A stretch of 64,000 nucleotides of DNA, from the NCBI GenBank assembly GCA_964016885.1, contig OZ024742.1, positions 234,174,001-234,238,000 on the forward strand, read 5' to 3'. The number at the start of each line of letters is the position of its first letter. Position 1 is the stretch's first letter. This DNA is from Eledone cirrhosa. Its lineage: Eukaryota. The translations under genes and the position numbers were made by a program. Of this stretch, positions 1 through 64,000 are shown piece by piece. The notes below the pieces were generated by a model. The model was not told where the DNA came from. It was given only the letters and a program-made list of their open reading frames with translations, and did no database searches.

Positions 1-815
1 TTTGTTTACCCATAATCAATTTGTAATTTGTATATTTATTTGGAACATCGCCAAAGATGTATTTTTATGGTTTAAAGTATGTGTAGCTTGCAAATCTGTA
101 GCTTCGAAAAGTTTATTATTAAAAGAAAGTATAGGACCGGTTAAATTCATTCAAATTCAATATCATTCTAAAATCATATTAAAATTGTATTTTGTGCTTT
201 GGAAATCCCAACTCTAAAAGGAATTTATTTTAATTTTATGAATCAAAGTAGAACAATTTATAGTGTTTCTGATTTAAATTAAAAATCAATAAAAAAAAAG
301 TCGGGAAGATAAAACAAAACACATGCATATTCAATTACAAACACTAAAAATGTTCGAGACAAGCGGGTGGTATCAAAGCAGAGCCTTTGTAATAGCTAAG
401 AATCTCCGCTAACATCACTCGATACTTCAGTTAATTTGAACCATTAACGATGACAAAACTTTCGTTGTCCTAAGCCCAGTTTTCCTGAACATATCGAATG
501 TAATTTACCTATAAATTAGGATACATTCGAACATTATTCTGTAAAATTACAAAACAAGCTCTGGTTTCGTTTATCTTTATATACAGGGTGGTCCGAAAGT
601 CTTGTCACCCCTTAGCAAAAAGTAATAAGAAACAGTTTATGTTCCCATCGCGTACCGTCCTCTTCGGAGGAGTTGGTTTGCCGAATCTTGCAGTGAAGTC
701 ATGTCGCACATCCTCCATGCTCTTGCTAGAATGCACACGACCATGTGTCCATACACTTGCAAGCAGCCTCACTTCCAAATTGTAGGAGCTCTGAAATAGA
801 AAATTATATTATTAT

Positions 816-1325
816 TCCCGCCGAGGTTAACTTTGCCTTTCATCCTTACGGGGTCGATAAAATAAAGTACCAGCAATGCCCTGGGTATTTGCTGGCCTTG
901 TGCCAAAAGTAGAAACAATTATTATTATGCGGTGGTGAATTAGCAGTATCGGTAGAGGGTTGGAAGCCATGCTTTGATGCATAGAGTTACGGCCCTTGCC
1001 ATTCTGAGTTCAAATCCCGCCTAGGTTAACTTTGCCTTTCATCCTTACGGGGTCGATAAAATAGAGTACCAGTAATGCACTTGGATAAATGCTGGCCTTG
1101 TGCCAAAAGTAGAAACAATTATTATTATGCGGTGGATTGGCAGTAACGGTAGAGGGTCGGACGCCATGCTATGACGCATAGAGTTACAGCCCTTGCCATT
1201 CTGAGTTCAAATCCCGCTGAGGTTAACTTTGCTTTTCATCCTTATGAGGTCGATAAAATAAAGTACCAGTAATACACTGGGTAATTGCTGGCCTTGTGCC
1301 AAAAGTAGAAACAATTATTATTATT
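816..1325 (+). mobile_element. Three head-to-tail copies of tRNA-derived SINE family A (about 816-927 partial, 929-1127, 1129-1325)
   Basis: A-box TGGCAGTATCGG, B-box GAGTTCAAATCC, central CTTTGCCTTTCATCCTTACGGGGTCGATAAAAT (resembles the Deu/Nin domain; inference), (ATT)n tail. Confidence 0.9.
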
Positions 1326-1371
1326 ATATATTATAATTAATGATATTATATATTATATTATTAAAACAAAA

Positions 1372-1665
1372 AATAATTGTTTCTACTTTTGACAGCAATT
1401 ACTCAGTACATTACTGGTACTTTATTTTATCGACCCCGTAAGGATGAAAGGCAAAGTTAATCTCGCCGGAAAATAATTGTTTCTACTTTTGGCACAAGGC
1501 CAGCAATTTTCCAGTGTATTACTGGTACTTTATTTTATCGACCCCCGTAAGGATGAAAGGCAAAGTTAACCTCGGCGGGATTTGAACTCAGAATGGCAAG
1601 GGCCGTATATCTATGCGTCAAAGCATGGCGTCCGACCCTCTACCGATACTGCCAATTCACCGCCC
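1372..1665 (-). mobile_element. Two antisense SINE A copies (about 1372-1470 partial, 1473-1665)
   Basis: Reverse complement of family A. A 20-bp direct repeat TAATCTCGCCGGAAAATAAT lies at 1458-1477 and 1671-1690. Confidence 0.9.
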
Positions 1666-1883
1666 TAAAATAATCTCGCCGGAAAATAATGAAAGTTAAA
1701 ACAATATGTGACAAGACTTTCGGACCACCCTGTAGAATAACGAAAACACGAGGTTATTTAAACTTAAAACTAGCGCACAATTATGTGAATTCTGGTTTTA
1801 GTTGTGTTTGGGGAAAATAACATTACAAATGCATAAATAACATTATAAATTGCTCGCAATTCGTTCAGAAGAACATTACAAAT

Positions 1884-2070
1884 ATAATTGTTTCTACTTT
1901 TGGCACAAGGCCAGCAATTATCCAGTGTATTACTGGTACTTTATTTTATCGACCCTGTAAGGATGAAAGGTAAAGTTAACCTCGGCTGGATTTGAACTCA
2001 GACCACAAAGGGCTGTAACTCGTTGCTGCAAAGCATGGCGTCCGACCCTCTACCAATACTGCCAATCCAC
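1884..2070 (-). mobile_element. SINE A copy
   Basis: Full reverse-complement copy. Confidence 0.9.
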
Positions 2071-2198
2071 AATGTTGATAAACACAAATGTAAAAGCATA
2101 AAAAAGGGAGAGAAAAAAAATGAGGGAGGGGGGAGTGCAAAAACAAAAATGACCATCAATTAACCAAGTACGACAAACAGCTGCACATCATATAAGGG

Positions 2199-2994
2199 TT
2201 AACTAAACACGTTGAGGTAAGCCAATATGCTCGCAGCATTGCAACGAGCGATGGCGCAGCTAAGGTACTGAAATAACCAGGCACCATCACCTGACACCTC
2301 AGTAAGGCGAGTCGCCAGCGATGACAAGAACTTTGCTGTCAGAGGCCCAACCCCACCAAACGTCTCGAACGCCACAGGCTGGAAAAAGTAATTACTCGAT
2401 AAATCCAGGTATTTTCTCAACTGAAGCAGTGACCCTCACATTTACCATGGCATCGAAGATGTGGGAGGGAGCAAAAGAGTATCTGATTGGCGTCCCAGAT
2501 GAGACACCTACCTCTTACCCAGGGGCAAAGGGTGAGGCCATCAGGTCTCTTCCCATCACTTTTGGATAATCTAGAACTGCAAGGATGTTTACATTTGATG
2601 ATTAAGTTTAGCTTGGTGTGATAGACGAAACGACCAGCATTCAGGCAACAGGACAAACCATGTAGACCTGTGGAGTTGCGGGACCTACTACAGTGACATC
2701 TCAGATCCCAACAGACATCAGCCCCCACTCGAAGTACAATGGAGATGCGGAGCTCATCCTGACTGAGAAGGCCACCAATGCTGGCTTCGAGCAGGGCATC
2801 AATCCAGTCTCCCGAGAACTTTGCGCTTGCAGAAAGTAAGTGGCACCTAGAAAATTGATCGAAATGATCAGAGAGAGAGTTAAAAGTTTCCCCCGAATGT
2901 AGATTGTCCCATACTTTCTGCTTCCATCTATCCTCATCAGCAATGGTAACTGACAAACCCAGCTCTCTCCGCTGTAGTAAAGCTTCATCCATCT
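2199..2994 (-). mobile_element. CRE-clade non-LTR retrotransposon 3' remnant (zinc knuckle plus restriction-like endonuclease)
   Basis: GLHGLSC, DGKRPDGLTLCPW..G..LIWD, KY.DL...YFFQPVAFETFG and RCNAAS motifs; frameshifted. Confidence 0.8.
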
Positions 2995-3912
2995 CCTTCA
3001 ATAAGGGAGACAAGAGATTGTTCTAATTACAGAGGGATCTCCTTGTTAAGCTTCCCCGATAAAGTCTATGCTAAGTGTCTGGCAAAGAGATGCAGGGAGA
3101 TTGTTGAGTACAAGCTAGATGAAGAACAGTGCAGTTCTCTCCCTGGATGCAACACAGCTGACCAAATATTCACACTGCGGCAGGTCTTCAAGAAATTGTG
3201 GGAGTTCTACCAAGAGGTATATTCTTGTTTTGTCGACCTTGAAAAGGCATATGATCACGTTTGTTCCTCGGGACCTGCTGTGGAAGGTTGTGCAGGAGTA
3301 TGGGGTCGGTGGTCAGCTTCTTGCTGCTCTGATGTCTCTATACGAATGCCCAAGTATTTGTGTTTGGATAAATGGTGCTAAATCGAAAGCATTCAATGTG
3401 GGAATCAGACTCTGCCAAGGGTGCGTATTGTCAACTCTCCTGTTTATTATTTACATCAGGGTTTCCCAACCTTTTTTCAGCCAGCACCGGGCTGGGGGTG
3501 GTATGACTGGCAGATGTAAAATCATTCGGCTGGAATTTGCAGATGACATGGTGTTACTCAACTCGTCAGAAGATGATCTTCGACTTTCACTTGATAGGTT
3601 TAATGCCGAGTGCTGTATGACTGGAATGAAAATCAGTGCTGCAAAGACTGAGACACTTGTCCTCTCAAGGAAGCTTGCGTAGTGCACTCTACATGTGAAT
3701 GGAGTTCCACTGAAGCAGGTAGAGAAGTTCAAATATCTCGAGGCCATGTTTCCAAGTGGTGGAAAGCAGGAGGCTGAATTAAGTGCAAGCATTGCAGGAG
3801 CTGGTGCAATAAAAGCCAAACTTGCTTTCTTCAATTCGCTATTCATGCGTACCCTTACCTATGGTCATGAATCTTGGGTAATGCCTGAAAGAATACGATC
3901 GTGAATACAAGC
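2995..3912 (+). mobile_element. RTE-clade (Expander/Rex3-like) RT fragment, degraded
   Basis: KGDKRDCSNYRGISLL, FVDLEKAYDHV, QGCVLS, FADD, VEKFKYL, LTYGHESW. Confidence 0.85.
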
Positions 3913-5404
3913 ATATCAATATTATTTTTCTACAGAATCATTTATAAAATCCCCTTTTTATATTTCCTAGGTATACTGTAGATTACCAATATAAAGTATA
4001 TAGGTCAGAATAAAATACATATATTTAATACTTGAGGTTGTAGGTATTCTAACCGATACCTGGGTTTCACACAATGCCAATAACTCATGGTACTTTTTGT
4101 CGTGACACCTTCACGACCACTGTACAGTGTGGACTGGGCGGTTTTGTCATGACCACTATATAGTGTGGGCTAGGGTCTTTTGTCATGGCTCCAGGGAGGA
4201 TCACTTTATGGAGTGGGTTAGGAACATAAAGTGATCCCCCTCCTGGAGCCAGGACAAAAGAACCCAGCCTCTGTATACAAATGTATGAAAAGAGAAAACT
4301 GCATTTTTCTTGCACGAATGACACAATCTTGCACTGATATATTTAGTTCCTGTATTTCAATCTAATTCATTCTGACAGAGATCATCAGTTACTTGCTTTC
4401 TAGATCTATTTAACCTTTTTTCTTTTTTTTTTACCATATTTCTAATGGTATACATAAGCTATGTAGTATCATAGTTTATTTTATTCATTATTAAGCTGGT
4501 GTTTGGAACATTACTTAATAAAAAAACTTTTTGCATAACATCATATATAATTTTAAAAAAATTGAGATATGGTTTCACATTGGTATCAAATAGCTTAATC
4601 CTACTTATTCCATAGGAAATCCTCTTAATAATTTCTTTCACGCCCCTCTCTTTCCACTAAATTATGTTGCTATTTGGAAAATATTCCCTCAAAATTTAAA
4701 TATTTCTAATAACCACATTTTGAAAATCTTCACCAGAATTCTTTTTTTATGTGTAAAAGGAATCAGTTGTGTGTTACAGAGAAAATAAAATGTGCTTGTA
4801 ATGTGTGTGAATGATGACAGCTAGCCAAAGAAATGTCAGGCAATCCAAGTGGAAGGAAGCTCAGGAAGATATTGGCAGAAGTGGTGTAAGCTGATCTCAG
4901 AATGCCAAACTCTACAAAGGAGAGGACAAAGGACTGCAATTGCTGGTAAGATGTTAAACTGAAGATGACCTATTCAACCTATAGAAAAAAAGATGATGCT
5001 GATGCCAACTACCACCATTATATCTGCTGGGACCTTTCTGATTTTTTTTCTATTTTCTTTTCTAACAACAGTTGCTTGCAGTTTCTATTATTGATGAGTG
5101 GAGTGTATATTTGAGTGCATTAGTCACCCTGTCCTTATGGATAACAATAGGAAGCTTGTCCCTGTAAGCATGTATGATTATGTTGTTAATGTCCTGTTAC
5201 TAATGACCTAAATACAAGGAGTGGCAGAAAGTTTCACTATAGTAAGAGAGAAGTGTTTTAGAGCAGTAAAGAGAGACAGAGAGAGAAGTGCTATAGAGCA
5301 GCAGTGTATATTGACAGATATTGTAACCTAAGCAAACATGAAAGAACAGCCAAACTCCTATTGTCATTGCCTCCATCTCTCTGGCTCTCCCCATCTCTCC
5401 GTCA

Positions 5405-5816
5405 TATTTCTAATGAAAGACATTGCCTATAATTTTCAAATCATTTCAAAAATAATCAGGAATTTGAAGGGGTTTAGTAATATAACTTTGTCATTATTAA
5501 CCTGGTGAATTGGCAGTATCGGTAGAGGGTCGGACATGCTTTCCAGCATAATTACGTCCCTTTACGATCTGAGTTCAAATCCTGCCAAGGTTAACTTTGC
5601 CTTTCATCCTTACGGGGTCGATAAAATAAAGTACCAGTACTGGGTAATTGCTGGCTTTGTGCCTAATATAGAAACAACTATTAACCTGGTGTTTAGAACA
5701 TAACTTGACAATGGTTCTTACATAGAATTATGATGTAAAGTTTATACATAAATACAAACAGTTTTCTATCATAGAAACAGATGCAGTTTTAAACAGTTTG
5801 GTATCAAAAGGATTAA
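5405..5816. mobile_element. TTAA-ended MITE (piggyBac-like) interrupted by a SINE A at about 5503-5680
   Basis: Ends GGTATCAAAAGGATTAA. Related copies at about 4410-4598, 6005-6532 (opposite orientation) and 47015-47205. The SINE is flanked by a 13-bp TSD TATTAACCTGGTG (5495-5507 and 5679-5691). Confidence 0.6.
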
Positions 5817-6004
5817 GTGGTACACAGCTTCCTCTGTCCCTTACTTGCTAAATCTTCCTTGCTGTCATTTTTTATTGTTCTATTTACTCTTTATCTTCAA
5901 CCTTCTAAACCATATCTCTCTGCTCCTCTATTTTAACAAAATTATCATTAAAGGTTGCTTTACAAGCTTCTCTCATTGTCATCCTACTATCTGCCATCTC
6001 CATA

Positions 6005-6532
6005 TTAACACTTGATACTAAACCACATGGATACTAAACCACATGAAAATGTCCCTGGTTCTTTGATACGAAGCCGTTTATTTTGAAATGTTTATATAAA
6101 CATTATCATCATCATCATACATCCGTTTTCCCAGTTTACATGGATTGAATGAGTCTTTTCCAGCACAGCATCCTTCCACTTGTTGCAGTCCTTTGTTATC
6201 TCCTTTGTGAGCTTCAGTGATTTGAGATCAGCCTTCACAACCTCAGCCCAAGTCTTTGGTCTCCTTCTACTGTAGCTTACTTTCATTGTAATTTCTTGGC
6301 CCTTCATCCAACAGTCGTTGTCCATGCTCATTACATGGCTATACCAGTGCAGTCATCTCTCCTGCACATTACATCTATCTTCCATCAAACTTTTATGTAA
6401 GAACCTTTAAGTTGTGTTCCAAATACCAGCTGCATAATGAGTAAGCTATATTACTAAATCCTTCAAAATTGTTGATTATTTTAAAATCATGGGTAGTATC
6501 TATCATCAGAAATATGGCAGCAAAAGGGTTAA
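6005..6532. mobile_element. Same MITE family, interrupted by an antisense RTE 3' fragment (about 6104-6380)
   Basis: TTAAC...AAAAGGGTTAA ends. The insert reads RRRPKTWAEVVKADLKSLKL on the minus strand with a (CAT)n tail. Confidence 0.6.
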
Positions 6533-7477
6533 TGTTCCTTTATGTTCTAACTCTTAATTTTAAAGATAAATTTTTAGTTTAAATACAGAAAAAAAACCCT
6601 GTCAATATTTCATATAATCTCACAAAAACTCCATCCAATACGAAAACTCAACTTATAATGTTTTTTTGGCAGAATCAGTAGAGCAGCTCTACAGTATTTA
6701 GTTATGACTTTCTACGTTCTGACTTCAAATTCCTCTGTGGTCAACTTTGCCTTTCATGCTTCCAGGGTTGATAGATAAAATAAAGTACCAGTTAAGTACT
6801 GGGACCAATAAAAAGGATTTTTTCCCTTTCCCCAAATTGCTGGCCTTGTGCAAATGTTAGAAGTGAAAAAGAATTATGGAGAATTGTATAAAATGACACT
6901 GCCCTCAAGATATCTAGCTACTTGAAATATTCACTTTATTAATGTTTTCATCATCATCATCATCATCTTTGTTATATATGTAAAAACACACAACACCTGG
7001 CAGTAAGAGTAACATGAAATAAAATGTCTTGCTCAAGGACATAATGCAACACCTGGTCTGGGAGTTGAATTCGCAACATTGCAAGTTTGATTCCTGGGCC
7101 AGGCGATGTTGTGAGTTCGATTCCCAGACCAGGCGATACATTATGACACTTTATTTCATGTTGATCTTTCTGTCAGGAGTTGTGATCGGTAGATAATATC
7201 AGCAATAAGAAGACCAATGGAAATATTGTTTCCTTTGGTCTAATTTGACGAGTTCTACTCCACTCAGTAAACGAATAAGGTCTCAGACCTTGTTGATCGA
7301 TTAAAAAAAATGTACACACACACACACACATCATTTCGCATGTATCCTATCATTTGGATTCCTCCTCCTCATCATCATCATTTTACATCTGCTTTCTACA
7401 CTGGCATGGGTTGGGCAGGTTTTCATGGCCTGTGACTTTGTTCACACATTTTGTTTTTGACATGATTTCTACAGCTG

Positions 7478-8888
7478 GATCATCATCATCATCATCATCA
7501 TCATTTTACGTCCGCTTTTCCCTGCTTGCAAGGGTGGGACGGGTCTTATTCAGCACAGCATCTCTCCACTCGTCACGGTCCCTCGTCATCTCCACCGTGA
7601 GCTTCAATGATCTGAGGTCTGTTCTCACCACCTCCGCCCATGTTTTTCGTGGTCTACCTCTACCACGTCTTCCTTCAACTGGCATTTCCTGGCACTTCTT
7701 CACCCATCGGTCATCCTCCATGCGCATCACATGTCCATACTACCTCAGTCTCCTCTCCCGTACACTACATTCTATCCCTCTCAGACACAGTTTCTCTCTC
7801 AACACATTTATGCTGGGTCGTTCACGCACATTTACACTGCACATCCAACGGAGCATGCTTGCCTCATTTCTCTCCAGCCGTCGCATATCCTCTGCAGTTG
7901 CTGCCCATGTCTCACTACCATGCAGCATCGCGCTCCTCACACAGGCATCATACAACCGGCCTTTCGTACGCAGGGAGAAACCCTTCTTCGTCAACAGAGG
8001 AAGCAGCTCCCTAAACTTCTTCCAACCCGTCCTTATTCTAGATACTATGGCCTCGGAACACCCTCCTCCCATGCTAATCTGATCTCCTAGGTACCGGAAG
8101 CTATCCACCACTTCTATAGCGCCCTCTCGCATTTGAAAAATGTGTCTATCAGTGCGACTTCTACTGTCTAATTTCCCTGTACATCTACTGCATACATATT
8201 TCTCCCTACCTGTTAGTTTGCCTGCTATCCCGCTACATCTCTTGTGTACCCAGGACCTGCATTATGTGCATTTTATAGAATTTATGCCAGTTCCTTTTCT
8301 GCATATCGAACATGGCCATTTCCCTGACGGAATCAGGGTTTTGTCCTCTTTTCTACTCATCAACACTTTTGTCTTAGCTAGATTTACTCTCAGTCCTCTT
8401 GCTTCCAACTGCTGTTTCCATAGCCGGAATTTATTCTCTAGCTCCTCTACTGATTCTGCCATAAGAGCCAGATCGTCAGCATAGAGAAGTTCCCATGGAC
8501 AGCCAGTCTTAAACTCCTCTGTTATGGCTTGGAGGAGTATAATGAACAAGAGCGGGCTGAGGACCGAACCCTGATGTACTCCTACTTGTATCTGGAATTC
8601 CTCACTAAACTCCATTCCTACCCTGACTTTACTGAGAGTACCTCTGTACAAAGTTTGCACTGTCCTCACAAGCCATTCCTCAACACCCAGCTTCCTTAGG
8701 GACCACCAGATGACAGATCGGGGTACCCTATCAAAGGCCTTCTCTAGGTCAACAAAGGCTAAGTATAGTGGCTTATTCTTCTCTAAGAACCTCTCTTGCA
8801 TTTGTCTCACCAAGAAGAGGGCATCTGTTGTACTCTTCCCAGGCACAAAACCAAACTGCATCTCATCTAGTTTGACCCTTTCTAATTC
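7478..8888 (-). mobile_element. 5'-truncated RTE LINE (RT, PHD finger, C-terminal domain, (GAT)n tail)
   Basis: ORFs 8262-8918, 7740-8132 and 7506-7730 give [35 protein letters not shown] and GRGRPRKTW. Confidence 0.93.
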
Positions 8889-9108
8889 CAACCACTTTAC
8901 AGTATGTACTGGGTGCATATTACTGTGGCACCAGTACTATCAATTTACAGAATATATTGAGTGCATTTTACTGTGGCACCAGCACTGCCATTTTACAGAG
9001 TGTACTGGGTGCATTTATCATGGCACCAGTACTGGGTGCATTTTATTCTGGCACCAACACTATCACATAATGTGTAATATCGGGTACATTTTATCAGAAC
9101 ACCAACAC
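8889..9108. repeat. Tandem array of about 47-bp subunits (ccactttacagtgtgtactgggtgcatttt..tggcaccagcacta)
   Basis: About 4.5 degenerate units. The same unit occurs at about 4085-4230, 10820-10950, 15050-15230 and 50247-50490. Confidence 0.75.
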
Positions 9109-11099
9109 TTAGTGAGGTTGTTTATGACCTCAGTAGGGTGTAAAAAGACAGTAAAGGGAGAGGATGGGTGAATATGGTAGAAGAGGTTTTGTCGAGAAGA
9201 CAATGGTAACCACATGTTTGTTACTGTAAACCAGGAGGAGATATATATAGAGAGAGTGCAAGAACAAGTGTTTAGTGGTGGATGTTGTTAGAAGTGGTCT
9301 TGAGGAAATGGGATGATGGCTGGCTGTTCAAGAGCTTGCAGTGAAATGGTATCTCTTTTTATGTATGCATCACCGCAATGAATTCAAGGGTGAGCATCAG
9401 AAGATTGTTGAAGTTTAACACATCTCAAACTACTCTTTTTATTGTGAGCAAGATGGTACAGAGTCTGCAAGTAGTGAGTGAGTGTGATTTCAATTAGAAG
9501 AGAATGAGATATAGCAGATAGGACAGTTGAAAAGTGTCTGTACCAGAGTGGCAAATTAAAAGTCTTAACAGGAGTGTATAGGGTACACAATCTGTGTCTG
9601 TGAGCAGGTCTTTCCCAGCACTATGTGCCACCAATCGTTTCTGTCATTAGATTTAGCTTCTTGGGGTCTATTTTCACAACTTCATCTCATGTTTTCTGAG
9701 GTCTACTTCTTCTTTGTGTCAACTACAGTAGCTCAGTACTTCTTCATGTACCTGACATCTTCCATACATATCACATCTTCCATATACAGCACAACCTTCT
9801 CTTGTATGCTACAAATAATTCCTCTATTTTCCCCTCTGAACTCATTCATGACCTTTTATTTATGCACACTAACATTACACATCCAGCAGAACATGCTTGC
9901 CTCATTTCTTTCTAACACTCTCAGATCTGCTGCATTCAAGGCCCAGGTCTCACTCTTTTTCTGCCAGCAAAGGTAACAGCTCCCTGAACTTTCTCCACCC
10001 AACTCTTATACTGGCTGCTATAATTTCACTATGCTAACCTCGGCGAGTCACTAGAATATCGGATAGAGTGCTTTGCAGTATTCATTCCAGCTTTTTGCTC
10101 AGTTCAAATCCCACCAAGGTTGATAAAAGAAATACCAGTCTAGCACTGGGTTGATTCTTCCTCTATATCTCTTTCTCAGTTCCTTTCTCTCGCTCTCTAT
10201 CCTTCTCTGGAAGAAATATGCTATACTGAGGCCTGGGTAGAGGATGAGCTCTACCAGGTTTAAATATGCCTAAGAAACTCTGTATGTCAGTATGGCGCCC
10301 CTACGACTCCCTCAAGAGTTACATGTCCATACAATACAGCCTCTACTATTGATGAGATCACTTAGCTGAAGCTATTGACTATACCTAGCATGTCTTCAAT
10401 GCATATGGAGGAAATTACAGTCAACTGTTCCAGTACAGCTACCAGAAATGAAGTTTTCTTTTTCTGTTAGGGAACTATCGACTCCCTAAACGTCCTTCTG
10501 CTTGTTCTCACCCCATTTAAAATATTTTCAGAGAATCCCCACCTAACTTTACAAGGTGGATTGTATGCTTTTCATCATAGCACCCTCACTACCACTTTAC
10601 AGTCTGGTCTGTCTCAAGAGGCATTGATGGGGATGGGGTTGTATAAATGAGAGGAGCGCATGCTATATGTATATCATCATCATTATCATTTAACATGCAT
10701 CTTCCACACTAGGATGGGTTGACCCTTAGGGAGAGAATCAAGTCAGAGGACCATGTTTAGCTCACCCAGGGCAGATTTTGGCTTGGTTTTTACAGCTAGA
10801 TGCCCTTCCTAATGCCAACTACATTTACAGTGTGTGCTGGGTGCTTTTTGTCGTGCCACCTACACGACCACTTTACAATGTGGACTGGGCACTTTTTGTC
10901 ATGTCGCCGACACAACCACTTTACAGTGGGGACTGGGCACTTTTGTCTTGGAACTAGGGAGGAGGAGGGAGGTTGGGGAAATTGTGGACAAAGGTAATAG
11001 GGGAGGGATGGTTACCACAAAGGGAGATGTATGGGAGGGGAAAAGGTTGAGGAACGCGTTGCCTACTAGGTATAAGGCTCAGTCAGAATAATAGAGGCC

Positions 11100-11965
11100 G
11101 GGTCTTCTGTAATACTGCATAACCCTAGAAGTCACGGTCCTGTGTCATTGCTTTGGTGAAGTGTACTTGTGCAAGGTCAGCTTTTATTACCTCATCCCAA
11201 GTCTTTCTAGGCCTGCTCACTCCACAGCTACCATCAACTTTGAGCACTCTGCACCTTTTTATACAGCTGCCATCCTTCATAGGCATTTCATGTCCATACC
11301 AATGCAATCTCCTCCCCTGCATGTAACAACTGATCCCTCTTATGCCTAATTTCTCAAGCAGTACATTTATGCTTTGCCGTTCATCATCATCATCATCATC
11401 ATCATCAGGTTTAGCGTCCGTGTTCCACGCTTGCATGGGTTTGGACGGGGGTTTTCCCACTTGAGGCAAGAGTGGTTGTCTTGCTCGCATAGGACTGTCT
11501 GGCGGGTTTTCTACAGTTGGATGCCCTTCCTAACACCAACCACATTTACAGTGTGGGGCTGGGAGGTTTTTACCGTGTTGCCTACACGGCCACATTTACA
11601 GCGTGGACTGTGTGTTTTTTTTGTCGTGACACCTACACGATCTCATTTGTTTCGGCCTGGATGTTGTGGGACCAACATAACTTTACATTGAAAGGGGCGG
11701 TGTGGATGGGGTGGAGGTGGTGGGACGGGGGTGTGTTTTGATAGAGATGCCTACTGACTGTAGTAGGTTTTTACTTTGTATTTAGGTAAGGCGGGTCTTC
11801 TCTATTACTGAGTACCGCCAAAGGTCTCGGTCCAGTGACATTGTCTTGGAGAGGTGTAAGCGTGTGAGGTCGGAATTTATCAGCTCGTCCCATGTTTTTC
11901 TGGGTCTGCCTACTCTGTGGCTACCGTCTATCTTTATTGCCCTGCACTTTGTTATACAGCCGTTC
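11100..11965 (-). mobile_element. Nested antisense RTE 3' ends (11381-11965 adjoining an older copy at about 11100-11380)
   Basis: Reverse complement of 26390-26970, including GRPRKTWD and the (GAT)n tail at 11381-11406. Confidence 0.85.
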
Positions 11966-12056
11966 ATGTATATATATTAAAAGTATTTAACCATTATTGT
12001 ATTGTCTGTTTTTGCCAATCGATAAATCTATTTTACTTTTCTTTCTTTGTAAAGTC

Positions 12057-12198
12057 ATGGCAATTATTTGTTATTACCAACATGGTGCATTAAGTGTTTA
12101 TAGCCAGCAGGCTTGTTTGGCGAAATTAAAGGCATCAGTTCCAAAACTTGAAGATTTGGAGACAGAAAACTGCTATTATGTATCTTGTCAGGAAAAAG
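12057..12198 (+). CDS. PFAS: PFAS coding exon 1 (MAIICYYQ...[11 protein letters not shown])
   Basis: Polypyrimidine tract and AG at 12053-54 precede the ATG at 12057. Donor GTTGGT at 12199, phase 1. Confidence 0.85.
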
Positions 12199-15100
12199 GT
12201 TGGTTCCATAGTTCTATTCATATTTGTATAAAAAACATTTTCTTCTTTCTATAATAAATCATTATCCTTATTTTAACAATTGCTGTTACTTTCTTTATAT
12301 ATAGTGCACCAGCCCTAGAGAGATTGTCATGTCACAACTGGAGGGTCCTCTCAATCTATATATATATTGACTCCGTCGTGACAACCTCCCTAGTGTTTGG
12401 TGATGTACACAATAAATGTATTAAGTACACTCTGTAAATTGGTTGGTGATAGGAAAGGTATCCACCAATAAAAAGCTTGCCAAACAAAAAAGGTTAGGTG
12501 TCAAAGACATGACAATCTTCCTTGTGTTGATCTACATCAGAGGTTCTCAAAGTGGGCTTTACTGCCCCTTCCCACCTCCGGAGGTATTGAGAAGGTTCAG
12601 GGGGGCACTGGGGCTTAAGGGAGCAGTGGGGGAGGGGGTATAATAGTATATTAAATATCAAATGATACATATATATATATAAATATAGTAAAATAAAAAA
12701 TATATAATATTTATTTATACATAGGATATATTATATTATTTATTATATAAGGGCGGTGGATTGGCAGTATCGGTAGAAGGTCAAACGCCATGCTTTGCAG
12801 CATAGAGGTGCGGTCCTTTACGGTCTGAGTTCAAATCCTGCCGAGGTTAACTTTGCCTTTCATCCTTACGGAGTCGATAAAATAATGTACCAGAAAGTAC
12901 TAGGATAATTGCTGGCCTTGTGCCAAAAGTAGAAACAATTATTTATTATATATGAATTAACGATTTTATTTATTATATATTATTTACAATTTGCGTGTAG
13001 GCAGGCCCCTCTGGAAATAAGGGTGAGGGGCACAGGGTATTACGTGGCTGAGAGGTGGGGTTGTGGCCCAAAAAGTTTGAGAACCGCTGATCTACGTGAT
13101 AAACACATCAGTACACTCTGTAAAGTGGTTTGTGATAGGAAGGGCATTCAGCCATAGAAAACCTTTCAACCAAATTATCTTTCTTGACTTCGCAAAAGCC
13201 TTTGACTCTGTCAACCACCGCCTGCTCTTGCATAAGCTCAGCAACTATGGTCTCTATGATTCGATTATAAAGTGGATTGGATCATTTCTTGAGGGTCGTA
13301 CTTGCAGAGTTCGGATCAATGGCAGTCTGTCATCGGGGGTGGGTGTAGGCAGCGGCGTCCTCAGGGCTCTGTGTTGGGCCCAATTCTCTTCCTTCTATAC
13401 ATCAACGACATGCCGGACGTGATTGGTGGAAACATGCTTCTATTTGCAGATGATGTGAAAATGGTAGCCCGTAGGAGCGAGATCGACAATCTCAAGTCCA
13501 GCCTCCAGCACGCCTGGAGTTGGTCCATTGACTGGGATTTATACCTCAATGTCGAAAAGTGTTGCCATATGGCAGTGGGTACACCTTATAACTCAGCTCT
13601 TACCTTCAACGGTGGCACTGCTCCTTTGAAGGAGGTTGAGGAGACTAAAGATCTTGGTCTGCTGGTCGACTCATCCTTCAAACCATCAAAACATTGCATT
13701 CAAGCCGCAAACAAGGCAAAGAGCTCTCTTTTTCTTATTCGACGCTCCTTTGCCAAACTCACTCCAGAAATTTTCAGGCCTCTCTATGTCGCCCTCGTGA
13801 GACCGCACCTAGAATATGCCATCCAAGCATCAAACCCATATCTCATCTGGGATATCCATCACTTGGAGAGAGTTCAACGACTAGCGACTCAAATGGTACA
13901 GGGTCTTCATGAGCTGCCCTACGAAAGCCGGCTGCAGAAGCTGAACCTCTTCTCCTTGGAGCGTCGACGGCTAAGAGGCAATCTCATTTTGGCTTACAAT
14001 CTCTTCAATGGCCATTACGATCTCCCTCAAGATCTATTCACTCCGGCACGTGAAAAGGGATCTACATGGACATGACAAAAAGCTGTTTCACCGCCGCTTT
14101 CCCCTAAATAGACGGAAAGCTGCTTTCTCGATCCGCATCTCTGGACTCTGGAATCGGCTTCCAGAAGAAGTAGTCAACACGTCAACCACGCAACAATTCA
14201 GGGCGAAATTGGACCGGTGTTGGACCACTGTGTTTCCGACTGTGTAAATTTTGCCCCCCTCCCCTCCTTACATGGCATCTGAAGCATCTATGTTTTAATT
14301 TCTGCCAAATATATTGAATTTAATTGAATTGAATTGAACAAAGTGTCAGGAGGACCCTTCAGCTGTGTCAAAAGACTACAAACTCTGTAATGCTGGTGTC
14401 ACAATAAAATGCACTTGGTAGAGTGTGGGATTGTATATAAGCAGTCTACTGGGAGCTCTGTAGCTCCACTTGAGTACTGACTCGGTCTGTGAAGACCCAT
14501 CCGACTCTTGCTAGCAGAGAAAAACAGATGTGAAATGATGATGATGATAAAAACATTTTTTTTTAATAAAGTAAAATAAAATAAATCATTATTTGTCTTA
14601 ATATACCATTCTTAGAATTTTCTGTGGAAGATGAAGAAAAACTGACTTGGATCCTAAGTAAACCATTTTCTCAAGGAAATCTGAAAAAAACATGTTTTTT
14701 TGAAACTCTTGCAGAGAACCAACTTTCAATAGAGATTGGACCCAGGTAAACCATTGTTAGTTCTCGGTCTATTACTTCAACTAATTTGTAACAAACTTTC
14801 TCTTTCTCCACAGTGACCTATCAACATATTTGTTTGTGCTCCTCCCCCTTGTTGGTGTCCCCCAACCCACCCTGATTCACCTTCTGTCCAACCCATACCA
14901 GCATGGAAAGCTAGGCATGCCCCACTATATACTGCCATGTGCAACTCTCTCTCTTCAAGGCCACCTTCATGACTCAATGCTTCTCTCTCATGGTGGGATG
15001 AACCTCATTCTCATCACTGCCTCCTTAACCAGGCCAAGGACACAGCAAGCATCCTAGTGTTGTAATGGTATGGTGATATGATAAAAGCACCTAGTTAACT

Positions 15101-18100
15101 CCATAAGGTGATAGTGCTGGAGCCACAACAAAAAGCACCCAGTTCATTCTGTAACGTGCTAGTGCTGAAATCATGATTAACTGTTTCCAGTACATGCTGT
15201 AAAGTGATTGGCATTAGGAAAGGCATTGTGCTCATACATTGTTTTTGAGCTTAGTTTAGCCTCAAAATGTGACAATCAGTCTAACCCATGTAATCATGTT
15301 AAATAGGTGTTAAACAGTGATGATAGCCCACAGCAACATAACTTATTATATTATTAAAATGTTTCCACAGCATTACTGTGTGTATGTTTTAAACATCTAT
15401 ATATAATATGTTTTTGACTCTAGAAATATATATTTTTCATAGTAAATTTAAAGGAAAGAGTATATATAAATTCTAAAACTCTTGGTGATATATAATTCAG
15501 ATGTCACAATAGTGTACATGTATGTGATTTAATATATATACATCTAGGATTAAAGAATCTTTCTTCTCTACTTAGGTTAAACTTTTCCACACCCTTTTCA
15601 ACAAATGCTGTTTCTATTTGTCGGTCCATTGGCCTTCAAAATATTGATCGGATTGAGATCTCTGTGACATATTTGCTGAAAGCTAAATCTAATGAGTCAT
15701 TTTCTAAAGAAGAGGAAGAAACATTGGTTACATTACTTCATGACAAAATGACCCAGTGTCGATACATAAAGCCATTGGAAACATTTGATTTAAAAGTTAA
15801 AACTGAAGCTGTGTATGAAATTGATGTTCTTAAACAGGGTCAGAAAGCCTTAGAAAAAGCTAATGCCGATCTTGGTAAGTAATTGAAATTACTTTGGTTT
15901 TGATTCAATTTAGGAGTGTTATAAAAGGAGTCTGTTTTATTAGGTATAATTATCATCATCATCAATTTTATGTTCATCTTTCCTTGTTTGCATGGCTTAG
16001 GAGTGTATTTTCCAGCACAGTGTCTTGCCACATGTTGTGGTGTCTTTTCATCTTGATCTTTCTCTTTTGTAGGCTCCTTCCACTTAGATTGCTTTGTACT
16101 TCTTTACTCAATGGTCATCCTTCATATACATCACATGTCTGTATCAGCACAGTCTTCTCTTTTATACACATGTGATTTTTCTTGTACCCAGTTTTTCTCT
16201 GAAATTATTTGTACTTCATCATGTATACATACTAATATTGCACATTCAGTAGAGCATGCTTGCCTCATTAAATTCAAGACTTTGCATATCCTCTACATTC
16301 AGAGCCTATGTTTCACTGCTATGCAACATCACACTTCATATACAAGCATCATACAGTCAGTCTTTCACTCCAAGAAATAATCCCTTTGTTACAAGCTCCC
16401 TGAATTTTTTCTACCTCTTTCTTACTCTGACAATTATGTTTTCATAACATGCAACACCACCACTGCTAAGTAGGTCACCTATGTAATGGAAAATGTCAAC
16501 TACTTCTAGGGAGTTTTTCAGGCATTTGAAATAATTAATTTCATGGGTGCTATAACTGCTAATTATTCCTGCCTGTGCACCTGCTATTCCAAATATTCTG
16601 TCTACCTGCCTGTTTTTCTACTGCATTTCTTATGCATCCATAAAATTTCTACCTACTTCTTTTCTGCATATTAAGCTTGGCCACCTCCCATATAGTAGTA
16701 AAAATTGTCTTTTTTCCTGTTAAGACATTTTTGTCTTTGTTAGGGTTAGTCTTTAATGTCTTTTGACTCCAGGCTTGGCTTCAATGTTAATCATCATGGG
16801 TTGGATGTGTAATTGCCAACACAACATCCCTCCACTCATTGCGGTCCCTCATCACCTCCTCTGTGAACTCTAGTGATTTGAAATCAGCTCTTACAACCTT
16901 TACCCAGGTCTTCCTTGGTTGCTTCATTCCACTGAGATTTCTTAGCACTTTGTTACCGAATGATCAGTCTTTTCTCCTGCTCACTATATCTGATTCTTCT
17001 TATACCCAGCTTTTCTTTCAGCTTATCCATGCTGTGTCTTTCATGTATATTAATATTGTACATCTATCAAAGCATACTTGCTTCATTTCTCTTCAGCCTT
17101 TGCATATCCTCTGCATTATACACATGTTTATATTATTTCTAGTAAATCACGTGTGTTCTGGTTATGTATACTAGTTGATCCTCTGGAAATTCCAGAGTTT
17201 AATTAGAAACAACCACCAAGTATTAAAGATTAATATGGTATTTTAAGTGTATTATTCATAAGTTATATAAAGGCAGTGGATTAGCAGAATTGGTAGAGCG
17301 TCGGACACCATGCTTTGTGGCATAGTTACATCCCTTTACATTCTGAGTTCAAATCCTGTTGAGGTTAGCTTTGCCTTTCATCCTTACGGGGGTCAATAAA
17401 ATAAAGTACCAGTAACGAACTGGGGTCGATTTAATCGACTTTCCTCTCCCCCCAAATTGCTGGCCTTGTGCCTAAATCAGAAACCATTATTTATAAGTTA
17501 TGGTGTTGCCAATGGACCTCTGTTGTTACCAACAGTAAGTGATCTAGTTGATTCAATCAATCAAGCTGCCTGCTTGTGAAATTAACATTTAAGTGGCTGA
17601 GCATTCCACAGACATGTGCGCTATTAACATACTTCTCAGGGAGATTAAGTATGACACAATGTGGGATAAGACTATTCCTTCAATTACAAATACAACTTAT
17701 TTTTGCAAGCTGAATGGACTGAAACAATTTGAAATAAAGTGTGTTGCTGAAGGGCACGATGTGCCGTTTGGTCTGGAAATCAAACTCATGATTATATAAT
17801 TGTGAGCCCACAGCCTTAACCACAACACCAAGACAATGCAGGTTTTGATAAACTGTCCAACCCCTGACAGTATGTAAAAATAGACATAAAAATGTTGATT
17901 ATATATACACCGTGAAGGTAGCTTTATATATAACTATCTTAATGTATAAGCTGTATTATGAACTGCTAATGGATAATGTGTTTTAAACTTGGGCCCCACC
18001 CACAAGCTATTGCATTTTATAGGTGTGAATATACAATCATACTAAAATCTGAAAATATCTGAGATCAAAAACATTTTTGAAAAAAGTATTATCAACTGTA

Positions 18101-21100
18101 TGAAATTATATACATCAAATTATAGTGCATCATATTTATTATGAAAAAATGATCTAAAACAGAACTGATTCTTAGAAAAACTCTAGCTTTAATTCCATAT
18201 TATTTTATGATTTTATTTCTTACTAATTAAAGAACAACCCAAAACTGTTAGAAAGAACTGGATTGATAAGTCATGAAGTTGCTTTATTCAGTAACTAACC
18301 TTTTCTGTTTTCCATAAGATGAATTTATAGAAAAACCTGGAATCAAACTGTTTTGTTTTTAGGATTTAATGCTATATTGAGAAAGCCAGTATACTCATGA
18401 ACCTAACAACTATTTATTTGCCCTGTTCTTTATAGAATGTTGGGACTGTTATTTCATACTCTAGTATGTTGTTGAAAGCTGAATTTCAAATATCGTATTA
18501 AAGTGATTTGATCTAGCTTTATCACGACCTTCTTTGTCTACTCAATTTTACTCACAAAGATTGAATGAACCTGAGACTATGGTATAGACACCTGCCCAAG
18601 ATGCCATACAGTAGGATCAAACTCATTAATTGAAATATCAACTGAACCAAAAATTATAAAATCTTTTCAGGTCTAGCTTTTGATCAATGGGACTTAGAAT
18701 ACTATACTAAATTGTTCCAAGAAAAAATACAGCGGAATCCGACAAGTGTTGAATGTTTTGATCTAGCTCAGTCAAACAGGTAAGTTTAGTTTATTCTTTA
18801 GAAAAATATTAATCTGTTTGGTTAATTACTCAGACATACCATTGGCATGAACAATAAATAGTTATGTCAGTGTTAAAATATTAAATATAATGACTATCAA
18901 AGATCTAATTAGAAATACTCATGCAGTGAGGAACAGTCAGCATTAGCTTTGTGAATAACATTATTTTAATAATTTTGGTAGCTTTGGTGCTTGCCAGGAA
19001 TGACAAAATTATTAGAGCGACAAATGTGTTGAACGCCAGAAGATATAACAACAACAACCGACGACTGTGTCTTCTACCATGCCTGTTGAAGGAGAACAAC
19101 AACAAAAACCGACCGTCAATACGGAGTTTGAGGAAATACGGCAAATGATTTCCGCTTTAAGTCAAGAAATAGCGGAAATAAAATCAAGTGTTCGTGTAGA
19201 ACCCCACAATGAGGGATCTTACCGGAGTGCCTTGATAAAAAATCTCCGCGTACCTCATGTTGAACCTAGACGCATTGAGAATGCCACTGAATCTGCAAAC
19301 CACGAAGTGATTGCCATTGGTGTGCCGGAAGACATAGTTGATCTTCAGGCATTTGCTGCCAGTTCATCCAAAGACCTGGGCTGTGCTCCTGCAAAGGGTG
19401 CTCTACGCCTTGGCCGACCAGGCCCGAAACCCAGGTTAATTAGACTGTCGTTTACAAACTCAACTGAGGCACGTTCATACATTGTAGCCTCTGATAAAGC
19501 TAGGCGTGAAAGTCGGATTGCTTTCCGAACACGTCCTGGTCTTCCACCTGATGTCCACCCAAAGTTGTGTGTTGCAGCTTCCCTAAACCGCAGCTCGGCA
19601 GAACATGAAAGCTTCAGCCTACGAGATGATGGGCAGATATGGAAGTTTGTTAAGGCTGGCGAATCATGGAAAAGAGACACCAGCTGGTCTGAAAACACTG
19701 CACCCACAACAACTGACAATAAAGAAACTGAAAAAACTCAGGGAAACTAAATCAGAACAACCTGCCATCCCTTGCACATAATCATAGACTGGAATCAAAG
19801 TACAAATTGTTGTCCTTGAATGCACGTAGTCTATGCAATAAGATTCATCTTTTTGACTCCTACGTCAAAAGTATCAACCCGGACTTCATTACAGTCACGG
19901 AAACTTGGGCACATCCCTTACTCTGCGATGGGGTTTTCAGCATGACTGGCTACAACCTGTTTCGTAAAGACCGCATTAATCGTCGTGGTGGTGGTGTAAT
20001 GGTCTACGTTCGGTCAAATCTGTCGGCAATTCCTTGTGCTGATTTGAACCAATCACAGCAGGAAGTTTTTTTCTGCGATATACGTATGACCATGTCAACA
20101 CTGCTACTTGGAGTCGTTTACCGTCCCCCAAATTACCATCAGGACACTCAACTTTGTGATATCCTCAGAGCTGCTGCCAGGAAGACAGCCACTTATGTTT
20201 TCATTGCAGGTGACTTCAATCACCCTGAGATTGACTGGGAGACCTTTCATTGGCCGCCAAGTGCAAATGACTTCCTTGAGCTGGTGCTGGACTCGAGTTG
20301 GTCCCAGGTGGTCACCTCCCCAACGAGAGGTGACAACACTTTGGACCTACTCTTCACCACTACTCCTGAAACGGTCATTAGTGTTACTGCTGAGGAACCT
20401 TTAGGTGACTCTGATCATGCTATGATCATTGCCAATCTATCCCTCATGGGCAGTAACAAGAACCACAACCATCTCCAAACTGCTCACTTTGACTGGAATA
20501 AAGCAGACTGGAACTGTTACTGCACCGAGTTGCAACGGCCAAACTGGCTTGAGTTCTACGACTCTGGAGATGTCAACACTGTACTCCAGAACATCCTGAG
20601 CTCAATATGGACAGCATGTGCAGCATCGGTGCCACGTAAGCAGAAAAAACATCCCAAAAGCGCAATTTGGGAGACTGCAGCAGTCCGTCTTGCCAGAAAA
20701 GAACGGCGCAATGCTGAATGTGAGTACAAACTTCACAAATCAGACATTAATAGGAAGAGGCGAAATAGATCGTCCAACCACCTCAAACAGGTGACAAAAA
20801 AGGCAGTGCTTCAATTTGAGCAGCACATAGCAACCAGCCCTGACAGTAAGGTGTTCTAGAAGTATGTTCACTCAAAGCACAGGCCTCACTCTCCAGTTGG
20901 TCCTCTTCGCAATCCCCACACAAGCCAGGTTACTGACGACCCCAAGGAATGCGCAGAGCTCATTGCTGAATGCTATACAGGCATTTTCACTATTGAAGAC
21001 CAGAGTGTGCCATCTCCACCACCTATGACACCGCACTCTATTACAACCATGGAATTTACACCTGCAATGCTGCAACGTCACCTAAAAAATAAACGCAACC

Positions 21101-22654
21101 ATGCCTCTCCTGGTCTTGATGGTGTTACGTACCTGCTTCTTAAACGTGGTGGGTACTTCCTTCTACACCAGTTATCACGCTTCTTCCAATTCTGTCTGAA
21201 CAACAGTGCTACTCCAGAACAGTGGAAAACTGCCAGTATCATTCCTCTGTTCAAAAAGGGTGACCACACATCACCTGTGAACAGTCAGTCTTACTAGTTG
21301 CATCGCCAAACTGATGGAATCCTGTGTCAGGGAAACACTTTGGAACTTCTGGAGCTCTCACAGTCTTATCCGGCCCTCGTAATTTGGATTTATCCCCAAC
21401 TCCAGCTGCTGTGATCAACTTATAGAGTTTCTTGAGGACATCACCCGGATCACTGATGGCGGCTCATGGGTGGATGTTGTTTACCTTGACTTTGCGAAGG
21501 CCTTCAATTCTGTGCCACACAAAAGGCTTATGGCAAAACTCTCTGCAATGGTTGTGAAGGATGATCTTTTTAACTGGTTGAAGTCCTTCATTCTCAGTCG
21601 AAGAGAGGTAGTCACGGTTCTGGGACAGCATTCCTCACCATATGAGATGTCATCTGGTGTACCACAGGGATCTGTTCTTGGCCCCCTTTTGTTTGTGGCA
21701 TATATTAATGACATAGATGCCAACTTAAGGAATGCCACAGTACTAAAGTACGCAGACGACATCAAGCTGTACCTTGAGATAAAAAGGACTGATCCTGAAC
21801 ACTATAGATCTTGCTTGCAGTCTGACCTGGACACAATGCAACAATGGATCTCAGACTGGCAACTCAAGCTAGCTGTGGACAAGTGCACCACCATGCATTT
21901 TGGGAGTAAAAACCCAGCGTCCACATACTCCCTCCACAGCACTAATATCAAGAAGTCTTCCTGTGAACGTGACCTGGGCATTACGGTCAGCAGCGATTTG
22001 CGTTGGACGAGGCACGTCTCTAAAATTGTCAAGAAGGCCGAGGGTGTCTTAGCATCACTCAGCAAGACCTTTGTCAGCCGCTCTCCAGATATCTATTTAA
22101 GGCTGTATACAGCTATGGTGCGACCACACTTAGAATTTGCATCACCAGTCTGGAACCCCTATCTTGCTCAGGACATTGACCGCCTGGAAACTGTTCAGAG
22201 ACGTGCAACCAAGCGAATACCCTCCATCAGGCATCTACCATACTCTGAGCGCCTTGCTTCCCTGGGCATGGATTCATTGAAGCTCCGACGCCTGGCAACT
22301 GACTTGGTAAACACCCACAAAATTGTTAACCATGTTGCCAACAACAACCCTGAGTACCTTTTTGATTTCCATGTGTCTAACACACGTAGGCATGCCCACA
22401 AAGTAAGAAAACAGCACAGTTCCCATGACTTTCGGAAACATTTTTTCACGCTCAGAGTTGCTGAAGCATGGAACAAACTACCTGCATCAGTTGTTAGCTG
22501 TCGAGACACTGCATCCTTTAAAGCCTCCATGCTTCCCGAGATCCGCCAACACTACAGCTAACACATACACACATGTACTTCCCTGACATTTGTGTATTAT
22601 TCTATGTACTATATTGACGAGTTGTGGTGCACCTGAGCACTTTACACAATAATT

Positions 22655-22687
<33 letters not shown>

Positions 22688-25600
22688 CTATATGTATTTT
22701 CAAGTCTCAAAATTTGTCCTGTTTCCTATCAGTAATTTCCCTATGATCTTAATAAAAAATCGAAAATATTCTATCTCCTTATTCCCAATCTCTCACACAG
22801 AGCCTAGCTCCTTTTTTTAGAAACCTGGTTAGAACAGGGTTAAAATATGTAGCAGTAGTAAACATGATGAATAACATATTTCCAATTCCCAAGTAAACCC
22901 AGTTTACTACAACTTCCCATTTCTTGTCCCTAAATAAGACTTTTGTATTAAGTTGAAAAAGTTATTTTTTCATAATCAAGTACCGTTTATATTCAAATAT
23001 AAGCTAACCCCCTATTTTATTTCTGAGAAGAAGGCAAAAATCTAAACCCCATTTATAAGCTGAGGCAGCTAATCAACACATCTAGATGGTGCTGTTTTTA
23101 AATTATCATAAAGGAGAATATATTTATGAAGTTTTGAGGGTCCGACAGATTTATCCATGTCGGAGCCTCAAAAAAAAAAAATCTTCTCGTATTTAAACTG
23201 CTATTATTTGTTATATGTTCGTTTAACTTTACAATAATACGGATGAATCTGTTGAACCGTTATAAAAATAATCTTCTCATGAACTTTCCCATTTCCCTCC
23301 TCCCGCCCCCACACGCCACCATTGCTATTTGGTCCAATCACAATTCAGCGGTTTATAGTATGTTTCTCTTACCTATTTCTATCACAAAGCCACAGGCTCG
23401 GCTATTACTCCTTAAATTTAGACCTGGTTGCTTTTCGATATGCTAAATAGACTACATAATTTGGAGAGTCTGAACAATCTGAACACACAATGACAATGTC
23501 AAAGATAAAGATAAATTCACCTCCTGCTGCCAGACGAGAATGCAAGGACTCCTCTTTATTTCAGACACGGATAGCCAACATAATTCCATCTCCCACACCC
23601 TTCACTGCGCCTTCAACCCATCCTTTCCACCCACCCAACGAAATCCCAAACTTCAGAGTTGGTACCATGAATGTAGGCACTTTGAAAGGTTATAGAGATG
23701 CTTGAACGTAAGGAAGTTGATGTTTGTTGTGTTCAAGAGACTAGGTGGAGGGGTGGGTCTGCTAGATTCATTGTGGGTGAAAAACGATGCTATAAACTTT
23801 TCTGGGTGGGAAATGACAATGGGCTGGGTGGAGTAGGAATTATGTTAGCAGAAAAATGGGTAGATAAGGTAATTGCCGTAAATAAAGTGAACAACAGAAT
23901 AATTAAAATAAGACTAATCCTAAATAGAACTACTGTGACAATAATATCCACTTATGCACCCGATTCTGGCCTTCCTGACGCTATAAACGACAGATTCTAT
24001 GAGTCGTAATGCTCACTACCTCCCAAATAACCGACAATGACTACATAATTATTGCTGGCGACCTAAATGGTCATGCTGGACAACATTGTGATGGCTATGA
24101 CAGAATCCATGGAGGCTATGGGTTTGGTACTAGAAATGAGGAAGGCTTCAGAATCCTGGAATTCTGTGACGCTAATAACCTAACTATCTGTAACACAAAC
24201 TTCAAAAAACAAGACAATCACTTGATCACTTATAGATCAAGGGAACACGCCAGTCAGATAGATTATATCCTTACCAGAAGACGTGACAGAGTGTCTGTTG
24301 TAAACACTAAATCCCTCTCCCGTGAAGAATGCACCTCCCAACATAGCCTCATAGTTAGTGACCTCATAGTCAGGACTAGACATACTCGACAACAGAGGAG
24401 GACTACCCTGAGGAGGACTACCCTGAGGAGAAGAATATGGAAGTTGAAGGACGCCATAGCCAGTAACAAATTTAAAAGCATATTACTTGATGCTTTTGAG
24501 AGTAAGGAAGAGCAATTAGAGACGTATAAATATAGAGGAACAGTGGGAATTCTTGAAAGTTAACCTGCTGAAGGTGACAGATGAAATCTGTGGCTGGAGC
24601 AGACCTATAGGCAGGAGGAGAGTAACTTGGTGGTGGAACAGTAAGGTGGAGGAGTCAATCAAGGCCAAAATCAGGCTTGGAAAGTATGGTGGGATGGAGA
24701 GAAGTAGAGAACACTATCAAGTGGCCATGAGAAAAGCTAGGAGACAAGTGTACTTTGCAAGAAGGGAAGCAGAGGATAGAAAGTTCTACAACACGAGGAC
24801 CAAAAACGTGAGGTGTTCAGGATTGCTAGACAATGTGTCAAGAAAAACCATAATATTGTTGGAAGAAGTGTGTCCGTAATGATGATGGTGTACTTGCATC
24901 ACTGATATTGATGAGAGACTAAATGAGGAGAATAAATGGGAAAAAGATAGTCTGCCCCAAATCAATCCAATAGAGGGATCAGCAGTGCAAGTTAAAGGTA
25001 GTATAATAAGTAAGGCAATCAAAGATATGAAGACAGGCAAGGCAGCTGGACCTTTGGAGATACTTGAGATGTTGAAAGCATCTGGAATGGTGGGACATAC
25101 TATGGTCACCCGGATAGCAAACCAAGTAATAGAGAATGGGGTCATACGAAATGACTGGCGTAGCAGCATCATCATTAACTGCTACAAGGGTAAAGGAGAT
25201 GCTCTAGATAGGGGAAACTATAGAGGCATTAAGTTAGTTCACCAGGTCATGAAGGTCATAGAAAGAGTTATAGCGCAACTAATCAAAGAGCGAATTGATC
25301 TAGATGAAATGCAGTTTGGGTTTGTGTCAGGTGAAAGTACCACAGACGCTCATTTCCTTGTACGACAACTACAGGAGAAGTACCTAGCTAAAAGTAAACC
25401 CTTCTACTTAGCTTTTATTGACTTGGAGAAAGCCTTTGACAGAGTCCCCAGCTCCATTATCTGGTGGGCTCTTAGAAAACTAGGTGTAGATGAATGGCTT
25501 GTGTGAGCTATACAAGCCATGTATAAAGAAACAGTCAGCAAGGTTAGAATTAACAATGAATATAGTGAAGAATTTAGCGTAAAAGTTGGTGCTCATCAAG

Positions 25601-28600
25601 GCTCTGTCCTTAGCCCCCTCCTATTTATTATTGCCCTTCAGGCTACAACAGAGGAGTTTAAGACTGGCTGCCCATGGGAAGTTCTATATGCAGATGATCT
25701 AACTCTCATAGCTGAATCGATGGCTGAACTAGAGAAGAAATTCCAAACATGGAAGCATGGCCTAGAATCAAAAGGCCTTAAAGTTAACTTGTCTAAGACT
25801 AAAGTTCTCGTATGTAGAAAGGAAAATAGGGCACAAGTGCCCCCTGGGAAATGGCCATGCTCAGTGTGTAGGAAAGGAGTAGGCAGAAATTCCATTTTAT
25901 GTCCCAAATGCAAACTATGGCTACATAAAAGATGTAGTGGGATCACAGGTAAGCTATCTAAGAATGTAGATTATATATGTGGCCGATGCTCAGGTGCAAT
26001 AAGTAGCAAGTGCCCACAGGATACTAGCTCCTTCTATTGCCCAGATGGTTCTATAGAAATAGTGGACACTTTCTGTTACCTGGGTGACAAAATCAGCAGT
26101 AGTGGAGAGTGCTCTGAAAGTACAGTTTCTCCCTAAAAATGAAAGGCAGACTGTATGATGCCTGTATACGAATAGCAATGTTACATGGCATTGAGACATG
26201 GGCATTGTGTGCAGAGGACCTGCGCAGACTGGAGAGAAACAAAGCATGTATGCTCCATTGGATGTGTAATAGTAATATACGCAAAAAGCAAAACATAAAT
26301 GAACTAAGTGAGAAATTAGGAATAAGAGGGATCAGATGCTGTTTACTTGAAAGAAGACTACATTGGATTGGTCACGTGATGCACATGAAAGACAACAGGT
26401 GTATAAAAAAGTGCATGGCGATCAAAATTGATGGAAGTTACGGAGTAGACCCAGAAAAACCTGGGATGATTTGATAAATTCTGACCTTACACACTTGCAC
26501 TTCTCTAAGACAATGTCACTGGACCGAGATCTTTGGCGCCACGCAGTAATACAGAAGACCCACCTTGCCTATGTACAAAGCGAAACCTACAGTCAGTAGG
26601 CACCTCTTAACCAAATATACACCCCCATCTCACTACTCCACTCCATTCCCCACTCCCACCAACACCACCCTTTCTCTGTAAAGTTATGTTGGTACTACAA
26701 CATCCAGTCCAAAATAAATGAGGTCGTGTAGGTGTCACGACAAAAAAACACAGACGATGCTGTAATGTGGACATGTAGGTAACACGGTAAAAACCTCCCA
26801 GTCCACACTGTAAATGTGGTTAGGAAGGGCATCCGGCCGTAGAAAACCTGGCAGACAGTCCTATACGAGCGAGACACGGTCACCCGACCAATCTTGCCTC
26901 AAGTGGGACAATTCCCGTCTAAACCCATGCTAGCGTGGAAAATAGACGTTAAACGATGATGATGATGATGAAGTTTTAATATTTTAATGTTTAAAATGTT
27001 TTAAGAGTTATTACCACTCCATTATGTAATGATTTTTTTTACCAAATTCCGACCATTTTGAAAGCCTTATTCATTCAAAACAAATCAAAAACAATTGCAA
27101 AAACGAATTTCAGACAAAACTGAAGCCAGTGTAATATTCACCTTCAAAGTGAAATCAGTTTAATATTCACTTCCAAAGCAAAAATATTTTAGCACTTCAT
27201 TTATGTAGAATTTTGAAGTTGGTGAAAATCAACAAAATATTGACCTTAAATATAAACTGACCCCCATTTAACCATTTATTTGTTATTTTTTTTATTTTTG
27301 TCACATATTTCTCGGCTTATAAGCAAGTATATACAGTAATTACATTCAGAATTTGTGTGTGTTTTTAAGTGAACATAGTCGGCATTGGTTCTTCAAAGGG
27401 ATCATGATATTGGATGGAGAAATTCAAACAAAATCTTTGTTTCGTATGGTGATGGATACCCAAGATTTCAGCAATAACAATAGTGTCATTAAATTCAATG
27501 ATAATAGTAGGTAAGTAGATAAATATTTCTCATTCGTTTTCTTGCCATTCTCACAATAATTTTTCTTCAAGGATTGGATACTTTTGAAAATTTCAATATT
27601 TTCATAAATCATTGCAGGAAATGTTTTACTGTAGGATGTTATTGATCTCAACCTGGCCAAGGATACCGAATACCCTAGTGTTGCAATGAAGTAGTGATGC
27701 TGCCATGATAAAAATACAATGCACCCTGTCCACTTTTAAAGGTTGTAGTGCTGGATTTATGATAACATTCTCTCAGTGCAGTCTGTAAAGTGGTTGGCAT
27801 TAGTAAGAGCATCCAGTCATAGAAATCAAACCAAAAATGGAATGTATTAACAAGACTTGGTCACCTGACCAGTCTAGCCTCTGGACATGAGAATCTGTCT
27901 AACATATACAAGCATAGAAAATAGATGTTAAACAATAATGATGACAAGAATGGATTTAGGTGGACTGAAATAACCAGTTATTAATGCACAACAACAAAGA
28001 TAGGTGGTTTTCTTTGTTACTGAGTGTGTCGAATTACAAGTAATCTTGATGAGTGGGGAAACATTGTGAGACACATCCAGGATATGTTTTTACTTTGTAC
28101 ACTGTTAAGATCAACATGTTGATGTTATGGGTATATTTACTTCATATTTATTGTCTCCATTCATCTTATACATCTGATATCTCAACATTAATGTTCAGCC
28201 ACATTACATTGTAGTTGATTTTGCCAACCTCTCATACTTTGTGTATCTTGAGAAGACAATGCAAATCACTCCAGTGTCTACTTCCTCAGAGAATCCTAGA
28301 GATAATTACACCATAGGATTAACTGCAAATGTTAGGATTAGTTCAATTGTTCTTTTAACTTTCTTTTTATATTCATGCAAGCAAAAAAAAAACGATGATG
28401 AAGGCGATAACCTCCTCCAAGTTATATCAACTTTTTTCAAATACTTATATCCTGTATTTTAGCCTTTAGCACACTAGAAATTTTTATGAATTGCTTCCCT
28501 TGACACTGCATTATGTATTAAGGGGAGATTACTCTATTGGCGACATAAGGCACCTAAAACGTGCTAAAGATTAAATTAGGTACATTACATCAAAGGTGAC

Positions 28601-31600
28601 TAAAAGGGTTAACATAGGGAAGGGCATCCAACTGTGAAACATTGTCTTAAATCATCCTATGCCAGCATGGAAAAGTGTACATAAAAATGTTGGTGAGGAG
28701 GAAGAAGAGGAGGACGAAAATGATTAAAAATTGAAATTTTTTAAAGAAATGTTTTTGTCAAACATCTTTTTATTAATCTCTCAACTCGTGTGAAAAAAAT
28801 TAAACCACATTAATGATAATGTTCTTTATCAAAGATGTAAAACATTTGTGTTAAAATATACTAATGGCTTGATATTTTGCCTTGAGAATTTTAAAACTTT
28901 ATTCTGCTGTAATCTGAGTAGAATTTGCCTGACATTCCCATTTTGAAAAATATTTATATGTGTATCCTGGTTTTTAGAATAGGTACACCATGTGTTGTAT
29001 GAGGTGACTATAAGGGTTAGAATGAGGAAGAATATACTGCTGTGAAATATTGTCTTAAACATCCCATCCAATCCATGCCACCATGGAAAAGTTGACGTAA
29101 AAATGAAGATGATAATGCCATATGTATACTGGTTTTTAGAATAGGTACACCATATTCCTGTGTCGGAAGAGGTAACTAAATCAGTTGGTGTCAGGAAGGG
29201 CATCCAACTTTAAAACATTGTCTGATACCATCCCATCAAACCCATGAAAAAGTAGATATAAAAATATTGCTGATGATAATGATGATTTAAAATTTTTGTG
29301 TTTATTGTTTTTATCTTTCTAACCACCTAATGATATCTTAATACATTAAGAGCTATAATGGAATATTGCTCCCACATCTGGGACAGTACTGCTGCTACTG
29401 CTACACATACAAACATCCTAAACCACATTTTCCAAAACACTATGTCACTGAGACACATGGAATCACTCTCCATTTCACTTCACTATCTCACCCTAATATA
29501 TGCTGCCTCTTCACCCTGCCTTTTCCAAGCTATTACAATGGCCTCTATTCCTTGGAGTTAACTGGTGGTATATCACTTCCTCCCCATCACCCAAATAGTG
29601 TCCTTCAAACACCACACTAACCACTTTTCAGTTCTTCCTTCTCAATACATTATCCATTTAGAATTCCCTGCTGGCCCTCGTTTATTATTTTGTCCAAAGT
29701 TCTTACATATATCTTCATATTTTGATTAAAACTAAATGTTAGAGAAAAGTTTGTTTTTTAAACATACGTATTCAGTTATTAATTAAATTTCGATTTAAAT
29801 GATTTGAAGGCCAAACAATGCATGTATAACATCTTTTTAAGATCTTATATTCACTGATGAAAGTCTTTTAGACTGAAAAATTTATGAATAAAACATTACA
29901 TTTAATTTTATGAGCATTGTTTGACCTTCCAATGATTTAAATGTATTATATCAACACACTTTCAAAAACTGCGTCGAAACTCAATAATATAAAAATTCCA
30001 ATTGTTTCAGTGCTATTGATGGCTTTGAAGTAAGTGTCCTGCTACCTGAAGAAAGTTCCAAAGCTAGTCCTTTTGTGGTAAAAGATAAACAAAAGAGACA
30101 TATTATTTTTACTGCAGAGACTCATAACTTCCCTACAGGTAACTATTAAAAGTTATAAGAAAATATATTTAAGTGAAGAGAAACAGTTAGTAGTGTGTGT
30201 ATGTGTCAACAGATGTCATAGATATCAACAACCTATACCATTGCTACCCAAATGACACAAGCCTGGACAACCCCAAAGGATTTCAACTTGTGAGGCTCAT
30301 TCCTGCAGGTAGTTAACTCAGCCCTAATATGGGGGGGGGGGGGGGGTCTAAGGACGCCAGAAGTTTCCAATGCTGTAGGTTCAACTGTTAATATATATTA
30401 ACCAAACAACTTGATGTTAAGGTACTGGACTATTGACCACATAAGTTATAATCTGTGATGTTTAAGATGTTAATATCTAACCATAGACGTATATAAATGT
30501 TAACATTTGTACCTTTTCTTATTTCAAATTCTGATGAATCTGTTTATTTGGATACTTAACACCAGACAGCCTGTAAGGATTTAACTGAAAATATCTAAAA
30601 ACTGGTTTGTTGATTCAAATGTTTATAGTATCTTTACTAGTAGACTGATCATTGTGAAAATGTGCAATATTAGAGAAGGACGGAGCTCAATTCTTCCTCT
30701 CTCTCTCTAACAAAGAAATTGGTTTTGTTCTGACCTACAGACCTTGTTTAAAATGTCTAAGAAACATTGTCACAGTGGTGCCCTTATGACTTCATCATGA
30801 GTTATGAATCCATACATACTAAATCATTACAGAATGTTAAGAGTTGATGTTAGATAAATAAATATTAAGACTTCATTTATGACATAAACATTGTTTATTA
30901 CTCAATTGTTATGTCTTGATAGGTGTTGCTCCTTTTCCTGGGGCTACCACAGGTACAGGTGGTAGAATTCGAGACGTTCACTGCACTGGACGAGGTGCAC
31001 ATGTTGTGGCAGGCACAGCTGGTTACAGTTTTGGTAATCTTAATATACCTGGTAAGGAAAGTATTAATTTCATTTGCTGTTGTTTTTTTCTTATTTTAGC
31101 ATTGTTACGTTAACCATTTAGCATTTAAACCAGCCGTATGCTCATCTTTTAATATTTTCTTGTTTCAATTTACTTTAAAATAATTACTTTATTTCACTAT
31201 TATACAACTCAATAACTGGCACATTCATAGCTCATTTCAAACATCCATTGTAGGTGAAATATTAAATATAAGGTAGTAAGGCAGTCAATCTTTCTTCTAC
31301 ATTCCGTACATAATTGTACCTGCAATCATCATATAAATTTGTTCTATATACATCTACCATATCTAGAGCCCAAGTTATTGTTGTTCAACCCCAGGTCAGC
31401 TGTGATCAAGTAGACCCATAATGAAAGGTATTGCAACCTTGACCATTACATCTTTCTATTTTGGCATACATAGTTTAGACAGTGTATCTTGGTCTACATA
31501 TTCTATAAGTACTTATTTTAGCATACATAGTATAGGCAGTGTATCTTGAACTACATATTCTATAAGTCCTTTTCTTTTTAAGATTGTGAGATGTAATTTA

Positions 31601-34600
31601 AAGAACATTTGACTGTAATTTCTAACAGGTCAAATGACTATGTAAAAACTCTCTCGTCTCATTGGAGTATAAGTTGTTTGTGTATGACTACTATAGATAT
31701 AACATTATTAACTATGGTCTTTATGTACAAGTTGAAAGAACTGTGCAATGTATTTTTGTACACTTCTTGTATAATTCTGAATTACTCACTACTTTTTTCT
31801 CAATATTGTGACCAAAGTAATTTTCCCGTTGCTAACTTTGAAGGTTCAGCTAATAACTAAATTGGGTTTTACCCTTGCATTCATGATACTGTATTGTTTT
31901 ACATAAGTCTGGACAGATGTTGTGAAAGTTGATTCCAAATCACTGAAGCTCACAGAGGAGATGGTGAAGGACTGCAACAAGTGGAGGGAATCAGTGCTAG
32001 AAATGACCCATCCAGCTCATGCAAACATGGAAAAGTGAACTTAAAACGCTGCTGCTGATGATGATTTAAACTTCTATAACTGATTTTGCAGTGATGACCA
32101 TCCATCAATGACATCCATTTGTTAAAGTTGTTGTCATTGTCTTTTATTTTCTGAGCCTGTTATATTTCCTATTTATTTTAGGTTATATTCAACCTTGGGA
32201 AGATGAAAACAAATTTGATGGTCCTGTAAAGTTTGCTTCTGCTTTGGATATTGCTGTAGAAGCAAGTAATGGTGCATCAGATTATGGCAACAAATTTGGA
32301 GAACCGGTTCTTGCAGGTTTTGCCCGTTCCTTTGGTCTTTGCCTGCCTAATGGAGAATGGAAAGAGTATATAAAACCAATAATGTTTAGCGCTGGTATTG
32401 GAATGCTGGAAGATATGCATATAAAAAAACAAGTTGCAGAAAAAGGTGGAAATGTTTTCTTATTTATGTTTTTCATGCCATTAACCCTTTAGCATTTAAA
32501 CCGGCCAGGGGGGGGGCTCAAATAAAGGGTCAATCTTGAAATGCCAGATTCCTCTTCTCCCCAAGGCATTCAATCATATCCAAACTCATGAATTTTATTA
32601 TCTATTAACTTTCTACGTTCTGAGTTCAAATCCTGATGGGATCAACTTTGCCTTTTATTCTTCTGAGATTGATAAAATAAAGTACCAGTTAAGTACTGGA
32701 GTCAATTGACTTTCTACTTCCCGAAATTGTTAGCCTTGTGCCAGTGTTAGAAGCAATTATTTATTAATTGACTATCAAAGGGAAGATATAGTTTTATTTC
32801 CAGTTGTTTATCTTTGAGTGAACATATTATTGTTAACTGTCCTCCAGATAGAGACATCTGTTGTTAACTGTCCTCCAGTTAGGAACCACCTGTTATTGTT
32901 AACTGTCCCCCAGATATGGGACATCTGTTATTGTTAATAGTCATCTAGATAGGGGAAATCTATTATTAACTGTCCTCCAGATCATAGACATCTGTTATTG
33001 TTAACTGTCCTCCAGATCATGGACATCTGTTATAGTTAACTGTCCTCCAGATCATGGGCATCTGTTATAGTTAACTGTCCTCCAGATCATGGACATCTGT
33101 TATTGTTAACTGTCCTCCAGATAGTGGACATCTGACCCTTTGATTCTATATACTCGACATTTGTTATCATCCACTAGGCCTTAGACCTTAAATAATATTA
33201 CACTGAACATCACAAATGAGAGGCTGTTAAATTTTAGAGTATTTTTAGTTAGTATTTTGTTAACAAAAATAAAATACCATAGAAAAGTGAACTTGTCTAA
33301 ATAATCTAACTGGACAAATTAACTCATTTGTGCCTGGGGTTCTTCACACTAGAGAGTATTCTCCTGCACTGGGCTTGTGTCATTGGTTGCTGATATTTGT
33401 GACATCTGTCAAAACACACAAATCCTAGCCTTAAGAAAATATAGTACCATAGTAATCTAACTTCACTGGCCAAAATTAATAGGAATGTTTTGTAATTTTT
33501 TCTTTGACATTTTTCATGCAGGGATGGAAGTAGTAAAAATTGGTGGCCCTATTTACCGTATTGGTGTTGGAGGTGGAGCTGCTTCTTCTGTTGAAGTTCA
33601 AGGTGATAACAAGTCTGATCTGGATTTTAATGCTGTTCAAAGAGGAGATGCTGAAATGGAACAAAAATTGAACCGATTAATACGTTCCTGTATAGAATTG
33701 CAGGATTGTAACCCAATACTCAGTATTCATGACCAGGGAGCTGGTGGAAATGGTAAGTAATACTGTGTTGATTTATAAATCAATTTGTAAGATAGCTTTT
33801 ATCTTAATTATTATTCTTTGGCTATTATTTATTTATTTTTTACAATTAGTTTTGTGTTAAATGATGGTGATAGTGAATTCTGTGTAAGTATTTGTAGGAT
33901 TCTTAAAATACTTCTTTTTTATTGTTAATATGGTTTAGAATAAGTTCACTGTATCCCTGCATGTTGTAAGAAGTGACTAAAAGGATTAGTGTTAGGAGGA
34001 GCATTCGGCTGTAAGACATTACCTCAAAAAGTCTTCTCCAACCCATGCTAGCATGGAGAAGTCAATGTAAAAACCATGATGATGATGATGATGTTATTTA
34101 ATTATAAATTATTTTGTTATGTAGAGGGTAATATTTTAAAATGAGATTATTCTTTATTTACTTAGGAAATGTATTGAAAGAATTAGTTGAACCAGCTGGT
34201 GCTGAGATCTTTGCTGATAACTTCACATTAGCTGACCCCACTATTAGTGCTTTGGAACTTTGGGGAGCTGAATACCAAGAATCCAATGCTTTGCTATTAA
34301 TGCCAAAGGACCATCAACTTCTGGAAAGGATAAGCCAGCGGGAACGATGTCCTGTCAGTTTTGTTGGCAATGTCACTGGAGATGGAAAGGTTTGGAAATA
34401 TATTTTACTTTATTCTATTATTGGTTGGTTGAGTATCACTTCTCATTAGTAATATGCATTTAATATTTCATCAGAAAGAACTTGTTTTACTCCATGATGT
34501 ATTACATATGCGGTTTAATTAAAATTAGGAACATTTTAATACCAAAGGAATGGTTGTCTTGTTAATACATTTGTTTTAAAATAGCAGATAAATCTTTCGC

Positions 34601-37600
34601 CTTTTACTAAAGATGGCCTTGTGCCAAAAGTAGAAACAATTATCATCATCATCATCATCACCATTTAACGTCCATGTTTTTGTTTTTACTTTCAGATCAA
34701 GTTAAATGGCTTTTCTAAAATTTCAGATGGTTGTTCAGATTGCAAAAAGTTCAAAGACATTTTACCAGTAAATCTAGATTTAAAACATGTTCTTGGTTCC
34801 ATGCCACAAAAGGTATTTTACAATCAGTTGTTTAATATATCTTTATTCTTGACCTCATTCATCTCTTATTAGTTTATCACCTTCTATCTTTTTCATTCTT
34901 TGTGTGAGTATTTTCGTTTTTATAAGAAAAACATTTGGCTCCTTGAATTTAGATGAGCAGTTACTTCATTTACCTTAACTAATTTACTACAGGATGGAAA
35001 TGCCTCTGACCTACTTCAGTACAATAAATGCACTTTCAGATAGTGCTTGAAAATACTTCTAAAATTTGTACCAAACAAAATATTTATACCAGTGGACACA
35101 GTGTTGGTATCTATTGAGGTTGTTATTTGATACCCTGTTAGTTAAGACTGCCTTTGGTCATGAATGACCATGGGATTTACACCTAGAAAGTTATCCTCCA
35201 AGCCACAAAGACCAGCAGTCACCCGTGCATACCAGTTTCCCTTCTCCACGCCATTGATGTTGTCCAAGGGAAAGGTAAATGTGATGCAGCTGGGTACCAA
35301 TGATGTCACAACTCATTTCTACAACTGAGTAAACTGGAGCTATGTGAAATAAATTGTCTTGCTCAATGACACAACAAATCATCCAGTCCAGAAATCGAAC
35401 TCACAACCTCACGATTGCAAGCCCTATCTACCTAGCTCTAACTACCTAGCCATGTGCCTTCACACCCTGTTAGTAGTAGTAGTAGTAGTTAGTTAGTTAG
35501 TAGTAGTATATTTAAAACTATTAGTAATGTTACAAATCTAATGACCCCTATTACTTGTATTTAAAGTCATATTTCTCTTTCCCATCATACCATAGCTTAT
35601 TTATTTTGTACCTCTATAATCACTACATTCTTGATTTTACCCAGTTTTTGGTTCGGCATGGTTAATTTTGTACATATTGCCGAGAATTTAATTGATGTAC
35701 ATATGTAGGTCTATAAATGAGAGAGAGAGAGAGGGGGGGGGGAGTGTATGTGTGTCTGATGACACACACATCGGCATTAACTTCCATTTTTTGTAAACAA
35801 CTAACCAAACTAATGGTTGAGTCAAATATTCAGTGAATAGACCTTCATTTTGAAGAAAGTCTCATAAAACTAGGGCAATGAATCTGACCTCCAAGGGTTG
35901 GGGTTAGAGTTAGGGAATCCCACGAAAGAAAACTCATTTTTTCTTAAAAGAAAACTCCATGGGAGGGTCTGCCCTCTCTTCTTCCATTTTCCAAGGAAAA
36001 AATCATTTGCAGTATAGTCAGAGATTAACTGATAGCTCACAAACAAACCGAGAAAAAATAATTGTTTCCAACAAAAATCGAGGGGTTGTTCTAAATATTT
36101 ACCGAATTTTCATCATAATTTATTTTTGTGAGTTTTCTATTTCAAATTTATTATTGTTGTTGATCTCTCAGAATTTGTTATGCCAATATTAGAATCACTA
36201 ATCACAATAAGTATTAAGAAAATTTATGAAGTTTTGAATAAAATTTCATTATTTTCTTTAATCCGGGCAACGCCAGGTACTTCTGCTAGTATATATATAT
36301 ACACACACACACACATTTACCCATACTTACACATATTTAAAATCAATACAGACACACACATAAACATATTAAATTTAAAATTAATGTATTATATTATGTT
36401 TCTCTTGTTTTATAGAATTTCAAACTTGATCACCTTCCATTGGACCTGAAACCATTATCACTTCCTGTTGAATTATCATTAAAAGAGGCCTTAGAGAGAG
36501 TTCTTCGACTTCCTGCTGTTGCAAGCAAAAGATATCTTACAAACAAGGTTTCATGACTCTGTTTTCTAGTCTAACTTTTTATTGCCAAACTATTGTTTAT
36601 GTATTATATTATATGATCTAAAATGGTAATTTAAATTGATGTTTCAATATATGAAATTTATATGGCAAGCACAATGGCACAGAGAGTTTTATTTTGATTT
36701 CTATTCGTTTCATTTCTCTTAATTGTTAATGTTCTTTGGAAAAGTATGAGCTTCAGTCGTATCTCCACTATAAACTTGGTGCCAGAGCTTTTAACATGGT
36801 TCCAATGATGGCCATGGCTAATCACTTGACCACAATTAATTATGATATTTGCAATGGGTGCAGGAGGATTGAATACATTTGCTACTGCAGTTGGAAGATG
36901 ATGATGATTATGATGATGATGATGATAAAAAAAATAAATGCTTCGTTGTGTGTGAATCTTTGTAAAACAACACTCATGGAACAAACTACCTGCATCATTT
37001 GTTATCTGTCGAGACACTTCATCCTTTAAAACCTCCATGCTTACTGATATTCCCCCTCCATATACACGCACACATGTATATCATGACTCATACACTGTTC
37101 ACTTTCCTGACATTTGCACATTATTCTTTGTACTATATATGCACCTTTGACAAGTTGTAGTGCACATGAGCACTGTACACAATAATTTTATTATTATTAT
37201 TATTTATAAAACTTCTTTATTTTGGAAATATTTTCCTGGTAAATTTTGATACAAGACTTCTTTTGATATGTTTTTAAAACTTGCTTTATTTTCTGCAGGT
37301 GGATCGATCAGTTACTGGTTTGGTGGCCCAACAGCAATGTGTAGGCTATTTGCATACACCCCTTTCTGATGTTGCAGTCACAGCCCTCTCTTATTTTGAT
37401 ACGGTAGTTAACTATATTTTTTTAATGTTCTTTTTGAAGTAAAGACTACATTTACATAAAAATATAAAAATAAAATCTTTGAGCAGAATTACTGAAAGTT
37501 GATGAGAGAGAATTGCAAGGATAGATGTAGTGAATTAGGTGTGAGAAGGAATATATAAATTAGGAGTACCTAAAGTTAGTAACCTATCTAACCTGTACCA

Positions 37601-40600
37601 ACTTGGGAACATTTAAACTTGATCATAGTAATGATATTAGAATTTTAGATGTATAAATTATGTATTATACTGATGTATTTCTTTAATATATATTAAAACA
37701 ATTTGACAGGTTGGTTCAGCAACTGCAATTGGTGAACAACCAATTAAAGGCCTTATCGATCCAGGTTGTGGAGCTCGAATGTCTGTTGGTGAATCATTGA
37801 CCAACTTGGTCTTTGCTTCTGTTACTGCTCTTAAGGTATGTATCAAGGATATTTCTGTATATATTCATATCTATTTAACATTTTAACATCAAGTATGTCA
37901 GTAATTAACTGAAATGTATAATATATAGTGTTGTAGATTCCTTGTGTATGTGAGTTTGTGATTAGTTATATTTCTGATGGGACAACTCTATAGTAAGTAA
38001 AGAGAATATTGAAAAAAGAGAAGCACCACAGCACAAAGCTCCAACACATACAAATTGACAAAATAAATTACCCAAAACTTGAACATAAACACTTCAAATC
38101 CTAACAAAACACAACACAGAAAATTGAAAGTACTGCCATTACCTTCCTATGAAAATGCTCAGCTCCAACAAAGATTTAACCTTACACAGTACAACAAAAG
38201 CATCCAGCACACTAAAACCCAAGCTCCAGCACAAAATACAGTACAACAGCTATTGAAGTTGACAGTTTAAATGGTGATGGTAAGTGCCTAGATGGGATAA
38301 CACTTTTGCCATTCAAGTGAGGTAAACCTTTATTCTGAGACACCACATGCTACAAGGTGTTCTCCACCTCCAACATTGTTGCTGCAGCCACAAACCTTCT
38401 TCTAATGCAGAGGAGAGGAAGATATCCAAATACCAGAACTTAACCAATTGCTTCATTTTTGTGCTGGTCACAACTGAGACCACTGGTGTCCTTGGTTCCT
38501 GAACTGCCATTTTCCTTCACAAAATCGCGAGGAATGCATTCTGCCTAGAAAGGAGTGGCTGATGTAGTGAGTGGCACTGGCTGTTATCTGCGGCAATGTA
38601 TTTGCCATCTTCAGTGTGGATCACAGCTGGGATATACCACCTTAACTGTTCACTTCTCCCTTCCTCCTTCCACTTTTTTTTTCCTTATTTAATTTTTTCT
38701 CTCTTTATTCGTTTTCATCATCATCATTTTTATGTCCACTTTCCCTGATAGCAAGAGTTGGACAGGTTTTCACAGACTGAGTCAGTATTGAAGTGGGACT
38801 ACTCACCTCCCAGTTTCACATCTCACTTACATACAGTTTCACATTCTACCAAGTGCATTTATCATGGCACTGACACTAGAGGAGTTGTCATTTGTTTGAC
38901 ACAACTGATGAGTCTGCCCAACACTAGGGAGGTTGTCATGTCCTTGACACAACTGAAGGGTCCTACCAACTCTTTATTGGGAAAACAGTTTATTATGCAT
39001 GAATAATATTTTGTTCAAATTTTCTGATATTTTCTCTTATGGAGTCTCTATTTCACATGAAAATGTTGTTTTTTTTTGTTATAGGATGTTAAGTGTAGTA
39101 GTAACTGGATGTGGGCTGCAAAATTAGCAGGAGAAGGTGCTGCTCTCTATGATGCATGCAAGTCAATGTGTGATATTATGAAACAACTAGGTATTGCAGT
39201 TGATGGTGGAAAAGATTCACTTAGTATGGCTGCTAGAGTTGGCTCACAAACTATTAAAGCTCCAGGTAATGTTTTTTTTTTTTTTTGTTGCCTTAGCCAT
39301 GACATGAAGTTGATCATCATCATCATCATCATCTAATGCCTGTTAAATTCATATATTTTGCATTTGCCACAGGCTTGTTATTTGTTATTGTTTTCCATAA
39401 ACCCCATGATGATGATGATGGTGGTGTTGGTTGTGGTGGGGTGTGAAGGGACTATATATATATATATATCATCATCATGTGGTACCATATGTAAGCAAGA
39501 TGCAGACTCTCAGCCTGTCTGAGAGGTCAGTACTGACTCAGTCTATGAAGACCCATCCAACCCTTGCTAGCAGATGTTAAATGATAATAATGGTATCCAT
39601 GTATCCTAAAGTCACTCATAAAGTCGTCTGTGTTTTAAACTCCTATTTATATCATTCTAGAAGTCAAATTCTCCGTTTTCCTCTCGGATCGTCAATTAAT
39701 ATTTTATATATTTTTAATATGTCTCTTTCTGTTGGACCCTTCCTAAAAACTAACCTTCTAGTATTGTTATTAAATAATTATTCTAGAACTTTCCTGCATC
39801 TCACTCGCAAACTTTGTAAACACTTTGCTCCTTCTCTCCCCCCCCCCCCCCCCCCCGATCGCAAGTATAAAATAAATCTTGCTGGTTCCCAACGACAGAA
39901 TTTATCTATCAAACTATCTTATGGGCGATCTCTCGATTTTGAGGATGTAAGCAAAACTTGTCTTTTCTTTATTCCGTAGTCTCCTCAATTAAGCAGTGTT
40001 TTAAGCTCTTATTTATATCACTCTAAAATTCAAATTCTCTGTTTTCCTCTCTGATTTTAAATTATTATTTTACATGTTTTACAGGGCGGTGGATTGGCAG
40101 TATCGGTAGAGGGTCGGACGCCATGCTTTCCAGCATAGTTACGTCCCTTTACGATCTGAGTTCAAATCCTGCCGAGGTTAACTTTGCCTTTCATCCTTAC
40201 AGGGTCGATAAAATAAAGTACCAGTAATGCACTGGATAATTGCTGGCCTTGTGCCTAAAGTAGAAACAATTATTTTACATGTTTTTTAATATGTCTCAAT
40301 CTGTTGGACCCTTCCTAAAAACTAAACTTCTCTCAATCTGTTGGACCCTTCCTAAAAACTAAACTTCTCCTAAAGTCACCCATTTCCCGCCCTCCCACCC
40401 CCACATACCACCATTGCTATATGCTCCAATCATAACTCAGCGGCTTTAGTAAGTTCTCTAACAAATCAGTATAGCAAAGCTACCACCCCGGTTACTACTC
40501 CTTAAGTTTAGACCTGTTTGATGGGTTGACTGCGGAAATTTGAAAAGTCTAAGCACTCAATGACAATGTCACAGATAAAGATAAATTCACCTCCCGCTGC

Positions 40601-43600
40601 AAGACAAGAATAAAAGGACCCCTCTTTATTTCAGACACAGATGACCAACAAAATACCGTCTCCCACACCCCTCCCTGCCCCTCCAACCCATCTATCCCAC
40701 CCTCCCAACTTCAGAGTTGGTACCATGAATGTAGGCACATTGAAAGGTCGCTCAAATGAGGTTGTAGAGATGCTTGAACGTAAAGAAGTTGATGTTTGTT
40801 GTATTCAAGAGACTAGGTGGAGAGGGGGGGTCTGCCAGATTCATCGTGGGTAAAAAACGATGCTATAAACTTTTCTGGGTGGGAAATGACAACAGACAGA
40901 GTGGTGTAGGAATTATGTTAGCTGAAAAATGGGTAGATACGGTAATTGACGTAACTAGAGTGTGAATGACAGAATAATTGAATTAAGACTAGTTCTAAAT
41001 AGAACTACTGTGACAATATCTGCTTATGCACCCCAATTTGGTCTACCTGACGTTATAAAGGACAGGTTCTATGAGATGCTAATGCACACTACCTCCCAAA
41101 TAACCAACAGTAACTACTTAATTATTGCTGGCAATCTAAACGGCTACGTTGGACAACATAGTGATGGCTATGATGGAATCCATGGAGGCTGTGGGGTTGG
41201 AAATAAAAATGAGGAGGGCTTAAGAATCCTGGAATTCTGTGACGCAAATAGCCTAACTATCTGTAACACAGACTTAAAAAAACGTGAAAACCACTTGATC
41301 ACCTATAGATCAAGGGAACACGCCAGCCAGATAGATTATATCCTTACTAGAAGATGGGACAAAATGTCTGTTGTAAACACTAAATCCCTCCCCCGTGAAG
41401 AATGCACCTCCCAACATAGCCTAGTAGTTAGTGACCTCATAATCAGGAATAGATGTACTCGACGACAGAGGAGGCCTACCTTGAGGAGAAGAATATGGAA
41501 GTTGAAGGACCCCATAGCCAGTGACAAATTTAAAAGCTTATTACTTGATGCCTTTGACAATAAGGAAGAGCAATTAGAGACGTGCAATATAGAGGAACAG
41601 TGGCAATTCTTGAAAGTGAACCTGCTGAAAGCAACGGATGAAATCTGTGGCTGGAGCAGACCTATAGGCAGGAGGAGAGTAACTTGGTAGTGGAACAGTA
41701 AGGTGGAAGAGACAATCAAGGCCAAAAAGCAGGCTTGGAAAGTATGGCAGGATGGGGGAAGTAGAGAGCACTATCAAGTGGACAGGAGAGAAGCTAGGTG
41801 ACAAGTGTACCTTGCAAAAAGGGTAGCAGAGGATAGAAAGTTCAAGCATGTTCTACAACGTGAAGACCAAAAATGTTAGGTTTTTCAGGATTGCTAAACA
41901 ATGTGTGAAGGAAAACCGTGATATTGTCGAGGAGATGTGTGTCCGTAATGATAATGGTGTACTTGCGCTCACTGATACTGATAAGAAGATAGCCTGGAAG
42001 TGTCACTACGAGAGACTTTTAAGTGAGGAGAATAAATGGGAAAAAGATAGTCTGCCTCAAATCGATCCAATAGAAGGACCAGCAGTGCAAGTTAAAGGTA
42101 ATATAATAAGTAAGGCAATCAAAGATATGAAGACAGGCAAGGCAGCTGGGCCTTCGGAGATAGTTGCTGAGATGTTGAAGGCATCTGGTATGGTGGGACA
42201 CACTATGGTCACCCGTATAGTTAACCAAGTAATACAGAATGGGGTCATACCGAAAGACTGGCGTAGCAGCATCATCATTAACTGCTACAAGGGTAAAGGG
42301 GATGCTCTAGATAGGGGAAACTATAGAGGCATTAAGATAGTTGACCAGGTCTTGAAGGTCACAGAAAGAGTTATAGCGCAACTAATCAGAGAGCGAATTG
42401 ATCTAGATGAAATGCAGTTTGGGTTTGTGTCAGGTAAAAGTACCACAGACGCTCTTTTCCTTGTACGACAACTACAAGAGAAGTACCTAGCTAGTAAACC
42501 CCTCTACTTAGCTTTTGTAGACCTGGAGAAAGCTTTTGACAGAGTCCTCCGCTCCATTATCTGGTGGGCTCTTAGAAAATTAGGTGTAGATGAATGGCTT
42601 GTGAGAGCTATACAAGCTATGTATAATGAAACAGTCAGTAGGGTTAGAATTAACAATGAATATTGTGAAGAATTTAGTGTAAAAGTTGGCGTTCATCAAG
42701 ACTCTGTCCTTAGCCCCCTCTTATTTATTATTGCCCTTCAGGCTATAACAGAGGAATTCAAGACCGGCTGCCCATGGGAACTCCTATACGCAGATGATCT
42801 AACACTCATAGCTGAATCAATGGCTGAACTAGAGAAGAAATTCGAAACATGGAAGCATGGCCTAGAATCAAAAGGCCTTAAAGTTAACTTGTCTAAGACT
42901 AAAGTTCTAGTTTGTAGAAAGGAAAATAGGGCACAGGTGCCCTCAGGGAAAAGGCCATGCTCTGTATAGGAAAGGAGTAGGCAGAAATTCCAAAGTATGG
43001 GTACATAAAAGATGTAGTGGGATCACAGGTAAACTATCTAAGAACGTAGACTTTATATGTGGCCAATGCTCAGGTGCAATAAGTAGCAAGTGTCCAAAGG
43101 ATACTAGCTCCTTCTATTGCCCAGATGGTTCTATAGAAATAGTAGACACTTTCCGTTACCTGGGTGACGAAATCAGCAGTGGTGGAGGGTGTTCTGAAAG
43201 TACAGTAGCCAGAGTCAGAATGGGATGGAAAATGTTCAGAGAGCTTATACCGCTGTTGGCCACAAAAGGTTTCTCTCCAAAAATGAAAGGCAGATTGTAT
43301 GATGCCTGTATATGAACAGCAATACTACATGGCAGTGAGACATGGGCATTACGTGCAGAGGACCTGCGTAGACTGGAAAGGAACAAAGCATGCATGCTCC
43401 GTTGGATGTGTAATAATAATATACGTGAACGGCAAAGCATAAATGAACTAAGTGAGAAATTAGGAATAAGAGGGATCAGATGCTGTTTACTTGAGAGAAG
43501 ACTACGTTGGTATGGTCACGTGATGCGCATGAAAGACGACAGCTGCATAAAAAAGTGCAGGGCGATCAAAATTGATGGTAGTTACGGAGTAGGTAGACCC

Positions 43601-46600
43601 AGAAAAACCTAGGATGATCTGATAAATTCCGACCTCACACACACCTCTCTAAGACAATGTCTCTGGACCGAGTTCTTTGGCGCTACACACTAATACAGAA
43701 GAACCGCCTTGCCTATGTACAAAGCGAAACCTACAGTCAGTAGGCACCTCTTAACCAAATATACACCCCAATCCACTACCCCTACCCAATCCTCCCACTC
43801 CCACCAACAGCACGAGATAATGAGATCGAGATCATGTAGGTGTCACGACAAAAAACACACACAGTCCACGCTGTAATGTGGCCGTGTAGGTAACACGGTA
43901 AAAAGTTCCCAGTTCCACACTGTAAATGTGGTTGGTGTTAGGGAGGGCATCCAGCCATAGAAAACCTGCCAGATAGTCCTATATGAGCGAGACCCGACCA
44001 GCCTTGCCTCAAGTGGGACAACTCCCGTCTAACCCATTGTAGCGTGGAAAATGGACGTTAAACGAAGATGATGATGATGATGATGTATTGTATATATTAT
44101 ATATACAGATAAAGAAGTGCAGGAGGTGGTGCATAAATGGTTGCACGACCAACTGAAAAGCTTCTTGGAGAGAATATGCAAGCTTGTGGACTGCTGGACT
44201 AAGTACATCGAAAAGGAAGAAGACTGTAGAGAAATGACGTACTTGTTTAATCACTGCTTTTGTGTAAATAAATTGACAAAAACAAGAGTGCAGATAATTT
44301 TTTACTTTCTCTCTTGTATATGTATATAGGAGAATTTTGCTTGATGGCTTTGATAGTAAGGAAGAAGAAATAGAGATGTTCAGTATAGAGGAGCAGTGGG
44401 GGTTCCTAAGGGATAACCTTCTGAAAGTGACAAACAAGATCTGCAGAAACCAAGGTCCCAGGGGTGGATGTGGCAAAGACCAAAAGACAGGCATGGAAAA
44501 ATAGAGGTAGCCGGTACCCTTACGAAGAATCTAGAAGAGAGGCTACACAGCAAGTATACCTGGCAAGAAGAGAAGCAGAAAATGAAAAGTTTAAGTATGT
44601 TTTACAATGTGAGGACCAAAAAAGAGAAGTGTTCAAGATTGCAAGGCAATTTGTCATGGAAAACCGTGACGTTATCGGGGAGAAATGCATCCGTAATGAC
44701 AATGGCACACTTGCCGTCACCAACATTGAAAAAAAAGTTACATGGAAATGCCACTATAAGAGGTTGATAAGGAGGAAAACAGCCTGTCCTAAGTGTACTC
44801 AACAGAAAATCCAGCTGTACGAGTAAGCATCAGTCTAGTAAGTAAGGCAATGAAAACATGAAGAGGGGTAAAGCAGCTGGACCATTGTAAACCAGTGACT
44901 TGTCGTAAACCAAGTAATGCAGAATGGTGTCATTCCCAGACTGGAATAGCAGCATCATTGTCAACTGTTACAAAGGTAAAGGAGATGCCCTAGAGAGAAG
45001 TAACTACAGAGGCATAAAGCTGATTAACCAGGTCATGAGAGTTACAGAAAGAGTGATCACACAACTGATTAGAGATCGTATACACTTAGAAAAGATGCAA
45101 TTTGGATTTGTGTTGGGGAAATGCACGACCGATGCCCTCTTCCTTGTGAAGCAAATGCGGAAGTACTTGGCTAAATGCGAGCCGCTCTACTTAGCATTCG
45201 TGAACCTAGAGAAAGCTTTTTAGAGTCATTCCATAATCTGGTGGGCCCTCAGAAAACTAGGAGTAGATGAGTGCCTTGTGAAGGCTATACAAGCCATGTA
45301 TAGGGGAGCAGTCAGCAAAGTTAGGATTAACAACAACTGTAGCAAGGAATTTAGTGTGCAGGTTGGTGTCCACCGGGGCTGTTCTTAGCCTTCTCCTGTT
45401 TATCATCGTACTACAGGCTATGATAGAGGAGTTTAAGGCCAGCTGTCCATGGGAACTCCTGTACACAGATGATCTTACACTCATAACGTAGTCTATGGTG
45501 GAACTAGAGAAGAAATTCTAAACATGGAAGCAGGGCCTAGAAATAAGAGGTCTTAAAGTCAAACTAACAAAGTCTAAGGCCCTCGTAAGTAGAAGAGAAA
45601 ACAGAGCCCTGACGCCCCTGTGGGGTGGTGGTGGCCTTACTCAGTGTGTAAGTAGAAATTCCTTCCTCTGTCCCAAATGCAAACTAAGGGTACACAAGAG
45701 ATGTAGTGGGATCTCAGGAAGTTAAGCTAAAAATGTAGGTTTTACATGTAACTGCTTCACCGGAGCAGTAAGCAACAAATGACAACAGGAAACAAGTGTT
45801 GTCAAATTCCTGGAAGGTTCTACTACTTGGGTGACCAAATTAGCAGCAGAGTTTGGTGTTTTGAAAGTACAATAGCCAGAGTAAGAACGGAATGGAAGAA
45901 GTTCAGAGAGCGACTACCACTGCCAGCTACAACAGGCTTTTCTCTCAAAATGAAAGGCAGACTGTATGATGCATGCTTACAAACAGTAATGTTGCATGGT
46001 AGTGAGACCTGGGCACTATGCAGAAGACTTGCATAAATTGGAAAGAAATGAAGCTTGCCTCCATTGAATGCGTAATAGTAATTTACATGAACGGCAAAGC
46101 ATAAACGAGCTAAGAGAGAAACTAGACATAAGAGGAATCGGATGCACTGTGCAGGAGAGGAGATTGCATTGGTATGAACATGTGATGCATATGAAGGCTG
46201 ACAGCTGTATAAAAAGGTGCAGTGCACTCAAAGTCGATGAAGCCTTGGAGAGCCCCAGGAAGACTTGGGATGAGGTGATAAAAGTTGACTTTGCTCAATT
46301 GCACCTCAAAGACAATGACACAGGACCAAGATCTCTGGCATTATGCAGTAAATCAGAAGACCCGCCTTCCTATCAGCACAGGTTGAAGCTGAAGCATACA
46401 TATATATATCTAGTGAAACCTCCAGCCCACACTTCAAAGTGGTCATGTAGGATTCATGACAAAAAGCACCCAGCAAAGCACTGTAAATCTGGTTGGTGTT
46501 AGGAAGGGCATCCTGCCGTAGAAACCAAACCAAAAACAGGTCTGTGTGAACACGGTCACTTGACCCAACTTGCCTCAAATAGGACATCCTGTCTAACCCA

Positions 46601-49600
46601 TGCTAATGTGGAGAAATGGGCTTTAAATTATGATGATGATGATGATTATATATATATACAATATATATTTTTTGAATATTTTTACTGTTTCAAATATGAT
46701 TTCACTAAATATTTTAGGAACATTGGTTGTGTCTACATATGTTGGATGTCCTGACATTAGACTGACTGTAACACCTGATTTGAAGTGTTCCCGAGGAAAA
46801 GGTCAGATTATTTTCATTTTATTTATATTACTTGTTTATTTTTTAAGCTATTGTAAAGTAGTGACTGTTGAATGTTGCTGGAAAAAGAGGAACTATTTTC
46901 TAGAGGATTGTTTCTTAGTCAGGAATGTTTAGCACAAGTTTGTAATGTAGATTTCTAATAATGGCTAAAAACTGCAAATTTTTTGCATGTGTGGGAGGTG
47001 GGGGGAGTATATCTAACTATTTTGATACCAGGCTGTCTGAAACTGCTCATGGTTCTACAAGGCAAAACTTTATTTAAAGTGTTTTATAATTATTTCTAAG
47101 CCTTCCATCATAATTTTATCTAAAAACCTTTGTTAACTTTGTTAACCAGATTAATAAAAAAGTTATCTTACTAAATCCCTCCAAATTCTTGATTATTTTC
47201 AAATTCTCCCACTTATTTCTGGGAGGGTCATAGGGCTAGTGTCCTTAGACACACCTACCAGAAGGTCCTGTCAGAAGCATCTGTCTCCAATTGCTACAAG
47301 GGCAAAGAAGATGCTCTAGACAGAGAAAACTGTAAAGGCATTAAGTTGGTTGACCAGGTCATGAAAGTCACAGAAATAGTTATCGCACAGTTGATTAGGG
47401 ACTGAATTAAACTAGATGAAATGCAGTTTGGATTTGTGCCAGTTAAAAGTACCATGGATGCTCTCTTCCTCATAAGGCAACTACAGGAGAAGTACCTAGC
47501 TAAAAGTAAACCCGTCTACTTAACTTTTGTTGACTTGGAGAAAGCCTTTCACAGAGTCCCCTGCTCCATTATCTGGTGGGCTCTTAGAAAACTAGGAGTA
47601 GATGAGTGACTTGTGAAAGAATTAACAATGACTATAGTGAAAAATTTAGCATACAAGTAGGTGTTCATCAAGGCTCAGTCCTTAGCCCTCTCCTGTTTAG
47701 TATTGCCGTACAAGTTATAACAAAAAAGTTTAAGACTGGCTGCCCATCAGAAGTTCTATATGCAGATGATCTAACTCTCATAGCTGAATCTATGGCAGAC
47801 CTAGAGAAGAAATTCGAAACCTGAAAGCATGGCCTAGAATCAAAAGGTCTTAAAGTTAACTTAATCGAAAGCACTAAAGTTCTAGTATGTAGAAAGGAAA
47901 ATAGGGCCCAGCTTCCCTCTGGGAAATAAATAGCCTTGCTCAGTGTGCAGGAAAGGAGTAGGTAGAAAGATTGAAAGAAATGAAGCATGCGTGCCCCGAT
48001 GGAAATATAATAGTAATATACACGAACAGTAAAGCGTAAATGAACTGAGAGAGAAATTAGGCATAAGAGGGATCAGAATCGGTATACTAGAGAGGAGATT
48101 GTGTTGATATGGTCATGTGATGCATATGAAGGATGATACCTGTATAAAAAGGTGCAGAGTGATCAAAATTGATGGAAGCTATGGAATAGGAAGACTTGGG
48201 ATGAGGTGATAAAAGCTGAGCTTGCGCAATTGCACCTCTCAAAAACGACACAAGATCTTTAAAATTATGCAATAATACAGAAGACACACCTTCCCATGCA
48301 TACAGACTCAAACATACATCTAGTAGGCACCTCTTAACCACTATACCCACTTCCATACACCTCTTACGCTCCAACACACACTCACTTCTGTTCACACCAC
48401 CGTTATACTATAAAGTCATAATGGTATCACAAAAAAACATCCAGTCCACACTGTAAAGTGGTCGTGTAGGAGTCATGACAAAAAGCATTCAGCAAACACT
48501 ACTAATGTGGCTGGTGTTAGGAAGGACATTCAGCTGTAGAAACCTAGTGAGAAACAGTTCTATGTGAACAAGACACGGTCACCTGACCTGACTTGCCTCT
48601 AATGGGACAACCTGTCTAACCCATGTTAGCGACTCTAAACGATGATGATGATGAAATATCCATATGTGATTGACAGCTGATAAACAGGCGAAACTCCAGA
48701 GTAAGAAGACTCATTATTTAGCCTTAATAAAATGAATATATATATATAATGCTGACATTCAAATGTAGAATTGTTATAAATGATCATTTTACCTGATTTT
48801 CTAATGCTATCATTTATAGCAATTCTGCATTTGGATTTCAACATATCATAAGATATATATATATAATAAAAATAAAAGTTTGTTTGTTAGTCTTTCCCAC
48901 AAAATTTGGCACAGAAATCAAAATCTATCCCACAATATTTTGTGAACTATAATTTTCCAAATCAGCAAAGAAGGAGGTTTTATGAAAAGAGATGTAGAAA
49001 GAATGAATGCTGTTGGAGTAGAAGTGGCAGAGAGAAGAAATAAGCTGCTGAGGAGGAGGTACATAAATATCTGACTATGCTTTTTTTCTCTCTTAAATTT
49101 TCCTTTGCTTTCTCTTAAAAGTGAAAAGAAATTTTCAATCTTTCACTAAATAAATAATTTTGTTTCAGCTTGCTGTTTTTTGTTTGTTTATTTGTTTGTT
49201 TTTTCTGTATTTTGTCCTTTTAATGTGATCAGTTATTCTAGTAATAATTGTTTCTAAGATGGGCACAAGGTTTGCAATTTGAGATGGAGGGGGAAAATCA
49301 ATTAAATTGATCCTAGTGCGTTACTAAAGTCTATCTCAAGCCAGGAACCTTGTCAGGCCCATGCTTATCTTGGTTTTGTGGCGTGAAACAACTGAGAGTA
49401 CAAGACTACCTTCCTGGACAGGATGCCAGTCCATCGCACAGTTAAATCCTCAGCTATTGCTGGCACTCATTTTCAGCTGAATATACTGGAGCAATGTGAA
49501 ATAAGGTGTTTTGCTCAAGAACACAATACACAACCCAGTCCAGGAATGAAACTCATGACATTATGATTGTAAGTCCAACACCCTTACCATTCAGCCACGT

Positions 49601-52600
49601 GTTACTGGTACTTTATTTTATCAACCCTGTAAAGATGCAAAACAAAGCTAATCTCAGCAGGATTTGAACATAAATAGCTGTAACTATATGCCTCAAAGAA
49701 TTTTGTCAGATGCTCTACTTATACTGCGAATCCACTGCCCTTGTGGATTTGAACTCAGACCATAAAGGACCGTAACTCTATGCTGCAAAGCATGGTGTCC
49801 GACTCTCTACCCATACTGCCAATCCACCGGTAATAATGCCATTTAAATTCTCTTTACCCAGGTATTTTAATCCATGTTGATCCCAGCAATGGTCAGCACA
49901 GAATTGGTGGATCAGCCCTTACACAGTGTTTTAAACAATTAGGTAAAGATGTCCCTGACCTTGAAGAACCTGGCATATTCAAATCAATGTTCAATGTAAC
50001 TCAACAATGTATATCAGGTAAATATTATCTATTTTTCATTCTTATTCGTGAAGTTCTCTTTTGACAGTTCTTGTACTTTTATAGCTGGAAACACCTCATT
50101 ATCTTCATCAGTGTTTAGTGTCTATTTTCCATGCATATATGGGTTAGATAGGTTTTTATGTATTGAGGCCAGACTGATCAGGTGACTATGCCTTTCTCAT
50201 AGATTCCACTTTTGGCTTAATTTCTATGGCTGGATGCCAAAGCCAACCACTTTATAGCATGTACTACTAAGAGCATTTTAACATAATTCTCGAACTACCA
50301 TCTTACAGAGTGTACTGTGTGCTTTTTGTTATGGCACCAGTACTACTGCCTTACAGGGCTGACTAGGTGCATTTTGTCATGGCACCAGCACTACCACCTT
50401 AGAGGATGGATTAGGTGCTTTTAATCACGACACCAGCACTATCACTTTACAGTGTGGGCTGTATGTGTTTTGTCATAACACCAGCACCCACTTCCCTGCT
50501 AATAATATATGTATTGCACATCCATTTTTCTCATTTTTTTATTTTTTGTTTTCTATAAAGAACCGATCATCAGATCAAATGAAGGAATCAATGCTTCGAT
50601 TTGTCTTTTAATTGCTGATAGTATCTGCCAATCATAACTCCTCAAAGAAACATCACTGCTTTTCTAGTGAGAGGAATTGAGAACACAAAGAGATTTTAAG
50701 AATTCCGCCACTCTGGACTGAGTTAACCTCTGCAGGATGTGAACTCAGAGTACAGGCGTGGTTGTGTGGTTAAGAAGTTCACTTTAGAACCACATGTGGT
50801 CAGAATGTCTCAGGAAAAAATCGCTGGACAGATTTTACGGGCAAAACCAACCAGCAGGAGACCCAGAGGAAGACCCTGAGCAAGATGGTTGGATAACATC
50901 CTTGAGCTTGGCTTGTCTTGCTTGGTGATCCAGTCGGATCAGTTGGAGACAGTTGTGTCTGACAAGCCCTCTGAAAGGAATGTTTGACGACTCAGCCCCC
51001 ATGAGCCTCTCAGGAATATGTGGGTGAAAAAGAAGAAGAAAGAAGAGTGTCCATATGACTGTCTCCCCACAAGTGTCATGCCAGCACCATTTATAAACCT
51101 GTGATGTCAGTTGTTTTTGTCCTCTACAATCAGTATGTCCTGCAGTGTGATAGATAGTTTGACAAAATGCCATCAGGATATCCCATACTTGGAATAAGGC
51201 ACAGATTGATCTCTGGAAGAACATCTGATACACAAAAATTCTGCCACAAAAAGATCACATCTAATTCATGTAAGTATGGCAAAACAAATGCAAAAATACT
51301 GTTGACGACGATGATGAGGAATGAATTTCTTTTTTTTTTCTTTTGATAATTCCAACATAACTTTGTTTCCATTGATTTACTCTATCTTTAATAAGTGTTG
51401 TAAATTGTCTTACAGATAAATTGATCTGCTCTGGACATGATATTAGTGATGGTGGATTAATTACATGTGCTTTAGAGATGGCTTTTGCTGGCAATCGTAC
51501 TATGCACCTTCATTTCGAAAATACTACAGATGGTAAGTGATTAGATAAAAGACATCAACTTTTTAAATCTTTTGTTATTATCCATCTTTCAGCCATGAAC
51601 CTCTGATAGAGCTGTAGGGATGCTGTTGTGATAAACTGTATGTCTTGAGCATTTAAACCTGGCAGATCCCACTCCACTGCAGGTCTGAACCAAGCTGATT
51701 TTTTCCAAAGTGAGAAAGAGAAAGATGGAGGAAGAATTAGACCCAGTACAGGAATGGTATTTTGTTTATCGACCTTGAAAGGATGAAAGGCAAAGTTGAC
51801 ATTAGAGTGTCAGAGAAATGCTTAGCAATACTAGTTCTGGTTCTTTACATTTTGAATTCAAATCTTGCCGAGGTTTTAATTTTGCCTTTTAGCCTTCTAG
51901 GGTCAATAAAATAAAGTACCAGTAAAAAACTGGAGTCAATATACAAATTACTGACTTTGTGCCTAAATTAGGAATCATAATATAAAAAGGAGGAGTGCGG
52001 GATTGTGTCCAGAATATATTTTTTTATCCCGTTTGTAAAATAAGTTGAATTACTTTGAATAAATAATGAATGAATATTACATAATTTATGTACTAAATTT
52101 CGTAACTCTTGATTAAATATAAATAATTTTATTGTTTATTTCAAGATTCACTTCTTTAAAATTTTCAAATGTCAACACTTCCGGTTAGCGGCCATTATAT
52201 TATAACACTTATTACATCGCTTATATAAATGTTCATATATTTCCATCGTTAATTTTCTCCTAATGCAGTTTATATATAATATCGTCTTTTTTAAATGTAT
52301 CATGGATTACTTTACTGATTACAGAAGAGAGTGTAACACAATCTCTCTTCAATTTCTGTGCATATTCTCAATTACAATTTTATTTGACATATCATATCTA
52401 AATGCATATATATTTCCATATAATAATATGCACACTACACATGCTAGCAGAAAACCACTCGAAGGGTGGTTTTTCTGCTAATTATTATAAAGATTTTAAA
52501 ATATTTCTTACAACAGTTCATTACTACAAAAGAAGATATTTTTAATGGAATGAATTTATACACGGATCAATTTGTTTTCATTTCTTCTAGCTCCTACTCT

Positions 52601-55600
52601 TGAGTTGCTGTTTGCTGAGGAGCTTGGTCTTATTTTAGAGTTGAGTGAAGATAATCAACAGGAGGTTATATCACGGTATAAAGAAGCTGGAGTGCCTTGT
52701 TCTATTATTGGTTTTTGTTCTGAACAAAACCAGCCTAAGGTAAGTTACTGGTATTTGACTTGGTTTTCTTTCCAAGTTATTTTCGAAAATTACAAATATT
52801 CTAGAATTATATAAAGGAAATGTGACAAGATATCACATTCCATAATTCTCTCTCCTCTCCTCTCCACAAGATACCCTGCTCCAAATTTCCTCAATTTTTA
52901 TTTTGAAGAAGGGATATTATCCTGAAATATCAGGACTATTAAACAACTCAAGGTAACATTCAAACATCTTTTTAACATTTAATATCCCATTTGCATTAGG
53001 TTATGGGTTAAGAACCCCTTTGGTCACGAATGACCATGGGATTTGCACCTAGAAAGTTTACCTCCGAGGCACAAGTCCAGGCAAGGTTGTTTGAGGAAGA
53101 CCAGCAGTCATCCATGCATACTAGCTTCCCCTCTCCATGCCTCTGATGATGTCCAAGGGAAAGGCAATGGCCGATACAGCTTGGCACCAATGTTGTCGCA
53201 ACTCATTTCTACAGCTGAGTAAACTGGAGCAACGTGAAATAAAGTGTTTTGCTCAAGGACACAACGCATCACCCGATCCAAGAATCAAACTGACAACCTT
53301 CTGATTGCAAGCCCAATACTCTAACAACTAAACCATGTACCATTTGCTAATAACACACTTTTCTAAAATTGATGATGGCAGCTAGAGGAACAATTAAATT
53401 CATTCACTAATTATCATTTTAAAAATATTAATTCAGGTGACTGTTTCTGTATCAAACCAAGAATTATTAAATATGAGATTGGCTGACCTTCGTGACATTT
53501 GGGAAGAAACAAGTTACCAGCTTGAAAAAAGACAAACCACTGTTGCCTGTGCTGAGGCTGAAAGACAAAGTTTGAAGATGAGAAAGGCACCAGCATATTG
53601 TTTTGATTATGACCTTAGCCAACTGTACAATCCTCACTCTTTTAGTAAGTATTTGATCTTAATTTATATGTACTCTATGAAGTACATTGGTTTCAGGAGC
53701 TTCTTTCTTCCCCTTTAAGTGTTGCTAGCAATATTAACAAGACAAACTTTTCTTCACTTGGTTAAATTCCATATATTGATATTTTTATTTCTTTCAGTAT
53801 TGCCACAGCGTGGTCCACGTATTGCAATCCTTCGGGAAGAAGGAAGTAATGGAGATAGAGAAATGGCAGCAGCATTCCATTATGTTGGTTTTCAAACATG
53901 GGATGTCAACATGCAAGATTTGTGTTCAGGCAACATAACATTGGACCAGTTTCAGGGCATAGCTTTTGTTGGAGGTTTTAGTTATGCTGATGTTTGTGGC
54001 TCAGCCAAAGGTATATCATTATCATTGTCTTTTTTTCAACCTTTCCATGCTGGCATGGGTTGGATGAAACTTTTTGCAGCAATGGATTCCTTTCCTGGCA
54101 CCAACCTTTTTATTGCTTCTTAGGGATACAGTGTAGTTATACTAAACTGAATACACACATACTATTCTAAACCAGATAGTAAAGAGTCTAGAATTTCTAT
54201 CATATCTTGAACTATACACAGTGTAAACATTAAAAATTTGGTACTTTTAAAAGCTTTGGATAACAAGTTTATAAAATAACCAATAAAAAAAAAACATATC
54301 AAACAATAAAATTGGCTCCTCTTATAAACTAAAAAAATAAATTAGAAGAAAAAATTTTTTTTTTTTACAGGTGTAAAGAAATCAGTTGGAAAAATGAAAA
54401 TCAGCATTGATTTTAGATTAAAAAATTATTTCTAACAAATTTGTGGAGAGAGATTAGTTTATTAAAGCAACCTCAGTAGTTGACTGGTATTTTATTTTAT
54501 TTTATCGACCTTGTAAAGATCAGAGGCAAACTTAACCATGGAAGGGTTTGAACTCATAACTAAATACCACAAGATATTTTGTTAATTGTTTTACTAGATA
54601 TAAAAGATGGTGTAATTGCTTGTTTATATTAGATAATCATATATACTAGCCATATAATTTTATCTATTTCTCTCGTACATAAATGATGTTGCAGGCTGTA
54701 TTCAATAATAATAATTAAAAAAGTATATGAAAATATTTCCTCTTGTTTTTTTTTCAGGCTGGGCAGCAACTGCTATGTTCAATAAAAATGTGAAAGAACA
54801 ATTCAAGAAATTTTTTGATCGAGATGATACCTTTAGTTTTGGAGTGTGTAATGGTTGCCAGCTTATGTCTCTTCTGGGCTGGATTGCTCCTTACCAAGAT
54901 GACAGTAAAACAACAGGTGAACAGTTTATTCTCATTTTTGAGGTTCAGAAAACTGACTGAGTTTGTGTTCCAAATAGCACTTATGAGGGCTCAAAAGTGT
55001 CTGGGATTGGGGAACAATAGAACTGTTTGATGTCATGCTAGTAAGAAGAAACTACTTGTAGCTAACAGTTCTATTGTATCATGCTACATTACATATTAGT
55101 ATTAGCTTGGCAGCTATTATGAGAATAAATGAATTGGCTAAAGTGAATTATATGTTTGTATTATAAACATATGTAGTTTAACTGTATGAATGCAGGATTG
55201 GTTAAGTGGTTAAGAATTTTGCTTCACAATCATGAAGTCTCGGGTTCAATCCTATTGATTGACATCTCAAACAAGTTATTTTTTTATATAGCCTTAGGTT
55301 GAGACTTTGTTTTGTTTTTTTACTGTTGAAACAGTTTTCTTTATATTTCAATTGTGAGGCATGCTTTAAAGCTTCCTGTGGGGCTGCATTAGTTTCATGA
55401 AGTAGCATTAGAAATATATTAATAACTAGTTTTACTAAGCCTAGAGAATGTTTTTCAAACGAAAAACATTTTTTTCATGTTTATTACATACATGCATACA
55501 CACACACACATATATACATCAAATTTACGTCTACTTTTCTTAGCTAGCATAGAATGGATGGAGTCATAAGCCTTTTCTGGCACCAACCCTTTTAGTCGTC

Positions 55601-58113
55601 TCTTACGGCATGCAGAAATACAGTGAACCTATACTAAAAACTAGGATACACAACATAAGAAGGAGGTCTTATTTCCAAGCCAAGCTTTGAGGCCTCTTTC
55701 TTTGCTCAGATGACAAAGTCTCAAGTTACAGGTAACTGGATGGTGGTCAGTTGACAACTCAGCCCCTCTCTTATCACGAATATCCATCACAGAATCGAAG
55801 AGACCAGAGCCAATAACAAAATCGATTATTGATCTCTGTCCCTGATTCCCCTTATACCATGTATATTTATGGCTGTCTCTGTGCTTGAAGAAGGTGTTCA
55901 TAATAGAGTCCATTGCTAGAACAGCAATCTAGTAAGGCCTCTCCATTCAGGTGGTCAGTGCCAACATGTAATAGCTATTGTAAAATATTTTGATTAGTCA
56001 ATGAGAAATTTCCATTACACCTCAAATCAATACATATTTTTTCTTACACAAGTTACTCTCCAGATTTATTGCATCCAAAGGATTTGTTGGGATTGGGGTT
56101 AGGAGTTTATTAGGGGTAGAATTCTTGCCTCAGTTTGTGTGTGTGAATATATTTGAGTGGATCTGTCAAAGTCACGGACATTTTACCATCTCAGACTATA
56201 ATGTTTAAAAATAAATATGGATATTTTCCAGCCAGTTGTCTGTTCATCTTGTTCTTCCAAAAGTGTAAGTGATGATTGCAGAAGTGCACAAGACAATCAG
56301 TCCAGATCATCATCATTTCATCATTTCATTTTACGTCCGCTTTTTCCCTGCTTGCAAGGGTGGGACAGGAACTGATTCTGGCTTGATTTCTACAGCTGGA
56401 TGCCCTTCCTAACACCAACCTCATTTACAGTGAGTGCTGGGTGCTTTTTTGCCGTGGCACCTACACGACCACTTTGCAGTGGAATGATAGGGACCCCAGT
56501 CCCTATCATCTCATTTCTACAGCTGAGTAAACTGGAGCAATGTGAAATAAAGTGTCTTGCTCAAGGAAACAACACATCACCTGGTCTGAGAATTGAACTC
56601 ACAACCTTTCGATTGCAAGGCCATGCTCTAACCACTAAGCCATGTGCCTCCATAATTTTGATATTTTTACCTAGCATATTGCTAATACAGATGAAAAAAT
56701 TGAATGAACCTATTAAGTGAATTTTATTGAATATTTCCATCATCCAATTTATATTTCTGATTGTGAAAGTTTTTTTTTTTTTACTTATTCAAAATAAAAA
56801 TTAATAATGTTCCTCTTTAATTAGATTGTGATATATCACCTGGAGGACTGTTTTTGGATGTAAACACTTCAGAGAGATTTGAATCTCGTTTTGTGACCGC
56901 AAAAGTGTCTGAAAGCCCTGCAATTATGTTTCACGGAATGTCTGAAACAGTATTTGGAATATGGGTATCACATGGCGAAGGTAAGTAATTTTGTTTTTGT
57001 AAATTTGTTGAAGTAAGTACAATGGCTAGTCTTTCCAATTTTTTTTCCTTAGCTTAAAATTCTATACTAAGTTGCAACTTCTCTTTGCTCATATTATATG
57101 CATGGTTAACTCAGGTAATATTCAGTTGGAACTCCTAGAATGAGATAGAATAGCCTAGGTGTTGAGCATTCATGGGCAAACTGTAGGCCACATGCAATCC
57201 ATTTGGTTTTCTGAATAGCACGCCTTATTTCAAAATTGTCTTGAACTTTTTTAGTAGTGCAGCTCGGCTTATGATGAGTCATATCCTATGAGAGCCACTG
57301 CTCAATAAAGGTTGCCAATGCCTGGTATCAAAAAGATACAGAACTAAATGGAAAGGATTAGGTAAAACGCTTAATGTAGGGTCCAAATATGTATGATGGG
57401 TGAAGAAATTGTAATTTTGTAATACCAATTATAGCCAATTATTAGTTGCTCTCTTTAGCAAGATTAATAACATCAGAATTATATTTAGTTAAATTTTTTA
57501 TTTCAATAATTATATCCAAAAAGTTTTTATAATTTTGCATTTAATAAAGATTAGCTATTACAATTCATCCATATACATTGTGTTGCTCATTTAAACATGA
57601 CAGAGCCTACCTCTCACCAGGTCTGAACACTGACATAAAGGAAGAATCAACCCCATTAAAGGATAATGGCAAATTTGACCTTGGTTGAATTTGATCTCAG
57701 AAAGCTTAAATGAATAATGTAAAGCATTCTATTCAATGTTTTAATGATTCTGTCAATTCACCACTTTGTATGACATAATATTTTTTTTATTTAATATTTT
57801 AGGTAAAATGCAATTTAGATCTGATTCCCTGTACAGAAATCTGAAAGACAAACATCTAATCCCTCTTCATTACGTCAATGATGGTGGGATACCCACATCT
57901 GAGTATCCATTCAATCCCAATGGCTCACCAGATGGGGTTGGTGCTGTTTGTTCAGAAAATGGACGTCATCTAGCTATTATGCCTCACCCTGAGCGCTGCT
58001 TTTTGCCATGGCAATGTCCTTGGTTGCCACTAAATATGAGAGGTGCACTTGAAGTTACACCATGGTTGAAACTATTTGCCAATGCTTATAATTGGTGTCA
58101 GAAAATTCAATAA
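12057..58113 (+). CDS. PFAS: Phosphoribosylformylglycinamidine synthase (FGAM synthase), 24 coding exons, 4011 nt, 1336 aa
   Basis: The spliced translation has hallmark motifs: [82 protein letters not shown] (catalytic Cys) and MPHPER (His/Glu). All introns are GT-AG and the phases are consistent. Confidence 0.97.
12538..13089. mobile_element. hAT (Charlie-like) MITE containing a SINE A (12751-12941)
   Basis: TIRs CAGAGGTTCTCAAAGT and AGTTTGAGAACCGCTG, 8-bp TSD ATCTACAT/ATCTACGT. The SINE has a 14-bp TSD TTATTTATTATATA. Confidence 0.85.
13170..14339 (+). mobile_element. 5'-truncated CR1-clade LINE (RT and C-terminus, (TTGAA)n tail)
   Basis: [47 protein letters not shown] and WNRLP, with two frameshifts. 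Confidence 0.92.
14616..14745 (+). CDS. PFAS: PFAS exon 2 ([13 protein letters not shown]...IEIGPR)
   Basis: ttag acceptor, gtaaac donor, EIGPR motif. Confidence 0.9.
15576..15874 (+). CDS. PFAS: PFAS exon 3 ([15 protein letters not shown]...[10 protein letters not shown])
   Basis: cttag acceptor, gtaagt donor, open frame. Confidence 0.95.
15953..17120 (-). mobile_element. Old, degraded antisense RTE fragments
   Basis: Homologous to the RTE C-terminal region and PHD; (CAT)n tail at about 15953. Confidence 0.7.
17271..17490 (+). mobile_element. SINE A copy (longer variant)
   Basis: A and B boxes, central domain, an extra GGGGTCGATTTAATCGACT segment, and tail. Confidence 0.85.
18671..18779 (+). 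CDS. PFAS: PFAS exon 4 ([11 protein letters not shown]...FDLAQSNS)
   Basis: ttcag acceptor, gtaagt donor, [15 protein letters not shown] motif. Confidence 0.95.
18920..22685 (+). mobile_element. Near full-length CR1-clade LINE: ORF1 (19079-19750), ORF2 APE-RT (about 19741-22561, disabled), (ATT)n tail
   Basis: APE motifs LNARSL, VTETW, GGGV, YRPP, GDFN and SDH. RT motifs [16 protein letters not shown] and YADD. Stops at 20857 (TAG) and 21380 (TAA) and a frameshift near 21285. The 5' boundary is approximate. Confidence 0.93.
19079..19750 (+). CDS. CR1 LINE ORF1 (coiled coil plus RRM-like region), intact
   Basis: Heptad-like [20 protein letters not shown], then IAIGVPE...LRLGR...KPRLIRLSF; directly upstream of the APE domain. 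Confidence 0.75.
   Translation: MPVEGEQQQKPTVNTEFEEIRQMISALSQEIAEIKSSVRVEPHNEGSYRSALIKNLRVPHVEPRRIENATESANHEVIAIGVPEDIVDLQAFAASSSKDLGCAPAKGALRLGRPGPKPRLIRLSFTNSTEARSYIVASDKARRESRIAFRTRPGLPPDVHPKLCVAASLNRSSAEHESFSLRDDGQIWKFVKAGESWKRDTSWSENTAPTTTDNKETEKTQGN
22983..27336. mobile_element. Old Tc2/pogo-like non-autonomous DNA transposon split by an RTE insertion
   Basis: Degenerate TIRs ta-CCGTTTATATTCAAATATAAGC and GCTTATAAGCAAGTATATACAG-ta, with subterminal TATAAGCTGA/TATAAACTGA repeats. Confidence 0.6.
23283..26970 (+). mobile_element. Near full-length RTE LINE, copy 1 (APE-RT-PHD), inactivated
   Basis: [35 protein letters not shown] finger and (GAT)n tail, with several stops and deletions. 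Confidence 0.95.
27370..27510 (+). CDS. PFAS: PFAS exon 5 ([10 protein letters not shown]...FNDNSS)
   Basis: taag acceptor, gtaagt donor, active-site SEHSRH. Confidence 0.95.
29330..29690 (+). mobile_element. Old CR1/L2-group LINE 3' remnant
   Basis: [12 protein letters not shown] motif; heavily decayed. Confidence 0.6.
29793..29942. repeat. 29-bp inverted repeat enclosing the hammerhead (Penelope pseudo-LTR-like)
   Basis: 29793-29821 versus the reverse complement of 29914-29942: 26 of 29 positions identical. Confidence 0.8.
29848..29890 (+). ncRNA. Minimal type I hammerhead ribozyme motif (Penelope-like element type)
   Basis: Stem I TATTCA/TGAATA, core CTGATGA(A), stem II AGTCT-ttt-AGACT, GAAA, palindromic minimal stem III AAATTT, and UUA cleavage triplet ending at 29884. 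Confidence 0.75.
30011..30138 (+). CDS. PFAS: PFAS exon 6 (AIDGF...TAETHNFPT)
   Basis: ttcag acceptor, gtaact donor, ETHNFPT motif. Confidence 0.95.
30923..31051 (+). CDS. PFAS: PFAS exon 7 ([17 protein letters not shown]...NLNIP)
   Basis: atag acceptor, gtaagg donor. Confidence 0.95.
32182..32445 (+). CDS. PFAS: PFAS exon 8 (YIQPWED...[11 protein letters not shown]...KPIMFS)
   Basis: ttag acceptor. The donor gtggaa is weak but in phase with exon 9. Confidence 0.9.
32826..33134. repeat. Minisatellite, 9 units of about 35 bp (TTATTGTTAACTGTCCTCCAGATCATGGACATCTG)
   Basis: Direct tandem copies; the 3' units are nearly identical. Confidence 0.92.
33522..33752 (+). CDS. PFAS: PFAS exon 9 (MEVVKIGGP...IHDQGAGGN)
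   Basis: gcag acceptor, gtaagt donor. Confidence 0.95.
34166..34389 (+). CDS. PFAS: PFAS exon 10 (NVLKELVEP...WGAEYQE...TGDGK)
   Basis: ttag acceptor, gtttgg donor. Confidence 0.95.
34696..34812 (+). CDS. PFAS: PFAS exon 11 (IKLNGF...[16 protein letters not shown])
   Basis: ttcag acceptor, gtattt donor, 39 codons. Confidence 0.9.
35142..35462 (-). mobile_element. tRNA-derived SINE family B (CORE-like central domain)
   Basis: The minus strand shows TGGCTAGGTAGT and GAGTTCGATT boxes, then TGTGTCATTGAGCAAGAC. Closely matches 53008-53338. Confidence 0.8.
35710..36289 (+). mobile_element. Non-autonomous Helitron
   Basis: 3' hairpin CCGGGCAACGCCAGG followed by CTAG (36286-89) and T. The 5' TCTATAAATGAG plus microsatellite is a tentative start. 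Confidence 0.7.
36416..36547 (+). CDS. PFAS: PFAS exon 12 (...[17 protein letters not shown])
   Basis: atag acceptor, gtttca donor, 44 codons. Confidence 0.95.
36975..37204 (+). mobile_element. 3' fragment of the CR1 family at 18920-22685
   Basis: Matches 22467-22685 (CATGGAACAAACTACCTGCATC...(ATT)n). Confidence 0.88.
37299..37403 (+). CDS. PFAS: PFAS exon 13 ([16 protein letters not shown]...)
   Basis: gcag acceptor, gtagtt donor, 35 codons. Confidence 0.95.
37710..37835 (+). CDS. PFAS: PFAS exon 14 ([14 protein letters not shown]...GESLTNL)
   Basis: acag acceptor, gtatgt donor, 42 codons. Confidence 0.95.
38270..38625 (+). mobile_element. Decayed CRE-type restriction-like endonuclease remnant
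   Basis: [42 protein letters not shown] and [10 protein letters not shown]. Confidence 0.7.
39085..39265 (+). CDS. PFAS: PFAS exon 15 ([13 protein letters not shown]...DGGKDSLSM...KAP)
   Basis: atag acceptor, gtaatg donor. Confidence 0.95.
40084..40272 (+). mobile_element. Young SINE A copy
   Basis: Exact 17-bp TSD ATTATTTTACATGTTTT at 40064-40080 and 40269-40285. Confidence 0.93.
40375..44085 (+). mobile_element. Near full-length RTE LINE, copy 2 (same family as 23283-26970), inactivated
   Basis: ORFs 40641-41690 (APE), 41848-42969 (RT, LLYADD) and 43394-43612; colinear with copy 1; (GAT)n tail. Confidence 0.95.
44108..44317 (+). mobile_element. Mariner transposase C-terminal remnant with 3' TIR
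   Basis: [13 protein letters not shown]...[17 protein letters not shown], followed by GTGCAGATAATTTTTTACTTTCTCTCTTG-TA. Confidence 0.75.
44330..46645 (+). mobile_element. Degraded RTE LINE (RT-PHD to 3' tail)
   Basis: [30 protein letters not shown] and a (GAT)n tail. Confidence 0.85.
46718..46801 (+). CDS. PFAS: PFAS exon 16 ([22 protein letters not shown])
   Basis: ttag acceptor, gtcaga donor. Confidence 0.92.
47288..48654 (+). mobile_element. Degraded, internally deleted RTE LINE
   Basis: [23 protein letters not shown] and a (GAT)n tail. Confidence 0.85.
49243..49830 (-). mobile_element. Nested SINEs: SINE A split by a B-type SINE (about 49326-49598), plus a second SINE A head (49745-49830)
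   Basis: SINE A resumes after the insert. Imperfect TSD GCGTTACT/GTGTTACT. Confidence 0.75.
49862..50017 (+). CDS. PFAS: PFAS exon 17 (ILIHVD...[15 protein letters not shown])
   Basis: ccag acceptor, gtaaat donor. Confidence 0.93.
51416..51532 (+). CDS. PFAS: PFAS exon 18 ([22 protein letters not shown])
   Basis: acag acceptor, gtaagt donor. Confidence 0.95.
51805..51980 (+). mobile_element. Degraded SINE A, preceded by an antisense SINE A fragment (about 51735-51800)
   Basis: B-box, central domain and tail are recognisable. Confidence 0.7.
52591..52739 (+). CDS. PFAS: PFAS exon 19 ([14 protein letters not shown]...)
   Basis: ctag acceptor, gtaagt donor. Confidence 0.95.
53008..53338 (-). 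mobile_element. SINE family B copy
   Basis: Colinear with 35142-35462. Confidence 0.8.
53437..53644 (+). CDS. PFAS: PFAS exon 20 (...[16 protein letters not shown]...)
   Basis: tcag acceptor, gtaagt donor. Confidence 0.93.
53798..54010 (+). CDS. PFAS: PFAS exon 21 ([17 protein letters not shown]...[13 protein letters not shown])
   Basis: ttcag acceptor, gtatat donor. Start of the glutaminase domain. Confidence 0.93.
54758..54916 (+). CDS. PFAS: PFAS exon 22 (WAA...[14 protein letters not shown])
   Basis: ttcag acceptor, gtgaac donor, catalytic Cys. Confidence 0.95.
55570..55960 (-). mobile_element. Expander/Rex3-like RTE endonuclease fragment
   Basis: [16 protein letters not shown]...SIIDF...[12 protein letters not shown]. 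Confidence 0.75.
56307..56650 (-). mobile_element. Composite SINE: family B head joined to an RTE-derived tail
   Basis: tRNA head at about 56580-56650. The tail CCCACCCTTGCAAGCAGGGAAAAAGCGGACGTAAAATGA matches the RTE end at 7500-7540. Confidence 0.7.
56825..56980 (+). CDS. PFAS: PFAS exon 23 (...[10 protein letters not shown]...IWVSHGE)
   Basis: ttag acceptor, gtaagt donor. Confidence 0.93.
57167..57324. mobile_element. Decayed hAT-type MITE
   Basis: CATTCATGGGCAAACT...AGGTTGCCAATGCCTG inverted ends; TSD poorly preserved. Confidence 0.45.
57803..58113 (+). CDS. PFAS: PFAS terminal exon 24 (YPFNPNGS...[12 protein letters not shown]...[10 protein letters not shown])
   Basis: ttag acceptor, stop TAA at 58111-58113. 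Confidence 0.96.
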
Positions 58114-58205
58114 AAGAAGAAAGGAAATCCATTTTTATAAACTGTTTCCAGTCTGAGTTTCAGTTATGAAATTTGGTTTAAATTTTTAAATTCTCATTTT
58201 TATAA

Positions 58206-60303
58206 CATTGGTCTGCGATGTTTTCAAGGTCTAACATATAATACATGATTTTAGGCCAGTTTTTTGCACTGAATCCAAAAATCATGCTCATTTTACTCAA
58301 TCAGATCAGGTTAATGAAATATTAGCACATTAAAAATATCCTAAATTCCGATCTATTTGTAGGTGAATAAAACGCAATATTGAAAATATTAGACTGATTT
58401 ATTCACAGAAGGCTTACAAAATATTTTGAATAGATAGCAAGAAGAGTATAATGAACTAAGGAAGCTACTCATGGATGAATGGTCTCTTCAGGGACTTCCG
58501 TTTGTGCTGAGCAGACTGCGCATCCTCTTTAGGCACCAGCAGTAGTCAGCCAGAAAGTTGATATCCCATCGGCCTTGATAGCGTTCCTCCATAACACTGA
58601 TATCTTGGTGAAAGCGCTCACCATGTTCTTCACTGAAGTCTCCACAATTCTCTGGAAAATAGTCCAGATGAGACTGGAGGAAGTGCATTTTCACTGACAC
58701 GCGCGCACCAAGTTGGCGGAAATTCTCCATTAACTCATCAACCACCTTCTGATACTGGGAACTTCTGTGGTTGCCAAGGAAGTTTGCAATGACTGACTTA
58801 AGGGACAACCAGGCAGAGAGTTCAGCAGGATTCAGTGCATCATCAAAACTAGTATCCTTGATGAGTTCCCTTATTTGAGGACCATCAAATATACCTGCCT
58901 TAATTTTCTCCATGCTTTTTCGTTGAAACTTCTGATGGAGGAAAGCAAATCCTCCACCTTCCCTGTCCAATGCCTTTACAAAGTTCTTCATGAGACCGAG
59001 TTTGATGTGGAGGGTTGGAAGCAATATCTTGCCCGGTTCAACCAGAGGGTGGGACAAAACGTTGTGTGATCCAGGTTTTAATCCTTGTCTTAATGGCCAC
59101 TCTTGTCTGACATAATGCTGGTCATCAGCACGGCTATCCCATAAGCACAGAAAACATGGATACTTTGTGTAACCACCTTGAAGTTCTAGGATGAGTCCAA
59201 CAACTTTAAGATCTCCACAGATCAACCATTTATGTTTCTGGTAGTTCAGAGCAGACAACAGACGTTCCATGCTTTTGTGGGATTCTTTCATTTCAACAGG
59301 GATCGATGAAAACTTGTTTCCAATATTCAGAAGAACTGCTTTGAGACTTCTGTTAGATGAGTCAATGAAAAGTCTCCATTCCATACCATCATACTTCAGA
59401 CCAAGTAATTCAATCAGGTCAGCAATATTGCTACAGTAGACCAGTGAAGATGCTTCATCAAACATGAAGAATTTTCTAAATTCTCTCTCGCGGTCCCGAT
59501 ACCAATAGAATGTTGTTCCTGGCGCCAGTAGACGTTTCTCTCGAAGACGAGAACCCAGTAGCTTGGCAGACTCCTTCGAAAGGTTCAGGTCTCGTGTCAG
59601 GTCATTGAGTTCGGCTTGGGTCAAAGGCACCGGTTGGTCGTCCTCTTCTGACCTGTATTCATCACACTGTATCAATCATGTCACTAGATTCGGAATCAGA
59701 ACTAGATTCCATGGTGACATTTGGCTCAGGAACAGGAAGATCGGGGCCATGGGGGACTGGCTTTATGGCAGAAGGAACATCAGGGTATTGAACATGGTGC
59801 TTGTTCTTGCGATTGATGCCTCTTACTCTTCCTTTTCTTGTTCCTCCAATCCCGTAAGTTCTCTACACATGTTTTGCAGCAGATATGGGGAGCGAATAGC
59901 TTATCCTAGTCCCCTAGTTTGACTCCAAAGTAAGCATGATATGCCTTCTTCACAAAATCCGTGATTTTTGCTTGACGGTCTGGTAGAACCACATGTCCGC
60001 AGATGTAACAGAACCTATTAGGATGGTTTTTACACTTCCGATCCATTTTTCTAGACCTGAAAAGAGAAATAAAAATAATTATTAAAGGTTACCCACGACC
60101 CGGTTTTGCAAAAGCAAAGCCCATAAACGCTTGGATTGCGATAATTTAGAAAAATATGCTGGAAAAGAAATAGACTATATCTTAGAAACCAGACCTGACC
60201 CAGAAAAATAAACTATATTTTTGAATTCAGCATGCAAAAAGGGTCCTAAATCATTTGGAAAACCCTTGACCTTTTTAAAAAAGTTTTGAAACGCAGACCA
60301 GTG
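58206..60303 (-). mobile_element. Chapaev3-type (CMC superfamily) DNA transposon
   Basis: Termini CA(T/C)TGGTCTGCG with long imperfect subterminal inversion. 3-bp TSD TAA at 58203-05 and 60304-06. Encodes a transposase. Confidence 0.88.
58488..60046 (-). pseudogene. Chapaev3-type DDE transposase, disrupted in its N-terminal part
   Basis: N-terminus MDRKCKNHPNRFCYICG...LGD*DK...PHICCKTC. The 395-aa open core has FIDSS, CGDLK, PCFLC, LHIKLG, KMHFL.SH and SEEHGERFHQ. Confidence 0.85.
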
Positions 60304-60589
60304 TAATAATTCTTTTGACATTATGAAATAAAGCAATGATACTTTTCCTTAATATAACATTCAGTCTTGTTTTCCTAGTTTCTTTGCTTACTGCAGACCT
60401 ATGTTTTACTGACATATCTATTGTATTTGCTACTGTTATAGTAACTTCAATTTAATTATTTTATTATTATTTTTATTTTTTTTACCGCTTTCAATCATTA
60501 GACTGTAGCCATGCTGGAGAGACTGCCTTGAAAGAATTTAGTTGATCATAATGACCCTAGTGCTTATTTATTTGTTTTTCAAGTCTGGT

Positions 60590-61160
60590 ACTTAGTACAG
60601 CTTTTACATGACATTTGCCTACAACTAGTTTCCTAAGAGCTCTCAGATTACAGAACAATGAACCCTCCAAATCCGTAAATGCCAAGTATGGAGTCTTCTA
60701 GCTAAGTATTTCTCCTGCAGTTGTTTTACAAGGAAGAGGGAATCAGTGGTCCCTCTGCCTGGCTGAAAACCAAACTGCATTTCATCTTGCTTGATTCTGT
60801 CCCTAATTAGTTGTCCTTAACCCTATCAGTCTCTTTCATTACTTGATGATTCTATAATTATCTCTCTTTAGTGTCTCATTATAGCAGTACAGGGTGATAC
60901 TGATGCTCCAGTCACTATCCTGTATTTCTTGATTTATTATATGTCTGACCAGCCTCTAATCTACCATGCTGGATGTTTTTAGCATATCTGCAAGGTTTTC
61001 CTACTTTCATATCCTTAATTGTTTTGTATATCATACTGATGTCAACTTTTAGTTCTGATCCCTCAGTTGGGTTTGCTTAGTGCAGGCCCTTACTCTTCCA
61101 TTTATTCTCTTCGTTCAACAATCTCTTGTAATAGAACTTCCATACTTCTTTCTTCTTTGC
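60590..61160 (-). mobile_element. Highly decayed antisense RTE fragment
   Basis: The reverse complement shows DEMQFGF and flanking RT-like sequence. Confidence 0.55.
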
Positions 61161-61502
61161 ATCTCTCAAAGTTATTTAATTAAAAAGGAAAACAGAGACA
61201 ATACATATGTACATATGTATGTCAGTATGTATGAATGTGCAGAGGGCATATACATGTAATGTCAAAACATTCACATGCACATGTTACACATTTCACATAT
61301 TTTTAATTCACTTTCAATAAGTGATCTTATTGCCATTTTTTTTTTTTTTTTACTGGGTCTGAAGGAAGGAGCTGTGTCTATTATCTTTGCAAGGGTAACG
61401 TCTTGAAGAGTTTCAGTGATGATATCAATTGCAGGGCTTATTTCAATCTATCACTTATTATTGATCTCTATTTGCTAAACTATTTTATATAGTTTAATTA
61501 CT

Positions 61503-61741
61503 GCATGAGACAGATGTGGACTCCTCAAGCCATAGTGAAAGCTACCCGTCTAGGAGAGCAGTGACTCTGATTAAAAACAACTGCATGGGGAAGATGTGGA
61601 CCCCATAGGCTGTAGTGAATGCAACCCATCTAGGAGGGCAGTGACTCCTATATAAAAACGACTGCACGGGGCAGACATGGGATCCATAAGCTGTAGTGAA
61701 GACCACCCATCTAGGAGAGTAGACACTCCAAATAAAAACTG
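61503..61741 (+). repeat. Three tandem monomers of about 80 bp upstream of an RTE
   Basis: The unit GCA...GA.RTGG...TAGTGAA...ACCCRTCTAGGAG...ACTC...TAAAAAC repeats three times. Confidence 0.85.
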
Positions 61742-64000
61742 ATACAGGGTGGAGAGGTCTCTTAAGTCTGGTAAGATAACCTCTAGTAATGTGGCACAAC
61801 CAATATTTCCACTAGTTGTGAACACAGGGCTAACACACGTCATGTTAGTGCTGCACACAGTAGTGGGGTGGCTAGGGTAGCCATGTGCAAGAACACCTCG
61901 ACCATCATCAAGCAATTACACAACCACTTTCCCTTTCAGGTACATAGAACCTCTAACTGAAGAAGTAAGAACAACAACCATCAACGTACAAATCTCAGGA
62001 CTGTCACCCTCAATGTTGGTACCCTGACTGATCAGGTGAAATTGTGGAACTATTAGAGAGAAGAGGAGTAGATGTATGCTGTGTACAAGAAGTGAGATGC
62101 AGGGGTGCTTCAGTGAGACTAATTACAGGCAGGTATAAACGCTATTGGATAGGAAATGACAATGGGGTGTAGGCATCCTACTGGCTGAGAAATGGATAGG
62201 TAAAGTGATAGAGGTAGTTAGAGTAAGTGACAGAATCATCAAGTTTAGAATAGCTGTAGGAAATAGACTGGTAACAATCACATCTACCTATGCTCCACAC
62301 ACAGGACTGGGTAAAAAACAAAAGGACAGGTTCTATGAGGAACTTTTACAGACAACTTTAGGTATTGTTAGTTATTAGTGTCATCAAAATAAATAAAAGA
62401 CAGAACAAGTCATGCAGGAAAATATGGAGACGGAGGGTGTAGAAGCTAAAGGACCTTTCGGTTAAATATAGGTTTAGAAAGGTCCCAGAGGATGCTCTTG
62501 AGAGGAATAAAGAGCTAGTTACATACAACGTTGAGAACAACTGGGAATTCTTATGTGACAACCTTTTGCGAACTACTGGAGTAAAGCATCAGCCACACAG
62601 AGGATGACCTGGTGGTGGAACAGCATAGTAGATACAACCATTAAAACCAAGAGACAGGCATGGTTAAGAATGGAAAAATGGGGGTCACAAAGATCGGTAC
62701 CAAATAGCTAAGGAAGAAGCTAGGCAACAAGTATACACAGCTGAGAGAGAGGTTGAAGAATGTAAATTTGCCAATGTATTGAGGCGTGAAGTGTTCTGTA
62801 TTGTAAGGCGGTGTGTTAGTGTGAATCAAAATGTTGGGGGAAAATGTGTTAGAAATGATGCTGGTGCATTTAACACCACTGATGCCCAAAAGAAAGGGGC
62901 CTGGAAATGTTATTATGAGAGATTAATGAATAGGAGGAAGTGAAATTACCCCCAATTTATCCAACAGAAGGACTAGCTACTGAAGTTGATAGTTTTATGG
63001 TCAAAGACACAATCAAGATGATAAATGGTAAAGCGGCTGGACTATCAAAAATAGTTGCTGAGATGCTGAAAGCATTGGGGGAGGTAGGAGTCGAACTAGT
63101 AACTCATATAGTAAATCAAGTAATACAAGATGGAGTCATACCCAATGACTGGTGCAGCAGTACAATAATAGATTGCTACAAGGGCAAGGGTGAATCTCTA
63201 GAAAGGAGCAATTACAGATGAAAAAAACTAATGGATCAAGTTATGAAAGTGACCAAAAGAGTTATAGCACAGCTAATCAGGGAAAGAGTCAAAATAGATC
63301 AGATGCAGTTTGGTTTCATGCCTGGAAAAAGTACTACTGATGTACTCTTCTTAGTGAAGCAACTACAAGAGAAGTTCCTAGCCTAAAATAAACCACTATA
63401 GAGAAGGCCTTTGACAGAGTACCCCAATCTATCTGGTGGTCCTTAAGGAAATTAGGTGTAGAAGAATCGCTTGTGAGAGCAATGCAAGCTATGTACAGAG
63501 GAGTTGTCAGTAAAATGAGAGTAGGAAATGAGTTTAGTGAGAAATTCAAGGTACAGGTAGGAGTTAATCAAGGTTCAATTCTTAGCCCACTGCTGTTCAT
63601 CATAGTTCTTCAGGCCATAACAGGGGAGTTTAAAATTGGCTGCCCATGGGAGTTTCTCTATGCAGATGATTTGATCCAATTATGGGAACTGAATTTAGAG
63701 TCAAAAGGCCTGAGAGTAAACTTTAGCCAAAGCTAAAGTGTTAATGAGTAGGAGAAAAGACAAGACCCAGATTTCTTCAGGGAATTGGCCATGCTCAATA
63801 TGCAGAAAAGGAGTAGGCATAAACTCCATACAATGTAAATCTTAAGTACACAAAAGATGTAGTGGGATGACGAGTAGACTAACAGAAAGGGAGAACTTTG
63901 CTTGTAGAAGATGCACAGGAGAAATCAAGAGGAAGATTGCTAATGATATAAACCTTTTCCAGACACAAAGTGACCTAATTAGTAGCGAAGGAGGGTACGC
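61503..64000 (+). mobile_element. Degraded RTE LINE (5' UTR, APE, RT, PHD), running off the window end
   Basis: TLNVGTL, DVCCVQEVR, STYAP, QFGF, GVNQGSILSP, LYADD and WPCSICRKG. Confidence 0.85.

Follow-up and report, generated by a model that had tools for sequence, protein, structure and literature searches.

The minimal type I hammerhead motif at positions 29848-29890 (forward strand) of the 64,000-nt stretch of Eledone cirrhosa DNA analysed here, hereafter the window, forms the 3' end of an insertion with two arms and a truncated 5' side; the inserted sequence is an old dispersed repeat, likely a non-autonomous Penelope-like retroelement, and the motif is likely catalytically silent in the pre-mRNA of PFAS, the purine-synthesis gene that hosts it.

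The hammerhead motif and its position in PFAS

By direct reading of the sequence, stem I is formed by 6 bp between TATTCA (29848-29853) and TGAATA (29885-29890), the core box CTGATGA lies at 29854-29860, and stem II comprises 5 bp between AGTCT (29862-29866) and AGACT (29870-29874), with an opening A-U pair and a 3-nt loop. One extra A (29861), placed after A9 and before position 10.1, is occupied by A, G or T across the copies of the repeat family described below. GAA (29875-29877) is followed by the palindrome AAATTT (29878-29883), corresponding to helix III, and A17 is A29884, the predicted cut lying directly 3' of it at a site that agrees with the UH rule for cleavage. The complete core, the two stems and the palindrome claimed in the original prediction are thus confirmed by reading. 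A point absent from that prediction is the 10.1-11.1 pair, which is A-U where the consensus has G-C; A-U is also the commonest pair at this place in the family (17 of 23 rows).

A full descriptor including the stems matched once in the 64-kb window. Any match with 4+4 pairs occurred in five of 300 dinucleotide shuffles of the window, and none of the 300 equalled the combination of at least 5 bp in stem II and at least 6 bp in stem I; a loose core-only pattern is not rare, with three matches in the window vs 7.2 expected. The 150-nt piece 29793-29942 folds at z = -5.98. Rfam, at gathering and E-value thresholds, recognised no hammerhead there.

The host gene was identified as PFAS, the peptide of a downstream exon being 92% identical to PFAS of Octopus sinensis. 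The tblastn exon map obtained with octopod PFAS, together with the junction letters, places the end of coding exon 5 at 27510, coding intron 5 (GTAAGT ... TTTCAG, 2.5 kb, forward strand) at 27511-30010, and coding exon 6 at 30011-30138 on the same strand; a contig from run X4 spans the exon 6-exon 7 junction, joining 30009-30136 to 30921-31039. The exon map therefore bears out the location on the sense strand of intron 5, with the motif ending 120 nt upstream of the exon 6 acceptor and the cut site 126 nt from exon 6. Broken LINE-type endonuclease/RT frames also lie inside PFAS introns (19732-22561, 23460-26474, 40614-43612 and 44417-45223), one judged by eye to be CR1-like and several RTE-like, and very high-copy repeats, with contig depth in the tens of thousands, occupy neighbouring intron DNA at 30566-30675 and 29160-29257.

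A dispersed, ORF-less repeat family with Penelope-type architecture

The genome was searched with 29780-29960 and then successively outward, both up- and downstream. The search with 29780-29960 returned 57 matches besides itself at 77-95% identity; the block common to the copies corresponds to 29840-29991, and other copies reach further upstream of the hammerhead. A 571-position family profile, constructed from natural copies, matched 153 of 193 loci, representing 96 distinct places with the window included, which is a lower bound on copy number. A tight pattern of core plus stem II found 17 exact matches in the genome, vs none for the reversed control, and matched none of the 37 arms recovered through upstream sequence; from 17 vs 0/37, we infer a few hundred arms, about 200 or more of them spanning the ribozyme. 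Median divergence from the column majority is 13.6% over 42 scored arms, compared with 7.4% for the window copy, which is among the 11 best tail matches and hence near the family norm overall. Judged from its sequences, the repeat family is old. Pieces of it, of about 58 and 49 nt, have been locally amplified into minisatellites at two loci (L096:967-1306 and L133:1449-1647).

The hammerhead motif is the commonest state within the family. In a second subfamily form, loop II has 4 nt and the palindrome is the shorter AATT; among 34 parsable arms, AAATTT (5) and AATT (6) are the two commonest classes of helix III palindrome, and the retention of a palindrome despite the change in length suggests, on these small counts, selection while the element was active. 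Stem covariation within the family was not found, with one of 11 pairs showing two-sided change and 187 of 500 shuffles scoring as high, in a comparison of low power (17 of 23 rows had been found by a pattern fixing part of stem II); among unselected arms, 307 stem pairs were the same, 73 broken, 26 one-side kept and six both-side kept. Lack of covariation among copies is as expected if decay came after insertion. A chance resemblance in AT-rich DNA could draw on the negative Rfam result and on the missing covariation, but it is extremely improbable given that no shuffle out of 300 equalled the motif, that the motif is the family's commonest state, and that two subfamily forms of different length both hold the helix III palindrome.

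The window insertion consists of two arms. The right arm (29840-29991, forward strand), delimited by the genome search and its block boundaries, covers the last 152 nt of the family at its 3' end, corresponding to positions 392-552 of the 571-position profile, and is 5'-truncated at AGATCT. The left arm (29777-29835, reverse strand) is, by pairwise alignment, an inverted copy of the same element end bearing two internal deletions, one of which removed the hammerhead: its reverse complement aligns blockwise to 29839-29989, with a AGATCTTA start, a 28-nt block and a TCGAAA end. The 26/29 inverted repeat noticed earlier is real, its 29-nt halves at 29793-29821 and 29914-29942 being 90% complementary. 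The left half is the best-kept block of the left arm (pair probability ~1.0 in context), and the right half is, by complementarity and family alignment, ordinary family sequence 3' of the hammerhead. The notion that the repeat boxes a cassette gives way to that of a second, inverted and internally deleted copy of the same repeat end. In the predicted fold, the two arms pair into a stable hairpin of 29 bp (pair probability ~1.0) 68 nt upstream of the acceptor. This animal group shows heavy A-to-I editing, and the hairpin of 29793-29942 is a possible ADAR substrate.

Across the family, 5' starts are scattered along the whole profile and the 3' end is fixed, ending sharply at CGAAACTCAAT and followed by AT-rich DNA. 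The 3' ends of 97 arms fall mainly at two preferred places about 45 nt apart, 31 at profile positions 500-519 and 47 at 540-564, with seven between and 12 elsewhere, profile ends being imprecise. The segment 29944-29991 (forward strand) is accordingly an optional element tail, present on about half of the arms. Arms stand head-to-head at 28 of the 96 places and tail-to-tail at one; the window's own short left arm lies below the profile threshold and outside the 28. No target-site duplication was recognised by eye at the window insertion. The 28 palindromic places would suit a MITE or foldback DNA transposon whose terminal repeat encloses a hammerhead-like sequence, yet such an origin is highly improbable: at 68 of the 96 places no second arm reaches the threshold, the arms are variable in length and in centre, the same 3' end makes up both of them, the window insertion shows no visible target duplication, and tandem units exist. 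Variable 5' truncation and one-armed copies contradict it as well, and hammerheads built this way are characteristic of Penelope elements (PMC4209133; this and the other works cited are drawn on for the parts available).

Stepwise outward searches from the family reached a TA-rich spacer and then the body again, with no ORF met on the way. Four of the 96 places (L002, L118, L171 and L193) close the unit, with the 3' end, the TA-rich spacer and the body start on one strand. The spacer of L002, about 230 nt, yields a unit of ~0.8 kb; those of L171 and L193 are longer, apparently from nested repeats, and in L193 the terminal part flanks the body on both sides, which amounts to a partial tandem or pseudo-LTR arrangement. 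The shared non-coding sequence spans at least 560 profile positions, and in four long copies no stop-free frame exceeds 112 codons. Reading frames in the upstream part are short and differ from copy to copy, and were rejected as coding. The 96 places include partial tandems but no array with two or more complete, intact units. Five places have a common sequence just past the tail, with a donor-like GTAATT, judged by eye, in three of them (L002, L040 and L171), which may represent the retained intron typical of Penelope-like elements at the boundary of pseudo-LTR and body; no spliced form was seen.

The original prediction had noted no Penelope ORF nearby, and tblastn with this genome's natural Penelope-type ORFs likewise detected no RT/GIY-YIG match in the window. 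The genome-wide search it proposed, for copies and for Penelope links, supplied the former but not the latter: no RT/GIY-YIG ORF flanked by the family was found at the 96 places (20 of them widened to 10 kb), and the family profile had no match at 38 GIY-YIG loci, out of at least 150 GIY-YIG matches in the genome. Penelope ORF remnants 2 kb from the arms of L173 and L169, two of the 20 widened loci, were judged to be separate insertions, with no family sequence downstream; on a rough estimate from 10,596 first-look candidates, chance alone would place about one Penelope-ORF neighbour within 200 kb. Because none of the copies is linked to a Penelope ORF, membership rests on architecture. These sequence features nevertheless make it well supported that the family works like a non-autonomous Penelope element. 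Between the two origins first proposed, a solo pseudo-LTR or a small non-autonomous element, the Penelope-type origin common to both is supported, and the evidence leans to the non-autonomous element because four places close a ~0.8-kb unit without an ORF.

An origin as a solo pseudo-LTR left by an autonomous Penelope-like element, with RT and GIY-YIG domains and with coding copies decayed or unsampled, would make the motif equally inert, and we regard it as unlikely. It agrees with the published minimal hammerheads, which are mostly single motifs from truncated elements (PMC4209133), and with the many Penelope-type ORFs in the genome; in addition, long copies may be missed where only the best candidates are scored and median divergence is 13.6%. 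It is opposed by the extent of shared non-coding sequence, by the four ORF-less closed units, and by the remnants near L173 and L169, which lack family sequence downstream, about one such neighbour being expected by chance.

Other minimal hammerhead families, with G10.1-C11.1, occur near GIY-YIG loci (L165:5695, L167:5633, L073, L086 and L090); the motifs of L165 and L167 hardly differ, which points to a possibly young family. In L160 (3774-7062), L161, L162 and L166, long open Penelope-type frames that terminate in GIY-YIG reach as much as 1096 codons from stop to stop, and L166 has two Penelope-type copies on opposite strands; the hammerhead descriptor had no match in these four loci.

Splicing context, activity and constraint of the window copy

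The end of the element lies about 20 nt upstream of the exon 6 acceptor. Branch points usually lie 18-40 nt from the acceptor, a window that for exon 6 corresponds to 29971-29993 and falls, for the most part, within the element's tail, so that the tail probably supplies the exon 6 branch point. The nearest upstream AG is at 29913, and the resulting AG-free stretch of 94 nt is the second longest among the 21 PFAS acceptors checked; the family's commonest letters include no AG within the last 100 nt. That it adds no acceptor is probably why the insertion was tolerated. Cleavage at 29884 would occur upstream of the presumed branch-point window.

The further suggestion that the ribozyme could cut the intron next to its 3' splice site is unsupported: the window offers no partner, the motif folds poorly in context, decay in the family looks neutral, and there is no covariation. 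No second hammerhead copy was found in the 64-kb window. Stems I and II are predicted to form well in the isolated motif; predicted stem I pair probabilities are 0.88-1.0 for the motif alone vs 0.10-0.25 in context, and the cleavage-ready fold accounts for 3% alone vs 0.1-0.5% in context, in predictions that ignore proteins and tertiary contacts. The AAAUUU duplex of helix III is calculated at +0.4 kcal/mol.

Among arms found via upstream sequence, off-majority cells amount to 56 of 512 (10.9%) in the core vs 350 of 2616 (13.4%) in the flanks (P = 0.15), and the ribozyme is intact in two of 37; the family's cores show a neutral-looking decay, like that of the flanks, as far as these alignments tell. 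The window copy differs from the family's commonest letter at none of 41 scored ribozyme positions vs 10 of 98 elsewhere, giving a Fisher P = 0.034 that is uncorrected for how the copy was found and inflated, because it was noticed for being intact. The chance of 41 unchanged sites is 0.012 per copy, so that, among a few hundred arms, a few intact copies are expected.

The insertion is also present in a second species, and it thus predates the species split. Across 29514-30391, a single contig (run X5) shows 71 differing letters and 50 gap letters; 14 nt are missing from it at 29820, 5 nt at 29912 and 1 nt at 29982. Contigs of run X4 did not cover 29834-29905, which is not evidence that the segment is absent. 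The 14-nt loss overlaps the inner competing hairpin. The 1-nt loss would, if its neighbours are unchanged, convert CTCAAT into CTAAT, which is closer to the branch consensus. Over 29834-29905 (72 nt, ribozyme included), the second species shows four other letters and no gap, fewer than the ~7-8 differences expected, although not significantly so (P = 0.07-0.20): a rough intron rate of 9.2%, assuming about five exon changes, gives P = 0.20, and one of 11.6%, from 22 differences in 190 nt among the rows listed, gives P = 0.07. Two of the four differences could have arisen on this genome's side, at 29896 and 29900, both of which lie outside the ribozyme.

Co-option, whereby the intact hammerhead would cleave PFAS intron 5 with the help of proteins or of pairing in trans and so lower or tune splicing, has several observations on its side, namely the sense-strand position 126 nt from exon 6, the unchanged ribozyme against 10 changes outside it, its retention in the second species, and the precedent of the intronic Cpeb3 ribozyme, which affects splicing (PMC10919898). 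We consider it very improbable nonetheless, as a few intact copies are expected by chance, the window copy is near the family norm overall, and the motif has no partner in cis, a weak helix III and competing folds; moreover, only fast intronic ribozymes disturbed splicing (Fong 2009, as cited in PMC10919898). Its most specific form, a splicing rheostat in which a hammerhead selected since before the two octopod species split cuts intron 5 upstream of the branch point supplied by the insertion, is very improbable. Folding predictions, family comparison, the missing second copy and the inactivity of published minimal hammerheads as monomers make cleavage of PFAS pre-mRNA by the window hammerhead unlikely.

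The likely silent insertion of a non-autonomous element would have arisen as follows. A ~0.8-kb unit would have been transcribed from tandem copies, and two hammerheads 0.8 kb apart would have acted either paired through the palindromic helix III or aided by the element's protein. A Penelope RT/GIY-YIG protein, provided in trans, would then have reverse-transcribed the RNA into AT-rich DNA, starting from the tail, with a back-to-back pair of arms as the product. The single copy in the window would have no partner and fold poorly, its intactness reflecting closeness to the family norm and its having been picked for being intact.

Relation to known hammerhead elements

The window motif provides a cephalopod example for a well-described class, and the family adds a small, apparently ORF-less Penelope-type entry for octopus repeat libraries. 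No description of cephalopod Penelope hammerheads was found in the literature searched, which was thin on subscription papers and did not extend to Repbase/Dfam; no cephalopod is among the entries of PMC4209133 supplement file 2, as far as that file was available, and Penelope-like elements have been reported in Octopus vulgaris, with hammerheads unmentioned in the available part of that report (PMC13282606). Co-option would carry much greater weight, as the parts of the literature examined show no minimal Penelope hammerhead regulating a host gene.

Weak activity of isolated motifs is documented for related systems. A single minimal hammerhead of Schistosoma had no detectable cleavage and its dimers were weak (PMC4209133), the hammerhead of an Anolis element cleaved only with its protein (PMC11167929), and eight of nine Xenopus dimer constructs were without cleavage (Li et al. 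2026, 10.64898/2026.07.22.740005). The minimal-hammerhead consensus, CUGANGAH ... GAAAN-palindrome-NUH, has G10.1-C11.1 in more than 80% of cases and thus not absolutely (PMC4209133 supplement), and the window motif matches it except at this pair. With the minimal hammerheads of Penelope elements (Cervera and de la Peña 2014, PMC4209133), it shares the type I topology, the full core, the extra base after A9, the palindromic helix III, the U-rich and AU-rich flanks and the occurrence mostly as single dispersed motifs, sometimes in pairs on opposite strands 100-700 bp apart. It departs from them in its A-U at 10.1-11.1, a minority form recorded in D. willistoni, M. japonicus and a Latimeria family, in a helix II of 5-6 bp, and in the lack of an ORF-linked copy here; on the kinetic effect of A10.1-U11.1, the available portions of PMC544870 and PMC2837043 contain nothing.

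A sense-strand motif inside an intron is likewise found among vertebrate intronic ribozymes, such as the HDV-like Cpeb3 ribozyme and the amniote intronic hammerheads. The Cpeb3 ribozyme, 9.9 kb away from the next exon, achieves cleavage as a monomer within 2-3 min (PMC10919898), whereas the window motif is a repeat relic that needs a partner, with differences in the second species not significantly below expectation.

Penelope-like elements are described with inverted copies truncated at the 5' end, with partial tandems and with a 30-40 bp tail that is optional (PMC8557442); two internal sites at which reverse transcription starts have been linked to this tail (PMC11167929). The family described here resembles the non-autonomous Chlamys element MRC1 (Craig et al. 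2021, PMC8557442) in being short and non-coding, with pseudo-LTRs and head-to-tail copies. Most of the non-autonomous Chlamys elements are similar at their 3' end to an autonomous family, a partner that was not found here, and most Chlamys elements have no hammerhead, unlike the present family (PMC8557442).

With animal non-LTR retrozymes, which are regarded as non-autonomous Penelope derivatives (PMC7229834; 10.64898/2026.07.22.740005), the family has in common a non-coding unit, a type I hammerhead, dispersed monomers and a unit length within the reported 51-972 bp. It differs from them in having no long tandem arrays among the 96 places, in carrying a minimal rather than canonical hammerhead, in its Penelope-type inverted arms and tail, and in being old and decayed. 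Retrozymes and the present family are alike, finally, in having likely been moved by Penelope proteins (Cervera and de la Peña 2020, PMC7229834).
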